64,000 nucleotides of DNA, from assembly GCF_009914755.1 (NCBI RefSeq), contig NC_060941.1. The stretch is one strand, 5' to 3'. This stretch comes from the human T2T-CHM13v2.0 reference genome, Homo sapiens. Below are positions 1 through 64,000 of the stretch, piece after piece. Every line of letters starts with the position of its first letter. Positions within the stretch are counted from its first letter, which is position 1. A model generated the notes under the pieces. That model had not been told where the DNA came from. It saw only the letters and a list, made by a program, of their open reading frames with translations, and made no database searches. The position numbers were made by a program, and so were the translations under genes.

Positions 1-271
1 GAACTGTTGTTTTCAGTGGTGACCCACTGTGGAGTCCTGCCCACAAATGGCACATATTGATCCACCACAGAAAACCTCTAAGCCTCAGCTCAGTTCCTCT
101 TTTTAAGAAGAAAACTGGGAAACAAATAATCTAAGAATGAGGAGAAAGCAAAGAGAATGATTCCCTTTCAAGCACTCCATAGGTTTTATGGCACCTGTAC
201 TTGCCAGAGTTTAAGTAAAATGGAAGTAATATGGTCTTTGTGCATATTTACATTAAGAAAGAAAGGGCCCA

Positions 272-929
272 TGTAAATTAGTTCAACCATTGTGGAAGAC
301 AGTATGGTGATTCCTCAAGGATCTAGAATCAGAAATACCATTTGATCCAGCAATCCCATTACTTGTTATATACCCAAAGGAATACAAATCATTCTACTAT
401 AAAGACACAGGCACATGTATGTTTATTGCAGCACTATTTACAAGAGCAAAGACATGGAACTAACCCAAACGCCCATCAATTATAGACTTGATAAAGAAAA
501 TGTGGTACATATACACCATGGAATACGATGCAGCCATAAAACGGAGTGAGATCATGTCCTTTGTAGGGACATGGATGAAGCTGGAAACCATCATCCTCAG
601 CAAACTAACACAGAAACAGAATACCAAATACAACATGTTCTCACTCATATATGGGAGTTGAACTTTGAGAACACATGGACACAGAGAGGAGAGCAACACA
701 TATCAGGGGCTGTTGGGGGGTGGGGAATGAGAGGAGGGAATTTAGAGGATGGGTCAATAGGTGCAGCAAACCACCAAGGCACACATATACCTATGTAACA
801 AACCTGCACGTTCTCCTGCATGTGTATTTCATTTTTTTTAGAAGAGAAAGAAAAGAAGGAAAGAAAGCAAGCAAGCAAGAAAGCAAGCAAGCAAGAAAGA
901 AAGAAAGCAAGCAAGAAAGAAAGAAAGAA

Positions 930-985
<56 letters not shown>

Positions 986-1011
986 AAAGAAAAAGAAAGA
1001 AAAGAAGAGCC
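272..1011 (+). mobile_element. 5'-truncated L1PA 3' end with (GAAA/GCAA)n tail
   Basis: Canonical L1 ORF2-end/3'UTR sequence. A-rich microsatellite at 841-1005. Degenerate TSD aagaaagaaagggcc / aagaaaagaagagcc. Confidence 0.85.
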
Positions 1012-1208
1012 TTAAGGTCAACCTACAAACTACAGAGTTCCTAAGTTCTCTTTTTTCTCTATTTTCTTTTCTGCCTGCTTTAAATCTGCTGTTATTTTTC
1101 TATTAAGATCAAAACCACTGTTTGGATACAACAGGCTTTTTGTTTGCAACCTGGTGAATTTGTATTTGTCTCATGGCTAAAGTTCTGAAGTAAAAGCTAT
1201 AGGATTTC

Positions 1209-1247
<39 letters not shown>

Positions 1248-4200
1248 ATCTATTTAAAAGGCCTTTATAATTTTTATAATTTTATGTTTAATTGGCAATT
1301 AAATCCATTTTGACTTCCCTCTAGCACCACCAGACTTTTTCTCTCTGTACCTTATGATATAATTTTGCTATTTGATTTTTGCCTGAGTTGTTTCCTTTAA
1401 CATGCAAACTTAAGGCTATTTAGCTGACAACTCCCTAGGGGAGTAAAACAGGTTATTAAGAATTTGAAAGCCTAAGATAGGGGAAAAAAGCTCCTTAAGT
1501 ATCTATACGATGTACTTCTATCAGCATGCCTACTATGTCTATATATTTATGTGATGTGTACACAATTTCTCGCTACTGAAAATATATAAAAGAGTTCTAA
1601 TTAATTGGCTTAAGATAAAAAGCACTTGAATCTAATACTTTATCAGGAAAAAAGAAAAGACTAGTTGAATGCTTTCTGAAGTTTATGTAACAAGTAAAAT
1701 CTTTAATAAATAAGCTAGCTTTAAAATTATTGGTAAAGTAATATTAGACATGTCTTAAAAATTGCCAGCATGCATTTTTGTTTGCATTTATTAATCAAGC
1801 AATTTCATGCTTATCCCTGTCAAATACCATAAGGTGTCAAAATTTGCCATGGAGTTACAAAACTGTAATAGAATGATCTTTGCTTGTATAATCTTTAATA
1901 AATAAGACATTGATATTGGTTTAATAAAAATAGTCACATCTTGAATTTAGTGAGATTACTGTAACTTCTAATTTTGTGGTTTTGGTGGTCTAGTCCACAG
2001 GCAGTAAGATTTAGTTTGAGAATGAACTGTTATAATCTTTGTTTCAAAGGTAAACTATAAACTATGTTCCTCTCAACGTCTGTTCAGCCTGTGCCCAGGA
2101 TTGAACAAGAACAGTTTGGAGGTTAGAAGCAAGATGGAGTCAATTAGGTCAGATCTTTTTCACTGTCTCAGTTATAATTTTGCAATGGCAGTTCCATAAC
2201 TTTAAATGATGACTATTGCAGTTTTCATAAATAATCTAGGTAAACAATTCCTTTTTAAAAAGGTGAACAATTGTCATCTAATTCAATGCTTATTTAAAGA
2301 TTATGTATAAGACAAGTTAAAAGGAACCAGGAAATCAGAGAGATGTAAAGAAAGGTATAAAAATAAAGAGGATAAAGAGGGTTCTTTTTGGTAAGGAAGC
2401 TTAAAGAGAAATAATTTCATATGAGAAAAGATCTTGTATGGTAAATTTAGACCTAAAATAAAATGATTGTTTAAGAAAGATGGATGTTCAAAACAAACCA
2501 GAAAGTCCAAGCATATCATGAACAGTCTGTAAAAGTCATAATAAGAGGATTAAAAAAAAAACCAACAAACTTTTATATGGTCAAGTTGTCTGTAATTAAA
2601 AGGAAATTATAATAGTCTTCCTGAAGATTGGGCTTCATGTAAAAAAAAAAAAGCACTGATAAACAAAATAGTTAGAGCGATGAAATTTTCTTAAGGGATT
2701 GATTTACTCTTATTAAATTATAAGAGATTTTAATTTTTTTAACCCAAAGTTCAACTGTTTACTCGCTGTTTTCTCTCCCCTTCAACTCGTTTGCAGCTCA
2801 TATAAGTTATTTTCCTTAAATTCTATTTGTTATGGTCTGATGCTAACAATGTTTTCTAAAAGTCTAAAGAAAATGTTTTCTTCCAAAGTAATATTCTGTG
2901 CAGTGTAGAAGGTCTTTTCTTTTGCCTTTGGGTAATTGACCTAACAGATTTTATGGCTTATTGAAACAATGTTATGCTGTTATTATTAATTTTTGATTTG
3001 CTCAGGAAAAAGTATCTGAGATAATTTTTTAAAATTAAGGTTATTACATCCATGTATATTTCTGTAGGTGCTTTGAAAGTACCTGTGACATTAAGTTACA
3101 GGCCTTTGACTCCTGGGTCTAACAAGGACACCAAGGTCTGCTAAATCTTAAGCACTGACAGCAATTAAAACCTCATCTTCAGGCCTGGTAGAAGATGCCA
3201 ATCAAAATAAACTGCATTCCTGAGACATAAGGCCAGAAGTAAAAGCTATTCAACTCCTCAAGGCTCAGGAACTACCACAGAAGAGGTAGGCATGTGAGAT
3301 TGTAAGGGCTGATTTTGAGAGACAAAATAAGTTCAGTTTCTCTGCAAGTTAATAATTGATGTCAAAGGCACACTGATGCAATACCAGCATACGGGCCCCT
3401 GCATCAGATTAAAAAGGTTTTCTTGAAGTGTTAACCGACCCCTTAATAAAGGTTATAAAGGTTAAAAAAGGCTTATGGAAGCTGTATCTTATGGTCAAGA
3501 TTAAAATTTTAAAGATTGATAATAAAATTTCAAAAAACAAATTTAATTGGCTTTATGCTGTTTTATTTGGGCTTAATGTTTGAAAAATTGACTTATTTTA
3601 TGATGACCTATCAAGTATTTTAAACTTTTGATATTTGGCAAAGTTTCCAGAATCAAATTACAAGTTGTGTATTTTTCTGACCTAATTAATCCTCTAAGAT
3701 ATTAGTTTCCCTAAAGTCCAAAAATGAAATAAATGACTTATTTGGTATAAAAATTATACAGGAAGCATTGTCAAATATAAAATGGTGTTTGGTTTTCTTT
3801 GGGCTGTATTTGTATAAAAATGTTATTGGTATGTGCACCAAAATTATGGGAAACTCCTATAATTCTGATATGACATGGTGTACAATATCACTAATAATTA
3901 TAATTGTTATATAAAATTATCGTGTGCCACAGTGGTAACAAATTTTCTTGTCAATTGTGTCTTTGATTATGGCTGACCTAAAACTTTTTGTCACCCATGG
4001 ACAATTGTTTTGTTTTAGTCCTTTTTAGAAGATGGTTTTATAATCAGCTATAAAACTCTAACACGTGTTCTTGAAGGCAAGTTTCTAATAACTTTGGAGA
4101 CTGTGACATCAGAATGGAGGAAAAGCTTTCAGAACTCATGGAGACCTGAAATGTTCATGAATAGCAAGCAGAACAGGAATTAACTGCATGAACTGAACTA

Positions 4201-4792
4201 ATAGAAGAGCAACGTAATCTTTTTGACTTTTTGCTTAAAATGTTGCTGCTCCTTGTTTTCCTTTTTTTAGTCAAGGAAACTTTTATTTGAGCTGTTGTCA
4301 GCTTTTAACAAGTTAGTATACTCCTGTGAAAAATATTTGGAGCATATTTGTTTCTCTCTACCTGATTTTCCCCAGAATTGGAAACTATCTGTGAGTATTC
4401 TTAACTTATGGCAATACAGTTATTTGCATAAGTGCAATAATAATCTGTTTTCATGTGTAACAAGACACAATTGGAGAAATTGGTCATTTTACCAAGGCTT
4501 TGACTGGAATGGTGTGCTCTCCTTTAAGGAATCAAATTTGACTTATGGAGCCAATAAAAGCCCCTTGGGAGAACTGGCCTCATACCTTATCTACACAGTC
4601 CCTGTACAGGGTTCCTGACCTGTGGTAAGTAAAGCATGTCACTTTCTAACAGTTCCAGGAGCCCCAAGTTTATCTTGGAACCTCAAGAGCAGAGGAATTC
4701 ATGCAACTCATAGGTATTTGATGGTACAAATCCATGGCTAGGCTAAGCTTTCCAAAAGTCTTATCCGAAATTCCTTCTATGGAACAAAGTTC

Positions 4793-5753
4793 TGATAGAG
4801 ACAGGGGGCTGAGAAATTCTAGGCAGAAAAGGGTAGGTCTCTGACAAAACCCCACCTTCAAGCTGAAAAGCCTTAAACCACGGCCCAAAGTGAGAACTTA
4901 TATCCCTGTTTTCCTGCTTGAAAGTTGCCTTTTTCTAAACCACTCATGGCTCCATCCTGTCCATCCTATGCCTGTGAAGATGCCAGACTCAGCTGGCAGA
5001 GGCAAGAAGCAGCTGGACATTGGGAACTACAGCTGGACGTCAGAGAGAAGCAGCTTGATTCAGAGGGACAGCTTGATGGTGTAATCTTGGAGAAGAATCC
5101 AGCTGGATACAGCCTAACTTTGAGGAAGATTACCTACCCACCCCATCCTTTTTCAGCTCCCCTTTCTGCTAAGAGCCACTTTCATCAGCAACAAAATCCC
5201 CCACATTTACCATCCTTTGATTGGTTCATGTGACCTCACTTTTCCTGGACACAAGACAAGAGCTTGGGAGCCAGGAGAGCAGATACAAAAGACTGTCACA
5301 CTGGCCCTCTGCCCTTGCTGGTGGAGGGCAGCTGCCTCACACAAAAAGGCAGAGGCCTCACTGAGCTGTTGACACTTAAGCCATCCATGGAAGGCAGAGT
5401 TAAAAGAACACTGTAACATGCCCTCTGGGGCTATGGGGGTCGCAGGCACCCCCACCTAGATGCTGCTGTGGGGCCCACACAGAGTTTGCTCCTGCCGGTG
5501 GCCAAAAGCACTCACTTTGGCTCCTGCACTGATTCACCTGCATGCTTCCTCCCACAAGCAGGGGACTGCAGCAGGTCCCAGTGAGTGAAGTTTGATCCTA
5601 CCGTGCTGCAGTGCCGATTCCAGCACAGTGCACTCCAGTTCCTGCCTCATTTGCTTGCATGCTCGCTCCTGCAAGGAGTTGAGAGTGGCAGGCTGAATAA
5701 ACGAGGCACCCGTCACAAGTCCCACAAAGGGGTCAGGGAAACATCCTGCTTCA
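4793..5753 (+). mobile_element. Solo ERV1 LTR (LTR1/LTR27/LTR28 group)
   Basis: TG...CA termini and a 4-bp TSD gttc at 4789-4792 and 5754-5757. Confidence 0.75.
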
Positions 5754-6474
5754 GTTCCATCAAAGGCAATTTAAAAGCTTATGCAAAAAAAAAGTATTAC
5801 TATGGCTGCGCTGTATACAAATAATCAGGTCAAGTATAATAAAGAAAATCAGCCCTGCCATGATTTGTCTTTAGTAAAAATGGGAAATGGGAGAGAGAAG
5901 AATTATGTTTCAAAAAATGATAATACACCTGTTGTTAGATTCTAGTCTTGCCTAATGTTTTCACATTTTTATTATTTTCTACAGTTTCGACTGAATTCTA
6001 ATTTTTCTTGGCTACAGGTCTTCAAAAGATTGTTTTCAGTTTTTTTTTCTTCTTCTTTCCCCCATTTTTCCTAATTTGGAGTCACTGAAAACTCATCTGT
6101 GCTTTTGTAAAAGCCCTGCGAACTGGAGCTAGAGAATTTAAACTTCAGAAGAAAATACCAGCAACCTGTTTACATACATAAGCCACTTTCATACCTGCCT
6201 ACTGATGTATGGACTTCAGAGTAATGTGGCCCATATTGATTTTCCAGGATTGTTCTTTTGTTTATTTTTGTTTTTCTCCCTTCCTCCCCCTATTTTCTCT
6301 TCATAGGACATGAAACTTCACAACCTGCTAAAAATGAACTTTCCTAATAACTCAGGAATTATCTTTCTAGGAATAAACAATCCTAGCCATGAGATATCAG
6401 ATGAAACTTGAGACCAAAGACTGACTTTCTTCAAAAAGGCTTTCTCAAAAAGATTTTTAAGAAAAGGGGGGAAA

Positions 6475-6925
6475 TTTGAAAGGAAAATAAACCTTGGGGC
6501 CCTGAAATCACTAAGGTAAAGGGGAAAGTCAAGCTGGGAACTGCTTAGGGCAAACCTGCCTCCCATTCTATTCACAGTCACCCCTCTGCTCACTGAGTTA
6601 AATGCATATCTGATTGCCTCCTTTGGAAAGGCTAATCAGAAACTCTAAAGAAAGCAACCATTTGTCTCTTATCTACCTATGACCTGGAAGCCCCTCCCCG
6701 CTTAGACTTGTCCCGCCTTTTCCGGACGGAACCACTGTTCATCTTACATATGTTGATTGATGTCTCATGTCTCCCTAAAATGTATAAAACCAAGCTGTGC
6801 TCTGACCACTTTGGGCACATGTCTTCAGAACCTCCTGAGGCTGTGTCACAGGTGTACATCCCCAACCTTGGCAAAATAAACTTTCTAAATAAACTGAGAC
6901 CTGTCTCCGATTTTGGGGGTTCACA
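6475..6925 (+). mobile_element. MER4A-like LTR (3' LTR of the preceding element)
   Basis: tgaaaggaaaataaa start after the PPT, aataaa near 6875, ends ggttcaca. Confidence 0.75.
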
Positions 6926-7646
6926 AGGCCATACTGACTTGTCCCCTGTGTGAAGCCCAGCAGGATCCTTTCACAGCAAGCTCTTTTCACTTGAACCTTT
7001 GTGCATCAGTGCCTAACTCTTTCACAAGATAAGGGGTCCTACAGAATCGAAGCAGACCCACCAGAGGGTTACAAGTTCCTGATACCTAGTACAACCTGGG
7101 AAAGAGAGCAAAAGCCCTTTATTCCTGATGCAGCTTCCCCAATCTCTAGCCAATTTGCACCAAAAGCCCAAGAAACTCCTAACTACAAATTCCTTCCTGG
7201 GGTGGGGTGTTTGGGAGGGTGGGCAGGGACTTCTCTGGGGTCCTGCATGCACAGCTAGGATCAAGGTTCAGCTTATAGTAACCATTTCCTCATTTTAATA
7301 GTAAAAACAACCACAACAAGAAAAACACCCCAAGGCGGAGATTTCATATGCTAATGATACATGCGATGGGTGTTAGACCACGTGGATCCTGAGCACATGT
7401 GCCAACCGCAGGTCTGCCTTTGCATACTTGACCTCACCAGTATTTTATGATTATGTACGTATAGCTCCCATAAAAGGAATTCCTCTTACAGCACTAGCTG
7501 CTGTCTCTCCCACTGAGCACCCCACTCTGCCTCTCAAAGAGTACTTTTGCTTTGCAACAAATTTCTTCGCTTACTCTTACTTTGGATTTGCTCTCAAATT
7601 CTTTTGCACAGCAAATTCAAGAACCTGAACTGGTCCACCGACAACA
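6926..7646 (+). mobile_element. Older ERV1-class LTR fragment (family uncertain)
   Basis: LTR-like composition ending ...gaacctgaactggtccaccgacaaca. Confidence 0.45.
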
Positions 7647-8066
7647 AAATAACAAAATTCCCTTATATAACATTTGGAGTCTGCCTTAACTGATTTGAAT
7701 CAAGATGGAATGCAGTAGGATGAGATGTGCCTTTTAAATTTGACACAGAAGAGTGAGGAGTATTACCATGATATCATAAGTTCTAAAATCATGGATGAAC
7801 TTACAAACAACAATACTGGGGCTTTACCTATCCCAAAGCATTCCATATATCAAATTGAAACAATCAAAAGCTTCTATTTTATTTTAGTTTATGCGTGACA
7901 TTGGAGCAGTTTGGCACTATGAGTTCATCCTTGAAGTCTTACTTTGGAATCATGCTTTGAGAATCCCCTTCTACTGCATTCCCACCTCACCCCCATGAAT
8001 CAGTAAACTCAGTGAAAATTATCACAAAAAAATGCAAAAAACAATAAAAGATTTCTAAATGAAAAG

Positions 8067-8072
8067 TTTAAT
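8067..8072 (-). terminator. Candidate poly(A) signal (ATTAAA) for KRTAP4-11; alternative AATAAA at 7878-7883
   Basis: tttaat on + strand ~530 bp after the stop codon. Confidence 0.4.
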
Positions 8073-8598
8073 ACAATATATTTTGTGAACACAATAAAGA
8101 TAAAGAACCAATAAAATAGAAAAATTCTGGCAAACTTGAACAAACAGAGACAAAGAGAGAACAGGGAGAAAGCAGGAGAGCATGGGAGGGGCAGCCTCCT
8201 ACCTTTCCAAGAGAAAAGAATGACTGAAAGGCTGACAGACAAATAATATGTTTGAAATGGAGATAATGTGTACCTCACTGGGAAGGATATTCTGTAGGCT
8301 CAAAACGATTTAAAAAATGAGGAATTTAGAGGATTGGAATAATTTCTTAGCTAGTGGATTACAAATTATTTCATATTTGGTGCCATGACTGGAAGAGAAA
8401 GAAAGCAAGGGAGGGAGTTTAAAATGAACCAGAATGTTCTCACAGAGTCAGTGGGATGGTGATGGGCTCATTGGAAACATGAAGTCCACCCTGCTGAATG
8501 ACATCAATCCCACTCCATGTGTCCTAATAGTCAGCACAGAAGAATGGTCTACAACTGTGGGCCTGCAGTGAAGGGAGAGATGAGCCAGGGCAGTGGGC

Positions 8599-9186
8599 TC
8601 AGCAGCAAGAGGAGGCACAGCACAAGGGGCGGGGGCAGCTGGAGATGACACAGGTTGGGCGATAGCAAGTGGTGTGGCAGGAGACTCCGCCACAGACTGG
8701 ACGCAGGCAGCAGCAGGGGCGGCAGCAGCTGGATTCACAGCAAGAGGGGCGGCAGCAGCTGGAGATGCTGCAGCTGGGGTGGCAGCAGGTGGGCTGGCAG
8801 CACACAGACTGGCAGCACTGGGGTCTGCAGCAGCTGGACACACAGCAGCTGGGGCGACAGCAGCTGGAGATGCAGCATCTGGGGCGGCAGCAAGTGGGCT
8901 GGCAGCACATAGACTGGCAGCACTGGGGCTTGCAGCAGCTGGACACACAGCAGCTGGGGCGACAGCAGCTGGAGATGCAGCATCTGGGGCGGCAGCAGGT
9001 GGGCTGGCAGCACACAGACTGGCAGCACTGGGGCCTGCAGCAGCTGGACACACAGCAGCTGGGGCGACAGTAGGTGGTCCTGCAGCAGGTGGTCTCACAG
9101 CAGCTGGGGCGGCAGCAGGTCTCCTGGCAGAGGTCTTGGCCACAGCCTTGGTGAGAGCACACGGAGCCACAACAGGAGTTTACCAT
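8599..9186 (-). CDS. KRTAP4-11: Keratin-associated protein 4-11, 195 aa, intronless ultra-high-sulfur KAP
   Basis: ATG at 9186 in the shared ctctgacaccATGG context. [26 protein letters not shown]-terminus, CC-x-x-x pentapeptide repeats (35-aa/105-bp higher-order unit), PLCCASSCC* end. Gene order matches the 17q21.2 KRTAP4 cluster. Confidence 0.9.
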
Positions 9187-9268
9187 GGTGTCAGAGGGTG
9201 AAGGATCTAGTTGGGTTTCTAGGAGAGTGAAGTTCTTGTGTTTGGAAGTCTCCTGGGCCTGTAGTCCC

Positions 9269-9274
9269 TTTATA
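9269..9274 (-). promoter_or_regulatory. TATA box of KRTAP4-11 (TATAAA)
   Basis: tttata on + strand, ~85 bp upstream of the ATG; same spacing in all six genes. Confidence 0.8.
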
Positions 9275-9892
9275 CCCTCCTGAAGGCCCATTGCCACCAC
9301 ATCATTATTTCCTTGTTATTATTTACCTACTGGAAAAATTAATCATGTAATTACATCATTGTGTTTCCAGTTAAATACTCCAAAACAGAGAAAATAACCC
9401 ATTTCCTTTTCCTGCTGTGCTCCTGTGTTTCCATTGGAAATGCATGTCATATTTCTTCATTAGTGGGGAGTCACCTTTGTCCCTGGTCTATGCAGTGTCT
9501 TTTACAAAGCACTGGTCACAGGACTCTCTGACATTTTGTTTTTAAATGTGACTCTCCCTCCTACCTGCAGATTGCTGTCTGCAAATCATGGGGGATGATT
9601 TTTATAATGTGAATGTATCTTTTGTTGTCAAAGAATGTCCTGGTCAGGTGAAATGTTGGGAAGGAATTAGAAGGAAGCACTCATTTGGGGAAGGATGTCC
9701 CATCTGTAATGAGGATGACTCTGATCCCATGTGTGCATCTCGGATGGTCGGGCAGATGGTCAGATCCCAAGAAGTTCTAAACTCTGTCAGATCTTATTCC
9801 ACAGCCTCCAGCGAAAGTACTTACCCATGACTCACTGCCTTTAAAGGGTAAAAACACATTTTGCTGTATGTCTTACAGTATATGCATTATGA

Positions 9893-10197
<305 letters not shown>

Positions 10198-11839
10198 TGA
10201 TTAATCTTTGATCATCAAAATTGCATGATGGATTTTTCATTTACAAAAGCATTTGTTATATATAAAGAATATTTAGAATTATTAAGCCTTCAATAACATG
10301 CATCCAAGATGTTCTATTGGGTACTCTGGGTGTAGAACAGATAAACCCTCAACTTTTTCTTGCAGGTACTTGCATAAGACACATGGATAGGAAACAGTTT
10401 GGCAGAAATGAAAAGAATTACAATTATTTTCATTAAACAACTAAAATAAAAAATGTATAATATGTGGATAAGTTCCATACACCCTCATGGTATGTATATT
10501 ACTTGTGAAGTATTGACTATGTAGCAGGCATTGTACCAAATATCTTACATTTGTTTCATTTTCACGCTTTAATAGAACCTTATGAACTAGTTTATATTCT
10601 TATTAGTCTTTTAGGGGAATACTCAAAAGAAGCATTAAAAACTTAAAACAAACAAACAAACAACTTGTCCAAGGTTAAAGAGAAAGTAAGCCTAATATGT
10701 CTTAGTGTAGCCAAGAAAGCCGTAAAGAATACAATTTGCTAAGCTTGCTGAAACTGCTTCATCTTCTTGGAATGTTTCATCTTTTTTTGTCCACTCTGCA
10801 AACTCCTACTCATGTGTCAAGACCCAGTTAAAATATTTCCTCCTCAATAATATCTTTCCTGCTAAGCTACCCCATTCATGTATCATGATTTCCTGCCTTG
10901 TGCTCATAATTTATACATTCTCCTGTATCATAGTCATTTACTTCTGTCTTTCCACCACGTGCAATGCAAATACCCTGAAGGCTTGCGCTATGGCATTTAT
11001 TCTCGTTACCATGATACTCAGCACAGAGAACACTGGTGGTAAATGTTTGTTGAGTGAATGAAGGTTTTTTTGATGACATAGAGGCATGTAAGGTCCTTTA
11101 AAAAATGTATATATCTTTTGACTTCTGGATAAAAGGGAGGAAAACATCCCAAACAAAGAAATCATAATTTCATTTCAGGAAGACTAAACTCATTTGTGTG
11201 ATAGGTAACATGTCACCTGATAAATAACATACGTGGAAACTGCGGAAGTCAAGATTCAATTTATAGAATGAGACTTGTTTATAGATAACCAAGAATACAG
11301 TGTTGAACGTGCATGCCTATATTCACACAGTAAAAAGACAGGAAGGAAGTAAACGCCAGATGGTAGCACTGGTTCTCCTTCACCTCCTGACTTCCTCGTT
11401 TTACTCTTGTTGATTGAAATAACTATTATTTCCTGTTTCGTATCAGTCAGCCAAAAATGTTTGCTGATAATCTGTTGTCTTAGCTTAAATTCTACCCAAT
11501 GCAAACCTTGAGAAAAAGACCTGAGTGCACATAATTTATTTGGGGGATGATCCCAGGAAGCACAAGTGAGGAAACGGTGAAAGTAAGACAGGAAAGGTAG
11601 AAAATCCCAACAGTGTTTGTGTTAATGGTAAGGCCCCCACTGTGGGCAGCTGGGGACGAACCCCAGGGACAAGCCTGAGGCTGGAGACACTTGGCCACCA
11701 TGATTGCACACCTGTAAAATCCTGTAGAGTCAGCTGGGTATTAGTGTGAATCGCGAGATCAGATAAAATATGAACTTATACTAATCCATAGACTTTTTAT
11801 ACACTAGCAATAATTCTCTCTAAAATTTAATGGAGAAAA

Positions 11840-12022
11840 ATCACACACTGGGGCCTGTCGTGGGGTGGGGGGAGGGAGGAGGGATAGCATTAGGAGAAAT
11901 ACCTAATGTAAATGACGAGTTAATGGGTGCAGCACACCAACATGGCACATGTATACATATGTAACAAACCTGCACGTTGTGCACATGTACCCTAGAACTT
12001 AAAGTATAATAAAAAAAAAAAG
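11840..12022 (+). mobile_element. L1PA 3' end fragment
   Basis: ggggcctgtcgtggggtgggggg...cctagaacttaaagtataat followed by poly(A). Confidence 0.9.
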
Positions 12023-12634
12023 AAGCATGTACTCACAGTTCTCAAGAGTAAATAGAAAAATATGTAAATAAATCTGCCAAGCCTTTGTGAAGGAAAATGT
12101 TAACATTTCCGGAAGGACATAAAATAATGTTTGAATAAATGTCAGAACAAGAGATGTGCAACGAAAGCCAAGTTTTCAAATAAATACATACATGTTTTAT
12201 GCATGCATTTAATGAGGATGTATCTCAATTTGCAACATTAGGTATTGAATGGGATTGGCAAAGATCATGATGGGAAACTTACTTTTGTTCACATTGTCAC
12301 ATTCTTTTGTATTGTCTAAATGTTTAAAGAGCATATATTTGTGTATAAATGATCTAAACATCCTTAGAAAATAATAAATGTGATTTATATAAAATTCATA
12401 ATTTTTCTACATATTCTGTTAAATATATTTTCTGCTATTATGTTTACATTCTTATTTCTTTCAGGAACTAAAATATTAAAAGTACATTTCAGTCAGTCAT
12501 TTGAGCTCTCAAATTAGCTATCATGAATTTCAAATTGTTTTGGGGGACAGGCTGGGTTCCCCAGGAAGCAGTCACTGAGATGGAGAGCAATATGCAGGAG
12601 GTTTATTGAAGCATGCTCTTGGGATTAACACTGG

Positions 12635-12755
12635 GGAGGGCAGGGGAGGGGAAAGGGAGGGGAGGGGAAAGGGAAAGGGAAGGGGAAGGGGAGGGAAAGG
12701 GAAGGGAAGGGAAGGGAAGGGAAGGGAAGGGAAGGGAAGGGAAAGGAAGGGAAAG
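12635..12755 (+). repeat. (GGGAA/GGAAG)n purine tract within an MLT-like LTR
   Basis: Directly visible pentamer repeat. Confidence 0.85.
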
Positions 12756-13224
12756 TGAGAGAAAGATCAAGTTTGACACTGGGATAAATCAAACTGCAGG
12801 GCAATCTCCGTGGAAGTCTCAGATGAACCTATAGGGAGTTCTGGAGATGAGATGACCCATTAGAGGCATCCCTAGTTGGGGAGAAATGTGGGTCTTTATA
12901 GTTTCATCCTAAAAAAAGGGCATGACTTTGGACGAAAAGAAAAAAAATCAGTCTCCAGCATACCTGTGAGTTTTCACTAGGCCTGCTTCCTTCATTTCCA
13001 TCACCTGCCTGGCCGTGAAGGTGGCCCTCTCTACATGGCAGCATGAACTCCCCATTGAAACTCTGCCAGTCAGAATGAAGGAGATCCACTGTGTTTGTGT
13101 TGAGGATTCATTACACATGACTCAGTAGAAAATACATGGACTTTGCTAAACCACCTAATAGCTGCTTTTACTGGAAAAAAAAAGAAATTGAAATACAGTG
13201 TTTTAAAAGATCACAGCTCTGTGC

Positions 13225-13650
13225 ACAATAGTAAAGACATGGAATCAGTCTAGGTGCCCATCAACAGTGCATTGGATAAAGAACATGTGACATTTTCACA
13301 CCATGGAATACTACACAGCCATAAAAAAGAATGAAATTTTGTCCTTTGCAGCAACATGGATGTGGCTGGAGGACATTATCTTAAGCAAATTTTTCCAGGA
13401 ACAGAAAACCAAATATTGCATGTTGTCACTTACAAATGGGAGCTAAACATTGGATACACATGGACACAAAGATGAGAACAACTGGGGACTCCAAAAAGGG
13501 GGGAGAGAGGGAGAGAGGAAGGGCTAAAAATGACCCACTGCTCAGTACCTGGTGACAGAATCATTTGTAGCCCAAACCTCAGCATCACACAACATGTAAC
13601 AAATACGAATATGTACTCTTTGATTCTAAAATAAAAGTTGAAATTATTTT
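13225..13650 (+). mobile_element. L1 3' end fragment (L1PA/PB)
   Basis: L1 ORF2 C-terminus/3'UTR motifs. Confidence 0.8.
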
Positions 13651-13970
13651 TTAAAAGATGATGAGTTGTGATCAATCTTTCAAAATGTTTCCCCTGTTGT
13701 TATATTCATGGATATTTCATGACTTCAGCTTCACTCTTTTTGTCTAAAGAATACAAAATGACTAATTGATTTGCCTAAGCCTGAAAAGACTTTTCTAGAA
13801 AAAAACTAGGCAGTGATCGATGTCAGTTGACCTCTGTTAGAAGGTTGACTAATCTGTGCTGTGAGCCCTACAGGTGTAGTTAAATGTAATCACCCAGGAC
13901 CTAAATATAAAACCCTTTTTAAAAAGAGAATAAGAATCATATTCAATTTTCAGTGCCAATAGAATAGAGG

Positions 13971-13976
13971 TTTATT
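13971..13976 (-). terminator. Poly(A) signal AATAAA, KRTAP4-12
   Basis: tttatt ~400 bp after the stop; another lies at ~14173. Confidence 0.6.
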
Positions 13977-14372
13977 TTGGTACATGGAAATAACAAGGTA
14001 CAAAAATGTTTGCAAAAGACTTTAAGAGAGAGACTTCACTGGACTTCAAGGTTGGAGGCTTTAAGATCTGTGGCCCTACAAATGATGGAGGCAATCTTCA
14101 AATTCCTTAGGCATGATGAATAAATGTCCTGAAGTCAAAGAGGTGGGAGGATGTTGGAGGACAATTTGTCAATTTATTAGGAGATTGTCAATGAATTCCT
14201 TTGGAAGGAAGGGAGTTTGGACAAAAGGTAGAATGCAAATACAGAATTTCTAAGGATGAGGTTTGCTTATGGGACCCAGATCAATTCTCTTGAACAGTCC
14301 GCATGTTTGCAATGAGAGCCTTCATCTGTAGGAAAGGACGTAATAAGGAAGTGGTGTGTTCACAGCAGAGAT

Positions 14373-14978
14373 TTAGCAGCAAGAGGAGGCACAGCACAAG
14401 GGGCGGGGGCAGGTGGAGATGACACAGGTTGGGCGATAGCAAGTGGTGTGGCAGGAGACTCGGCCACAGACTGGACGCAGGCAGCAGCAGGGGCGGCAGC
14501 AGCTGGATTCACAGCAAGAGGGGCAGCAGCTGCTGGAGATGCAGCAGCTGGGGCGGCAGCAGGTGGGCTGGCAGCACACAGACTGGCAGCACTGGGGTCT
14601 GCAGCAGCTGGACACACAGCAGCTGGGGCGGCAGCAAGTGGTCCTGCAGCAGGTGGTCTGACAGCAGCTGGGGCGGCAGCAGGTGGGCTGGCAGCACACA
14701 GACTGGCAGCACTGGGGTCTGCAGCAGCTGGACACACAGCAGCTGGGGCGGCAGCAGGTGGTCCTACAGCAGGTGGTCTGACAGCAGCTGGGGCGGCAGC
14801 AGGTGGGCTGACAGCACACAGACTGGCAGCACTGGGGCCTGCAGCAGCTGGACACACAGCAGCTGGGGCGGCAGCAGGTGGTCCTGCAGCAGGTGGTCTG
14901 GCAGCAGCTGGGGCGGCAGCAGTTCTCCAGGCCACAGCCCTGGTCAGAGCACACAGAGCCACAACAGGAGTTGACCAT
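14373..14978 (-). CDS. KRTAP4-12: Keratin-associated protein 4-12, 201 aa
   Basis: [24 protein letters not shown]...PLCCASSCC with three near-identical 120-bp (40-aa) units. Position and order in the cluster fit. Confidence 0.9.
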
Positions 14979-15061
14979 GGTGTCAGAGGGTGGAGGTTCT
15001 CGGTGGGTTTCCAGGAGAGTGAGTGTTCTGAGTTTGATCTCTCCTTGTTCTCTCTTTTGCT

Positions 15062-15068
15062 TTTTATA
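15062..15068 (-). promoter_or_regulatory. TATA box of KRTAP4-12 (TATAAAA)
   Basis: ttttata ~85-90 bp upstream of the ATG. Confidence 0.8.
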
Positions 15069-16304
15069 CCCTGCTGAGAACCACTATGACCATGTGAATA
15101 ATCTTGTGGTTTGCACATTACTAATAGAGAATCAGTTGTTTTTTAGTAAATTAGATAGTTGTCCTTATCTGGTAAATATTTCTATAAATAGAAAAGGCAA
15201 CATTTCCTTTTCCTGTTGTATTCTGAGCTATCCAATTTGGTTAAGCCAAGTGAATCAGCTCTCATTCTCCTTCCTTCATCTGATGTGTCTTCTGATGTGT
15301 AGACCCATTACATGACATTGTTTGATTAATTCTTTATTTATTTGACTCCTGGATAATAAGTTGAAAATAGATTTTATGATGACTAAATCTCCTCTGCTCT
15401 CAAAGAGGTTAAAAATAAATTACATAGAATGCTGGTAGGAAAATGTGATGAAAGATTCATCTTTGGGGGGTGATAGGAGGTAACTTGTGTATAATAAGGA
15501 ACACTGTGATTCCTTTGAATTTTGTGGCTGGTCAGTGAGATATAAAAGATCCCACTGAAATTCCTGTTTCATGTTATTGACTCTATTTAGCTTGAAACAG
15601 ATATAATGCAATGATTCATTGCTTTACAAGTAAAAATACATTGGCATGATAGGTCCCTTTATAAATTATTGTTGGCATGTTCTTCAGAGATGGGGATCAT
15701 AAGGAACATTTTTGTTCTATTTTGTTGGTAAGTCAAGATACCCACTGAATGTGTTTAACTGAAGTGTTATTGAAAGTAGATTTTCTCATACTCGAAAGCT
15801 GCTTTTTCTCACAATGTATGTTGGAGATATTTTGCTTGATACATGGAGAAAAGAAACAAAGGATCAAGTTTAATTTCTGTCCTACAGAAGCTTAAACAAG
15901 ACAAATAAGAAACATGTATAGGAAAGAATTTAGCAACTATTTAGAGAATGGTGTGATTAGTGAACAAAATAACAATTATGTATTTAATCTGTACACTTCC
16001 AATGAAAGATGAAACAATACTAATAGTTATAATTTTTTGAGTGCTTACTATGTGTCAGGAATTTTCTGAGTCCTCTATAATTGTTATCTTGTTTATACTT
16101 CACAAGGATTCTGCTATGTAGACACAATTTTTCTAAATTCTTTACATCCAAGGTACTTGAGGCCCAGATAGATTGAAGTCACACAGTCTGTAACAGGGAA
16201 AGGGCGTCTCTCCTAGAGTGTTCAAGGAACATTTTGCGCATGAACATTTTGCAATTAAATCCCTCCTGATATTTAAAAACAATTATTTATAATTAAAAAG
16301 ATGC

Positions 16305-16570
16305 AAGGTATGTTCTCACTCCTAAGTGGGAGTTGAACAATGAGATCACATGGACACAGGGAGGGGAACATCACACACTGGAGCCTGTCGGGGGTGAGGG
16401 ACAAGGGGAGGGAGAGCATTAGGACAAATACCTGATGCATGTCGGGCTTAAAACCCAGATGACGGATTGATAGGTGCAGCAAACCATCATGGCATATGTA
16501 TAACTATGTAACAGACCTGCATGTTCTGCACATGTATCCCAAAACTTAAAGTAAAATTAAAAAAAAAAAA
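16305..16570 (+). mobile_element. L1PA 3' end fragment
   Basis: atgttctcactc...cttaaagtaaaatt followed by poly(A). Confidence 0.85.
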
Positions 16571-16685
16571 TGTATGGTAAGAAACCATCATAAACAAAGT
16601 AAAAACACAAATGACTAAATAATAAAAAAAGAACTAGCAATTAATATCACGGACAAAGGGTTAATAGTATATAAAAGACTTCTGA

Positions 16686-17127
<442 letters not shown>

Positions 17128-17784
17128 TTAGATTATCAAAAATTCAAAATCTGATAGCATTCTCTGGAAGTGAGATGATGTGAAAATAGGCATGCTCGTA
17201 TTTGTCTTGTGAAGGTTTGGCAATAACTAGCAGCATTATTCTTTGACTCAGCTATCCCAATTCCATAAAATATCTCAAAGATACTCAGGTAAATATATGA
17301 AAGATATTGCACAAGACGATTCATAAGAGTTCTATTTGGGAAAAAAACTAAAAACTACAACAACACTGGATACAACCCAGGTGTCCTTCAATAGGGTACT
17401 GGTGTATAAACTGTGGTGCCTTCCCATGATGGAGTACTATGCAGCTGTCAAAAGGAATAAGGAGTGTCTCTATAGGCTACTATAAATTAATCTCCAGTAG
17501 ATATTGTTAGGAGACGATAAAGCAGTGGAGGAAAATGTGTACAATTGTTCTGCAACAATGTTTTAAAAATCCAGGATATAAATATTGAAAGTATATTTGC
17601 TTACACTTTAAAAAACGACAGAAGAATAGAGAGAGAGGAGATGAGAAAACAGGAAAGAGGGACTTCTGTCAAAACATCAAATTGTGCATTTTAAGTACAT
17701 GCAGTTTATTTATTATATGTCAATTGTAATTTAATGTAGCTGAAAAAAAAAGAAAAAAATAATGGAAGAATCAACCACATTTGG

Positions 17785-17786
17785 TT

Positions 17787-17819
<33 letters not shown>

Positions 17820-18098
17820 GAGACGGAGTCTCACGTTGTCACCCAGGCTGGAGTGCAGTGGAGCGATCTTGGCTCACTGCAACTTCCACCTCCTGTGTTC
17901 AAGCAATTCTCTGCCTCAGCCTCCTGAGTAACTGGGATTACAGGCGCCCACCACCACACCCAGTTAATTTTTGTATTTTTAATAGACATGGGGTTTCACC
18001 ATCTTGGCCAGGCTGGTCTTGAACACCTGACCTCATGATTCCCTGCCTCAGCCTCGCAAAAGTGCTGAGATTACAGGCGTGAGCCACCGCACCCAGCC
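17785..18098 (-). mobile_element. Alu with (GTT)n tail
   Basis: Reverse Alu dimer. Confidence 0.95.
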
Positions 18099-18942
18099 CA
18101 TGTTTGTTTTTTAAAAATTGACCCATAGAGGATGGAGGGAATAGAATAGAGAAGATAGAAACAGACACTAGATTATTTTTGAATGTATCTTTTTCTGTAG
18201 CTTGGACTTTGCACCCATGTAAATATTTTACATACTTATAAAAATATTAAATTTTTAAAATCTCTCAAAATCACTAAAACCACCACCACAACAATGGAAT
18301 CTAACTGTATATCCAGGCATAACTTCAGAGAAAGTAACTATCCCAAGGCCAAAATGTTTTTTTCAAAAACCTGTTAAGTTTGTTTGCAATAACTACACTG
18401 TTGTTATTAGTATTGGCAATATTATTCCAAGATTGTTGTGCAAGCATTAGGTAATAAAGAAAATGAGTAATTACATCAAGGAACTGTTATTTTTGGCAAG
18501 GAATAAAAGAGATTTAGGAAAAAGATATGAGGTTAAGTAAAAATCCTGTAATTATCAGTAGAAACGCTGATGTACTTTATCTTTTAAGCAAATATTTTCT
18601 AGTTGTGGACACTGAAAAAGTTGAGAGAAAATAATCAATTTAGTAATACTCATCATTTTTACATTTCAATCTTTCGTCCCAAATGCCATATTCACTACAA
18701 GGAACAGGGGTTCCTTGGAGAAATGGCTGAATATAAGTGTGGGTAAGGAAATATACAAATGAACCTGGAATATCTTATTATATATATATTAAAAAAAATC
18801 TACTAGATTCACGTCAAAAGTAGCCAGAGACCAACTTGAAGTTTGTTATTTGAGCACCAATGGGGATATGAACTGGAACCCACAGGTTCATATTGACAGG
18901 AGTTAAAAAAAATACTTTGGTCAGCTTTGAATGATGTTCCAT

Positions 18943-20587
18943 TAGCAAGATTAACCAAGAAAAGGGAGAAAAAATCTAAATAACCTCACTAAGAAATGAA
19001 ATGGGAGCTATTACAACTGACACCACACAAATACAAAAGATCATTCAAGGCTACTATGAACACCTTTATGCACATAAACTAGAAAACCTAGAAGAGATGG
19101 ATAAATTCAGGGAAAAATACAACCCTCTTAACTTAAATCGAGAAGAATTAGATACCCTGAACAGACCAATAACAACCAGTGAGATTGAATGGTAATTAAA
19201 AAATTACCAACAAAAAAAAGTCCAGGACTAGGCAGATTCACAGCAGAATTCTACTAGACATTCAAAGAAGAATTGGTAACAATCCTTTTGACACTATTCC
19301 ACAAGATAGACAATTAAGGAATCCTCCCTAATTCATTCTATGAAGCCAGCATCACCCTAATACCAAAACCAGAAAATGACATAACCAAAAAAGAAAACTA
19401 CAGACCAATATCCTTGATGAATATAGATGCTAAAATCCTTAACAAAATACTAGCTAACTGAATCCAACAACATATCAAAAAGATAATCCACCATAATCAA
19501 GTGGGTTTCATACCAGGGATGCAGGGATGGTTTAACATATGCAAGTCAATAACTGTGATACACCACATAAACAAAATTAAAAACAACAATCACATAATCA
19601 TCTCAATAGATGCAGAAAAAACATTTGACAAAATCCAGCATCCTTTTATTATTAAAACCCTCAGCAAAATCAGCGTACAGGGGACATATCTTAATGTAAT
19701 AAAAGCCATCTATGACAAACCCACGGCCAACATAATACTGAATGGGGAAATGTTGAAAGCATTACCTCTGAGAACAGGAACAAGACAAGGGTGCCCACTC
19801 TCCCACTCTTCTTCAACATAGTACTGGAAGCCCTAGCCAGAGCAGTCAGACAAGAGAAAGAAATAAAGGGCATCCAAATCAGTAAAGAGGAAGTCAAACT
19901 GTCCCTGTTTGCTGACAGTATGGTTGTTTACCTTGAAAACTCTAAGGATTCCTCCAGAAAGCTCCTAGAACTGATGAAAGAATTCAGCAAAATTTCCAGA
20001 TATAAGATTAATGTACACAAATCACCAGCTCTTCTATACACCAACAGCGACCAAACGGAGAATCAAATCAAGAACTCAACCCCTTTAACAATAGCTGCAA
20101 AAAAAAAAAAAAATACTTAGGAATATACTTAACAAAGGAGACAAAAGACCTTTACAAGGAAAACTACAAAACACTGTTGAAAGAAATCATAGACGATAGA
20201 AACAAATGGAAACACATCCAATGCTCATGGATGAGTAGAATCAATATTGTGAAAATGATCATACTGCCAAAAGCAGTCTACAAATTCAATGCCATCCCCA
20301 TCAAAATACCACCATCATTCTTCACAGAGTTGGAAAAAACAATTCTAAAATTCATATGGGACCAAAAAAGAGCCCACATAACCAAAGCAAGACTAAGCAA
20401 AAAGAACAAATCTGGAGGCATCACACTATCTGATTTCAAACTACATTCTAAGGCCATAGTCACCAAAACAGTGTGGTACTGGTATAAAAATAGGCACATG
20501 GATCAATGGAACAGAATAGAGAACCCAGAAATAAACTCAAATACTTACAGCCAACTGATCTTCGACAAAGCAAACAAAAACATAAAA
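18943..20587 (+). mobile_element. L1 ORF2 (reverse-transcriptase region) fragment, disrupted
   Basis: ORF track gives L1 ORF2 peptides ([45 protein letters not shown]) broken by frameshifts and stops. Confidence 0.95.
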
Positions 20588-21944
20588 TAATATTCTTATT
20601 AATTTTTCTCCACAGTTTCTCTCATTAATTCCATAGTGGATTAGAGTATTTGATTATTGGCTTGTCTTATTTTTATTCTTATATTAACTGTAGCTTCTGT
20701 ATGTGAAGTTTTATCTCTATATTTATGTGTTGATTGTAGCCTTTAGCATAATACTTTTTCCTACTTTGTCCTCTGTAATGCTTTTTGTGTAAGTCTAACT
20801 TGTGGGATAGAAGAATTGTAGCCCCTGCTTTCTTCCATTTGCATTTTCATATATGTATCTCTGTCTTTACCTTTTCACTTTTAACCTTCTGATGCTTGTT
20901 GATTCACTTGTGTCTCTTTATAGACAGCATAATGCTGAGCTTTCCTTTTCATAAGCCAATCTGAAAATCTTTTTTTAAAGTCAGTTGAGCCTATTATATG
21001 TATGGATATAATCAATATGCTTAAATTTAATTATGTCATTTTTATTATACTTATATATAATAATGATATATAATAAGTTATCTTCTATATTTGTTAAATA
21101 TTTCTCTTGCCTGTCTCTTTATCTTTCTATCTCTCTGTCTTTCACTTTTAAAATTCTAATCTTTCACCTTTTAAATTCTCTCTCTTTCTCAGTATGCCTT
21201 TTGGTATTTAGGAATGTTTGTATTTTGTACTAACGGTTACCTTTATATACCTCATGAGCTCTATTTTTTAGCTACTGTCAGTTGATTCTCTGCTTACAGA
21301 AATATTGAAATTATCTGGTTACCTCTTTATTCCTCACTCCCTGAGCATGAGATTTGAATTCCTGGTTAATATCTATAAGGCAATCAGCAAACTTCTACTT
21401 TATATATTTGCTCTCCTTTTCCTTCCTGTTTTGGTAGTTGTGCTGTATCAACATTGTCAGTACATAGCTGTTAGGTATCACACTTCCTCTCTTAGGCTTA
21501 TCGTTCATTCTGTTCTTAGTTCCAAAGGATATATATCGATCCAGACCTCATGTAGATGTCCTTCCAGTATCTTTAGTCATCTGATTTTATGAAGTTCACT
21601 TGTTAATAAATTCTTCAGGATCCACCCATGGTGGAGAATATTCACTGAGTTTTTTCATGTTTATAATAGTTTGTTTGTGGCCTTTATACCTGAAGTTCAG
21701 TTTGGCTGAATTTAAAATCTTTGCCTCACATTTTCTTTCCTTGAGCATTACTCTATTATCTTCTGACATTTTCATCAAAATGTGTGAAAACAAGCTCGTT
21801 TTATTTCCTTCTGGTTGACATGGACATTTTGCCTGGATGTTCAAATGATTACTTTTCTTTAAATAATTATTATGTTTTTCTTTAAAATTCAAGGCTTTTA
21901 TAACATTATGTCTCAATTTTGACCATTATGAGCTTATTTTTCCA

Positions 21945-22080
21945 GAAGGGGTAGCTATACTTATAACAGATAAAACAAACTTAAAATCAACAACAGTAAA
22001 AACAGAGAAAGGAGGTCATTATATAATAATAAAGGGATCAATTCAGCAAGAAGATATAACAATTCTAAATATACATATTA
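21945..22080 (+). mobile_element. L1 ORF2 endonuclease-region fragment
   Basis: ggggtagctatactt...ggtcattatataat...aagggatcaattcagcaagaagatataacaatt. Confidence 0.75.
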
Positions 22081-22082
22081 GT

Positions 22083-23160
22083 AAGAGAGTGAGCTTAGTA
22101 AATTTGAAAGTCCCTTTGCTACCTGTCCTTTTTTGTGCTCTGCTGAAGCAGCTGTGACCATGTCCGGGATCATTTCCTACTTTATTTTCTTATGGAGATG
22201 TTGGGGCTCAGAAAACAAAACCCCAAAATATGATTCTTTGGTACCTTGATTGGGGAATTGTGGGGAACAGCAGCTATAAGCAGAGGTTTTCTCTGAGGTT
22301 CCCGTATCTGCCTGAAGACATCCAGGAAAGATATATAACAGGAAAAGAGGCTAAATGTTGACATCACCCCAGAGCGGCTTTGCCTGAAAGACTTTACCTA
22401 CATAGCAAGACAGCCTTTGTTCACCATACATTTCTTTCCCTCACCTTCCCATAGCTTGTGGACACCTCCCCTAAGAATCCCCAAGACCCTATTCTGATGC
22501 TATACAAACTTCAATCATTGGCCCTTCTTCAAGTCTTATAGTTTGTGAGGCTCTGCACATGCATGTAATAAATTTGTATGCCTTTTCTCCTGTTGATCAG
22601 TCTGCTGTCACTTTTTTCCAGAGACTCAAATTCTCACATCTAGAGAGTAGAGGGAAGTTTAAAACACACCTATACACTATACACGAAATTAGATCATTAC
22701 GTTTTTCTGGTTAAATATTTTAAGATGTAGGAAAATATTATTTCCCTTTCCTAGTGTGTTAAGATTTTCCAATCTGGACTTTCTCACAGAATTATCTTGC
22801 CTATTTCTTTGTCTACTGTGTCTTCTCAAGATGGCCCATCACATGGATTCAGTCCGGTATGTACCTGTGATCTGTGCATCACGCCATGATCCTGTTTGGG
22901 CAAATTGTTCTCATGATGCCAAGATCTCTTTTGATGTCAAAGAGAAGCAGAATTAGAGTAGGGAAATAAAAAGAAACAAGCTCATCTTTCTGAGTTAGTT
23001 ACCGGTGAGCAATGAGGAAGACATATCCTATTTGTGAGTCATAAATGCTCATTAGATAGTGGACTCTCTAGACTTCTTCAAAGTATGCACCAGGTATCAT
23101 TTCCTTTATTCAATTTGAAACTGTTAACAATGACTCATTGTTTTAAAATATGAAAAGGCA
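22083..23160 (-). pseudogene. Orphan KRTAP4-type 5'UTR/promoter remnant with no coding region, interrupted by an LTR
   Basis: 22083-22146 aligns ungapped to the KRTAP4-6 5'UTR/TATA region 31367-31430 (48/64 identical by eye). 22685-22770 resembles KRTAP4-4 upstream 52615-52705. Confidence 0.75.
22199..22676 (+). mobile_element. ERV1-class solo LTR (MER31-like)
   Basis: tgttggggctcagaaaac start, aataaa at ~22567, ends ...taca. Confidence 0.6.
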
Positions 23161-24207
23161 TTTGGAGCTACTCTGAATAAACTTTCACTGGCCTAATATG
23201 GGACTTGGGCACCAAAATGAATATTGGCAGTAATAGATTACAACCCATCAAATAAAATTAAGGATTGATGAGTCCATATTGATATGAATTAAATGGAGAA
23301 GTTAAAAAAAGGAAGATGAGAAAGTTATCCATGACAGTAGAATGTCAATGAGTAAATGTAGAAGGAATAAAGGAGTTTCAAATCACCATTTACAGCCATT
23401 ATAATAAAACTTGATCAAGTGAATATCATCAATGAATGCTATAACTATTGGGTGGAAGTTTAATGGGGAGCAGGATATTTGCACACTTCAAAATATTTTC
23501 CCAATAACTGTTTATTAATTTCAAAGGGAAAATGTTAACTTTACTGTGAAGAAACTTGAGAACATACCCTTCATCACAGGATCAAAGTTAGCAGCATTAA
23601 TAATGGTCAAACTAGCATGTGTCTCCTGAAGTCACACACTGAAAGGACACATTACTTATGCAATATTTCTGTTAAAATGCAAAACCTGAATATAAGCATG
23701 AGGAAACATCAGATAACCTCAGACTAAGAAATACTCCACATAACGACTGGTCTGCTATCTTCAAAAATATTAGCACCATCTAATATAAAGACAGTCTGAG
23801 CAAGTATTTCAGGTCTAAATAAAGTAAGGAGATATGATAGCTAAATGCAATGTATGAACATGGATAAAAATTGCTTTATAGGATATATTGGAAAAATGGC
23901 AACGTTTGGATATAGCATGTATATTAGGTAATAATATTGCATCAACATTCAGTTTAATTGATATCTTTACTGTGGTTATACATGAAAATGTCCTTAGTCT
24001 TAGGACATAAGTCTATCTCTATCCATGTCATCTCTCTAGAGAGAGAGAGAAATCAAATGTGGCCAAATGTTGAATCTAGGTGAAGACTATATGGCATAAG
24101 GAATTCTTTACTCTTATAACTATTCTGTAAGTTTGAAATGTTTTCAAAAATGAAAAAAGTTTAAAAATAAAACGAATTAGGATTGAAAAAGTATTTTTTC
24201 TTTGGCG

Positions 24208-24776
24208 TGTTAAAAGAAACATTTAGGCAAATTAAATTTAACAGATTTTAATTCATCAAAGAATAATTCATGAATTGGGAAGCTCCCAGACAAGCACAAG
24301 TTCGGAGCAACTCCTTGGCTTCCATTTGGTTAAATAACATTTATGGATAGAAAAAGGAAAGTGATTTGAGTAGTTGCAGCTGAGACCATATGATGTTCTA
24401 CTAAATATCTGAAGATTAAGATGAAGAATTGAGTTATGATCACATACCTCAATTATTAAAAGTAGCCCTAATCTAAAAAAAAGAAAAAAAGAAAAAAAAA
24501 AGGAAAAGGAAAGTGATGTACAGAAAACCAAAGTGAGGGACAGAAATAGCTGGGCTCGTTAGAGCTCAACGTTTGCTTTAGTTGAACATGGTTTAAACAG
24601 TTGGCCCCTGTGATTGACCAGAACTGGGCTGCCGTGGACTTGGATACTTGTTGGAAAGGTAGGTTACAGTTTGTTTACATATCCAGTTAGGTTACAGTTT
24701 ACTATGCATGGAGAAACGTTTATGCCAAGCCTAAAATATGTAAAGAGGCAGCTTTAGGCTAAACTTAATTTAACAA
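24208..24776 (-). mobile_element. ERV1-class solo LTR (MER57-like) containing a retro-insert
   Basis: tgttaaaag...tttaaca termini; reverse strand begins TGTTAAAATTAAGTTTAGCCTAAAGCTGCC. Confidence 0.65.
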
Positions 24777-25864
24777 TTCTTAGTATAATAAGAGTGAGGA
24801 GTTTGGGTCTTTTGGAGGAAATGCTGAAGTATATAATAAAATTTACTTCATAGGAGCATCTACTATAAAAACCCTTTAAAAATATTTCTAACACAGTAAA
24901 TCTTTCATCTCCTTGGGTCTCTGAAAATAAAGAACTTCTGGCAATGTAGCTGACTGAGTTGATACTGACAGACCCACTTCCTGGTATGAGTAAGTATAAA
25001 TTCTTCAAAGATTTTTTAAAAAATTCAATCGTAGTTGAACTTGAGAAAAGTAGAGAAAAATTCTCATTTGTCAGAAACTAAGAGGGAACTCAAATGGCAA
25101 ACACTAGCTGATGTCCTGTGGCCTGTGGGAAGGTTTGGCATCCAGTTAGATGCCCTCAGAACTGGAGGCTGGTGGTTAAAACTCAGGCAGGTACAAGAAA
25201 TGGGACCTGAAACTATCACCAGGCAGGATCTAGGAAGTAAGACCCTTATATAAAGTTTATATTCTTAAGAACGCTGTTTGGGCAGATTGTTCTCATGATG
25301 CCAAGATCCCTTTGATGTCAAAAGAGAAGAATGTAAACTTAAGGTTTACATTCTGAAAGCATTTTTGTGCATAAGATGGAGACAAGAAAACCTTAGTCTG
25401 CCTACAGGAATTTTATGTGGTAATAAAGTCATGAACAACTAAACCATGCAATATCACCAAGCTTCTTAATTCACACTGTATGCATAGTGGAGGAACCTCA
25501 AGGTGAGAAACTGCTGATACTAAATAGTGCATGTCCTTGAAATAATCAGAAACAAAAGCAAAAGGAATAGCACACAGAAAGAACACCCCAAAAAGAAAAA
25601 AATATAAAAATAAAAAAGCATTAAGCACAAGGAAAAATAAACCTCTAAGAAACCACACACAGATTGCATGGGATCCCCCACAGGGGTCAATTTCTGCATA
25701 AGATAAATGCATAGGCAAATATTACAAAATATGTAAGAAAATAATTTATCATGAGTAGTATAGTAGACACAGGAAAAGGGAATATAACCCCTGGGAATTG
25801 AGATAACTGAAAATTCTGAAGGAGACTATATATAAATGGGTTTAAAAGGTAAACAAAAAATGGA

Positions 25865-26360
<496 letters not shown>

Positions 26361-26484
26361 AAAAATGAAAATCATAATGAAGAAATGGAATATAGAAAAT
26401 GACTGATTTGGAAAAGAACAATGTAGAATTACCCTTTGTTGGGACCATCCTTCCTATCACTTTCCTTTTACTTGAAGCCTTTCT

Positions 26485-26870
<386 letters not shown>

Positions 26871-27059
26871 TAATTTCATTATCTTTTTTGTTTCTCTGGG
26901 CATATAATTCTCTATCGGCAGTGTTTCCCTTCACAAGATGTCTCTTCATCGTCTTCTCACTTCCATTATTTCAGTTGAGTTTTAGGCTTCCTGTTCTTTT
27001 TGTAAAAGTGTATGTTGTTTTTTCCCCTGTTGCTTTTACTTATTTTATTATTTTATTAT

Positions 27060-27875
27060 AAAATTATATATATATAATTTAAGGTGTACAATACAATGTT
27101 TTGATATACATTGTAAAATGATTACTAAAGGCAAGATAATCAACATATTCATTGCCTCACATAGTTAGTTGCCTTTGTGTGTGTGTGTGTGTGCATGTGT
27201 GTGTGTGTGAAAACACTTAACATCTACTCTCTTAGCAAGTTTCAAGCATACAGTACAGTATTATTAACTGTAGTCACCATGCTGTACATTAAATTTTTAG
27301 AATTTATTCATTCTACATAACTGGAACCTTGTACCCTTTGACAGATATCTTCTAATTTCCCTCACCTTCCTGCCCCTAATAACCACCATTCTACTCTCTG
27401 CTTTTGTGAGTTTCACTTTTTTTAAGGTTCCACATGTAAGTGACATCATGCAGTACTTTTCCTTCCGTGTTTGCCTTATTTCACTTAACATAGTATCCTC
27501 CAGGCTCATCCATCTTGTCACAAATGGCAGAATTTCCTTTTTTAAAGCTGAATAATATTTCTTTATATGTATGCTTTAACATATATTAATATTATTATAT
27601 ATGATGTGTGTGTGTATGTGTGTGTGTGTGTGTGTATATATATGTGTATATATATATATATATATATCTCCATTCATCCTTTAATGGACACATACTGAAT
27701 CCATATCCTGGCTATTGAGAATAATGTTGCAGTAAACATGAGGTGCAGATAACTCCAGGATACTGATTTTTTACCTTCAGATATATACCTAGAAGTGGAA
27801 TTGCTAGATTTTATATGGCAGACCTATTGTAATTTTCAAAGAAACTTCCATACTGTTTTCTATAATGGCTGTATC
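27060..27875 (-). mobile_element. L1MA-type 3' end with (TG)n/(TA)n tracts
   Basis: Reverse L1 3'UTR/ORF2 end (SLEDTMLSEIRQTRKEKYCMMSL). Confidence 0.8.
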
Positions 27876-28744
27876 CATTTCTTGTTACGTTTATGATTTT
27901 CTTTTTATCTTTGGTTTTCAACAACTTTCCTTGATGTGCCTACATGTTGTTTTTCTTTTTATTCACTCTGCTTGGGTTCAGAGATGTTCTAGAATCTGTG
28001 ACTGGAGGTCTGTCATCAATTGTCTCAAATTGCCATCCGGTATCTCTTTGTTTATAACTTCTCCATTCTCTCTTCTCTCTTTCTGGGACTCCAATTTACA
28101 TGTATGTTAGACTTTTCACTATGCTCCAAGTGTGTCTTATGCTATTTTCTCCATTTTAAAACTTTTCTTCTCTCTGCATTCCAATGTGAATATTTTCTAC
28201 TTCCATTTTGCTGTTCCTCTCTCCTGTCTAATCTTCTGTTAAGCTTATTTATTGAATTCTTAATTTCAGTTTTTGAGTTTTTTGGTTCTAGAATTTTTAC
28301 TGAACTTTTTAAAAATAGATTCTACTTCTTTAATAAAATTTACATTTTTAATCTATTATTTCAAACATATTAATTGTAAGTATTCTAAAGTCAGTGTTAG
28401 TACCTGTATATAGATCATCCTTGGCTCTGTTTCTATTTTCTTTTTTCTTCTTGATTTTGCTCATTTAGTCATTTTTTTCTGGCATACTTGGTAATTTTTT
28501 TAATTGAATGCCAGAAATTCAGGAATTATATATGAAAAACTAGAGGCTGAAGGTGATCTTGTCTTTCAGCTGAAGGAATTTAATTTTTTTCTGAGACCAT
28601 GGTCTCTCAAATACTGCCTGCATAAGTCAACTCCCAATGCTCATAAACAACTGTTTTCTTAGTTTTGTCTAATTGTCAGAGTCATTCCTACTGAGAGGTT
28701 GAATCTTCTATCAGTTACTTTGTCACAACTGGAAGTGGAATTCT

Positions 28745-29006
28745 GTTTTTTAATTTTTTTAATTATACTTTATGTTCTAGGGTACATGTGCACAACGTGC
28801 AAGCTTGTTACATAGGTATACATGTGCCATGTTGGTTTGCTGCACCCATCAACTCATCATTTACATTAGGTATTTCTCCTAATACTATCTCTCCCCCAGC
28901 CCCCCACCCCCCAACAGGCCCTGGTGTGTGATGTTCCCCACCCTGTGTGTGATGTTCCCTGCCCTGTGTCCAAGTGTTCTCATTGTTCAATTCCTACCTG
29001 TGAGTG
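28745..29006 (-). mobile_element. L1PA 3' end fragment with a small internal tandem duplication
   Basis: Reverse L1 3'UTR; gtgtgtgatgttccc occurs twice. Confidence 0.85.
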
Positions 29007-30302
29007 TCCTTTACTTTTTCAAGTGACCACTCTTTCCTTCATCGGGATTTTGGACCTTGCACTCTGCTAGTTGTTGTCTTACTTCTCTGGTGATTCCTTT
29101 CCAGTCTCCTGTGGTTTCTGTTGCTTTGTTTTCAACTTACAAGTGATGGAGTGTCCCACAGCTCAGGGCATAGATGTCTTATTCTCAGACACTTATTCCC
29201 TATGACCAGGAAGCCACATTCAGTCCCACGGCATTCAAAGTCCCATTTCATATGCTGAGACCAACTGGAGGTTCATTTAATTTTCACCTACTTTCTCTGA
29301 CCCATTAGGAGTTGTGTGCTGTAAGTGGTGTGAAGGAATAATGCCCCTACACAGTCTAAATTATTGTTCGTTCATGTAGTAGAACCTATGGAAGTTAAAG
29401 ATTCATGATTCAATACCACTACATTATTTACTGGACCTTTAACTCCTAGAATATGTATTTAGTACAGAACTTTCTAAATGTTTCTCCTGCTTTTACTAGC
29501 TTGAATTGACATAAAATTTATTTTCACCATTTTCCCCCTAGGATGGAGTTTATAGGCCATATTCTGGGTTTAACTAAGAACCAAACTATTCCGTTAGTTG
29601 GTTTCTTCTAAGTCCCCATATTTCTCTATGAAAATTCATTTTTGTAGAATTTATTGACCAAGACCATGTGCCCCAAGACCATGCTATTAAATACACACCA
29701 CAGAAAAGTCATTAAGGTAGGAAAAATACTAAAATTTGAGTATTTTACATTTTCTGCAATTCCCCAACTTCTCAGAAGATTGATTTTCCCTAAAGGTAAT
29801 TATTTTGTTGTTAATGGATGGAGATGAAATTAAAGCAGCTGAGAGTGTGATAAATTGAATTACACGAGAGATGGATAAACCTTAAAGAGTAGCCTCTGGT
29901 TTTACAAGAATGGGATAAAAGAGATAAGGGCAGAACAAGATGACAGGATCGGGGGCCATGGGTGGAGGAGGGAAACAGAAAAATAAAGCAAATAAGAGAG
30001 GAGTGAGATTGTAGGGAAAGATACACTTTCAAAAATATTTAAGAAAATTTAGCTGTGGGATATAACCCTTCTCCATATTCATAAAAAAACTTAACTTAAA
30101 ATCTTTATTTTTTTCAATACTTTTGGAAACATCCATGTATTGCCTTTTTTTTAAGTCATTACATGTTGCAATTTTCTTGAAGGTGAGAGCAAGAATAGGA
30201 TTCGTTCAGTTGTGTTTTGGGTGGAATTTCTCAGGAACTAAGGACAATCATTACAAAGCAACACAAAAAGAACATTGTATTTCTATGCGACAAAAGTGGA
30301 GT

Positions 30303-30308
30303 TTTATT
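30303..30308 (-). terminator. Poly(A) signal AATAAA, KRTAP4-6
   Basis: tttatt ~410 bp after the stop. Confidence 0.65.
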
Positions 30309-30714
30309 CAGAAGCAGCAAAAATAAGATACAGAAACATTGCTGTAAAAGGAAATACAGGGTGAAACAATCAGACTTTCAAATCTGAGAGTGAGACATCC
30401 TTGCCCCGAGTTACCCTGCAAGAATTTCCATGTTTGGGACAGAAGAACTTGGTATCCATAAATACAAATATAAGGTATAAAATTTGGTAAATTCTATTAA
30501 TTTCTTTCTGTAAATAATATCTAATTTCACACTTGGGTCAACATGGGGAACATATATTCTAGATGTATAGCCAGGACATATATCCTAGATATATGTCCAG
30601 GATATGGACACACAGTTGGTGGGAATGGCCTCTTCTGAGTTGTTTATGAGATGCACAAGGTCTGCTTCTGTGAGGAGTGAGCTGAAGGGGAGGAGATAGT
30701 TTCAGGCAAGGAGC

Positions 30715-31332
30715 TCAGCAGCAAGAGGAGGCACAGCACAAGGGACGGGGGCAGGTGGAAATGACACAGGTTGGGCGATAGCAAGTGGTGTGGCAGGAGA
30801 CTCGGCCACAGACTGGACGCAGGCAGCAGCAGGGGCGGCAGCAGCACGGGCGGCAGCAGCTGGATTCACAGCAAGAGGGGCGGCAGCAGCTGGAGATGCA
30901 GCAGCTGGGACGGCAGCAGGTTGGCTGGCAGCACACAGACTGGCAGCACTGGGACCTGCAGCACCTGGACACACAGCAGCTGGGGCGACAGCAGCTGGAG
31001 ATGCTGCAGCTGGGACGGCAGCAAGTGGGCTGGCAGCACACAGACTGGCAGCACTGGGGTCTGCAGCAGCTGGATACACAGCAGCTAGGGCGGCAGCAGG
31101 TGGTCCTGCAGCAGGTGGTCTGACAGCAGCTGGGACAGCAGCTGGGACGGCAGCAGGTGGGCTGGCAGCACACAGACTGGCAGCACTGGGGTCTGCAGCA
31201 GCTGGACACACAGCAGCTGGGGCGGCAGCAGGTGGTCCTGCAGCAGGTGGTCTGACAGCAGCTGGGGCGGCAGCAGGTCTCCAGGCCACAGCCCTGGTCA
31301 GAGCAGACGGAACCACAACAGGAGCTGACCAT
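30715..31332 (-). CDS. KRTAP4-6: Keratin-associated protein 4-6, 205 aa
   Basis: ATG at 31332 in ctctgacaccATGG. [21 protein letters not shown]...[13 protein letters not shown] at 31415-31421. Confidence 0.85.
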
Positions 31333-31414
31333 GGTGTCAGAGGGTAAAGGTTCTGGGTGGGTTTCCAAGAGAGTGAGTTTCGTGAGTTTGGGAGTCTCCT
31401 TGCTGCATGTCCCC

Positions 31415-31421
31415 TTTTATA
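31415..31421 (-). promoter_or_regulatory. TATA box of KRTAP4-6 (TATAAAA)
   Basis: ttttata ~85 bp upstream of the ATG. Confidence 0.8.
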
Positions 31422-32216
31422 CCCAGCTGAGGAGCCTTTGTGATTATGAGAAGATTGTTTCCTTGTTTTTGTTTATATGACACAAATGCAATTACTAAAT
31501 TATATTGTGTTTTTCTAGTAAAAAATCCCAATATATAGAAAATGATTATTTCCCTTTTCTCACCCTGGTGTTCCCACATGAGTCACCTCTTGTTTTCCTT
31601 TCCTTGGTTTCAGTGTCACATGACTTCAGTCTCTGGGTATCATGTGACATGGGAGGGCCACTGTCACTTGTCTGTTTCTCATCATGATATCGTTTTGGGA
31701 GAGCTTCTGATTGGGCTAAGATCTCTAGTGGAGAAATGCATGTGTCAATCAGCTGGAATGCTGACAGGAAAAAAAGAAAATATGCTCCTGTTTTTGAGTG
31801 TGAGAAATAAGGAAGCTTATGATTCATTGTATGTATTCTGGGTGGCCATTGAGCTAACTAAATTCCTAGGTCATTGCAAGCTGTGTTAATTCTCATCACT
31901 CTGGTGCACCTTGAAACAGTTAGTAGTGACTCACTGTTTCTAAGGAACAAAGCATCATCTGGGCTTGAGCTGCGTCTGTCTTCAAAAGTGTCCTACAGGC
32001 TGAAGTAGAGTAATGTGGATCATAGTTTTTGATCTGCCTTTTGAAATATCAAATGTGTAATGGTTATGCTTTATTGACATTTTGTTAAAATCTTTTTCAT
32101 ACATTTTGAGCTAAAACATCTAGCAGGGTTTTTTTTTAGTATCACTTATTTCTAAGATTTTTTAAGAAGCATTGAGAGGAATATAAAAGATATATTCTTT
32201 AACTTACAGGTACTTA

Positions 32217-32879
32217 TGTAACTGTGGACCTCAATTTTAAAAATCACCCACTTTCTCTTCCTTTCCTCCCCTCTCACCTCTTCATTCCTTCCCTCTGCAC
32301 ACTCCCTTCTGGCAATACTATCTAATATCTTATCTAATTATATTCTTGCTTAAGAAATTCCAGAGGCTAATCTTGAAACAAACCAGGCACAGAGCCCTGA
32401 GGAATCCTCTCACTTAGGGGGAATCTTGAACAATTAATCCACCACCATTGGGCTGAAGTCAAAATAATGCCTCCCAAACCTCTGGACACCCAAGATAGCC
32501 ATTGGAACAAGACATGCAGACTCAGCACCCTGCACCACCCCTGCATGTCTCCCATGCCAAGTTTCCCTTTCAAAACCCTATGGCAAATTTTAAAATTTAA
32601 GATGGCACTTTAGAATGCTAGTTCACTAGCTAAAGGATGTCAGTGAGATATATCTTGGGGTGAAATGTTTTTATTTCCTTCACTTAGCATTCTTCTAGTT
32701 ATTCATTACCAGTTAGTTCAAATGCCATTTTTCTCCAATATCTTTCTTGGCCTCACACAAAGCAAGGTTATCCTCTGGTTTACTGGCTCTCCAACTAGAA
32801 CTAACTTTCCTTTCACCAGCCCTTGCCTCTTATGTGTTGGCTTTCCAGCAGCAAGCAGCTGAACCTGGGTCCAGTTACA
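32217..32879 (+). mobile_element. ERV-type LTR (family uncertain), interrupted by a local duplication at 32637-32768
   Basis: tgtaac...cagttaca termini and LTR-like composition. Confidence 0.5.
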
Positions 32880-32904
32880 TTTACACAGAAATTGCATTCA
32901 TAAC

Positions 32905-33235
<331 letters not shown>

Positions 33236-33533
33236 TAAATAAAATCCTCACATGATCATGGTTCTAAATAAAGGGTCTTCTTTAGTGCCGTGGACATTCA
33301 GGGAAAAGCAATTATTCAAGGAAAGAACAAATTACCTTCACAATATTTTCTCTTCCTGGGAATGAAGGGATGTCTCTTGTGAACTTATGTGGGGCCTGAG
33401 GAACCTGGAGATCTCTGCCCTAGTGGAGTTTGTATTCTAGAAGGAGCTGATAGACACATGAATTTCCAATGGAGAATGAGATGATAGAGCCCATGTGTAA
33501 ATAAGGCACCACAGAAGTGCAATGGAGGAAGGA

Positions 33534-34447
33534 TTTTCCTCACTGAAAAATCACTGACTTGAGGCGGATTGATTAGTAGGAGAAAAGGCATACACATTTA
33601 TCTAACAAGTATACCCAAGAGCCTTCAGAATGAAAACTCAACCCCTCAATAAGGTACAGAAGCTTATACAACATCTTGAGGTCCCAGAAAGAATGAGGGC
33701 TCAGAGCATGGCCAAAAACAGGAAACAGGTTTTAGTGGCAAGGCAGGTGTATTGGTCCATTCTCATGCTACTATGAAGAAATACCCAAGACTGGGTAATT
33801 TACAAAGGAAAGAGGTTTAATTGACTCACAGTTCACCATGGCTGGGGAAGCCTCAGGAAACTTACAATCATGGCAGAAGGGGAGGCAAACACATCCTTCT
33901 TCACATCGTGGGAGCAAGGAGAAGTGCAGAGGAGAAGGAAGATAAGCCCCTTATAAAACCCTTAAATCTCATGAGAACTCACTATCACATGAAGGTAACC
34001 GACCCCATGATTAAATTGCCTCCCCCTGTGTCCTTCCCATGACACGTGGGGATTATGAGAACTACAATTCAAGATGAGATTTGGGTGGGGACACAAAGCC
34101 TAACCATATCAACAGGTTATGGGAGGGAGAAAGAAAGAGGCTTGGCCAGCAAAGGGGGTCTTGTTATGTGGATGAAATCTCACAGGTAGCAACTCTCAGA
34201 GAAAAGAGATGGTAAATGATTTTTTTCAGAACTCTAAGGGTGTCAGACAGTCAGTTATTCTCTTCTAGATCCAGGAAAGGCCTATAATGAGAAGGCCTGA
34301 CTGCATTAATGGAGATTCTCTACAGATGCAAATTTCCTTCACAAAAGACAGCTTTGCAGGGCCACTTTAGTCTGCTGGTCATGTGGCAGCCATCTTAAAA
34401 TATGTCAAAAAATATATTTTGGGGTAAAATATTTTTTATTTTCTTAA
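33534..34447 (-). mobile_element. MER34-like LTR containing a THE1 insertion
   Basis: Reverse strand begins ...aaaataaaaaatattttaccccaaaatatatttt...gacatattttaagatggctg. Confidence 0.6.
33748..34111 (-). mobile_element. THE1 (MaLR) LTR
   Basis: Reverse THE1 consensus; 5-bp TSD gcagg/acagg. Confidence 0.85.
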
Positions 34448-34980
34448 TTTAGCATTCTTCTATTTGTTTTTTACTGTCCAAATGCCATTTTTCTCCAATA
34501 TCTTTCTTGTTCTCACACAAAGCAAGGTCCTTCCTCCACTGCACATCTGTTGTGCCTTATATATGCACAGCCTCTACCATCTGATTCTCTCTCAGAAATT
34601 CATTTGTCTATTGGCACCTTCTAAAATACAAACTCCATTAGGGCATAGACTATGATCTATTCATCTTTATATAACAGAACCTGAAACATATGTTTAATGG
34701 ATGAAGATTTTGTCAAGGCTTTCAAGGGTCACACTGACCTTTGAGAATACAAACCATTCAAATAGGTGGAGAGAAAGGGGATATAAAAGGAGCACATAAT
34801 TGAGATTGGGCATGACCCTGGCTTGTGATGGTGAAAGTGATATGCTGAAAGGTCTGTTTTGAGAAGTAATGAGAGAAGTTGGGATTGATAGCATGAGGGA
34901 GAAATTGTGGGTACCCTCAAATCCTGGAAGAAATGGTAGGGAGCTATGAAAAGCCTTCAGGAAGGAATGTTAGGTGATAT

Positions 34981-35964
34981 TGTAACCGCCCAGTGGGTTC
35001 ATTTTTCTTGCTGCCCAGATGGAGCAAACTTACCAAGACAGGGGAATTGCAATAGAGAAAGAGTTTAATGTGCATAGAGCCAGCTAAAAAGGAGACCAGA
35101 GCTTTGTTATTATTCATATCAGCCTCCTTGAAAATTAGGAGGTTAGAGTTTTTCAAGGATAGTTTTGTGAGCAAAGGAATGGGTGCTGCTGATTGGTTGT
35201 GGATGCAATCATAGGGCTGTGGACCATGGTCCTTGTGAGCTGAGTTTGCTTCAGGCAGCGGGGGTCGGTGGGGGCAGGACCAGCTGAGTCAAGAGTCACA
35301 GGTCCAGGTGGGCCTACTGATTGTCAGAAATGCAAAAACATGAAAAGACGTCTCAAAAATCTAATTTTAGGTTCTACAGTAGTGATGTTATCTGCAGGAG
35401 TAATTGGGGAAGTTGCAAATCTTGCGACCCTGCAGATAACATCACTACTGTAGAACCTAAAATTAGATTTTTGAGACGTCTTTTCATGTTTTTGCATTTC
35501 TGACAATCAGTAGGCCCAGCTGGACCTGTGACTCTTGACTCAGCTGGTCCTGCCCCCACCGACCCCCGCTGCCTGAAGCAAACTCAGCTCACAAGGACCA
35601 TGGTCCACAGCCCTATGATTGCATCCACAACCAATCAGCAGCACCCATTCCTTTGCTCATAAAACTATCCTTGAAAAACTCTAGCCTCCTAAGTGGCTGG
35701 TAATTGCTTATGTCTACACCTTAGCAGAACTCAGGCTCCTCTCATCCTCTTAACCTGGTGAACTTTCATTAGTTTTACAAAGGTGGTTTAGTTTTGTGGA
35801 ATGGATATTATCATTTAAACTATAAACTAAATTCCTCCCCCAGGTTAGCTTGGCCCAAGCCCAGGGCAATTTGGAGGTTAAAGGCAAGATAGGAGTTGGT
35901 TCAATCAGATCTCTTCCACTGTGATAATTTTCTTGCTGTTATAATTTTGGCAAAAGTGCTTTCA
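34981..35964 (-). mobile_element. LTR8-family solo LTR carrying an internal inverted duplication
   Basis: Reverse strand starts tgaaagcacttttgccaaaattataac and ends ...gaacccactgggcggttaca. Confidence 0.75.
35135..35692. repeat. Inverted repeat with 264-bp arms, 30-bp spacer and 3 mismatches
   Basis: 35135-35398 is the reverse complement of 35429-35692; the ORF track shows mirror-image ORFs. Confidence 0.97.
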
Positions 35965-36067
35965 AAATATATGCTATGCACAATGTATTTTAATTTTTGA
36001 TCTGCCTTTAGAAATGACAAAACACTCCTGGATTTCTGGGAAGAGATGCCATTAAAAAATTGAAGTG

Positions 36068-36482
<415 letters not shown>

Positions 36483-36874
36483 TTATGAAATAACTAAATT
36501 CTTTCTTTGAAATAATCAGTAGAGACTTGGAACAAATTGAAAATAGAGGTATAAGAAGGGTTCTTCCTAAAAGTTATAAAAGATATTTCAACTGAACTAA
36601 TTGTTTACATATTCTATAATTTTCTATATATGTAATTTATACCCCCTACCTACTTAAAGCCAATAATTAAAGTTTTTAAAGGATAAATAAATCAGAAAGG
36701 ATAAGATGTGCCTAAAAAAGAAGAACTTAAAAAGAATAAGCCATTTAGAGATAAGGAAGAAATATTTACATTAAAAGACTAGAATGGAATCGTAGGCACA
36801 ATTATGCACTAACTACACTTGTTCTTTTCAGAAACTTAAGCAAAATAAAAACCCAATGTTTTATGGAATTCCTG

Positions 36875-37002
36875 TCCCTCCCTCCCTTCCTTCCTTCCTT
36901 CCTTCCTTCCTTCCTTCCTTCCTTTCTTTCTTTCCTTTCTTTCTTTCCTTCCTTCCTTCCTTCCTTCTTTTTTCTTTCTTTCTTTCTTTTTCTTTCTTCT
37001 CT
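36875..37002 (+). repeat. (CCTT)n/(CTTT)n pyrimidine tract
   Basis: Directly visible. Confidence 0.9.
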
Positions 37003-39544
37003 AAATATTGTATACTGAGAATTTTGCTGGATGCTGGAATAACAAAATAACAAACGACATGTTTTGCAATTGTTCTACTGTTTTACATATATTCGCTCAA
37101 TTACTAGTCCCAACAATCCAGTATGGTAAATTCTATTATAATCCTCCCTTTACAGATGAGAAACTTAAGGCACAGGTGGGATTCAAGCCAGTAAGCAGGG
37201 GAAATGTAATTTTATTTCAGCCAGCCCAGCACTGGGTCCATGTTTTTAATCACTATACACACAACCTCTCTGCAAAATCAGATATGAAAGGAATTTTCTC
37301 TATCCTCATGTTGCTTTTGATGCAGTAAAATTTATGAATTTTTTTCTTTGACAGCTCCTGGGTATGTGTCATATTTTAAAAGGCCTTTCCAGTTATAAAT
37401 TTACATAAGCATTATCCCATAATTTCTGTTAACTTCAAGGTTTCATGTTTTATATTTTAAAATATTTTACCTACTAGGAATTTATACAGATAAAAATATG
37501 AGGTTTAAATGTTTTATAATCAGATGTGACCAAGGCTCAACATCATTTATTAAATAATACATCTTTCCATTACTGAGTTAAAGTGCCACCTTTTCATATA
37601 ATAAATTCTTTTGTGTACGTTAGTCTATTTCTGGACTTGATTTTCAATTCACTAATGATTTTTCATGTGCTAGTATCACAGTCATCAATGTATGGTATTA
37701 ACATGCTTCTAATGGTTATCAAGTTCAAGTCTGCCTTGATAGGTTATGGCAATATGCTAGTGAACTCATATATCTGTGTTGCAAAATTGTATATGTATAC
37801 TGCGTTCCTTGCCATGAAAATGTGAATTGCACCTGTCTGGGCTCTGAAACTGGCATCGAAAAGAATACACTAGCTGAGTCTGCAGTGGCGTATGAGTCTT
37901 ACTAGGTTTGTTGAGTTTCCTGTAAAATTCTGACTTAGGTGGTGCAGCTGAAACAATTGGTGGAACCAACTTGTTTAATCACCAAGCTTGTTGATTAACC
38001 TCTTCCTTACTCACTGGCCAGATGGGACTGTTATAAGGGAGTTCATGGGAATTAAAACTCTTATTTCAGTTACTTCTTTAATCAAAACAGGCATCTATTG
38101 TTGCCTTTCTGGAGTTCTATCTTGCTTAGTTTTACTAGCTAGAAAGGCTTGAGCAATTCCAAAGCTATATATTTAGCATGGGCAAATAATACTGAGAGAC
38201 TTTGAAGTGAATGAAACATCAACTAAGTCAATGTTTCATTCACTTAAAATCCATCTCTACTGTGCATTTAGATAAAGCTGATGTGACCACAGAATAATAA
38301 CTGCAGTCACACTTTCCCATTCATAAATTTATGTCTACCTTGGGTTTCACCACAATGTCTTCCATATCATCTTTGGACCCTTCAGAGCACCATAACTCTC
38401 TCCAAAGCCAATGACTGTACTTGAGTGTCTGTGCATACTTATTCTAAGAAGTTTCGCATGCCACCCTTGGGACATTTCACCCAAATTATTGCATAGGCCT
38501 TCAGACCCGGGGTACCTGCTCCTTGTTATTGTGAGCCCTGGGTACTGAGCTTTCCCTTGTTGCTTTCCCTGAACTCTAGCTACACCTTTGCAAATAGTCT
38601 CTTTATTACGCAGATACACTGTGTCATCTCATTCCTGCTGTGGCCCAGTTCTTGTGGACACAGGAAATTACAAGCCTCATATACTTTAATACTGAAAAGA
38701 CCATATAAAACCTATAGTCTTTGATTTCACTCTAGCTAATAAAGCATAATGTTAAAACCAAAGCCTGCATCCTGTAATGAGCAGTTGTCAAAGAAAAACA
38801 TATGAGAGGATAAAAGGTTTGTTAATTCTGATGTATGAAATGACAAGTCTGTACTCTGTAGAATAATTTAGAGTGAATGGAAAAGGCTGAAGCTGAAAGT
38901 GTCTGCAAGGCATTTTTATGATATGCTAAGACCATAACGCCTAACTTAGGCTGGAGTGAAGCCCACGTAATGTTAACTTCTATTCATGCAGTCGCTTGAC
39001 AACTTAAAACTTCTTTATTTTTACATTTCAGAAATAATAATTAGCTCTTAGTTACATTTCTTTGGAAATATAACACAGCTAATAAATAAAATTCTGATTT
39101 ATAGAAATTTTGGATTTAAAGCAGTTTTAATATACTTTGGATTATTAGCTGAAATATAAACCCTTATATTTATATAAATAAGATATTTTGCACATATTGT
39201 GACACATTTTTTCATCTACATAGAATAACACTTGTTTGAGTTTTGATGATGAGAAAACTGAGTCTCAAGGAAAAGTCCCACCCATGTTCTCTTAAGACAA
39301 AGCAAGGTGATTAAAGCCCAAAACAAAGGAGTAAAACTATCAAGAAAATGAAAAAACCTCAGTAACATTAGGGGCTAAAATTATAAAGGAGTTTCAGTCT
39401 GGAAATACTAAGACTTTGAGCATCTATTAATTAAAAGATGTAAAACTTTTATGAGAAAACTGCCACAGATGTCATAAATTTCCCGAAATCTTGACTTAGA
39501 AGGTAGACTGTGTTCTGAAAGATCATTTTATGTTAAGAGAGGAA

Positions 39545-39720
39545 AAAAGGAAGGAAGGAAGGAAGGAGTGAGGGAGGAAGGAAGGAAGGAAGGAAGGAAG
39601 GAAGGAAGGAAGGAAGGAAGGAAGGAAAGAAGGAAGGAAGGAAGGAAGGCAGGTAGGCAGGCAAGGGGAGGGGAGGTGGAGGGAAGGTAAAGGGATTAGA
39701 AGGGGAGGGAGGGGGAAGTA
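39545..39720 (+). repeat. (GAAG)n purine tract
   Basis: Directly visible. Confidence 0.9.
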
Positions 39721-40014
39721 AGGAAACAAGAAAAAAGTACTTGAGCTAGGGAAAACACTCAAAATTTCCACAACAAATAATGGAACATACTGGAAGTAGA
39801 AATACAGTCAGACAAAATGTAGATGACTTCATGATGTTCAACTTGCTGGAGTTTTTAAGGGACACTTGAGGCATATACCAAAACTTAATTTTGAGTTGCA
39901 GAAGACAGCGCAACAATGATACAAATTTTCTTGCTGTTCTGTCAAAAAGAAAATTATGCTAAGATATTATTCTAGCCCAGGGTATTGTTTCAATCATAGT
40001 AACAGCAGAAATTG

Positions 40015-40338
<324 letters not shown>

Positions 40339-40704
40339 GAAACTGTATCCATTAAGAGCCTATACTGCATTATGTACCAGGCCCTGTGGTGAGTATATTA
40401 CATGGGTTATGTCTCTTAACATTTAAAGAATGTAATGCATTATCTCTATTCACAGAGAAAGAAAACTGAGGCCTGAGGAGGTTAAAAAACTTGCCCCATG
40501 CCACGCAACAAATACCTAGGGGAGTCGTGATTCCAATGCAGGGAACATGAATCAAGAGCCCAGGCTCTTAAACATGCTCTCCTGCATTTGAAGAGAGATG
40601 GCCCTTGATGTGAACTGACAGGTAAAGACACACACACACACACACACACACGCACAATGAGATCACTAACAAATCAGAAGATTTCAATATTAGGGAAGTG
40701 GCTG

Positions 40705-40710
40705 TTTATT
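40705..40710 (-). terminator. Poly(A) signal AATAAA, KRTAP4-5
   Basis: tttatt ~280 bp after the stop. Confidence 0.7.
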
Positions 40711-40987
40711 AATACATGAAAACAATATTATATGAGATCATCACAGTTAGTGTCCCCTTCGAATGAAGACACTGCTCATCTAAAAATAACTGCATTGGGG
40801 CCTGGCATAACATATTTTAATGAATGTGATTGTCTGTCATTTCCTAGAAGAGCTGAATGTCCACTCTGAATGCCACATGAGACAAACTGGCAGGGAAGTG
40901 TTCATTTTTCCAGTGACTGGCTGGCTACAGTGCATTTTAAATGACTAATGAAGACATTCATAGTATGACAAATATCACAAGGAGACA

Positions 40988-41533
40988 TTAGCAGCAAGAG
41001 GAGGCACAGCACAAGGGGCGGGGGCAGGTGGAGATGACACAGGTTGGGCGATAGCAAGTGGTGTGGCAGGAGACTCGGCCACAGACTGGACGCACGCAGC
41101 AGCAGGGGCGGCAGCAGCTGGATTCACAGCAAGAGGGGTGGCAGCAGCTGGAGATGCAGCAGCTGGGACGGCAGCAAGTGGGCTGGCAGCACACAGACTG
41201 GCAGCACTGGGGTCTGCAGCAGCTGGACACACAGCAGCTGGGGCAGCAGCAGGTGGTCCTGCAGCAGGTGGTCCTGCAGCAGGTGGTCTGGCAGCAGCAG
41301 GGGCGGCAGCAGCTGGATTCACAGCAATAGGGGCGGCAGCAGCTGGAGATGCAGCAGCTAGGGTGGCAGCAGGTGGGCTGGTAGCACACAGACTGGCAGC
41401 ACTGGGGCTTGCAGCAGCTGGGGCGGCAGCAGGTGGTCCTGCAGCAGGTGGTCTGGCAGCAGCTGGGGCGGCAGCAGTTCTCCAGGCCACAGCTCTGCTC
41501 AGAGCTGACAGAGCCACAACAGGAGCTGACCAT
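40988..41533 (-). CDS. KRTAP4-5: Keratin-associated protein 4-5, 181 aa
   Basis: [22 protein letters not shown]-terminus, pentapeptide repeats, PLCCASSCC* end. Confidence 0.88.
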
Positions 41534-41615
41534 GGTGTCAGAGGGTGGAGGTTCTGGGTGGATTTCTAGAAGAATGAGGTTCTCAAGTTTGGAAGTGTCC
41601 TTGGGCCACAGCCTC

Positions 41616-41622
41616 TTATATA
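41616..41622 (-). promoter_or_regulatory. TATA box of KRTAP4-5 (TATATAA)
   Basis: ttatata ~85 bp upstream of the ATG. Confidence 0.8.
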
Positions 41623-44600
41623 CTGCCCAGCTGTCTTGTTGGTACTACATTTTCCTTGTTTTTGTTTACTTAATAACTAAGTGATTATCAGATTACACAA
41701 TAATGTTTGCCCATTTAATGGTTTAAACTTGTTGAAAACAAAATTTTCTTGTCCGGATGTAATAAGATCTATCATGTCTGCCTTCTCTCATGATTCACAC
41801 CTCGGTAGCATCTTCTAGACCACGTTCTCTTCCTCTTCCTCCACAGAGGGCTGTTCATGTGATTCCCTGCATTTGGAATTGCATTTCTTACTCTCGCTTC
41901 AGGTACCCTCTACCAAAATGGGATTTGGTCAGTCACACTTCCAGTTATGCATTCCCTCTAGTGACCAATAGCGAGGAAAACCCATCTGCTCAGTGTGGCA
42001 TTCCTAGTCTGTGGGTCATTATTAAGCAATAAGCAAAGGGATAGCAATACCTGCATGTGGCCTTGGTGACCTCTACACTATTGAAATGGGTTTCCCTGAA
42101 TGTTTCAAATTTTGGGTCATATTCCATATCCTTAAATTTTTATACTTGGTGTTACTAATGGGTCAGTTTCTTAAATTGATACTTTGCTCTCCTATATTTT
42201 GTGTCATGTCTCTCCAGTTAATCTATTAGATTCCGGAAGACATAGTCCCATTTTTATTCCATAACTCATTGTTTTTTTTAAATGCCTCTAACTGTCTGTT
42301 AACATAATGCAGGTGTGTGTTTTCACTTTTTAAAAAAGAAATTTGAGATAATTGTAGATTTACATACAGCTGTAACAAACAGTCCCAGGAGAGGCTGTCT
42401 GTACTTCACCCAGGCTCCCTAACACTGTGTAACACCTGTATAATACTTTTAAGAATCTATCTACCCCCACTACTGTGTCTTGCATGATGTGCTTAATATA
42501 GAAAGAACTCAAGCTCAGTGAAATTAAAAACAATTAGTTATTTTTCAGATTGACGTATAATATTGTATTTACCACATACAACATAATATTTTGAAGTATA
42601 TATACATTGTGGAAGGATTAAATCTAGCTAATAAATGCATTACCTCTCATACCTATCATTTTTTTGTGGTGAGAACGCTTAATATCCATTCTTAGAATTT
42701 TTCAAGAATACAGTATGTACAATATATCATCATTAACTATAGTCACTATGCTATACAGTAGACCTCTTGAACTGATTCTTCCTGTCTAGCTACAATTATA
42801 TGTCTTTTGACCAGTATCTCCTCAAGCCCCTGACTCCCTAGCCACCCCTAGCCTCTGATTATCTTCATTCTCTGCTCTACTTCTATGATATCAACTTTTT
42901 TGAGTGCGATCATGTGAGTGAGATCATGTGCTATCTGTCTTTCTATGACTGATTTACTTCACTTAGCATAATTTCCTTGAGATGTATCCATGTTGTCACA
43001 AATGACAGAACTTCCGTCTTTTTACGGCCAAATAGTATTGCACTGAGTATATACTGCATTTTCTTTATCCCCTTACTCATTGGTGGACACTTGCACTGTG
43101 TGCATATCTTGGCAATTGTGAATAGTGCTGCAATAAATCTGGACATGCAGTTATTTCTTCAACATACTAAGTTCATTTCCTGTAGATATATAAGGTACCC
43201 AGAAGTGGATTGCTGGATAATACGGTAATTCCAGTTTTAATTTTTTGAGGAACCCTTATATTGTTTTCCATAATGGCTGAACTAATTTATATTCCCACCA
43301 ACAGTGTACGAGGGAGTTTTTTTCACATCCTTGCCAATACTTGTCATCTTTTGTCTTTTTGATGATAACCATTCTAACAGGAATAAGGTGATATCTCAAT
43401 GTGGTTTCGATTTGTATTTCCCTAATGATTAGTAATGTTGAGTACTTTTTCACAAACCTGTTAGCCATTTGTATGTCTTCTTTTGAGAAATGTCTAGTCA
43501 GGTCTTTTGCCCATTTTTAATCAGGTTTTTGTTTTCTTGCTTGTGAGCTGTTTGAGCTCCTTTTGTATTTTGGATGTTAACCCCTTATGAGATATATACT
43601 TTATAAATATTTTCTCCCATTCTGTAGGTTATCTCTTGACTCTTTTTGTGGTTTCCTTTGCTGTGTGGAAGCTTTTTAGTTTGATGTAATCTCAGTCATC
43701 CAATTTTTCTTTCGTCGCCTGTGCTTTTGAGGTCATATTCAAAAAGTCATTGCCGAGACCAATGTCATGAATCTTTCCCCCATGCTTTCTTCCAAAAATT
43801 TCATAGCCTCTGATCTTACATTCAAGCCATTAACCCATTTGAACTGATTTTTGCATACTGTAAGAAATAAGGGACTAATTTCATTCTTCTGCATGTGGAT
43901 ACCCAGTTTTCCTAACATAATTTATTGAAGAAACTGTCCTTCCCCCATTCTTGGCATCTTTGTTGAAAATCAATTGGTTATAAATGAGTGACTTTATTTC
44001 TGGTCTCTCTATTCCATTCCATTGGTCTGTGTGTCTGTTTTTATGTCAGAATGATGGTATTTTGGTTACTGCAGTGTTGTGGTTTATTTTGAAGTCAGGG
44101 AGTGTGGTGCTTCTAGCTATATTCTTAGTGTCCAAGATCACTTTGGTTTTTTGTGGTTCTATACAAATTTTAGAACTTTTTAAAAATATTTCTGTGAAGA
44201 ATGTCATTGGTATATTTATAGGGATTGTGTGAGATCTGTAGATTGCTTTAATAATATTTGGACAATATTGGAATAAACACAGGATATCATTCCATTTATT
44301 TGTGTTTTCATCAATTTCTTTCATCTGTGTTTTACAGTTTTCAGTGTAGATATCCTCACTTCCTTGGTTAAACTTGTTCCTAAGTATTTTATTTTATTGT
44401 AACTATTGTAAATGAAATAGTTTTCTTGATTTCTTTTTCAGATGGTTTGCTATTAGTGTATAGAAAACCTACTGGGTTTTGCATGTTGATTTTATACTCT
44501 GCAACCTTACTGAATTTGTTTATTAGTTCTCACAGTTTCTCAGTGAAGTCTTTAGGGTTTTCTACATATAAGATCATGTCATCTGCAAATAGAAACAATG

Positions 44601-45600
44601 TAACTTCTTCCTTTCCAATTCAGATATTTTTAAAATATTTTATTCGTGTAAATGTATAATTTTGTTACATGGATATATTGCATAATGGTCGAGTCAGGAC
44701 ATTTAGAGTATCCATCACTGAAATAACGTGCATTCTACCCATCAAGTAATTTCTCATCATCCTTCCCCCTCCTACACCCCTGCCCTTCAGACTCTCCATT
44801 GTCTGTCATTCCACACTCTACCTCCATGTGTACGCATCATTTGGCCCCACTGTAACTGAGAACATGCAGTATTTGTCTTTCTATGTCTGAGTTGTTTCAC
44901 TTAAGATAATGGCCTCCGGTTCCATCCATGTTTCTGCAAAAGACATGGTTTCATTATGTTTTATGGCTGAAGAGTATTCCATTGTTTATATATAGCACAT
45001 TTTCTTTATCCAGTCATCCACTGATGGACATTTAGGTTGATTCCATATGTTTGCTACTATAAATAGTGGTGCAATAAACATATGTGTGCAGGTATATTTT
45101 TGGTATAATGATTTCTTTTCCTTCAGGTAGACACTCAGTCATGGGATTGCTGGATCAAATGGTAGTTCTAGTTTTAGTTCTTTGAGAAATCTCCATACTG
45201 TTTTCCATAGCGGTTGTACTAATTTACATTCTCAACAACTGTTTATGTGTTCCCTTTCAGCTCCATCTTCATCAACATTTGTTATTTCTGTCTTTTTGAT
45301 AGCAGCCATTCTTACTGGTATAAGATGATCTCTCATGGTGGTTTTAATTTGCATTTGTTTAATGATTAGTGATGATAAGCATTATTTCAAATGCTTATTG
45401 GCCATTTGTATGTCATCTTTTGAAAAATGTCTGTTCATGTCCTTTTCCCCTTTTTAATGGAATTATTTGCAATGTTTTTGTTGGTAGAGTTCCTCTTAAA
45501 TTCTGGATATTAATCCCCTGTTGGATGGATAGTTTGCAGATATTTTCTCCCATTCTGCAGGTTGCCTGTTCACTCCATTGATTATGTCTTTTGCTGTGCA

Positions 45601-46146
45601 TGACAGACCAGGAGCACCATCATCTTGGACAAACACTGCCACTTGAAGTTGCAGCTCCCTTTCTAGCCTCATGCATTTCAAGGAAATCACTTCTCTTCTA
45701 ACTACAAGCAGCCAGAAACAGCAGACAGTAAAACACAGATAAGATAGCTCTGGCACAGAGGGAAGCAGGGGGAAAGTCTCTTGGGTAACTGCCAAACTTC
45801 ACCCTCGTACAATGGGCCCCAGTAAAAGAGTGGGCCTTAATAAGCACTTTCCTTTCCCTTCATGTGCACTAAGATAGGGAAGTTAAAAGCAGACTCGGGC
45901 TATGCCTGCAAGGGAATAGACACACAACTCTCCCTCCCAGATAAGCACAACAAAGAGACACAGAAGCAGTCCAAGCCTCTAAAAAACTCTCCCACCCTGA
46001 ATCCTTAAAAACTCTTAGTCTGTAAAAAGTGTGCCTCCAACCTAACTCAGCCAAATGCCACTCTTAGGTTTGTTTTCTCTAAAATAAACCTGTCTTAACT
46101 GGCAAGCCATCTTTCATGTTTCTTTCCTTTTTGTTTAATTCTTACA
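45601..46146 (+). mobile_element. Solo ERV1 LTR (LTR19-like)
   Basis: tgacagacc...tcttaca termini, aataaa at ~46083, TSD gtgca on both sides. Confidence 0.7.
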
Positions 46147-46172
46147 GTGCAGAAACTTTTTAGTTTAGATAA

Positions 46173-46616
<444 letters not shown>

Positions 46617-49600
46617 TAGCTTCATGTCTTACATTTAAGCCTTTAATGCATCTTGAGTTGATTTTTGTACATAGCGAGAGATAGGGATCTGGTTTCATTC
46701 TTTTGCAAAGGCAATCCAATGTACCCAGCATCATTTATTTATTGAATAGGATTTCCTTTCCCGTGTATGTTCTTATCAACTTTGTCAAAAATCAGTTTGC
46801 TGTAAGTATGTGGCTACACTTCTGGGTTCTCTATTCTGTTCCACTGATCTATGTGTCTATTTTTAACCCCAAACCATGTTGTTTTGGTTACTATAGCCTT
46901 TTAATATAATTTGAGAATGGATAACGTAATGCCTCCAGCTTCCCCACCCCCCTTTCGGATTGCTTTAGCTACTTGGGCTCTTTTTCACTTCCTTATCAAT
47001 TTTAGGATTTTTTTCCCTAATTCCATTAAAAATGACATTAGTATTTCAGTAGGAATTGCACTGAGTCTGTAGACTGCTTTGGGCAGTATGGTCATTTTAA
47101 CAGCATTAATTCTTCTGATCCGTGAGAATGAGATGTTTCCCATTTGTTTGTGTTATCTACAATTTCTTTTGTCAGTGTTTTGTAGTTTTCCTTGCAGGTA
47201 TCTTTCACCTCATTCGATAAATATATTCTTAAGTATTTTTATAACTATTGTAAATGAGATTGCATTCTTGATTTGGTATTCAGCTGGATCATTATTGGTG
47301 TATGCAAATGCTACTGATTTTTGCTTGTTGATTTCATATTCTGAAACTTTACTGAATTTGCTTATCAAATCCAAGAGTTTTTTGGTGGAGCCTTTAGGGT
47401 TTTCTAGATATAAGATCATGTCATCTTTTGCTGTGTGAAGCTTTTTAGTTTAAATAAGTCCTGTCTGCCAATTTTTGCTTTTGTTGCCTGTGCTTTTGAG
47501 ATCTTAGTCATGAATTCTTTGGCTAGATCAAGGTCTAGAAGAGTATTTCCTAGGTTTTCTTCTGGTATTTTTATAGTTTCATATTTTACATGTAAGTCTT
47601 TGATTTATCTTGAGTTGATTTTTGTACATGGTGAGAGAAATGGATCCAATTTCATTCAGCAAACAGAAATAATTTGCCTTTCTGTTTTCAAATTTGAGTA
47701 CTGTTTATCTCTTTCTCTTGCTTGATTGCTCTGGCTAGGGCTTCCAGTACTATGTTGAATAGGAGTGGTACAAGTTGTCATCCTAGTCTTGTTCCAGTTC
47801 TTAGGGAGAATGCTTTCAGTTTTTCCCTATTCAGTGTGATGTCAGCTATGGGTTTGTCATATGTGACCTTGACTATGTTGAGGTACATTCCCTCTATACC
47901 TAATTTGCTGTGAGTTTTTTCATAAAAATATTCTGAATTTTTAAAAATGCTTTTTTTTGCATCTACTTAAGTGATCATATGCTTTTCATCCTTCATTCTA
48001 TTAATGTGACGTATCATGTTTATTGATTTATGTGTGTTGGCCTAACCTTGCATCCCCTGAGTGAATCTCACTTGATCACGGTGAATGATCTTTTTAATAT
48101 GTTGTTGAATAAGGTTTCCTGGTATCCTGTTGAGTATTTTGTATTTTTGCACCTATGTTTATAAAGTATATTGGCCTATAATTTTCTTTTCTTGTAGTGT
48201 CCTTATCTGGCTTTGGTAAAGAGTAATGCTGTCATTATAAACAGATGTTGGAAATGTTCCCTCCTCTTCACTTTTTGTGGAAGAGTTTGATAAGGATTGG
48301 CATTAATCCTTCTTCAGATGCTTGTTAGAATTCACATGTGAAGCTATCTGGTATTGGGCTATTCTTTGCTGGGAGGTTTGTTATTGCTACTTTAATCTTC
48401 TTATTCATTATTGGACTCCTCAGATTTTCTATTCTTCATGTTTCAGTCTCGGTAGGTATTATGTTTCTAGGAATTCATCCATTCCTTCTAAGTTATCCAT
48501 ACATTTACACACAAACATACACAGACATACACATACACATACACATACTCATAAGTGCATGTAAAACTGATAAAACTAGAACAAGTTTTGTGGATTTTAC
48601 CAATGTCAGTTTGTGGGGTTTGACATGTACTCTAGTGATGGAATACGTGACGACTGGGGAAAACTGGGTGAAGGGTGCATAGGACTTTGCTGTACTTTTT
48701 TTTCTACTTTCTGTGAATTTATAGTTATTTCTAAATAAAAAGTTAAAAATATATATATGAGGATTATTGGGAAAAAAAGGGGAGCATGCTTTTACTTGCC
48801 AATCTCATTGAATATTTACGACATCCTTACTATATTTTGTGGCTATTGTGATCATTTCCTTAAAGAAAAGCAACCCTAGGCTGAGATAGTTAACATGTAC
48901 AAGAACATACCTGGTATGTAGTACAGTCAGAATTCAGCCCCAACTCTCTCTAATTCCCAAGTGCACAGTCTATACTGTATATAGAGCTTCCTTATCAGTT
49001 TAAATCCCTCCCTTTAAATAAGTTTAAATCACTTCATGGGATGCAGTTTATTGACGACTTTCTATTTCGGTGGCTGTTGCAATTCATAGCTCTTATGTTA
49101 GATGTATTAGGTTCAAATATGCCTCCTTTGATACATTTTCCTATTTCTGCTGTGAGACAGAATCCTAGTTTTGATTAAAAATCTCATTAGAGAATATCAA
49201 TTTAATTTTTCAATTGTATGATCCCCTGATAACATGTACTCTCGGGTTGTGCAGAAAAAGAGACAGAAATATGCATAGGCCAATTTATTAATAATAAACA
49301 GTGAAAGAGAACCATACACACAGATTGTCTCAAGTCTACCTAAATGATACCTCTTTTATTACACAGAACAGCTGTATTTTTTCTTTTATACACTTTTTTC
49401 TCTTTAAACTCATTGTTTTGTTGTCATTTTAGAAGTTCATTTTTTTTTATGTTTACCTAATTGATACCTCATCTGGAGGATTGGACCATCTATGAATCTT
49501 CTTCCTCTCCCACAGGTTGACCCATAGCTAGTGGTAACTGATGTCTGAGTGCAAAATTCCAACCACCTTGCCTCTCAGAAAGATGGGTCTGTGATACTAA

Positions 49601-49832
49601 TCACACTCTAGAGCTTCCTATGGGGTCAGAAGAGAAAATAATTCAATAAAAATCATGTTCTGCCTTAGGTTTTTAAACTCCTCTATTCTGCTTCCCAGTT
49701 TCTTACTGATTTCTCCTGAGAGCATTTTCTTATAAATCACTTATCCAAGAATCCTTGTTTTCGGTTCTATTTTGAGTGAATCCAACTTAGCACACCTCTT
49801 AAACACAGTTTCTTTTAGAATAAAAGTTACTA

Positions 49833-50195
<363 letters not shown>

Positions 50196-50244
50196 GAGAG
50201 AGAGAGATAAAGACAACTAGTCCAGAGATAACTGTGCCAAAACT

Positions 50245-50256
50245 GAGAAGAAGAAA

Positions 50257-50290
<34 letters not shown>

Positions 50291-50386
50291 AGAAGAAGAA
50301 GAAGAAGAAGAAGAAGAAGAAGAAGAAGAAGAAGAAGAGGAGGAGGAGGAGGAGGAGGAGGAGGAAGAGGAGGAGGAGGAAGAAGG
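50245..50386 (+). repeat. (GAA)23-(GAG)n trinucleotide tract
   Basis: Pure GAA at 50268-50336, followed by GAG repeats. Confidence 0.95.
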
Positions 50387-51428
50387 ATAAGAAAAATATT
50401 TATTTAGAACATTTACCTATTTACTAGACAGTATACTCAAGAGTTGACCGTGACACCAGGGTAACCACTGATATTGTATAAAAATGATTTAATTATGTTA
50501 CGTGAAATAGGCCAAGCACAGAAAGACAAATTGCTAATGGAATGGAACTCATGAAGATAAAGAATAGATTGCTGGTTATCAGAGTCAGAGGAGGGTGCCT
50601 GTGGGAAATGAAGAGGTGGATTGACGTGTACAAATATAAGTTAGAGATAAAAATATGACCTAGTATTCAATATAACTGTAGGATGACTATAGTTAACAAT
50701 GATCTATTAAACATTCCAAAGTAGCTACAAAAGAATAATTCAGATGTTCCTAGCATAAAGAAAAGATAAACTGTGATGGATAATCCAATTACCCTGATTG
50801 GATCTTTACAAATTATATGGATGTATCAAAATTTTATATGCGCATCTGCTACATATCAATAAAAAAGGAAAAATGTTTTGAAGGGCACTAATACTGAGGT
50901 TAGGAACACTGGTGTCTTAGATTGGGTCCCCACTGGAGCCGACCCAGGAGTATATTTGGGAGGTGGTCCCAAGAAGTGCTGTATGGAACACGAAAAATGC
51001 TCCAGGAAAGGGAGGGAAGTGAATACAAGATGAGTTAATGATCAGAATAGCCCTGTAGGTAGCTGGAATTTGGTGTCTCTGAGGACCACTGACATGCTGG
51101 TACAACATGCTCCCAACTGGAGGAGAAATAACTAAAGCATGTGTTCACCAACTCTCACTCATTTGTTGAATACTATTCCAAGAGGCTTTAACTCTACAGT
51201 CCAGAGCTTGCTCCTTGGCTAGAGAAACTCTTCAAGAAGAGAGTTCCAGGTGCTTGCTCTAAGAAACCACCATTGTATATTAGAATAAAGTGTGCTGAGG
51301 AAATAGAGGTGGTGCCCCTGAAATTACATTCTGCAGAGAAGAACAACAGAAAAATTGACTGGTAATTGACCACACTCAAAAAAGAAAAATAATGAGACAC
51401 AGTATCTGTATATTTCTATGCCTGAAAA

Positions 51429-51445
51429 TTTATTTAAGATTTATT
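51429..51445 (-). terminator. Tandem poly(A) signals AATAAA, KRTAP4-4
   Basis: tttatt at 51429-51434 and 51440-51445. Confidence 0.65.
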
Positions 51446-51950
51446 TAGATAAATATTTGTTTAAAATGGAATAGCTCCATATGAGAAATTATGGCAGAGA
51501 GCAAATATTTCAATTAAGATAGTTGACAGATTTCAGAGCAAATTACAACTTATGTTCATTTGGTAGAGAGGTAAAATGTGGGGGGAGCATATATTTGGAG
51601 GCCAGATTCAATCTAAGAATTGGTTGGAACTGAAGTTTTCCAACTAGCTTCCCATAACTCAGCTCATAGATGAGCTACATCAAGAATGCTGGTTGATGAG
51701 AATCTGGTGAGTCCAGATGACAGCCTCAGCAGCAAGAAGCACTAGAGCAGGTTGGGCGGCAGCACATGGTCTGGCAGCAGTTGGGGCGGCAGCAACTGGA
51801 GATGCAGCAGGAGAGCCTGCAGCAGCTGAAGCCACAGCAGGAGGAGCTACTGCTGCTAGAGATACTGCAGGAAGGCTGGCAGCAGCTGGAAATGCAATAG
51901 CTGGGGTGGCAGCAGGTGGTCCTGTAGCAGGTGGTTTGCCAGCAGATGGG

Positions 51951-52451
51951 CTAGCAGCATAGAGACTGGCCACAATGGGGCCTGTAGCACCTGGACACAC
52001 AGCAGCTGGGGCGGCAGCAGGTGGTTCTGCAGCAGGTGGTCTGGCAGCACTGGGGTCTGCAGCAGCTGGACACACAGTAGCTGGGGCAGCAGCAGGTGGG
52101 CTGGCAGCACACAGACTGGCAGCACTGGGGCCTGCAGCAGCTGGGGCGGCAGCAGGTGGTCCTACAGCAGGTAGTCTGGCAGCATTGGGGTCTGCAGCAG
52201 GTGGGCTGGCAGCACACAGACTGGCAGCACTGGGGTCTGCAGCAGCTGGACACACAGCAGCTGGGGTGGCAGCAGGTGGTCCTGCAGCAGGTGGTCTGGC
52301 AGCACTGGGGTCTGCAGCAGCTGGACACACAGCAGCTGGGGCGGCAGCAGGTGGTCCTGCAGCAGGTGGTCTGGCAGTAGCTGGGACGGCAGCAGTTCTC
52401 TAGGCCACAGCCCTGGTCAGAGCACACAGAGCCACAACAGGAGTTGACCAT
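51951..52451 (-). CDS. KRTAP4-4: Keratin-associated protein 4-4, 166 aa
   Basis: [29 protein letters not shown]...HCGQSLCC*; ends at TAG 51951-51953. Confidence 0.88.
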
Positions 52452-52533
52452 GGTGTCAGAGGGTGGAGGTTCTGGGTGGGTTTCCAGGAAGGAGGGTTTG
52501 GAAGGCTTGGAAGTCTCCTTGCCCCAGATCCTC

Positions 52534-52540
52534 TTTTATA
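52534..52540 (-). promoter_or_regulatory. TATA box of KRTAP4-4 (TATAAAA)
   Basis: ttttata ~85 bp upstream of the ATG. Confidence 0.8.
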
Positions 52541-53338
52541 CCCTGCTCAGGGCTGATGTCATCGGATGCAGCACTCTTTCCTTGTCATTGTTTGTTCTGA
52601 TGAGCAGGCAATTATCAAATTAGGCAAGTTTGTTTTTCTGCTTAAATTTGTCAACATGGAGAAAAGCATTATTTCCTTCCCCTGGTGTGTTAGGATTCTT
52701 CAGGTCAGCTCTTCTTGAACAACCTCTTGTGTGCCTCTTGCTGCAGCTTCCTCCTTGAGCTGCCATGTGACATCTGCCTGCAGGTACCATGTGCTGCAGC
52801 CTCATTTTCCTTAATACATTATGTCTGACCTTGGGTGATTTTAATTCTTCTAGGCCCGTAATTTTCTTTTGGTGACTCAGGAGGAGAAAGCTGTGCTTTA
52901 ATCTCATGGCATGTTTGTTATAGATCAAGTGAGCAATGAAGGTTTGAATGTGAAACAGGTGACCAGTGGCATGAAAACAAATACTATTAGGATATATTCC
53001 TTGCCACCTTCCATACAATGAATCATGACCCATTTTCTAGATGTTCTACTGGGGAAAGCAGAATTGTTTTAAGGTGGACATCTAAGTCATGAATTATCGA
53101 TGCTTCTTTTTCTTGAGAAACAACACTCCAAAACTCAGTTTCAGGGCCTTTAGGGGAAATTGGCTACAGAGATCAGCTATACTAAAAGGTTCAGGTCCCT
53201 CCGCTCTCTGCTCTGAGGGGCTGATTTTCCTTCTGACTTTTCCTTCCTGTCTCTCTGGCTTTAACAATCACATTGAGTCATCTCCTCTATTTCTAAGGTT
53301 TACTTGCCAACCTAAGGTAAAGGACCCAGTGTCCTTGC

Positions 53339-53531
53339 TATATATATATAATATATATATATATAATATATATTATATATATACATATATATACTATATA
53401 TAGTATACACACACACGTATATACACACTATATATAAATATACACACTATATATAAATATGCACACTATATATAAATATACACACATACACACACATATA
53501 TGTGTGTGTATGTATGTGTGTGTATGTGTGC

Positions 53532-53581
<50 letters not shown>

Positions 53582-54017
53582 GCACACATACACACACATT
53601 ATGTCTGACCTTGGGTGATTTTAATTCTTCTAGGCCCATAATTTTCTTTTGATGTATATGTATATATATATATACACACACACACACACAGGTTTGGGGG
53701 AATATATATATTCCGCCAAAGGACCTTAGGAATATATATATATATTATACATATATAGATGGGTAGATAGAGAACCTTATATATAGGTAATATAGGAATA
53801 TATATATTTACATATTTATGAATATATAATATATATTCTTCATATATGTTTGTATTTAATAGTATGTATAAATATATATATAATATATACAATAACATAT
53901 TTAGAAATATATATATTTATATATATATGTATTTACCTTTATCTCCTAAGGCCCTTTACCTTAGGAATATTATGCACACACACACACACACACACTCAAA
54001 CACACACACACACACAC
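53339..54017. repeat. Complex (TA)n/(CA)n/(TG)n low-complexity region with embedded copied snippets
   Basis: Directly visible; see finding. Confidence 0.9.
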
Positions 54018-54469
54018 TCCCCCAAACCTGGATGTTAAAGAAACCCAAGGAAGAAGGCAGAAACTTCCTGTCTTTGTGCCACCCTCCACTTTGGGATGCT
54101 CTTGGGTTAGCAATTTCTGTTTGGACTGGTCTCTCTGAGGATACTATGGACACCCCAACTCTGCTGAGGGTCTTTCCATAAAACATGCTCATCTAAATAT
54201 TTGGGGGCCATGAAGGTAAGAAAAAGTGAATATGCCAAATGGCAGAACCATGTTTCCAAAACTACAGAAATACTCTCACGAGGAATCAAACCTAACAAGA
54301 TGAAATATCAGAACCAATTGTAGATCAAATGAGTGGTTATTAATGCAGCATGGCAAACGAGATTGGGGAGGAGTGAATATATCTAAATTTACTGGGAGTA
54401 TTTATTTAACTATACACACACCCTAAGGTTGTGTCCCCTCTTAGCATCCCTTCACCAGATAGAATATTA

Positions 54470-54700
54470 CAAGTTGAGGACATCTTATCTGAAAATCTGA
54501 AATCTGAAATTCTCCAAAACCCAAACCTTTTTGAGTACCTATATGATGCTCAAAGAAAATGCCCAATAGAACATTTAGGATTTCATGTTTTTGCATTAGG
54601 GATGCTCAACAAGTATAATGCGAATATTCCAACTCTGAAAAAACTTGACATTTGAAACACTTCTGGTGCCAAGCATTTCAGATATGGGGTACTCAACCTG
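54470..54700. mobile_element. Tigger4/MER46-like DNA transposon
   Basis: Terminal inverted repeats caagttgag...ctcaacctg and a characteristic aaatctgaaatctgaaa interior. Confidence 0.7.
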
Positions 54701-57686
54701 GATCACCACAATGAGCTCTATTACTGCAGGCATGCAGTAGAAAGGCAGGTTGAGAACTTCTCGTCTAGAAACAACCACTGTATGTGTATAAGAAGACCTT
54801 GAAGCAGTTTATGATGAGGATTACTTAGGTGTGTCACACTTTAGTAACCTCAGTATTAGTTCACACTTACTGCCAACCACTTACTGCCACTAACACTGTG
54901 TTAACTCCTGCATGCAAACTTGAAACATTCATGAAAGTGGAACATTTACTAAGGTAGATGAGGCATTTCTAATCCTCCAAGAGTGTTCAGAACACATCTG
55001 GAAAATGCATTTCAATCCAGGCTAGAAGGATAAAGATAAATTGGGGTTTATGAAAAGCAAAGTTGCTGTGAGGGTGGCATTATGATCAATGAGGAACAAA
55101 TGGAAACACTTTGGAAATGTAACCTAAAAAGGAGAAAAGTGGAACAAAGCAATGGCAGTGCAGCCTGAAGGGGCTCTGTATGAGAATGGACTTCCTCAGA
55201 TGGCTGCCATGGGCTGATATAGGATAGGGAAGATAGGATGTTCCTAGGGAGAAACAAAATCTGACACAACATGAGGAAGGTGCTTTATGAAATGGCTGCC
55301 TCTAGAGATAATCAGGGGAGGGGGTTTCAGTGTGAGCTGGTGTTTCTGACTGAGGCACATGCAAGAGCCAGATGGAGGGAATTGGATGAAATTACTTTGA
55401 GCTTCCCTCTCTGCACTCAGGTCCATGTAAGTCTAATAAGTGGAATATAATGTTATACTGTTAACCAGTTTCTACTGCTGCCCTGGTCCTGATTTCCAGG
55501 CTTACACAACCAGGATGATAACAATCTGGCTCCTGAGTGGGCCCCTGCTTCAGCACTGGCTGGTGTTCTGAGTCTGCACTGGCTCTGATGCACCCAGACA
55601 CAGCATCGTATTGAGGTCCTGAGCCTTTGTCCTCAGTCAGAATGAACAGAAGCAGGTTCCAAGCTGTTACGGGGTTAAAACCCTGGTGAGCCCGTTTATG
55701 GTGTATGAGAACAACTCTAAGATTTCCTCGAGAACTTGAATTATGGGAAAAGAATCACATCCTTGAAGAACCCTGATGACTGGTACCTACCGATGACTCA
55801 GTGGAGATCACTTTTATTTACATGAATTGACTATTTTTTTTCTTTGTAAGGTCAGCGTGTGTGTTTTGCTTAATGTAAATTTGCATTATGTTTAGAAATC
55901 TCTCACGATTTCTTCTAGTACTTCAGCACTTTCATTTTTCCCCAGCTTTATTGAGGTAGAGTTGGCAAATAAAATTTTATGTATATCAAGGGTACAACAT
56001 GATGCCTTGATATGTATATATTGTGAGATGATTATCACAACCAAGTTAGTTAATACCTATCACCTCACGTAGTTATTGTTTCCTGTGTGTGTAATGAGAA
56101 CAATTAAGATCTACTTTTTCAGAAAATTTCAAGTACTCAATACAGTATTATTAACTATAATCACCATGCTAGTTACTAGATCCCTAGAATTTAGTACCAA
56201 TGTCAGATTTTGGGATTTGACATGTACTATGATCCTATGAGAAGCAACCACTGAGGGAAACTGAGTGAAGGGTACAGGGAACTTTGTCTTATTCAACTTC
56301 ATGTTAATCTATAGTTATTTCAAAATCTATCGTTATTTACAAAAGTAAAAAAAAAAGAGGCTAATTGGTAGTAAAAGACAGCATGCTTTTTTTTTGGATA
56401 TTTTCATATATTTATTCTTATTTTTCATGTGTCTATGTTTAACTACATGGGATTTTTTTTTCGATGTGTGGATATGTATATAGGAAAATTCAGAGATTAT
56501 TCTTTTTAAGATTGGGTAATTGGCCAGTTTGTGAGCATTTACAGTGTTTTAAATAACTTTTATCTTTCAATTAGAAACACACATCAGGCATATCATACAC
56601 TCTGTCATCATTTTTCCAATAGTTATACATGTACTTTATTTTCCTTATCTTATTGAGTAGTTCATAAGACTTTTGTTTAAAATACTTTCTGTAAAACTCG
56701 GAGACAATAAGGTGGGGCTCTGCATTTATGTTCTTGTTGAGTTCTTAGTAGTCCGAATCTTATGCAATTCACCAACTATATTTCTACAAGCAATGTAAAT
56801 TGGGAAAAAAATCGGGTACTGAAATATTTATTTTTATAAATGAGCTAAACTTAAAAATGATCCAAAGGGTAAGTTCACAGCAAGCATTCATTTCTTTTCC
56901 CTCCATGTAATTTGCATGCAAGTCAGGCATTTTCACATATTTTTATAAATCTTTTTCTTGATTTGTTCTCCTTCTTACAATAATTTTAATACACAATTAT
57001 TTTTACTCTAGTTAATGGGATTTTTTAAGTGCCCTGAATTCCATTTCAGAACTATGAAGGGAATTAAATATTTATGTTACATGGATAATAGTATTCAATA
57101 TTCATCAAAGCATGCAAAATAAGCAATTAAGAATATGCAACTGTATCCCATTATGAACATATCCTTGATACGCCTTCCAAACTTAAATTCCAAATTCTTT
57201 CTGCTATTCAGCTAGAAGTTTTTGCTAATATTTTCTTCATGGAAAATTGTATTTTCTGCATTGATTAATAATTAATAACAAAAAAATTTCCATTTTTTGA
57301 AATAGCCTATTTCTTATTAATTTTTTAATCATTCAATTACCCCCCAGCTTATACAAAGAATTATATAGTAATTATTTTTTAACAGTTAACAAGTCACAGT
57401 AGGTTTGGGTTATAACGAACATACTGTGGCTTACAAGATAATATGGAATAGTGGCTAACCCATGAATATAGTGAGAAAACTTTTTAAAAGTTATATTGGA
57501 GTAATCCCTTAGCTAATAATTATTATTGTAGTTTAGCTATTTGGCTATGACAAACTAATACTAGTTGCACCTCACTTGAAAATATATGATAGCAACTTAG
57601 TACATGGTATTGTACATATCTTCACTTGGTTAAACAACTTTTAGAGGATATGCTTAGTGATTTATATTTCAACTCTAAATTGTTAG

Positions 57687-58449
57687 TTTTCTTTTTTTTT
57701 TATTATACTTTAAGTTTTAGGGTACATGTGCACATTGTGCAGGTTAGTTACATATGTATACATGTGCCATGCTGGTGCGCTGCACCCACTAACTCGTCAT
57801 CTAGCGTTAGGTATATCTCCCAATGCTATCCCTCCCCCCTCCCCCCACCCCACAACAGTCCCCAGGTGTGATATTCCCCTACCTGTGTCCATGTGATCTC
57901 ATTGTTCAATTCCCACCTATGAGTGAGAACATGCAGTGTTTGGTTTTTTGTTCTTGCGATAGTTTACTGAGAATGATGATTTCCAATTTCATCCATGTCC
58001 CTACAAAGGACATGAACTCATCATTTTTTATGGCCGCATAGTATTCCATGGTGTATATGTGCCACATTTTCTTAATCCAGTCTATCATTGTTGGACATTT
58101 GGGTTGGTTCCAAGTCTTTGCTATTGTGAATAGTGCCACAATAAACATGAGTGTGCATGTGTCTTTATAGCAACATGATTTATACTCCTTTGGGTATATA
58201 CCCAGTAATGGGATGGCTGGGTCAAATGGTATTTCCAGTTCTAGATCCCTGAGGAATCGCCACACTGACTTCCACAATGGTTGAACTAGTTTACAGTCCC
58301 ACCAACAGTGTAAAAGTGTTCCTATTTCTCCACATCCTCTCCAGCACCTGTTGTTTCCTGACTTTTTAATGATTGCCATTCTAACTGGTGTGAGATGGCA
58401 TCTCATTGTGGTTTTGATTTGCATTTCTCTGATGGCCAGTGATGATGAG
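57687..58449 (-). mobile_element. Young 5'-truncated L1PA (L1PA2/3-like)
   Basis: Intact ORF2 C-terminus ([33 protein letters not shown]...SLIGGN) and 3'UTR very close to the young L1 consensus. Confidence 0.92.
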
Positions 58450-59010
58450 AGAGCATGCTTTTATTTGTCAACCAGGCACCTTTATCTCATTGACATTTTA
58501 TGATTACCTTCATGTGTTTTTGAGTTATTATGATCCCTTCTTAAGAGAAAAGTAATCCTAGGTTGACAGAGTTTAAATGCCATGTCTAAGATCATAGGTG
58601 GCATGCAGTACAGTCAGAATTCAGCCTCAACTCTGTATAATTCTCAAGTCCACAGAATATACTCTACATTGAGCTGCTTCTGTTTAAATTAGTTTAAATC
58701 ACATCATGGGATGCAGCTTATTGAAGACAGTTTTTTTGTGCTGGCAGTTATATTCCACAGCTTTCATGTTATATGTGTTAGGTTCAAAAATGTCTCTTAA
58801 ATTCTTCTCCTGTTTCTACTATGAGACTGAATTCTGGCTTGGATAAAATCTAATTGGAGAATGCCAATTTAATGTTTTAATTATTAGGGTGTTTGACAAC
58901 ATGTACTCTTCTTGTGTGGTGCAGAAAATAGACAGAAATATACATATACCATTATATTATAACAAATGAAAAGAGATGAGCATTTTTGGTGCTTTTGAAC
59001 ACTATGAAGT

Positions 59011-59016
59011 TTTATT
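59011..59016 (-). terminator. Poly(A) signal AATAAA, KRTAP4-3
   Basis: tttatt ~330 bp after the stop. Confidence 0.7.
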
Positions 59017-59343
59017 GAGGAACATCAAACAATTCCACATGAAAATTGATACCACAGAAAACATTAGGAAGAAACATCTAGAAGGATACCATTTGAAGAT
59101 TTATGTATATTGAATTAGAATAAAGAATTCTAAAACATGTGATGTGGAATTTGACTGTAAATTCAGATTCAATAGGAATAAAAACTTCTATAAAAGAGAA
59201 TACATACTAATAAAATATTTTCCAAATCAGTCCATGCCTCTGTTTTCACGACATCAGGAAGTCCACATGTTCTCTGAATAGATACTCTGTGCCTGAACTG
59301 AAGGTTGAGAGCAAGAAGGTGCACAAATCCAGAGCAGCTTCAC

Positions 59344-60036
59344 TCAGCAGCAAGAACTGCCGCAGCAGATGGGGTGGAAGCAGGTTGTTCTACAGCAGGT
59401 GGTCGGGCAGCTGAAAGGGCAGCGGCAGCTGGACACACAGCAGCTGGGATGACAGCAACTAGAAATGCAGCAAGCCGGGCGGCAGCAGGAGGGCTGGCAG
59501 CACTGGGGCCTGTAGCAGCTGGAGATACAGCAGCTGGGGCGGCAGCAGGTGGTCTGGCAGCAGCTGGGTTTGCAACAGCTAGAGATACAGCAGGAAGGCC
59601 TGCAGCAACTAGAAATGCAGCAGCTGGGGCGGCAGCAGGTGGTCCTGCAGCAGCTGGGTTTGCAGCAGCTGGAGATACAGCAGGAAGGCCTGCAGCAACT
59701 GGAAATGCAGCAGCTGGGGCGGCAGCAGGTGGTCCTGCAGCAGCTGGGTTTGCAGCAGCTGGAGATACAGCAGGAAGGCCTGCAGCAACTGGAAATGCAG
59801 CAGCTGGGGCGGCAGCAGGTGGTCCTGCAGCAGGTGGTCAGGCAGCAGCTGGGTTTGCAGCAGCTGGAGATACAGCAGGAAGGCCTGCAGCAACTGGAAA
59901 TGCAGCAGCTGGGGCGGCAGCAGGTGGTCCTGCAGCAGGTGGTCTGGCAGCAGCTGGGGCGGCAGCAGCTCTCCTGGCCGAGACCTTGACCACAGCTCTG
60001 GTCAGAGCAGACAGAGCCACAGCAGGAGCTGACCAT
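59344..60036 (-). CDS. KRTAP4-3: Keratin-associated protein 4-3, 230-aa allele
   Basis: [26 protein letters not shown]-terminus and [27 protein letters not shown] end. Four [30 protein letters not shown] units. Confidence 0.88.
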
Positions 60037-60112
60037 GGCGTCAGAGGGTGGAGGTTCTGGGTGGGTTCCCAGGAGAATGAGGTTCTGGAGTTTAGAAGTC
60101 TCCTTGAGCCTC

Positions 60113-60119
60113 TTATATA
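60113..60119 (-). promoter_or_regulatory. TATA box of KRTAP4-3 (TATATAA)
   Basis: ttatata ~80 bp upstream of the ATG. Confidence 0.8.
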
Positions 60120-61042
60120 CTGCCCCAGTTTCCTGTTGTCACTATATTTTTCTTGTTTTTGTTTATTTAATTGCTAAATAATTATCAGATTACACAATAA
60201 TGTTTGTCCATTTAATGGCTTAAAATCATTGGGAAGAAAATATTCTTGTCCAGATGTAATAAGATCTATACCATCTACTTTTCCTTGATTCTCACCTTGA
60301 TGGCATCTTCTAGACCAAATTATCTTCCTCTTCCTCTACACAGGGCTATCAGGTGATACTCTGCATTTGAAATTACATTTCTCACTCTCTTTTCCTGTAC
60401 CCAGTACCAGAATGAGATTTAGTCAGTTACATTACCAATTATTCATTTATTCCATTGACCAAGGGAGAGGAAAGCCCTTCTACTCAGTGTGGCCTCTGGC
60501 CTGGGACAAGAAGAAAATGTCCTATTTTGAGTGTCATTTTTGAGCAATGAGGAAAGGTTTAATGGCCACACACAGACACCTCCTGCTTTATTCTGTTCAT
60601 TCAAGCTTTACAGAAGCACCTGGCTCAAGGTCCTGCCTTGCTTATAAAACAGAGGCATTAAATGGATAATCTGAGAGACCCAAGTTGCCAGCCATTGGGA
60701 TTACAAATTTGATGTAGATTCTCCTTCAGGGGAGTTCACAGCTTGCTAGAAGGAACACACACACACATACACACACACACACACACAGTATTATACTGTG
60801 ATAAAGTAACATCAAAGGAGCTCATTATAGTTTAATTAAAAGAATCATACTTAAAACAAATTAGCAAACATGACAATTTGGTGGATTAATTCATAAATAA
60901 ATATTTTAATTTAGTTTGTGTCTATTTTTATGATATTGTAAAATTTACATACACTGAAATGAACAAATCCCAAATGTACTATTTGATGAGTTTTTATAAA
61001 TGGGTACATCCATGTAACCTCCACACCTATTAAGATAGAGAA

Positions 61043-61445
61043 TGATGTAATTTGGCTGTGTCCCCACCCAAATCTCATCTTGAATTGTAGCTCCCGTACT
61101 CCCCATGTGTCATGGTGTCGTGGTGTCGTGGTGTCATGGGAGGGACCCGGTGGGAGGTAATTGAATCAAGGGGGCTGATTTTTCCCATGCTGTTCTCATA
61201 ATAGTGAATAAGCCTCATGAGATCTGATGGTTTTATAAAGACCAGTTCCCCTGCACATGCTCTTTTGCCTTCTGCCATGTAAGAGATGCCTTTGCTCCTC
61301 CTTCACCTTCTGCCATGATTGTGAGGCCTCCCCTGCCATGTGGAACTGCGAGTCTTTTTTAGAGACTCACAATTAAACCTCCTTTTCTTTATAAATTACC
61401 CAGTCTCTGGTATTTCTTCATGCAGTATGAAAATGGATGAATACA
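61043..61445 (+). mobile_element. THE1 (MaLR) LTR
   Basis: tgat...tttggctgtgtccccacccaaatctcatc start, ...aataca end, TSD gagaa on both sides. Confidence 0.9.
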
Positions 61446-62238
61446 GAGAACATTTTCATTATACTAGAAAGTTCCCAAATGTCACTTCAGTAAACTCATC
61501 ACTTCATAGAGGCAGCCATATGGGGAAATTATTAGCAATGTTCTAATAATTTTTCCACCATAGGTTAGTTTTGATTTGAACATTCAAACAAATTATATAT
61601 AGCATAATTGTTTTTTCTGTCTGTCATCTTTGCCTTGATATGTGGCTGTGAGAGTCACAATGTTGATGCATGCATCACTAGTTCATTCAGAGCTATACTA
61701 ATAACTGCCAGGGCTTCATTTTAACTATACCAACCAATGTCATGGTAGGGTGACCAGCTGTTTCTGATTGCCCAGTCTGAGGGCATTCCCTGAACTCAGG
61801 GCTCTCATTGCTAGAACTAGGAAGTCCCAAGAAGAAAGAGACAGGTTGTTCACTCTATGATAGCATCCTTAAATGTCTTAATTAAGATCATTAAAGACCA
61901 AACACCTTGCAATATTTCTGTCACATTAACTTGTTTAGCAAACACTTGATTTACAAGTCTTTACTTTATGGGCTGTGTTTGCAAAGCTGGAGAACATGAA
62001 AGATTGAAACAATTGTATTGTGAAGCCACATGGTGTCCTGAAGAGGCAGTTGTTCATTTGATTTGCTGTATATCAGGGGCTGAGGAAAAATTAAAAACAT
62101 AAAAGAAAAAGGTTTTGATTATGAGGGGAGAGGTTTCTATATAAATTTATGGAGATTAAGAAAACCCTATTGCCACAGCTACAAAGGCAGGTACATTCTG
62201 AATGTAGGGAAATGTATGGAGAATCACAACCCCTCATC

Positions 62239-62410
62239 CAGGGGTTCTACAAGTTGGCTGAATATTAGAGTCACTCGGGGAGTGTTAAAAACTACTGATG
62301 CCTGACTCTTGCTCAGAAAAAATCTGACTTAAGTGCTGTGGGTTATGGCCTGGGCACCAGAATTTTTCAAGTTTCTCAGGTAAAGGGCAGCCAAGCTTGA
62401 GACCCATCTG
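62239..62410. mobile_element. MER5A-like hAT DNA transposon
   Basis: caggggttct...tgagacccatctg termini and MER5-like interior. Confidence 0.65.
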
Positions 62411-64000
62411 CTTAAACTGTTGTATGACATACATTGTATAATATTCAACTGGAAACAGAAGCAACTAAAATAATTAAAATACAATTGGTAGTATCTACGT
62501 AGTAGAGAAAATGATACTGGATTTTAAACACTGAATTTGGAGTATTGTAAACTAAAACACTGATAATTATCTTTGCTATTTTAGATGACTCTAATACCAA
62601 AACTGACAGTCCACATGGATGATAATGGAACAACAGGGCATGAACCACCATGGGAAATTCGTATAGACAGCACACTGGATTTTTACAAAATGAGCCTCAA
62701 AAGCAGGCGAGATGTCTGTCACTGTATGTATTTGCTGCTAAATTCTACTCACTGTCTGGTGAAGCATACTTGATATTAACTTGAGGACCACACACACAAG
62801 TTACGCCAAGTCTATCTAAACTGTCCTTCTTTTATTATATAGACTAGCAGAAGGAGTGTAAGTTTTTCTTTCATATACCTTTTTAAATTTTAAACTAATT
62901 TTATGGTTGTCTTTTTAGAAGTTCATGATTAAAGACTTCACTTAGGTAAACATCAAGGAAATTAGAATGAAGTGAACCCAACTGATATTTGCAATCAACA
63001 CTGAAGAACATGTGTTGTGTTTACCCCGCAACCTGGACGCATCGTATTAACATACCCTTTAAAGAATGACATGGGAAATGGGCTTCTCTTGTCAGGTATC
63101 ACATCTATTATGTTAGTACTCTGACATTTTTGGAATGAAAACCTAGTATGTATTTTGGAAATAAAATGTAATTTCATTAGGTGAATTACTGTGACTTAGT
63201 TATAAGACTGTGAAATACACAGAGAGGCCTACAAAAGGCATGTCTAATTGATAGATAAATTATCATATTTCCAATTCAATTAAGTTCCTATTTATAATAA
63301 AAATCAAACTATTAAAATATTTAAGAATAAGCATTAAACAATGCTACCATTCTTGGTATGAAGTGGTATGTGTAATTAGAGCAATATTTAAAATAATATG
63401 AATACTCATATGCCATTCAGTAAATCTCTTTGTTCTAAACTGTCTTCAATCACTGCTTTATCTTGACTTTTAAAACTTAAATAGGATATTTCAGTTCACC
63501 TTGGATTTTAAAAAAACTTTTTAAGTGAAAAATATACTAAAAATATATAACATATATACATTAATTAATTAATAATTGATATAACTAATAATTATTAAGC
63601 AAGCATGTATGTACCCAAAGCCTTAGTCAAGAAATAGAATCTTGTCATCCATAAGAGGTGCTCCTATATGTCTTTTCTTGACTGTATCTCCCTCCCTCCA
63701 TTCTAGAAGTAATCACTATTCTGATTTTAAATCCTTCTACTGTATTTTTTATAGTTTTTCAACCTAGACATGCATCCCTAATAATACAGTTTATTTTCCC
63801 ACATTTTAAAATTTAATCTAAATGGAATCATAGTATGTGTATTTTGTGTTTTGATTATCTTGCTCAATATTGTGTAAGAGCTGGGGCAGCAACCTCTAAG
63901 TTAGCCCCATTATTTCTGCCACCTGGTGCTCATGGTCTTAAGTAATTCCAACCCTTTGAGTAACTTACTTCTAACCAACATCATATGGTACATTGAATGA

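What the first reader, a model, noticed from the sequence alone, without database searches (positions are those of the whole stretch)
22083..23160. Ghost KRTAP4 gene: promoter and 5'UTR retained, coding region missing, TATA mutated
Seen: 22083-22146 (aagagagtgagcttagtaaatttgaaagtccctttgctacctgtccttttttgtgctctgctga) aligns without gaps to KRTAP4-6 31367-31430 (48/64 identical). The TATA position maps exactly to 22131-22137, where TATAAAA reads CACAAAA. The next motif, ctgtgaccatgt, matches KRTAP4-12 ctatgaccatgt. After the LTR (22199-22676), gaaaatattatttccctttcctagtgtgttaagatt matches KRTAP4-4 upstream gaaaagcattatttccttcccctggtgtgttaggatt. A TGACTCA(t/c)tg AP-1 element at 23131 mirrors those at 9828 and 31927. 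Where the ATG and CDS should be (left of 22083) there is an L1 fragment and no cysteine-repeat sequence. Inference: a seventh KRTAP4 paralog once lay in the 16-kb gap between 4-12 and 4-6. CDS-based pseudogene annotation would miss it, and the surviving upstream region could act as an enhancer.
Basis: partly seen in the sequence, partly recalled or inferred. Interest (0 to 1): 0.75.

Follow-up and report, generated by a model that had tools for sequence, protein, structure and literature searches.

The report
Orphan promoter of a lost KRTAP4 gene
Between two hair keratin-associated protein genes lies the leftover upstream region of a further KRTAP4 gene whose coding part is gone, an ordinary by-product of gene turnover in a tandem family that gene catalogues based on coding sequence overlook.

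Summary
A profile of six KRTAP4 upstream regions finds only two non-self matches in the 64-kb window: 22083-22189 (E 3e-11) and 22682-23153 (E 2.5e-33). They lie on the same strand and are collinear. With the intervening repeat (22199-22676) removed they form one 158-bit hit. None of 500 dinucleotide shuffles exceeds 1.1 bits. Both pieces are single-copy in the genome.

The homology begins 34 nt upstream of where the ATG should be, so only about 23 nt of 5'UTR survive. The TATA box reads CACAAAA. No coding or 3'UTR remnant exists in 15100-30200. Immediately to the left lies a 134-bp internal L1 ORF2 fragment covering residues 73-115. It has no poly(A).

Across the 112-kb KRTAP4 subcluster this is the only upstream module without a coding sequence.

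The best reading is a relic of an old KRTAP4 paralog, nearest to 4-12 and 4-6, that lost its transcribed body by deletion (confidence 0.8). Enhancer activity is untested.

This is ordinary birth-and-death decay in a tandem family. It is a new, unannotated member of a known kind, and interest is low to moderate.

The parts
21943..22076 (+). Internal L1 ORF2 fragment in the endonuclease domain, with no poly(A). It forms the left side of the breakpoint.
   Evidence: The translation of 21945-22082 matches human L1 ORF2p residues 73-115 at E 2.7e-14. All 39 non-self genome matches scored cover only window ~21943-22081, at 82-89% identity. In five L1 copies the homology stops at 22075-22078 and the copies then continue differently.
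22077..22082 (.). Six bases at the junction (ATTAGT) that can be assigned neither to L1 nor to KRTAP4. The breakpoint lies within them.
   Evidence: The L1 copies continue gcacc..., while the KRTAP4 paralogs have ...gtttcc before the shared aagagag.
22083..22105 (-). Remnant of the 5'UTR: the TSS-proximal ~23 nt. The 34 nt next to the ATG, the ATG itself, the coding sequence and the 3'UTR are all missing.
   Evidence: The profile alignment starts at model position 35, counted from ATG+1. The TSS equivalent comes from the RefSeq KRTAP4-6 exon end at 31389, shifted by the 9284-base offset.
22106..22198 (-). Core promoter remnant. The former TATA box at 22131-22137 now reads CACAAAA on the gene strand.
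   Evidence: nhmmer hit 22083-22189, model positions 35-142, E 3.2e-11. The two A-to-G changes at 22135 and 22137 fall in columns conserved in at least 6 of 7 functional representatives.
22199..22676 (+). Old dispersed LTR-like repeat inserted about 62 bp upstream of the former TATA box. It splits the upstream module.
   Evidence: The first look gave 358 genome candidates, and scored copies are 69-83% identical. Its ends were defined against 5 copies. The upstream alignment is collinear across it, running from model position 142 to 159. It begins TG, ends CA, and holds AATAAA near 22568. The family name could not be determined and no clear target-site duplication was seen.
22677..23165 (-). 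Distal part of the KRTAP4 upstream module, including the AP-1-like TGACTCA at 23131-23137.
   Evidence: nhmmer hit 22682-23153, model positions 159-666, E 2.5e-33, 109 bits. It is single-copy in the genome apart from a 57-bp local duplicate. No paralog homology extends beyond it.

Best explanation
This is the dead remnant of a KRTAP4 gene that once sat, on the minus strand like its neighbours, between KRTAP4-12 and KRTAP4-6.

Shown directly:
- About 600 bp of the family's upstream module survive at 22083-22198 and 22677-23165.
- An old LTR-like repeat interrupts them.
- They end abruptly 34 nt upstream of where the ATG should be.
- Six unassignable bases follow, then a 134-bp internal L1 ORF2 fragment.
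- No coding sequence or 3'UTR is left in the 15-kb gap.
- The TATA box carries two substitutions.

Inferred:
- The paralog is old. Its terminal branch is about 0.3 substitutions per site, and it sits beside 4-12 and 4-6 in the tree.
- Its body was removed by one deletion or break-repair event that happened at or after the arrival of the L1 piece.
- The most likely form is a plain deletion running from inside a resident, 5'-truncated, + strand L1 into the 5'UTR.
- Less likely, an L1 cDNA fragment was captured while a double-strand break was repaired, with loss of target DNA.

With no transcribed body and no TATA box, the relic most likely has no function today.
For: - **Profile match.** The profile of six KRTAP4 upstream regions gives E 2.5e-33 and 3.2e-11. 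These are the only non-self hits in 64 kb and the only hits not next to a coding sequence in 112 kb.
- **One hit once the repeat is removed.** With the repeat excised the two pieces form a single 157.9-bit hit over model positions 36-667. None of 500 shuffles exceeds 1.1 bits.
- **Leave-one-out comparison.** The relic scores 147.8 bits against a profile of 7 functional representatives. Functional genes scored without themselves give 44.8 (4-12), 103.7 (4-11) and 121.5 (4-6) bits.
- **Identity.** It is 59% identical to 4-6 and 58% to 4-12, while those genes are 51-56% identical to each other.
- **Tree.** The maximum-likelihood tree places it with 4-12 at support 81/84.
- **Not a repeat.** Both pieces are single-copy in the genome.
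- **No gene body.** In 15100-30200 the best tblastn hit has E 0.006 and lies in Alu or low-complexity sequence. The coding-sequence profile gives a best E of 1.4. The 3'UTR/downstream profile hits only Alu-like stretches.
- **The junction is not a normal L1 end.** The L1 piece covers ORF2p residues 73-115 only, in sense on the + strand, with no poly(A).
- **Family background.** The family is known to gain and lose copies, with 0-17 KRTAP4 genes per species (Khan 2014, Table 1 read).
Against: - No genome of another species could be examined. That a coding sequence ever adjoined this upstream region is therefore inferred, not seen.
- The relic has not evolved faster than the upstream regions of working neighbours. 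Unique changes are 76 against 92-96 for 4-12, 77 against 81 for 4-6, and 77 against 105 for 4-11.
- It keeps 116 of 148 conserved columns. That would fit a recent loss, mostly neutral promoters, or continuing constraint.
- The repeat shows no clear target-site duplication.
- The stretch 20600-21943 to the left is only partly identified.
- The alignments are at about 55% identity, so branch lengths and rate tests are rough.
Confidence: 0.8

Rival explanations
1. Promoter-only partial duplication. An unequal exchange or segmental copy carried just the upstream ~650 bp of a neighbouring KRTAP4 gene into this gap, so no coding sequence was ever attached.
For: Only the upstream module is present. 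Truncated copies do occur in this cluster. KRTAP4-16 is a coding-only piece, and 4-1 and 4-17P keep only part of the module.
Against: The module is as far from every paralog (at most 59% identity) as the oldest paralogs are from each other, so any copying would be ancient. Yet the truncation point abuts an L1 piece that is 82-89% identical to its genome copies, which makes it much younger. That L1 piece itself ends at a non-canonical internal position with no poly(A), which points to a later break rather than an original duplication boundary. The spacing and orientation fit a full array member.
Confidence: 0.08
2. The relic is a working regulatory element. After its gene was lost, the upstream module was kept as a hair-follicle enhancer or shared control element for neighbouring KRTAP4 genes. 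This does not exclude the relic origin.
For: It keeps 78% (116/148) of columns conserved among functional promoters, against 63-74% for functional genes in leave-one-out tests that used a slightly different threshold. Its terminal branch is the shortest of the 4-12/4-6/relic trio, 0.30 against 0.46 and 0.35. It shows no rate acceleration. The AP-1-like TGACTCA and the conserved block at 22730-22763 are retained.
Against: The TATA box is destroyed, and an LTR-like repeat splits the module at a conserved A/T-rich block. RefSeq lists enhancers at 14165-14718 and 30521-31033 but none here, according to the hub's table. The same figures are expected if the loss was recent or if these promoters evolve mostly neutrally. 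No chromatin, transcription or cross-species data could be consulted.
Confidence: 0.1
3. Chance similarity, or part of an interspersed repeat.
For: The individual short motifs (TGACTCA and the 12-mer) would not be significant taken alone.
Against: E 3.9e-50 as one hit, and none of 500 shuffles exceeds 1.1 bits. The match is collinear over about 630 model positions. Both pieces are single-copy in a 3.1-Gb genome.
Confidence: 0.01

Closest known systems
Truncated KRTAP4 copies in the same cluster (KRTAP4-17P, KRTAP4-16, KRTAP4-1)
   Same: They are products of decay and rearrangement in the same tandem array. 4-17P keeps only model positions 1-166 of the upstream module and 4-1 keeps positions 1-386. 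KRTAP4-16 has no detectable upstream module.
   Different: All of these keep recognisable coding sequence, so they are annotated. The relic keeps none, and it is the only upstream module without a coding sequence.
Birth-and-death and concerted evolution of high-cysteine KRTAP genes (Wu et al. 2008, PMC2528016; Khan et al. 2014, PMC4180150; passages read)
   Same: Copy number varies between species, from 0 to 17 KRTAP4 genes. Coding sequences are homogenised by gene conversion. Here, coding sequences are 70-90% identical between paralogs whose upstream regions are only 45-60% identical.
   Different: Those surveys search by coding sequence. 'Promoter' occurs 0 times in Khan 2014 and 'upstream' 0 times in Wu 2008. 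A relic without coding sequence is outside their scope.
Non-classical (endonuclease-independent) L1 insertions at double-strand breaks, with loss of target DNA (Sen et al. 2007, PMC1920257; abstract and section 11 read)
   Same: A short internal L1 piece with no poly(A) sits next to a stretch where genomic DNA is missing, and a few unassignable bases lie at the junction.
   Different: The state before insertion is unknown. Absence of target-site duplications and the size of the deletion cannot be shown. A plain deletion clipping an ordinary 5'-truncated L1 explains the same structure with commoner events.

Membership tests
KRTAP4 upstream/promoter module (paralogous non-coding family) | Significant, collinear homology to the ~650 bp upstream of KRTAP4 start codons | tested here: met
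   E 2.5e-33 and 3.2e-11. One 157.9-bit hit once the repeat is excised, and none of 500 shuffles above 1.1 bits. 147.8 bits in the leave-one-out setting.
KRTAP4 upstream/promoter module (paralogous non-coding family) | TATA box about 26-32 bp upstream of the transcription start | tested here: not met
   22131-22137 reads CACAAAA on the gene strand. All seven functional representatives have TATA in these columns.
KRTAP4 gene or conventional pseudogene | Recognisable cysteine-repeat coding sequence, intact or disabled, next to the promoter | tested here: not met
   tblastn with six KRTAP4 proteins and a coding-sequence profile against 15100-30200 give a best E of 0.006 (in Alu or low-complexity sequence) and 1.4. 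The coding profile hits every annotated KRTAP4 gene in 112 kb but nothing here.
Interspersed repeat | Many dispersed copies in the genome | tested here: not met
   22079-22198 gives the self match only. 22677-23165 gives the self match plus one 57-bp local match. By contrast 22199-22676 is a repeat.
Non-classical L1 insertion with target deletion | L1 piece truncated at its 3' end, with no poly(A) | tested here: met
   The L1 homology covers ORF2p residues 73-115 only and stops at 22076.
Non-classical L1 insertion with target deletion | No target-site duplication, and a deletion relative to the pre-insertion allele | not testable with these tools
   This needs the ancestral allele from an outgroup genome, and none is held.
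Active enhancer | Open chromatin, H3K27ac or reporter activity in hair-follicle cells | not testable with these tools
   No functional genomics data are available here. RefSeq functional elements, as listed in the hub's table, do not include this stretch.

The most novel reading that the evidence does not exclude
The orphan module is not inert. After the gene body was lost it was kept as a shared hair-cortex enhancer for the flanking KRTAP4 genes. That would explain why it is the best-preserved, most 'central' member of the upstream family: 147.8 bits in the leave-one-out test, 78% of conserved columns kept, and no rate acceleration. It might also explain why a 57-bp block of it (22892-22947) was copied at 93% identity to 25274-25329.
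Probability: 0.1. Interest if true: 0.5.

Novelty: new member of a known kind. Interest (0 to 1): 0.3.

Why it matters
The relic documents one more death event in the KRTAP4 array, and one that coding-based pseudogene catalogues cannot see. It also gives a dated landmark, the L1 junction, for reconstructing how the primate KRTAP4 cluster changed.

Because the relic is free of the gene conversion that homogenises the coding sequences, upstream modules like this one preserve the old duplication history better than the genes do. They can serve as markers for orthology.

If the relic proved to be bound or active in hair follicles, it would be an example of a promoter re-used as an enhancer. As it stands it is an ordinary relic.

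Tried and rejected
**(1) Twin-primed or antisense L1 to the left of the L1 fragment.**
- I read 20679-21925 (minus strand) as L1 ORF1/ORF2.
- PDB sequence searches of three minus-strand frames found no L1 protein. Pfam found nothing.
- Five L1 copies that reach 1.5 kb on either side of the endonuclease fragment show no DNA match there.
- Only about 21604-21769 and 20718-21022 match an old low-copy dispersed repeat. The idea was dropped.

**(2) The L1 reverse-transcriptase piece at 18939-20600 as the continuation of the endonuclease piece.**
- It has the same orientation, but it lies on the wrong side to be collinear.

**(3) KRTAP4-16 as the missing body of the relic.**
- It is a coding-only piece, 92.5% identical to 4-12 coding bases 14382-14843.
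- Its break lies about 135 nt inside the coding sequence, which does not complement position -34.
- Its flanks share only Alu-type repeats with the relic's left flank.

**(4) A 3'UTR or downstream remnant.** None was found.

**(5) Homology beyond 23165.** Only dispersed repeats match.

**(6) Target-site duplication of the LTR-like repeat.** None is convincing.

**(8) Literature.** Three searches were run: KRTAP4 + pseudogene + keratin-associated protein; KAP4 + 17q12-21 + pseudogenes; KRTAP4-12 + KRTAP4-6. None of the listed titles or abstract openings mentions a relic at this place. Only Khan 2014 and Wu 2008 were opened, by term search; neither uses 'promoter' (Khan 2014) or 'upstream' (Wu 2008), the terms tried. 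Subscription papers, such as the original KAP4 cluster description, and supplements were not seen.

Full report
**What is there**

The window holds six minus-strand KRTAP4 genes. I aligned the 900 bp upstream of their start codons and built a profile from the first 760 columns.

Searched over both strands of the whole window, the profile finds the six source regions at 414-469 bits. Beyond those it finds exactly two further places: 22682-23153 (model positions 159-666, 109.1 bits, E 2.5e-33) and 22083-22189 (model positions 35-142, 36.1 bits, E 3.2e-11). The next best hit has E 0.29.

The two pieces lie on the same strand and in model order. They are separated by 22190-22681. With 22199-22676 left out they score as one hit of 157.9 bits (E 3.9e-50, model positions 36-667). 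None of 500 dinucleotide-preserving shuffles scores above 1.1 bits.

- 48/64 identical to KRTAP4-6 at 31367-31430.
- 78.8% over 66 bases to the KRTAP4-4 upstream region.
- Offsets on the two sides of the repeat that differ by 476 bases.

The TATA position, the 12-mer shared with KRTAP4-12 and the TGACTCA at 23131 are all as described.

**Not a repeat**

Searched against the 3.1-Gb genome that holds the window, 22079-22198 matches only itself. 22677-23165 matches itself plus one 57-bp stretch 2.4 kb away.

The intervening 22199-22676 is a dispersed repeat. The first look gave 358 candidates, and the scored copies are 69-83% identical. Its left end falls at 22199 in 3 of 5 copies compared, and its right end between 22656 and 22679. 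It starts TG, ends CA and carries AATAAA, so 'LTR' is a fair label. I could not name the family, and I saw no convincing target-site duplication.

**What is missing**

The homology starts at model position 35, which is 34 nt upstream of where the ATG would be. Using the RefSeq transcription start of KRTAP4-6 (31389), only about 23 of about 57 nt of 5'UTR remain.

Three searches found no gene body:
- Six KRTAP4 proteins searched by tblastn against 15100-30200 give nothing better than E 0.006, and that hit lies in Alu or low-complexity sequence.
- A coding-sequence profile gives a best E of 1.4.
- A profile of the 3'UTRs plus 500 bp downstream hits only Alu-like stretches.

**Context in the cluster**

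I fetched the flanks to cover window coordinates -27999 to 84000, 112 kb in all. The upstream profile finds a module beside KRTAP4-7, -8, -9, -11, -12, -6, -5, -4, -3, -2, -1 and -17P. The coding-sequence profile finds a coding sequence next to each of them.

The relic is the only module without a coding sequence. KRTAP4-16 is the converse case, a coding-only piece with no detectable module.

**Relationships**

Over about 600 aligned columns the relic has these identities:
- 59% to 4-6.
- 58% to 4-12.
- 56-57% to 4-7, 4-8, 4-9 and 4-11.
- 44-49% to 4-2, 4-3, 4-4 and 4-5.

4-12, 4-6 and 4-11 are only 51-56% identical to one another. A maximum-likelihood tree joins the relic to 4-12 with support 81/84. 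Terminal branches are 0.30 for the relic, 0.46 for 4-12 and 0.35 for 4-6.

Against a profile of seven functional representatives the relic scores 147.8 bits. Functional genes scored without themselves and their close partners give 44-121 bits.

The relic keeps 116 of 148 columns that are identical in at least 6 of 7 functional representatives. Both A residues of the TATA box are among the losses. Relative-rate counts show no acceleration: 76 against 92-96 for 4-12, 77 against 81 for 4-6, and 77 against 105 for 4-11.

At about 55% identity these numbers are rough. They show that the lineage is as old as the deepest splits in this sub-array. They also show that the relic has not visibly decayed faster than working promoters.

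**The left junction**

The translation of 21945-22082 matches human L1 ORF2p residues 73-115 at E 2.7e-14. All 39 non-self genome matches scored cover only window ~21943-22081, at 82-89% identity.

In five L1 copies the homology stops at 22075-22078 and the copies then continue differently. Six bases (22077-22082) belong to neither partner, and the KRTAP4 homology starts at 22083.

An L1 that ends inside ORF2 with no poly(A) is not a normal insertion end. So 22077-22082 is a rearrangement breakpoint, made at or after the arrival of that L1.

The L1 piece is far less diverged from its relatives than the relic is from its paralogs. The truncation is therefore much younger than the paralog, which argues against a promoter-only duplication. 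Taking neutral rates from memory, the L1 piece would be tens of millions of years old and the LTR-like repeat considerably older. These dates are inference only.

Two mechanisms fit the junction:
- A deletion running from inside an ordinary 5'-truncated + strand L1 into the 5'UTR. I favour this because both events are common.
- Capture of an L1 fragment during break repair with loss of target DNA, as described by Sen et al. 2007 (abstract and section 11 read).

**Function**

With no transcribed body and a broken TATA box, the likeliest state is an inert relic. Its good preservation leaves room for a regulatory role. That role cannot be tested here, and RefSeq lists no functional element at this place (hub's table).

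**Comparison with what is known**

High-cysteine KRTAP genes are known to evolve by duplication, loss and gene conversion of coding sequences (Wu et al. 2008, passages read). KRTAP4 copy number ranges from 0 to 17 among 22 mammals (Khan et al. 2014, Table 1 read). Pseudogenes in those surveys are called from coding sequence.

In three literature searches, none of the listed titles or abstract openings mentions this relic; only Khan 2014 and Wu 2008 were opened, by term search, and 'promoter' (Khan 2014) and 'upstream' (Wu 2008) occur nowhere in them. Subscription papers and supplements were not seen.

**Verdict**

The finding is a new, unannotated instance of an ordinary process.

Noticed in passing
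window 25274-25329 (and 22892-22947): A 57-bp block of the relic's upstream module is repeated 2.4 kb further upstream, in the same orientation, at 93% identity. The flanks show no similarity. These are the only two copies in the genome, and 24900-25700 is otherwise unique. The copy is far more similar than any paralogous promoter pair of this age. It may be a small templated patch or a conserved element. It remains unexplained.
   Followed up: partly
L005:528-992 (window coordinates -7472 to -7008), KRTAP4-16: KRTAP4-16 is a coding-only fragment, 92.5% identical to KRTAP4-12 coding bases 14382-14843. It lacks the first ~135 nt of coding sequence, the 5'UTR, the upstream module and any 3'UTR homology. 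It is the mirror image of the relic, but its breakpoints do not complement the relic's.
   Followed up: partly
L003:2152-2827 and L005:3517-4192 (upstream of KRTAP4-7 and KRTAP4-9); window 9187-9861 and the upstream of KRTAP4-8: The upstream modules of KRTAP4-7 and KRTAP4-9 are 100% identical over the aligned ~650 bp. Those of 4-8 and 4-11 are 95% identical. This indicates a very recent duplication of a 4-7/4-8-type unit inside the array.
   Followed up: no
window, all six KRTAP4 genes: Coding sequences of paralogs are 70-90% identical, while their upstream regions are 45-60% identical. Strong blastn matches between most paralogs run from the stop-codon end of the coding sequence to roughly 40-400 bp past the start codon, further in the recently duplicated pairs. 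This fits gene conversion confined to the coding sequence.
   Followed up: no
window 18939-20600: A separate + strand L1 piece carries the reverse-transcriptase domain (Pfam RVT_1, E down to 6e-16). It lies to the left of the endonuclease fragment, so the two are not collinear parts of one insertion.
   Followed up: partly
window 20718-21022 and 21604-21769: These stretches match an old, low-copy dispersed repeat. One locus on another chromosome carries both pieces in the same order. My first reading of this region as antisense L1 was not supported by protein or DNA searches.
   Followed up: partly
L006/L007 (window coordinates 76654-77044 and 78936-79108): KRTAP4-1 keeps only model positions 1-386 of the upstream module and KRTAP4-17P only 1-166. 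Partial loss of the distal module has therefore happened at the end of the array as well.
   Followed up: no

What the first reader, a model, noticed from the sequence alone, without database searches (positions are those of the whole stretch)
35135..35692. Near-perfect 558-bp fold-back palindrome inside an LTR8-type element
Seen: arms 35135-35398 and 35429-35692 (264 bp each) are reverse complements with only 3 mismatches by eye, around a 30-bp spacer. Ordinary LTR sequence resumes at 35693. Inference: a template-switch or snap-back event copied 264 bp in reverse while replacing only a few bases. The arm identity (~99%) suggests a recent origin or arm-to-arm conversion. Established: long, short-spacer inverted repeats can extrude hairpins or cruciforms, are fragile and recombinogenic, are under-represented in cloned libraries, and would form long dsRNA (ADAR/Dicer substrate) if transcribed.
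Basis: partly seen in the sequence, partly recalled or inferred. Interest (0 to 1): 0.7.

Follow-up and report, generated by a model that had tools for sequence, protein, structure and literature searches.

The report
Inverted duplication inside an old LTR
A 264-base piece of an ancient retroviral LTR was copied backwards right next to itself, probably a few million years ago, giving a real but mechanistically ordinary hairpin-forming palindrome between two hair-keratin-associated genes.

Summary
The palindrome is real in T2T-CHM13. Its arms are 35135-35398 and 35429-35692, with 261 of 264 positions complementary and a 30-nt spacer.

It lies in a solo LTR at 34981-35964 whose sense strand is the window's minus strand. 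The LTR has TG..CA ends, and its family makes 4-bp target-site duplications.

None of 27 other aligned family copies carries the right arm. Where the window has 266 nt, 24 of 27 copies have 12 nt. So the left arm and spacer are original LTR sequence, and the right arm is an inverted copy that displaced about 7-10 nt.

The three arm mismatches split into one change on the left arm and two on the right. That pattern argues against a sequencing fold-back artefact.

Arm divergence of 1.1% gives about 6 My at 1e-9 per site per year (95% interval about 1-17 My), assuming no arm-to-arm conversion. The LTR family is far older: pairwise K2P is 0.27, roughly 40-60 My.

The family belongs to the HUERS-P1/LTR8 group (tRNA-Pro primer site). 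It is closest to elements that papers label LTR8A, not to LTR8 proper or LTR8B.

The best mechanism is one switch-and-return template switch (type 3-2-1-4). This is a known kind of mutation, here unusually long. No function is indicated.

The parts
34981..35964 (-). Solo LTR of the HUERS-P1/LTR8 group (closest to LTR8A-labelled elements). It is 984 nt including the inverted duplicate. LTR sense is on the window's minus strand.
   Evidence: Whole-genome search: other copies align to about 34980-35429 and then to 35694-35948. The alignment of 27 copies shows TGT.. at 34981 and ..CA at 35964. Family copies measure 616-832 nt between the same end columns; the window measures 984. The orientation comes from the match to the published THOLE LTR8 on the opposite strand and from primer-binding sites after the 34981-side end in L025 and L030.
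34977..34980 (.). Left candidate target-site duplication (ATAT).
   Evidence: It matches the right candidate at 3 of 4 positions. In the family, 7 of 12 copies with intact ends have perfect 4-nt duplications and 3 have 3 of 4. The control offset gives 0 and 2.
35965..35968 (.). Right candidate target-site duplication (AAAT).
   Evidence: as for the left candidate.
35064..35069 (-). ATTAAA hexamer on the LTR sense strand (TTTAAT as read on the plus strand), a likely poly(A) signal.
   Evidence: The hexamer is kept in 20 of 28 aligned rows, including the window. Its role as a poly(A) signal variant is recalled knowledge, not tested.
35121..35144 (.). Small native hairpin of the LTR (CCTCC at 35123-35127, GGAGG at 35138-35142, 10-nt loop). 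The left arm's outer boundary (35135) lies in its loop.
   Evidence: Both halves are intact in the window and in 12 of 27 family copies. The right arm preserves the form with one more pairing base (position 35143).
35135..35398 (.). Left arm: original LTR sequence and the source of the copy.
   Evidence: It is colinear with all 27 family copies. It carries 1 of the 3 post-duplication changes (35143; 21 of 27 family copies show the right arm's base there).
35399..35428 (.). 30-nt spacer: original LTR sequence, not inverted.
   Evidence: It aligns colinearly with the family rows.
35429..35692 (.). Right arm: reverse-complement duplicate of 35135-35398, inserted where the family has 12 nt.
   Evidence: It is absent from 27 of 27 other copies. 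It matches other copies only on the opposite strand, at the positions of their left-arm equivalent. It carries 2 of the 3 changes (35660 and 35519; 24 of 27 family copies show the left arm's base at each).

Best explanation
An old solo LTR of the HUERS-P1/LTR8 group (most like LTR8A) underwent one local inverted duplication.

DNA synthesis running through the LTR left its template at about 35428/35429. It then copied the neighbouring 264 nt (35398 back to 35135) from the complementary or nascent strand, and returned to the original template about 12 nt downstream of where it had left. [quoted passage not shown] The spacer is the stretch between the first departure point and the landing point, so it keeps its orientation.

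The return happened when the copying reached the loop of a small native hairpin of the LTR.

What is shown: the product, its absence from all other copies, the junction positions, and the independent changes on both arms since the event.

What is inferred: the replicative or repair-synthesis nature of the event, its date of a few million years, and that it has no function.
For: Structure.

The right arm is absent from 27 of 27 aligned family copies. 24 of 27 have 12 nt where the window has 266. The window LTR is 984 nt and family copies are 616-832 nt; 984 minus the net gain of 254 gives 730.

The source is the adjacent arm. The arms are 98.9% alike, and no other genomic match exceeds 84% among the 39 of 3344 candidates scored.

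The spacer is colinear with the family.

Polarity of the three mismatches by family column counts: 21 of 27, 24 of 27 and 24 of 27 copies. This gives 1 change on the left arm and 2 on the right.

The outer boundary lies in the loop of a CCTCC/GGAGG hairpin that is intact in the window and in 12 of 27 copies.

Literature, passages read. Type 3-2-1-4 and its mirror make inverted repeats and account for 31% of high-confidence human-chimp events (PMC5453318). The longest event among human haplotype assemblies was 318 bp (preprint 10.1101/2021.11.26.470150).
Against: No orthologous pre-event sequence was available. The 'before' state is inferred from paralogous copies that are 72-81% identical to this one.

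Junction microhomology is minimal: 1 nt at the inner junction and 0-3 nt at the outer one, with one unexplained extra base.

My idea that a pre-existing short inverted repeat seeded the fold-back is not supported beyond chance. The mean best pairing was 6.72 of 14, against 6.28 +/- 0.23 for shuffles, and 37 of 1000 shuffles reached it.

Replicative switching cannot be distinguished from fold-back repair of a break.

Reads were not available, so assembly correctness rests on indirect argument.

The date assumes no arm-to-arm conversion and rests on three differences.
Confidence: 0.8

Rival explanations
1. The same inverted duplication is much older than the arm divergence suggests, and the arms are kept alike by intrachromosomal arm-to-arm gene conversion, as in the large sex-chromosome palindromes.
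For: Arm identity alone cannot separate recent origin from conversion. Two of the three differences lie within 33 nt of the outer ends, and the inner 90 nt of each arm are identical. That is the pattern conversion starting from the hairpin tip would leave, but with three sites it carries no statistical weight.
Against: Nothing requires it. One derived change on one arm and two on the other is what simple divergence predicts. No data on other species were available.
Confidence: 0.13
2. Assembly or sequencing fold-back artefact: the right arm does not exist in the genome.
For: Fold-back chimeras occur in single long reads.
Against: An artefactual snap-back copies one molecule and would give identical arms. 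Here the arms differ at 3 sites. At one of them the right arm keeps the base seen in 21 of 27 family copies while the left arm has changed, so the copy predates a change in its source. The junction is clean and the LTR continues in register after it.
Confidence: 0.03
3. The inverted segment belongs to the repeat family itself, or is a second element inserted head-to-head (two LTRs, or a hairpin-type DNA transposon).
For: None found. RefSeq's soft mask covers only 35319-35508, centred on the palindrome, which at first suggested a separate palindromic repeat.
Against: 0 of 27 copies contain it. No second locus in the genome matches the palindrome above 84%. The arms are 98.9% alike whereas independent copies of the family are 72-81% alike. 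The right arm has no target-site duplication or termini of its own.
Confidence: 0.01
4. The palindrome is a functional hairpin-RNA or microRNA-like gene born from a template switch.
For: Template switching is reported to create RNA hairpins and new miRNAs (PMC8794818 and PMC10710096, search listing and abstract openings only). The sequence would fold into a 264-bp stem.
Against: RefSeq annotates no gene between KRTAP4-6 and KRTAP4-5. No Rfam family reaches its gathering score; the only overlap is a 35.5-bit match to a plant miRNA model whose threshold is 70, which reflects the generic hairpin. A 264-bp perfect stem is far longer than a miRNA precursor.
Confidence: 0.03

Closest known systems
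Template-switch mutations, four-point model type 3-2-1-4 / 1-4-3-2 (PMC5453318; PMC7954356 seen in listing only)
   Same: [quoted passage not shown] Synthesis returns close to the departure point (12 family nt are spanned). The result is an inverted repeat with an uninverted spacer and a small local loss.
   Different: Length. Typical events are tens of nt, and this one copies 264 nt. The longest reported among human haplotype assemblies is 318 bp, so it sits at the top of the known range.
Ripley-type quasipalindrome correction
   Same: It produces a perfect inverted repeat by using the complementary or nascent strand as a transient template.
   Different: It needs a pre-existing near-perfect inverted repeat. 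Here the pre-existing complementarity at the centre is no better than chance, and 264 nt of new sequence were added.
Fold-back inversions, palindromic amplification and ODIRA (PMC10766183, listing and abstract opening only; review PMC7999016, passages)
   Same: Strand fold-back or a leading-to-lagging switch at a fork or break.
   Different: Those give kilobase-to-megabase palindromes, hairpin-capped molecules or inverted triplications. Here synthesis returned to the original template after 264 nt and the chromosome is otherwise colinear.
PATRRs (palindromic AT-rich repeats)
   Same: Near-perfect palindromes several hundred bp long in the human genome.
   Different: PATRRs are more than 90% AT and essentially spacerless (PMC7999016, passages). 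This one is 47% G+C with a 30-nt spacer. No translocation is known to me at this site, and none was searched for beyond.
Closely spaced inverted Alu pairs
   Same: Arms of about 300 nt that can stall forks when the spacer is short. The review cites stalling in primate cells with a 12-bp spacer but not with a 52-bp one (PMC7999016, passages).
   Different: They arise from two independent insertions and are diverged (70-89% in this window). This is one element copied onto itself at 98.9%.
LTR8A / LTR8 / LTR8B, the LTRs assigned to HUERS-P1 in Repbase (PMC5753468, table passage)
   Same: Full-length colinear homology to elements labelled LTR8A. The ends are homologous to the published LTR8. The family has a tRNA-Pro primer site, 4-bp duplications and a length of about 730 nt.
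   Different: K2P from the window copy is 0.40-0.59 to the published LTR8 pieces and 0.52-0.55 to the PSG9-locus LTR8B, against 0.27 within its own family. It is therefore not LTR8 proper or LTR8B.

Membership tests
Solo LTR of a class I (ERV1, gamma-like) endogenous retrovirus | TG...CA termini | tested here: met
   The window starts TGT at 34981 and ends CA at 35964. 12 of 27 family copies keep both ends intact with both flanks present.
Solo LTR of a class I (ERV1, gamma-like) endogenous retrovirus | 4-bp target-site duplication (that 4 bp is the class I length is recalled knowledge) | tested here: met
   Family: 7 of 12 copies perfect and 3 of 12 with 3 of 4. The control offset gives 0 and 2. 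The window copy itself matches at 3 of 4 (ATAT / AAAT).
HUERS-P group (tRNA-Pro-primed ERV1) | Primer-binding site complementary to the 3' end of tRNA-Pro directly after the 5' LTR of proviral copies | tested here: met
   The complement of the last 15 nt of a genomic tRNA-Pro gene matches 14 of 15 in the published provirus (L031). It matches 12 of 15 in family copies L025 and L030, at the same offset. tRNA-Pro is the best of the 20 isotypes tried in all three. The other 25 copies score 8-11 of 15 at scattered offsets. Tyr and SeC tRNAs were not fetched.
LTR8 proper (the LTR of the published HUERS-P1 at the THOLE/CSF1 locus) | Family-level similarity along the whole LTR | tested here: not met
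   Only the ends align by blastn: 71% over 192 nt and 72% over 118 nt. K2P is 0.40-0.59 against 0.27 within the window's family.
LTR8B | Family-level similarity to the LTR8B at the PSG9 locus | tested here: not met
   The single matching element in 30 kb around PSG9 is 63-69% identical, with K2P 0.52-0.55. That this element is the paper's LTR8B is my inference from PMC12969887 (passages).
LTR8A | Best match to the curated LTR8A model (RepeatMasker/Dfam) | not testable with these tools
   No repeat library is on hand.
LTR8A | In-family similarity to elements that papers label LTR8A | tested here: met
   The chr1 element of PMC1807953 Table 1 is 79-87% identical to the window LTR over three stretches. 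Its continuity again skips the right arm. Its mapping was verified by exact 18-nt and 24-nt runs shared with the CNTNAP3 copy, 320 nt end to end, against a stated 319-bp amplicon. The HLA-B/MICA element (PMC7848197) is colinear over the full length, with K2P 0.29-0.34 to family copies and 0.37 to the window. The FGF2-intron element (preprint 10.1101/2021.08.18.456764) is 71-75% identical over its two main stretches of 260 and 99 nt, with a further 24-nt stretch at 92%. Each label rests on a single element.
Template-switch mutation, type 3-2-1-4 | The inserted fragment is the reverse complement of nearby sequence, and the switch points lie in the order 3 < 2 < 1 < 4 | tested here: met
   Point 3 is 35135, point 2 is 35398, point 1 is 35428/35429, and point 4 lies 12 family nt further on.
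Template-switch mutation, type 3-2-1-4 | A closely related (orthologous) sequence lacks the change | tested here: inconclusive
   Only paralogous copies could be compared: 27 of 27 lack it. No other human or ape assembly is reachable here.
PATRR | More than 90% A+T | tested here: not met
   G+C is 47.1%.
Hairpin-type DNA transposon (MITE) | Multiple dispersed copies of the whole two-armed unit | tested here: not met
   No second locus carries both arms. All other matches are single-armed LTR copies at 84% or less (39 of 3344 candidates scored).
Known structured RNA or miRNA family | Rfam match at the gathering score | tested here: not met
   There are 5 matches at E <= 1 in 34000-37000 and none reaches gathering. 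The one over the palindrome scores 35.5 bits against a threshold of 70.

The most novel reading that the evidence does not exclude
The duplication is specific to the human or African-ape lineage, and perhaps still polymorphic. At 264 nt it is one of the longest single switch-and-return template switches on record. It would have left a cruciform-capable palindrome with 264-nt arms that acts today as a replication-stalling or recombinogenic site in the KRTAP4 array, or as a source of long hairpin RNA.
Probability: 0.12. Interest if true: 0.55.

Novelty: new member of a known kind. Interest (0 to 1): 0.3.

Why it matters
This is a clean natural example of how a long, nearly perfect palindrome can arise in one step inside otherwise inert repeat DNA. 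Both junctions and the 'before' state can be read from 27 sister copies.

It extends the documented size range of local template-switch mutations only slightly. A palindrome with 264-nt arms and a 30-nt spacer falls in the range where experiments cited in the review (PMC7999016) find fork stalling to depend on spacer length. The site could therefore serve as a natural test locus for palindrome stability across human haplotypes and apes.

It does not change any gene model, and nothing suggests a function.

Tried and rejected
1. I expected the published LTR8 (THOLE locus) to be the same family. Only its ends align, so I rejected the name 'LTR8 proper'.

2. LTR8B was tested through the PSG9 locus and is too distant.

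3. I proposed that a pre-existing short inverted repeat flanking the spacer seeded the fold-back. The shuffle control shows it is marginal (37 of 1000 shuffles), so it is dropped as evidence.

4. The symmetric RefSeq soft mask at 35319-35508 suggested a palindromic DNA transposon. The genome search shows only single-armed LTR copies. My guess that the mask reflects word-frequency masking is recalled and untested.

5. No paralogous copy of the LTR or its flanks exists elsewhere in the window. The KRTAP4 duplications therefore give no relative date.

6. The Rfam scan found nothing relevant.

7. Literature.
- 'KRTAP4' plus 'palindrome' gave 1 paper, which is unrelated.
- The GAP-Seq paper (PMC4057610, passages) names other chr17 sites only.
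- PMC12109447 was a false lead, because its 'LTR8' hits are LTR81B.
- PMC13709765 mentions only LTR8B-SP140.
- I found no print mention of this palindrome.

8. The insertion could not be dated by orthology or the palindrome by presence/absence, because no primate or other human assemblies are reachable.

Full report
OBSERVATION

The repeat finder gives arms 35135-35398 and 35429-35692, 264 nt each, 99% complementary, with 30 nt between them. A script finds three non-complementary positions of 264 (35143/35684, 35167/35660, 35308/35519). Pairing does not continue beyond either the outer or the inner ends.

As single-stranded DNA the 558 nt fold into one hairpin at -352.5 kcal/mol. Dinucleotide shuffles average -72.3 +/- 5.1, and 0 of 100 fold as well. 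Among 13 inverted pairs of 60 nt or more within 3 kb in the whole window, this is the only one above 89% complementarity and the only one with a spacer under 300 nt. It is far beyond chance.

THE HOST ELEMENT

A search of the reference genome with 34950-35950 scored 39 of 3344 first-look candidates and returned 121 matches. Other loci align on one strand to about 34980-35429 and then, 8-12 nt later in their own sequence, to 35694-35948. They match the stretch 35429-35692 only on the opposite strand, at the same place as their left-arm equivalent. No locus other than the window itself exceeds 84% identity.

I aligned the window region as it stands with 27 of the 28 fetched copies. L022 was dropped because it had no second-piece match. 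The element runs from TGT at 34981 to CA at 35964.

Of the 27 copies, 12 keep both termini and both flanks. Seven of those have a perfect 4-nt target-site duplication and three have 3 of 4. At a control offset the counts are none and two. The window's own flanks read ATAT and AAAT, a 3 of 4 match.

Between the end columns the family copies measure 616-832 nt and the window measures 984 nt. This is a solo LTR. That a 4-nt duplication marks class I elements is recalled knowledge.

WHICH ARM IS ORIGINAL

Between window positions 35430 and 35695 the window has 266 nt. In the same columns, 24 of 27 copies have 12 nt, and the other three have 9, 10 and 23. None has the right arm.

The left arm and the 30-nt spacer align colinearly with every copy. 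So the right arm is a reverse-complement copy of the adjacent left arm. It was inserted with a net gain of 254 nt and displaced roughly 7-10 nt of LTR sequence. The exact number depends on whether the last three bases of the arm are counted as copied or as retained.

IS IT REAL?

Reads were not available. The sequence itself argues against a fold-back artefact. I polarised the three arm differences using family column counts:
- At 35143 the right arm carries the base seen in 21 of 27 copies, and the left arm has changed.
- At 35167 and at 35308 the left arm carries the base seen in 24 of 27 copies, and the right arm has changed.

One change on the source and two on the copy is the signature of two sequences diverging in a genome. 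It is not what a molecule copied onto itself during library preparation would show.

FAMILY

No repeat library is on hand, so I named the element from print anchors and LTR comparison only.

Anchor 1, LTR8. PMC6862598 (passages read) describes a HUERS-P1 provirus upstream of CSF1. Its 5' LTR8 is 691 bp, split after 453 bp by a 312-bp Alu, and the paper prints primers for it.
- The primers map uniquely to C1:109841538 and C1:109842342, and I fetched 1.5 kb there (L031).
- The window LTR matches it on the opposite strand and only at the ends: 71% over 192 nt and 72% over 118 nt. The LTR's sense strand is therefore the window's minus strand.
- In keeping with that, ATTAAA on the minus strand at 35064-35069 is kept in 20 of 28 rows.

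Primer-binding site.
- Two family copies found with the window LTR (L025, L030) are followed, past the end equivalent to 34981, by sequence resembling the leader of that provirus.
- I fetched one gene for each of 20 of the 22 annotated tRNA isotypes.
- The complement of the last 15 nt of tRNA-Pro matches 14 of 15 in L031 and 12 of 15 in both L025 and L030, at the same offset.
- tRNA-Pro is the best isotype in all three. The remaining 25 copies score 8-11 of 15 at scattered places.
- The family is therefore the LTR of a tRNA-Pro-primed class I element. That fits the HUERS-P group, to which Repbase assigns LTR8, LTR8A, LTR8B and others (PMC5753468, table passage).

Subfamily.
- K2P distances within the window's family average 0.272 (351 pairs, range 0.19-0.41). 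The window's mean distance to the family is 0.273.
- The published LTR8 pieces lie at 0.40-0.59 from the window.
- The single matching element in 30 kb at PSG9 lies at 0.52-0.55. I take it to be the LTR8B of PMC12969887 (passages).

Elements labelled LTR8A are closer:
- The one element between HLA-B and MICA (PMC7848197, table passage) is colinear over its full length. Its K2P is 0.29-0.34 to family copies and 0.37 to the window.
- The chr1 reference amplicon listed as LTR8A and paired with CNTNAP3 in PMC1807953 Table 1 is 79-87% identical to the window LTR over three stretches. It too passes straight across the junction without the right arm.
- I placed that amplicon with a recalled hg18 offset and then checked the placement. 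A search with the chr1 element finds a copy inside CNTNAP3. The two loci share an exact 18-nt run and an exact 24-nt run whose outer ends are 320 nt apart, against the 319-bp amplicon in the table.
- An element in FGF2 intron 1, called LTR8A-derived in preprint 10.1101/2021.08.18.456764 (passages), matches at 71-75% over its two main stretches.

My conclusion is the HUERS-P1/LTR8 group, best named LTR8A. Confirmation by a curated library is still needed.

AGE OF THE LTR

Half the family's mean pairwise distance is 0.136. Half the window's distance to its nearest copy is 0.11, and half the closest pair is 0.094. At 2.2e-9 substitutions per site per year (a recalled, commonly used rate) this gives 42-62 My. 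Slower rates give more, and subfamily structure and CpG decay inflate the figure.

Print agrees in kind, from passages read:
- HUERS-P1/LTR8 is reported only from higher primates (PMC6862598).
- The mouse has no LTR8 (the preprint above).
- A composite element with an internal LTR8A sits in New World monkey TRIM5, with its solo LTR remnant at the same place in Old World primates (PMC3597737).

I therefore put the family at roughly 40-60 My. The window copy is not unusual within it. Its own insertion date cannot be fixed without orthologous sequence.

AGE OF THE PALINDROME

Three differences in 264 nt is 1.14% (Poisson 95% interval 0.23-3.3%). Split over two arms, this gives:
- 5.7 My at 1e-9 per site per year (interval 1.2-16.6 My);
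- 2.6 My at 2.2e-9;
- 11.4 My at 0.5e-9.

The rates are recalled. The event is thus at least an order of magnitude younger than the LTR. It could be human-specific or shared with African apes. Arm-to-arm conversion would make it older than it looks.

MECHANISM

The product fits a single switch-and-return template switch. In the four-point model (PMC5453318, passages) the points lie in the order 3 (35135) < 2 (35398) < 1 (35428/35429) < 4 (12 family nt after point 1). This is type 3-2-1-4. With its mirror it makes an inverted repeat with an uninverted spacer and accounted for 31% of high-confidence human-chimp events.

Such events are usually tens of nt long. The longest among human haplotype assemblies was 318 bp (preprint 10.1101/2021.11.26.470150, passages), so 264 nt is long but within range.

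Junction detail:
- At the inner junction a single base (35429) is shared between the LTR's own continuation and the copy.
- At the outer junction the copy stops in the loop of a small native hairpin of the LTR (CCTCC 35123-35127, GGAGG 35138-35142). That hairpin is intact in the window and in 12 of 27 copies.
- Up to three bases could be shared with the return site, and one base is unexplained.

My further idea, that a short inverted repeat flanking the spacer primed the fold-back, did not survive its control (6.72 against 6.28 +/- 0.23; 37 of 1000 shuffles). I do not rely on it.

Whether the switch occurred at a replication fork or during repair synthesis at a break cannot be told from the product.

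FUNCTION

None is indicated. The site is intergenic, between KRTAP4-6 and KRTAP4-5 in the supplied annotation. No Rfam family reaches its threshold. The only overlapping match is a 35.5-bit hit to a plant miRNA model with a 70-bit threshold, which reflects a generic long hairpin.

The review PMC7999016 (passages) reports that inverted Alus stall forks in primate cells with a 12-bp spacer but not with a 52-bp one. It also reports that one catalogue counts 718 spacerless palindromes over 200 bp in the human genome. With a 30-nt spacer this site lies between the tested cases and would not be in that catalogue. Fragility here is possible but untested.

COMPARISON AND VERDICT

The host is better called LTR8A-like than LTR8.

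The thing is a new instance of a known kind of mutation, notable mainly for its length and its clean junctions. It is not a PATRR (47% G+C), not a transposon with hairpin ends (no second copy), and not part of the LTR family (0 of 27 copies).

I found no mention of it in print. That rests on one search, and supplementary catalogues were closed. Interest is modest.

Noticed in passing
L014 (G000:C16:24370445-24371888), and rows for C16:24370945-24372243: One family copy carries a direct (tandem) duplication of roughly 280 nt. It spans the equivalents of window 35326-35429 plus 35694-35854, the same part of the LTR where the window copy has its inverted duplication.
   Followed up: partly
window 35319-35508: The RefSeq soft mask covers only this 190-nt stretch of the LTR, exactly symmetric about the palindrome centre. 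The rest of the 984-nt LTR is not listed as masked. This is probably word-frequency masking rather than a repeat-library hit (a guess, untested).
   Followed up: partly
window 36066-36391, and the RefSeq 'silencer fragment' at 36050-36152: An Alu lies about 100 nt beyond the LTR. It gives sub-threshold Rfam matches to SRP RNA and mir-1268 and has eight or so diverged relatives in the window. The annotated silencer fragment overlaps its left end.
   Followed up: no
L025 (G000:C8:91732444-91733888) and L030 (G000:C4:82038300-82039742): These two family copies are 5' LTRs still attached to internal proviral sequence, with a tRNA-Pro-type primer site (12 of 15). The interior was not explored, by rule.
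   Followed up: partly
L060 4247-4993 (G000:C1:32274247-32274993): An element resembling the published LTR8 (72-79% to its first part, with a gap of about 300 nt that looks like an insertion). It does not match the window LTR, which shows that LTR8-proper and the window's family are separable by blastn.
   Followed up: no
one search hit list for L062:7650-8200: The chr1 LTR8A element has about 20 relatives at 79-82% that all end at query position about 422. A second set at 74-79% runs to about 518. This suggests two sub-lineages or a recurrent truncated form, perhaps the LTR8A embedded in composite HUERS-P3b elements mentioned in PMC3597737.
   Followed up: no
window 26009-26735 and 33412-34649: These are the next-best inverted pairs in the window: 193-nt arms at 80% with a 341-nt spacer, and 129-nt arms at 81% with a 980-nt spacer. 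They are presumably inverted Alu pairs.
   Followed up: no

What the first reader, a model, noticed from the sequence alone, without database searches (positions are those of the whole stretch)
56376..58462. Young L1PA insertion carrying an apparent ~1.3-kb 3' transduction, with an empty paralogous site in the window
Seen, reading the minus strand: TSD copy (58448-58462, + strand agagagcatgctttt), 5'-truncated L1PA (58449-57702), A-tail (~57687-57701), ~1.29 kb of AT-rich non-L1 sequence (57686-56396), AATAAA (tttatt 56411-56416) 15 nt before a second A-tail (56387-56395), then the second TSD copy (56376-56390, agacagcatgctttt; 14/15 identical). The TSD starts AAAAG after T, an L1 endonuclease-type site. 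The paralogous flank at 48598-49320 aligns to 56196-56390 and then directly to 58450-58980, with a single ggagcatgctttt at 48781-48793, which looks like the pre-insertion state. Established: L1 read-through past its weak poly(A) signal mobilises 3' flanking DNA. Inference: 56396-57686 was imported from the source L1 locus elsewhere in the genome and now sits between KRTAP4-4 and KRTAP4-3.
Basis: partly seen in the sequence, partly recalled or inferred. Interest (0 to 1): 0.8.

Follow-up and report, generated by a model that had tools for sequence, protein, structure and literature searches.

The report
L1 insertion carrying chromosome 9 DNA
A dead, 5'-truncated L1 retrotransposon between two hair-keratin-associated genes carried about 1.3 kb of chromosome 9 sequence with it when it inserted, which is an ordinary example of a well-known process.

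Summary
On the minus strand, a 15-nt target-site duplication (14/15 identical) brackets four parts: a 748-nt L1 3' fragment, a 10-nt A-run, about 1.3 kb of non-L1 DNA ending 15 nt after an AATAAA, and a 9-nt A-run. The L1 fragment covers the last 180 ORF2 codons plus the 3' UTR. A paralogous flank at 48598-49298 is colinear with both flanks and holds one copy of the target.

In this assembly the 1.3 kb has exactly one other locus, chr9:30819115-30820414, with 26 substitutions in 1291 aligned bases (2.0%) and 6 indels. There it is continuous with its flanks and has no A-tail.

No L1 abuts the chr9 locus: it is an unoccupied source site. The homology begins at TT|GAAAAC, an L1-endonuclease-like motif that fits only 0.5-1% of local positions.

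Best reading (about 0.85): a 3' transduction from a source L1 that is absent from this assembly, dated by recalled rates to roughly the great-ape period. The L1 has the GAG motif of L1PA2 or older.

Ape and monkey orthologs could not be checked. The mechanism is textbook, so interest is low.

The parts
58448..58462 (-). 5' copy of the target-site duplication (in L1 orientation AAAAGCATGCTCTCT). Its last 2 nt overlap the L1 start as microhomology.
   Evidence: (D3)
57702..58449 (-). 5'-truncated L1 3' fragment, 748 nt: end of ORF2 plus the 3' UTR, with the GAG trinucleotide 94 nt from its 3' end.
57909..58448 (-). Open 180-codon remnant of L1 ORF2, equal to ORF2p residues 1096-1275 of 1275. Stop codon at 57906-57908.
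57692..57701 (-). Internal A-run (10 nt) after the L1 3' end: the source element's own A-tail, copied as part of a read-through transcript (inferred).
56396..57691 (-). Transduced non-L1 segment (about 1.3 kb), derived from chr9:30819115-30820411 plus strand. 26 substitutions in 1291 aligned bases and 6 indels.
56411..56416 (-). AATAAA polyadenylation signal, 15 nt before the terminal A-run. The same hexamer is present in chr9.
56387..56395 (-). Terminal A-run of 9 nt. Four belong to the TSD and up to three are also templated in chr9, so few are untemplated.
56376..56390 (-). 3' copy of the target-site duplication (AAAAGCATGCTGTCT in L1 orientation).
48598..49298 (.). Paralogous flank, collinear with both flanks of the insertion and lacking the 2-kb insert. 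A single target copy lies at 48781-48793.

Best explanation
This is one L1 retrotransposition event by target-primed reverse transcription that carried a 3' transduction.

Proposed sequence of events:
1. A source L1 sat in plus orientation at chr9:30819115 of this assembly's coordinates.
2. Its transcript read through the L1's own weak poly(A) signal and four further AATAAA/ATTAAA hexamers, and was cleaved 15 nt after the fifth, at a CA.
3. L1 endonuclease nicked the KRTAP4-4/KRTAP4-3 intergenic DNA at AT|AAAAG.
4. Reverse transcription copied the 1.3-kb chr9 flank, the source's short A-run and the last 748 nt of L1.
5. The cDNA then joined at a 2-nt microhomology, leaving a 15-nt target-site duplication.

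The copy was dead on arrival. The source L1 is not in this assembly, so it was most likely never fixed.

Shown: the anatomy, the unique chr9 parent locus, the direction chr9 to chr17, and the unoccupied paralogous site. Inferred: the former presence of an L1 at chr9, and the date.
For: - TSD: 14/15 identical and placed exactly at the L1 5' end and after the terminal A-run. The chance at fixed positions is 2e-7.
- The paralog has one target copy and no insert.
- The L1 fragment is collinear with L1 3' ends and with ORF2p residues 1096-1275.
- The 1.3 kb has exactly two loci in the assembly: itself and chr9. This held for the 1291-nt query, for its first 100 nt and for a 28-nt pattern with up to 3 mismatches.
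- chr9 is continuous with its own flanks and has no A-tail and no TSD, so it is the parent.
- The chr9 homology starts at ctgTT|GAAAAC. TTGAAA is one of 7 endonuclease-type hexamers (a set I recalled). Together these fit 64 of 12907 positions (0.5%); a relaxed T|RRRR rule fits 126 of 12907 (1%).
- The homology ends at AATAAA + 15 nt + CA.
- The L1 part ends at its natural 3' terminus plus an A-run, as expected if L1 and flank were contiguous in DNA.
- Passages of PMC7026601 list these hallmarks of target-primed reverse transcription. The introduction of PMC9311842 describes the read-through mechanism.
Against: - No sense-strand L1 abuts chr9:30819115 in this assembly. Megablast over 10.1 kb upstream gave nothing.
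- A sensitive blastn found only a 39-nt and a 70-nt old L1-like piece, on the opposite strand, about 1.8 kb away. The source element is therefore inferred, not seen.
- No sibling insertion shares the transduced tag.
- Both A-runs are short (10 and 9 nt).
- The target nick site is AT|AAAA rather than the canonical TT|AAAA.
- The pre-insertion state is shown only by a paralog about 72% identical, not by an ortholog.
Confidence: 0.85

Rival explanations
1. RNA-level chimera. L1 reverse transcriptase began on a polyadenylated 1.3-kb chr9 transcript, reached its 5' end and jumped to the 3' end of an L1 mRNA. On this reading no L1 ever sat at chr9.
For: chr9 shows no L1 at the junction. The internal A-run is short. 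One TSD pair would bracket such a chimera as well. Chimeric retrocopies of this kind are known from the literature (recalled, not read here).
Against: The chr9 junction would then be a transcript start. It coincides with an endonuclease-like TT|GAAAAC that fits only 0.5-1% of local positions. The L1 part ends exactly at its natural 3' end. From recall, transductions are far commoner than chimeras with L1 as the 5' part.
Confidence: 0.06
2. Retrocopy of a longer chr9 host transcript that merely contained a sense-oriented L1 as a passenger, mobilised in trans rather than started at the L1's own promoter.
For: The copy is 5'-truncated inside ORF2, so the start of the RNA is unknown. The structure downstream would be identical.
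Against: It also needs an L1 at chr9, which is absent. From recall, L1 shows strong cis preference, so an L1-promoted read-through RNA is the commoner substrate. No annotation of chr9 was available to show a host transcript.
Confidence: 0.06
3. Two separate events: a retrocopy of the chr9 RNA inserted first, and an L1 later landed exactly at its 5' edge. Alternatively, a DNA-level duplication from chr9.
For: None specific. It is considered only because the chr9 locus has no L1.
Against: The L1 has no TSD of its own: its flanks are AAAAGCATGCTCTCT and GAAAACTAACAATTT. The only TSD brackets the whole 2-kb composite. A DNA duplication would not end at a poly(A) site with an added A-run.
Confidence: 0.02

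Closest known systems
L1 3' transduction (read-through of the L1 poly(A) signal, first shown in cultured cells and then catalogued in the human genome). Described in the introduction of PMC9311842 and in passages of the Hoyt et al. preprint 10.1101/2021.07.12.451456.
   Same: L1 3' end + A-run + unique DNA + AATAAA + A-run, all inside one TSD. It is interchromosomal, with a unique parent locus.
   Different: The parent locus carries no L1 in this assembly. At about 1.3 kb the segment is longer than the 7-997 nt range of polymorphic events in PMC9311842 (abstract). It is an old, presumably fixed event, not a polymorphic or somatic one.
Ordinary 5'-truncated L1PA insertion
   Same: Endonuclease-type target, 15-nt TSD, truncation within ORF2, 2-nt microhomology at the 5' junction.
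   Different: It carries an extra 1.3 kb of non-L1 DNA and has two A-runs.
Chimeric retrocopies made by template switching of L1 reverse transcriptase (recalled, not read here)
   Same: Two unrelated RNA-derived parts inside one TSD.
   Different: Here the 5' part ends at the natural L1 3' terminus with an A-run, and the parent junction is endonuclease-like. Both point to contiguity in DNA.

Membership tests
L1 3' transduction | An L1 3' end with its own A-run is followed directly by non-L1 sequence. | tested here: met
   L1 homology ends at 57702, the A-run is 57692-57701, and then chr9-derived DNA follows.
L1 3' transduction | The extra sequence ends at a second poly(A) signal followed by an A-tail. 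| tested here: met
   AATAAA at 56416-56411, then 15 nt, then a 9-nt A-run. chr9 has the hexamer but no tail.
L1 3' transduction | One target-site duplication brackets the L1 plus the extra sequence, at an L1-endonuclease-type site. | tested here: met
   15-nt TSD, 14/15 identical. The site is AT|AAAAG, a relaxed form of the consensus quoted in PMC7026601.
L1 3' transduction | An unoccupied pre-insertion site exists. | tested here: inconclusive
   Shown only in a paralog about 72% identical within the window. Orthologs cannot be reached with these tools.
L1 3' transduction | The extra sequence has a parent locus elsewhere in the genome. | tested here: met
   One other locus, chr9:30819115-30820414, with 2.0% substitutions.
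L1 3' transduction | The parent locus carries, or once carried, an L1 directly 5' of the segment. | tested here: inconclusive
   No L1 is there in this assembly. The junction is TT|GAAAAC, as expected of an unoccupied allele. Other haplotypes and apes were not available.
Template-switch chimeric retrocopy | The junction is set by RNA ends, not by a genomic L1 insertion site. | tested here: inconclusive
   The junction fits an endonuclease-type site found at 0.5-1% of positions. That argues against this family but does not exclude it.
L1Hs (Ta or pre-Ta) | ACA or ACG trinucleotide in the 3' UTR. | tested here: not met
   The window has GAG. PMC7026601 passages call GAG indicative of L1PA2 or older. 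The sequence context used to locate the trinucleotide is recalled.

The most novel reading that the evidence does not exclude
No source L1 ever existed at chr9. Instead, the L1 reverse transcriptase fused a 1.3-kb unspliced chr9 transcript to the 3' end of an L1 mRNA by end-to-end template jumping. This would be an L1-headed chimeric retrocopy that mimics a transduction.
Probability: 0.06. Interest if true: 0.35.

Novelty: new member of a known kind. Interest (0 to 1): 0.2.

Why it matters
It matters little beyond annotation. About 1.3 kb of unmasked 'unique' DNA between KRTAP4-4 and KRTAP4-3 is a retro-copied piece of 9p, not native chr17 sequence. That is relevant when aligning or dating the KRTAP4 duplications.

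The insert lies 528 nt downstream of the KRTAP4-3 3' end and about 3.9 kb upstream of the KRTAP4-4 start. It interrupts no annotated exon or RefSeq functional element.

It also records an L1 progenitor at 9p that is no longer present in this assembly. That is a common fate for source elements.

Tried and rejected
- Pfam gave 0 families for the ORF2 remnant. Identity was instead shown against solved LINE-1 ORF2p chains.
- Rfam gave 0 matches in 56000-59000.
- A search for sibling insertions with the same tag found only the two known loci.
- A search for an L1 next to the chr9 locus found none in sense orientation.
- Literature: one paper holds 'transduction', 'LINE-1' and 'KRTAP4' together, and its only KRTAP4 mention is unrelated. 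So I found no description of this event in print.
- The CHM13 transduction catalogue of Hoyt et al. (Table S13; preprint passages) may list it, but bioRxiv supplements are closed.
- Three look-ups of older papers by id failed because the papers are not held.
- The exact L1PA subfamily was not assigned, because no repeat library is available. I made only pairwise comparisons and a count of private substitutions.
- A nested two-event origin was rejected because the L1 has no TSD of its own.

Full report
**Observation**

I read 56100-59000 and 48500-49400 directly. On the plus strand these are:
- AGACAGCATGCTTTT at 56376-56390.
- A T-run at 56387-56395.
- tttatt at 56411-56416.
- AT-rich sequence up to 57691.
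- A T-run at 57692-57701.
- The reverse complement of an L1 3' end from 57702.
- AGAGAGCATGCTTTT at 58448-58462.

The repeat finder reports the two 15-mers as family D3, extended to 19 nt at 89%. It is one of 18 short families, so the repeat is not remarkable on its own. What matters is its placement exactly at the two outer junctions. With local base composition, 14 or more matches in 15 at fixed positions has probability 2e-7.

**The L1 part**

The 748-nt stretch 58449-57702 (minus strand) matched 40 scored copies, out of 4312 candidates in the assembly, at 97-98% over positions 1-748. It holds an open frame of 184 codons. The 180 codons at 58448-57909 match solved LINE-1 ORF2 protein chains at residues 1096-1275 of 1275, with E 2.5e-119. 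Pfam returned nothing for this piece.

The element is therefore truncated inside ORF2 and runs to its natural 3' end. At the 5' junction, two bases (58448-58449) can be read either as TSD or as L1, which is a 2-nt microhomology.

Against the 29 nearest fetched copies it differs by 1.7-2.8% (mean 2.5%) and has 4 private substitutions in 748 nt. At the diagnostic 3' UTR trinucleotide it has GAG. In the 30-sequence alignment, which includes the window copy, 25 carry GAG, 4 carry ACG and 1 carries AAG. Passages of PMC7026601 give ACA as L1Hs-Ta, ACG as pre-Ta and GAG as L1PA2 or older. The sequence context I used to locate the trinucleotide is recalled. I did not assign an exact subfamily.

**The paralogous unoccupied site**

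Within the window, 56195-56326 aligns to 48598-48736 (72.7%) and 58484-58966 aligns to 48802-49298 (72.3%). The non-L1 insert has no other match in the window. Global alignments of the junction show that the single GAGCATGCTTTT of the paralog aligns to the end of the left flank and also to the start of the right flank. This is the picture expected of a site before insertion. It is a paralog and not an ortholog, so I count it as supportive rather than decisive.

**The second locus**

The window's own assembly could be searched. The 1291-nt query 56396-57686 gave two matches from two candidates: itself and G000:C9:30819120-30820411 on the opposite strand, at 97%.
- BLAST of the 5-kb region against chr9:30809000-30821911 gave one alignment, window 57691-56393 to chr9 30819115-30820414.
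- A global alignment has 26 substitutions in 1291 aligned columns (2.0%; 17 transitions, 9 transversions, 5 in CpG context) and 6 indels. One indel is a G-run of 13 in chr9 against 6 in the window.
- The first 100 nt, and a 28-nt pattern with up to 3 mismatches, again hit only these two loci. No sibling insertion therefore shares the tag.

**Direction and mechanism**

On chr9 the segment is continuous with its flanks and has no A-tail and no TSD. On chr17 it ends in an A-run inside a TSD. The transfer therefore went from chr9 to chr17.

The chr9 homology ends at AATAAA + 15 nt + CA, a canonical cleavage arrangement. Four other AATAAA/ATTAAA hexamers lie upstream in the segment and were passed over.

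The homology begins at ctgTT|GAAAAC. No sense-strand L1 lies next to it. Megablast found none in 10.1 kb upstream. A word-7 blastn found only 39-nt and 70-nt old L1-like pieces on the opposite strand, about 1.8 kb away. chr9 is therefore an unoccupied source site in this assembly.

TTGAAA belongs to a set of seven endonuclease-type hexamers that I recalled. Together these occupy 64 of 12907 positions (0.5%) of the chr9 stretch. A looser rule (T followed by four purines, at least three of them A) fits 126 of 12907 positions (1%). A junction set by something other than an L1 insertion would rarely fall on such a site. Together with the L1 part ending exactly at its own 3' terminus plus an A-run, this favours a former L1 at chr9 that was transcribed through into its flank.

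**Rivals**

- An RNA-level chimera made by template jumping needs no source L1. It fits the empty chr9 site, but it makes the endonuclease-like junction a coincidence.
- A host transcript carrying a passenger L1 would give the same product, but it also needs the missing L1.
- A nested pair of events is excluded because the L1 has no TSD of its own.

I put the transduction at about 0.85.

**Date (inference)**

The copy and its parent differ by 2.0%. From recalled genome-wide figures, this lies between human-gorilla and human-orangutan divergence. With recalled neutral rates of about 1e-9 per site per year, it gives roughly 8-10 million years. The GAG motif and the small distances to other L1 copies agree with an L1PA2/L1PA3-age element. 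A polymorphic source would not persist that long, so the source was probably never fixed.

**Comparison with what is known**

The mechanism is textbook (introduction of PMC9311842; passages of the Hoyt et al. preprint). Hoyt et al. catalogued transductions in this very assembly, with 183 L1 3' events in their top confidence bin. Their table is in a supplement I could not open, so I cannot say whether this event is listed. Their passages refer to identified parent elements, so an event whose parent locus lacks an L1 may sit in a lower bin. That is my inference.

One paper holds 'transduction', 'LINE-1' and 'KRTAP4' together, and it is unrelated.

**Verdict**

The finding is an ordinary, well-formed example of a known process. 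Its only mildly unusual aspects are the 1.3-kb length and the vanished progenitor.

Noticed in passing
window 57909-58448 (minus strand): The 180-codon ORF2 remnant has no stop codon despite its inferred age of several million years. At about 1% divergence per lineage this is unremarkable.
   Followed up: partly
L002 1497-2796 (chr9:30819115-30820414): The read-through transcript passed four AATAAA/ATTAAA hexamers, at segment positions 371, 710, 868 and 1060, before using the fifth at 1277.
   Followed up: no
window about 57340-57346; L002 about 1843-1856: A G-run is 13 long in chr9 and 6 long in the chr17 copy. A 6-nt AAGAAT indel lies near window 56495.
   Followed up: no
window 11837-12020: Another L1 3'-end fragment, on the plus strand, is 90.8% identical to the L1 3' UTR of the finding over 185 nt. 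Older L1 pieces lie at 272-809, 13216-13468, 16310-16570, 25871-26357, 28754-29006, 42986-43440 and 44857-45376.
   Followed up: no
window 49298-51409 versus 58966-58990: The flank homologous to the DNA just downstream of KRTAP4-3 (24 nt from its 3' end) lies about 2.1 kb downstream of the KRTAP4-4 3' end. The KRTAP4-4 unit therefore holds about 2 kb of extra sequence there, part of it masked as repeat at 49867-50215 (hub table).
   Followed up: no
L007-L035 (29 L1 copies from G000): In the 30-sequence alignment (29 fetched copies plus the window copy), 4 carry ACG (the pre-Ta motif per PMC7026601), 25 carry GAG and 1 carries AAG. The window's L1 therefore sits close to the youngest L1PA lineages.
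   Followed up: partly
chr9:30817148-30817309 (in L003/L002): A short, old L1-like fragment lies on the minus strand about 1.8 kb upstream of the source site (71-87% over 39 and 70 nt). It is unrelated to the transduction.
   Followed up: no
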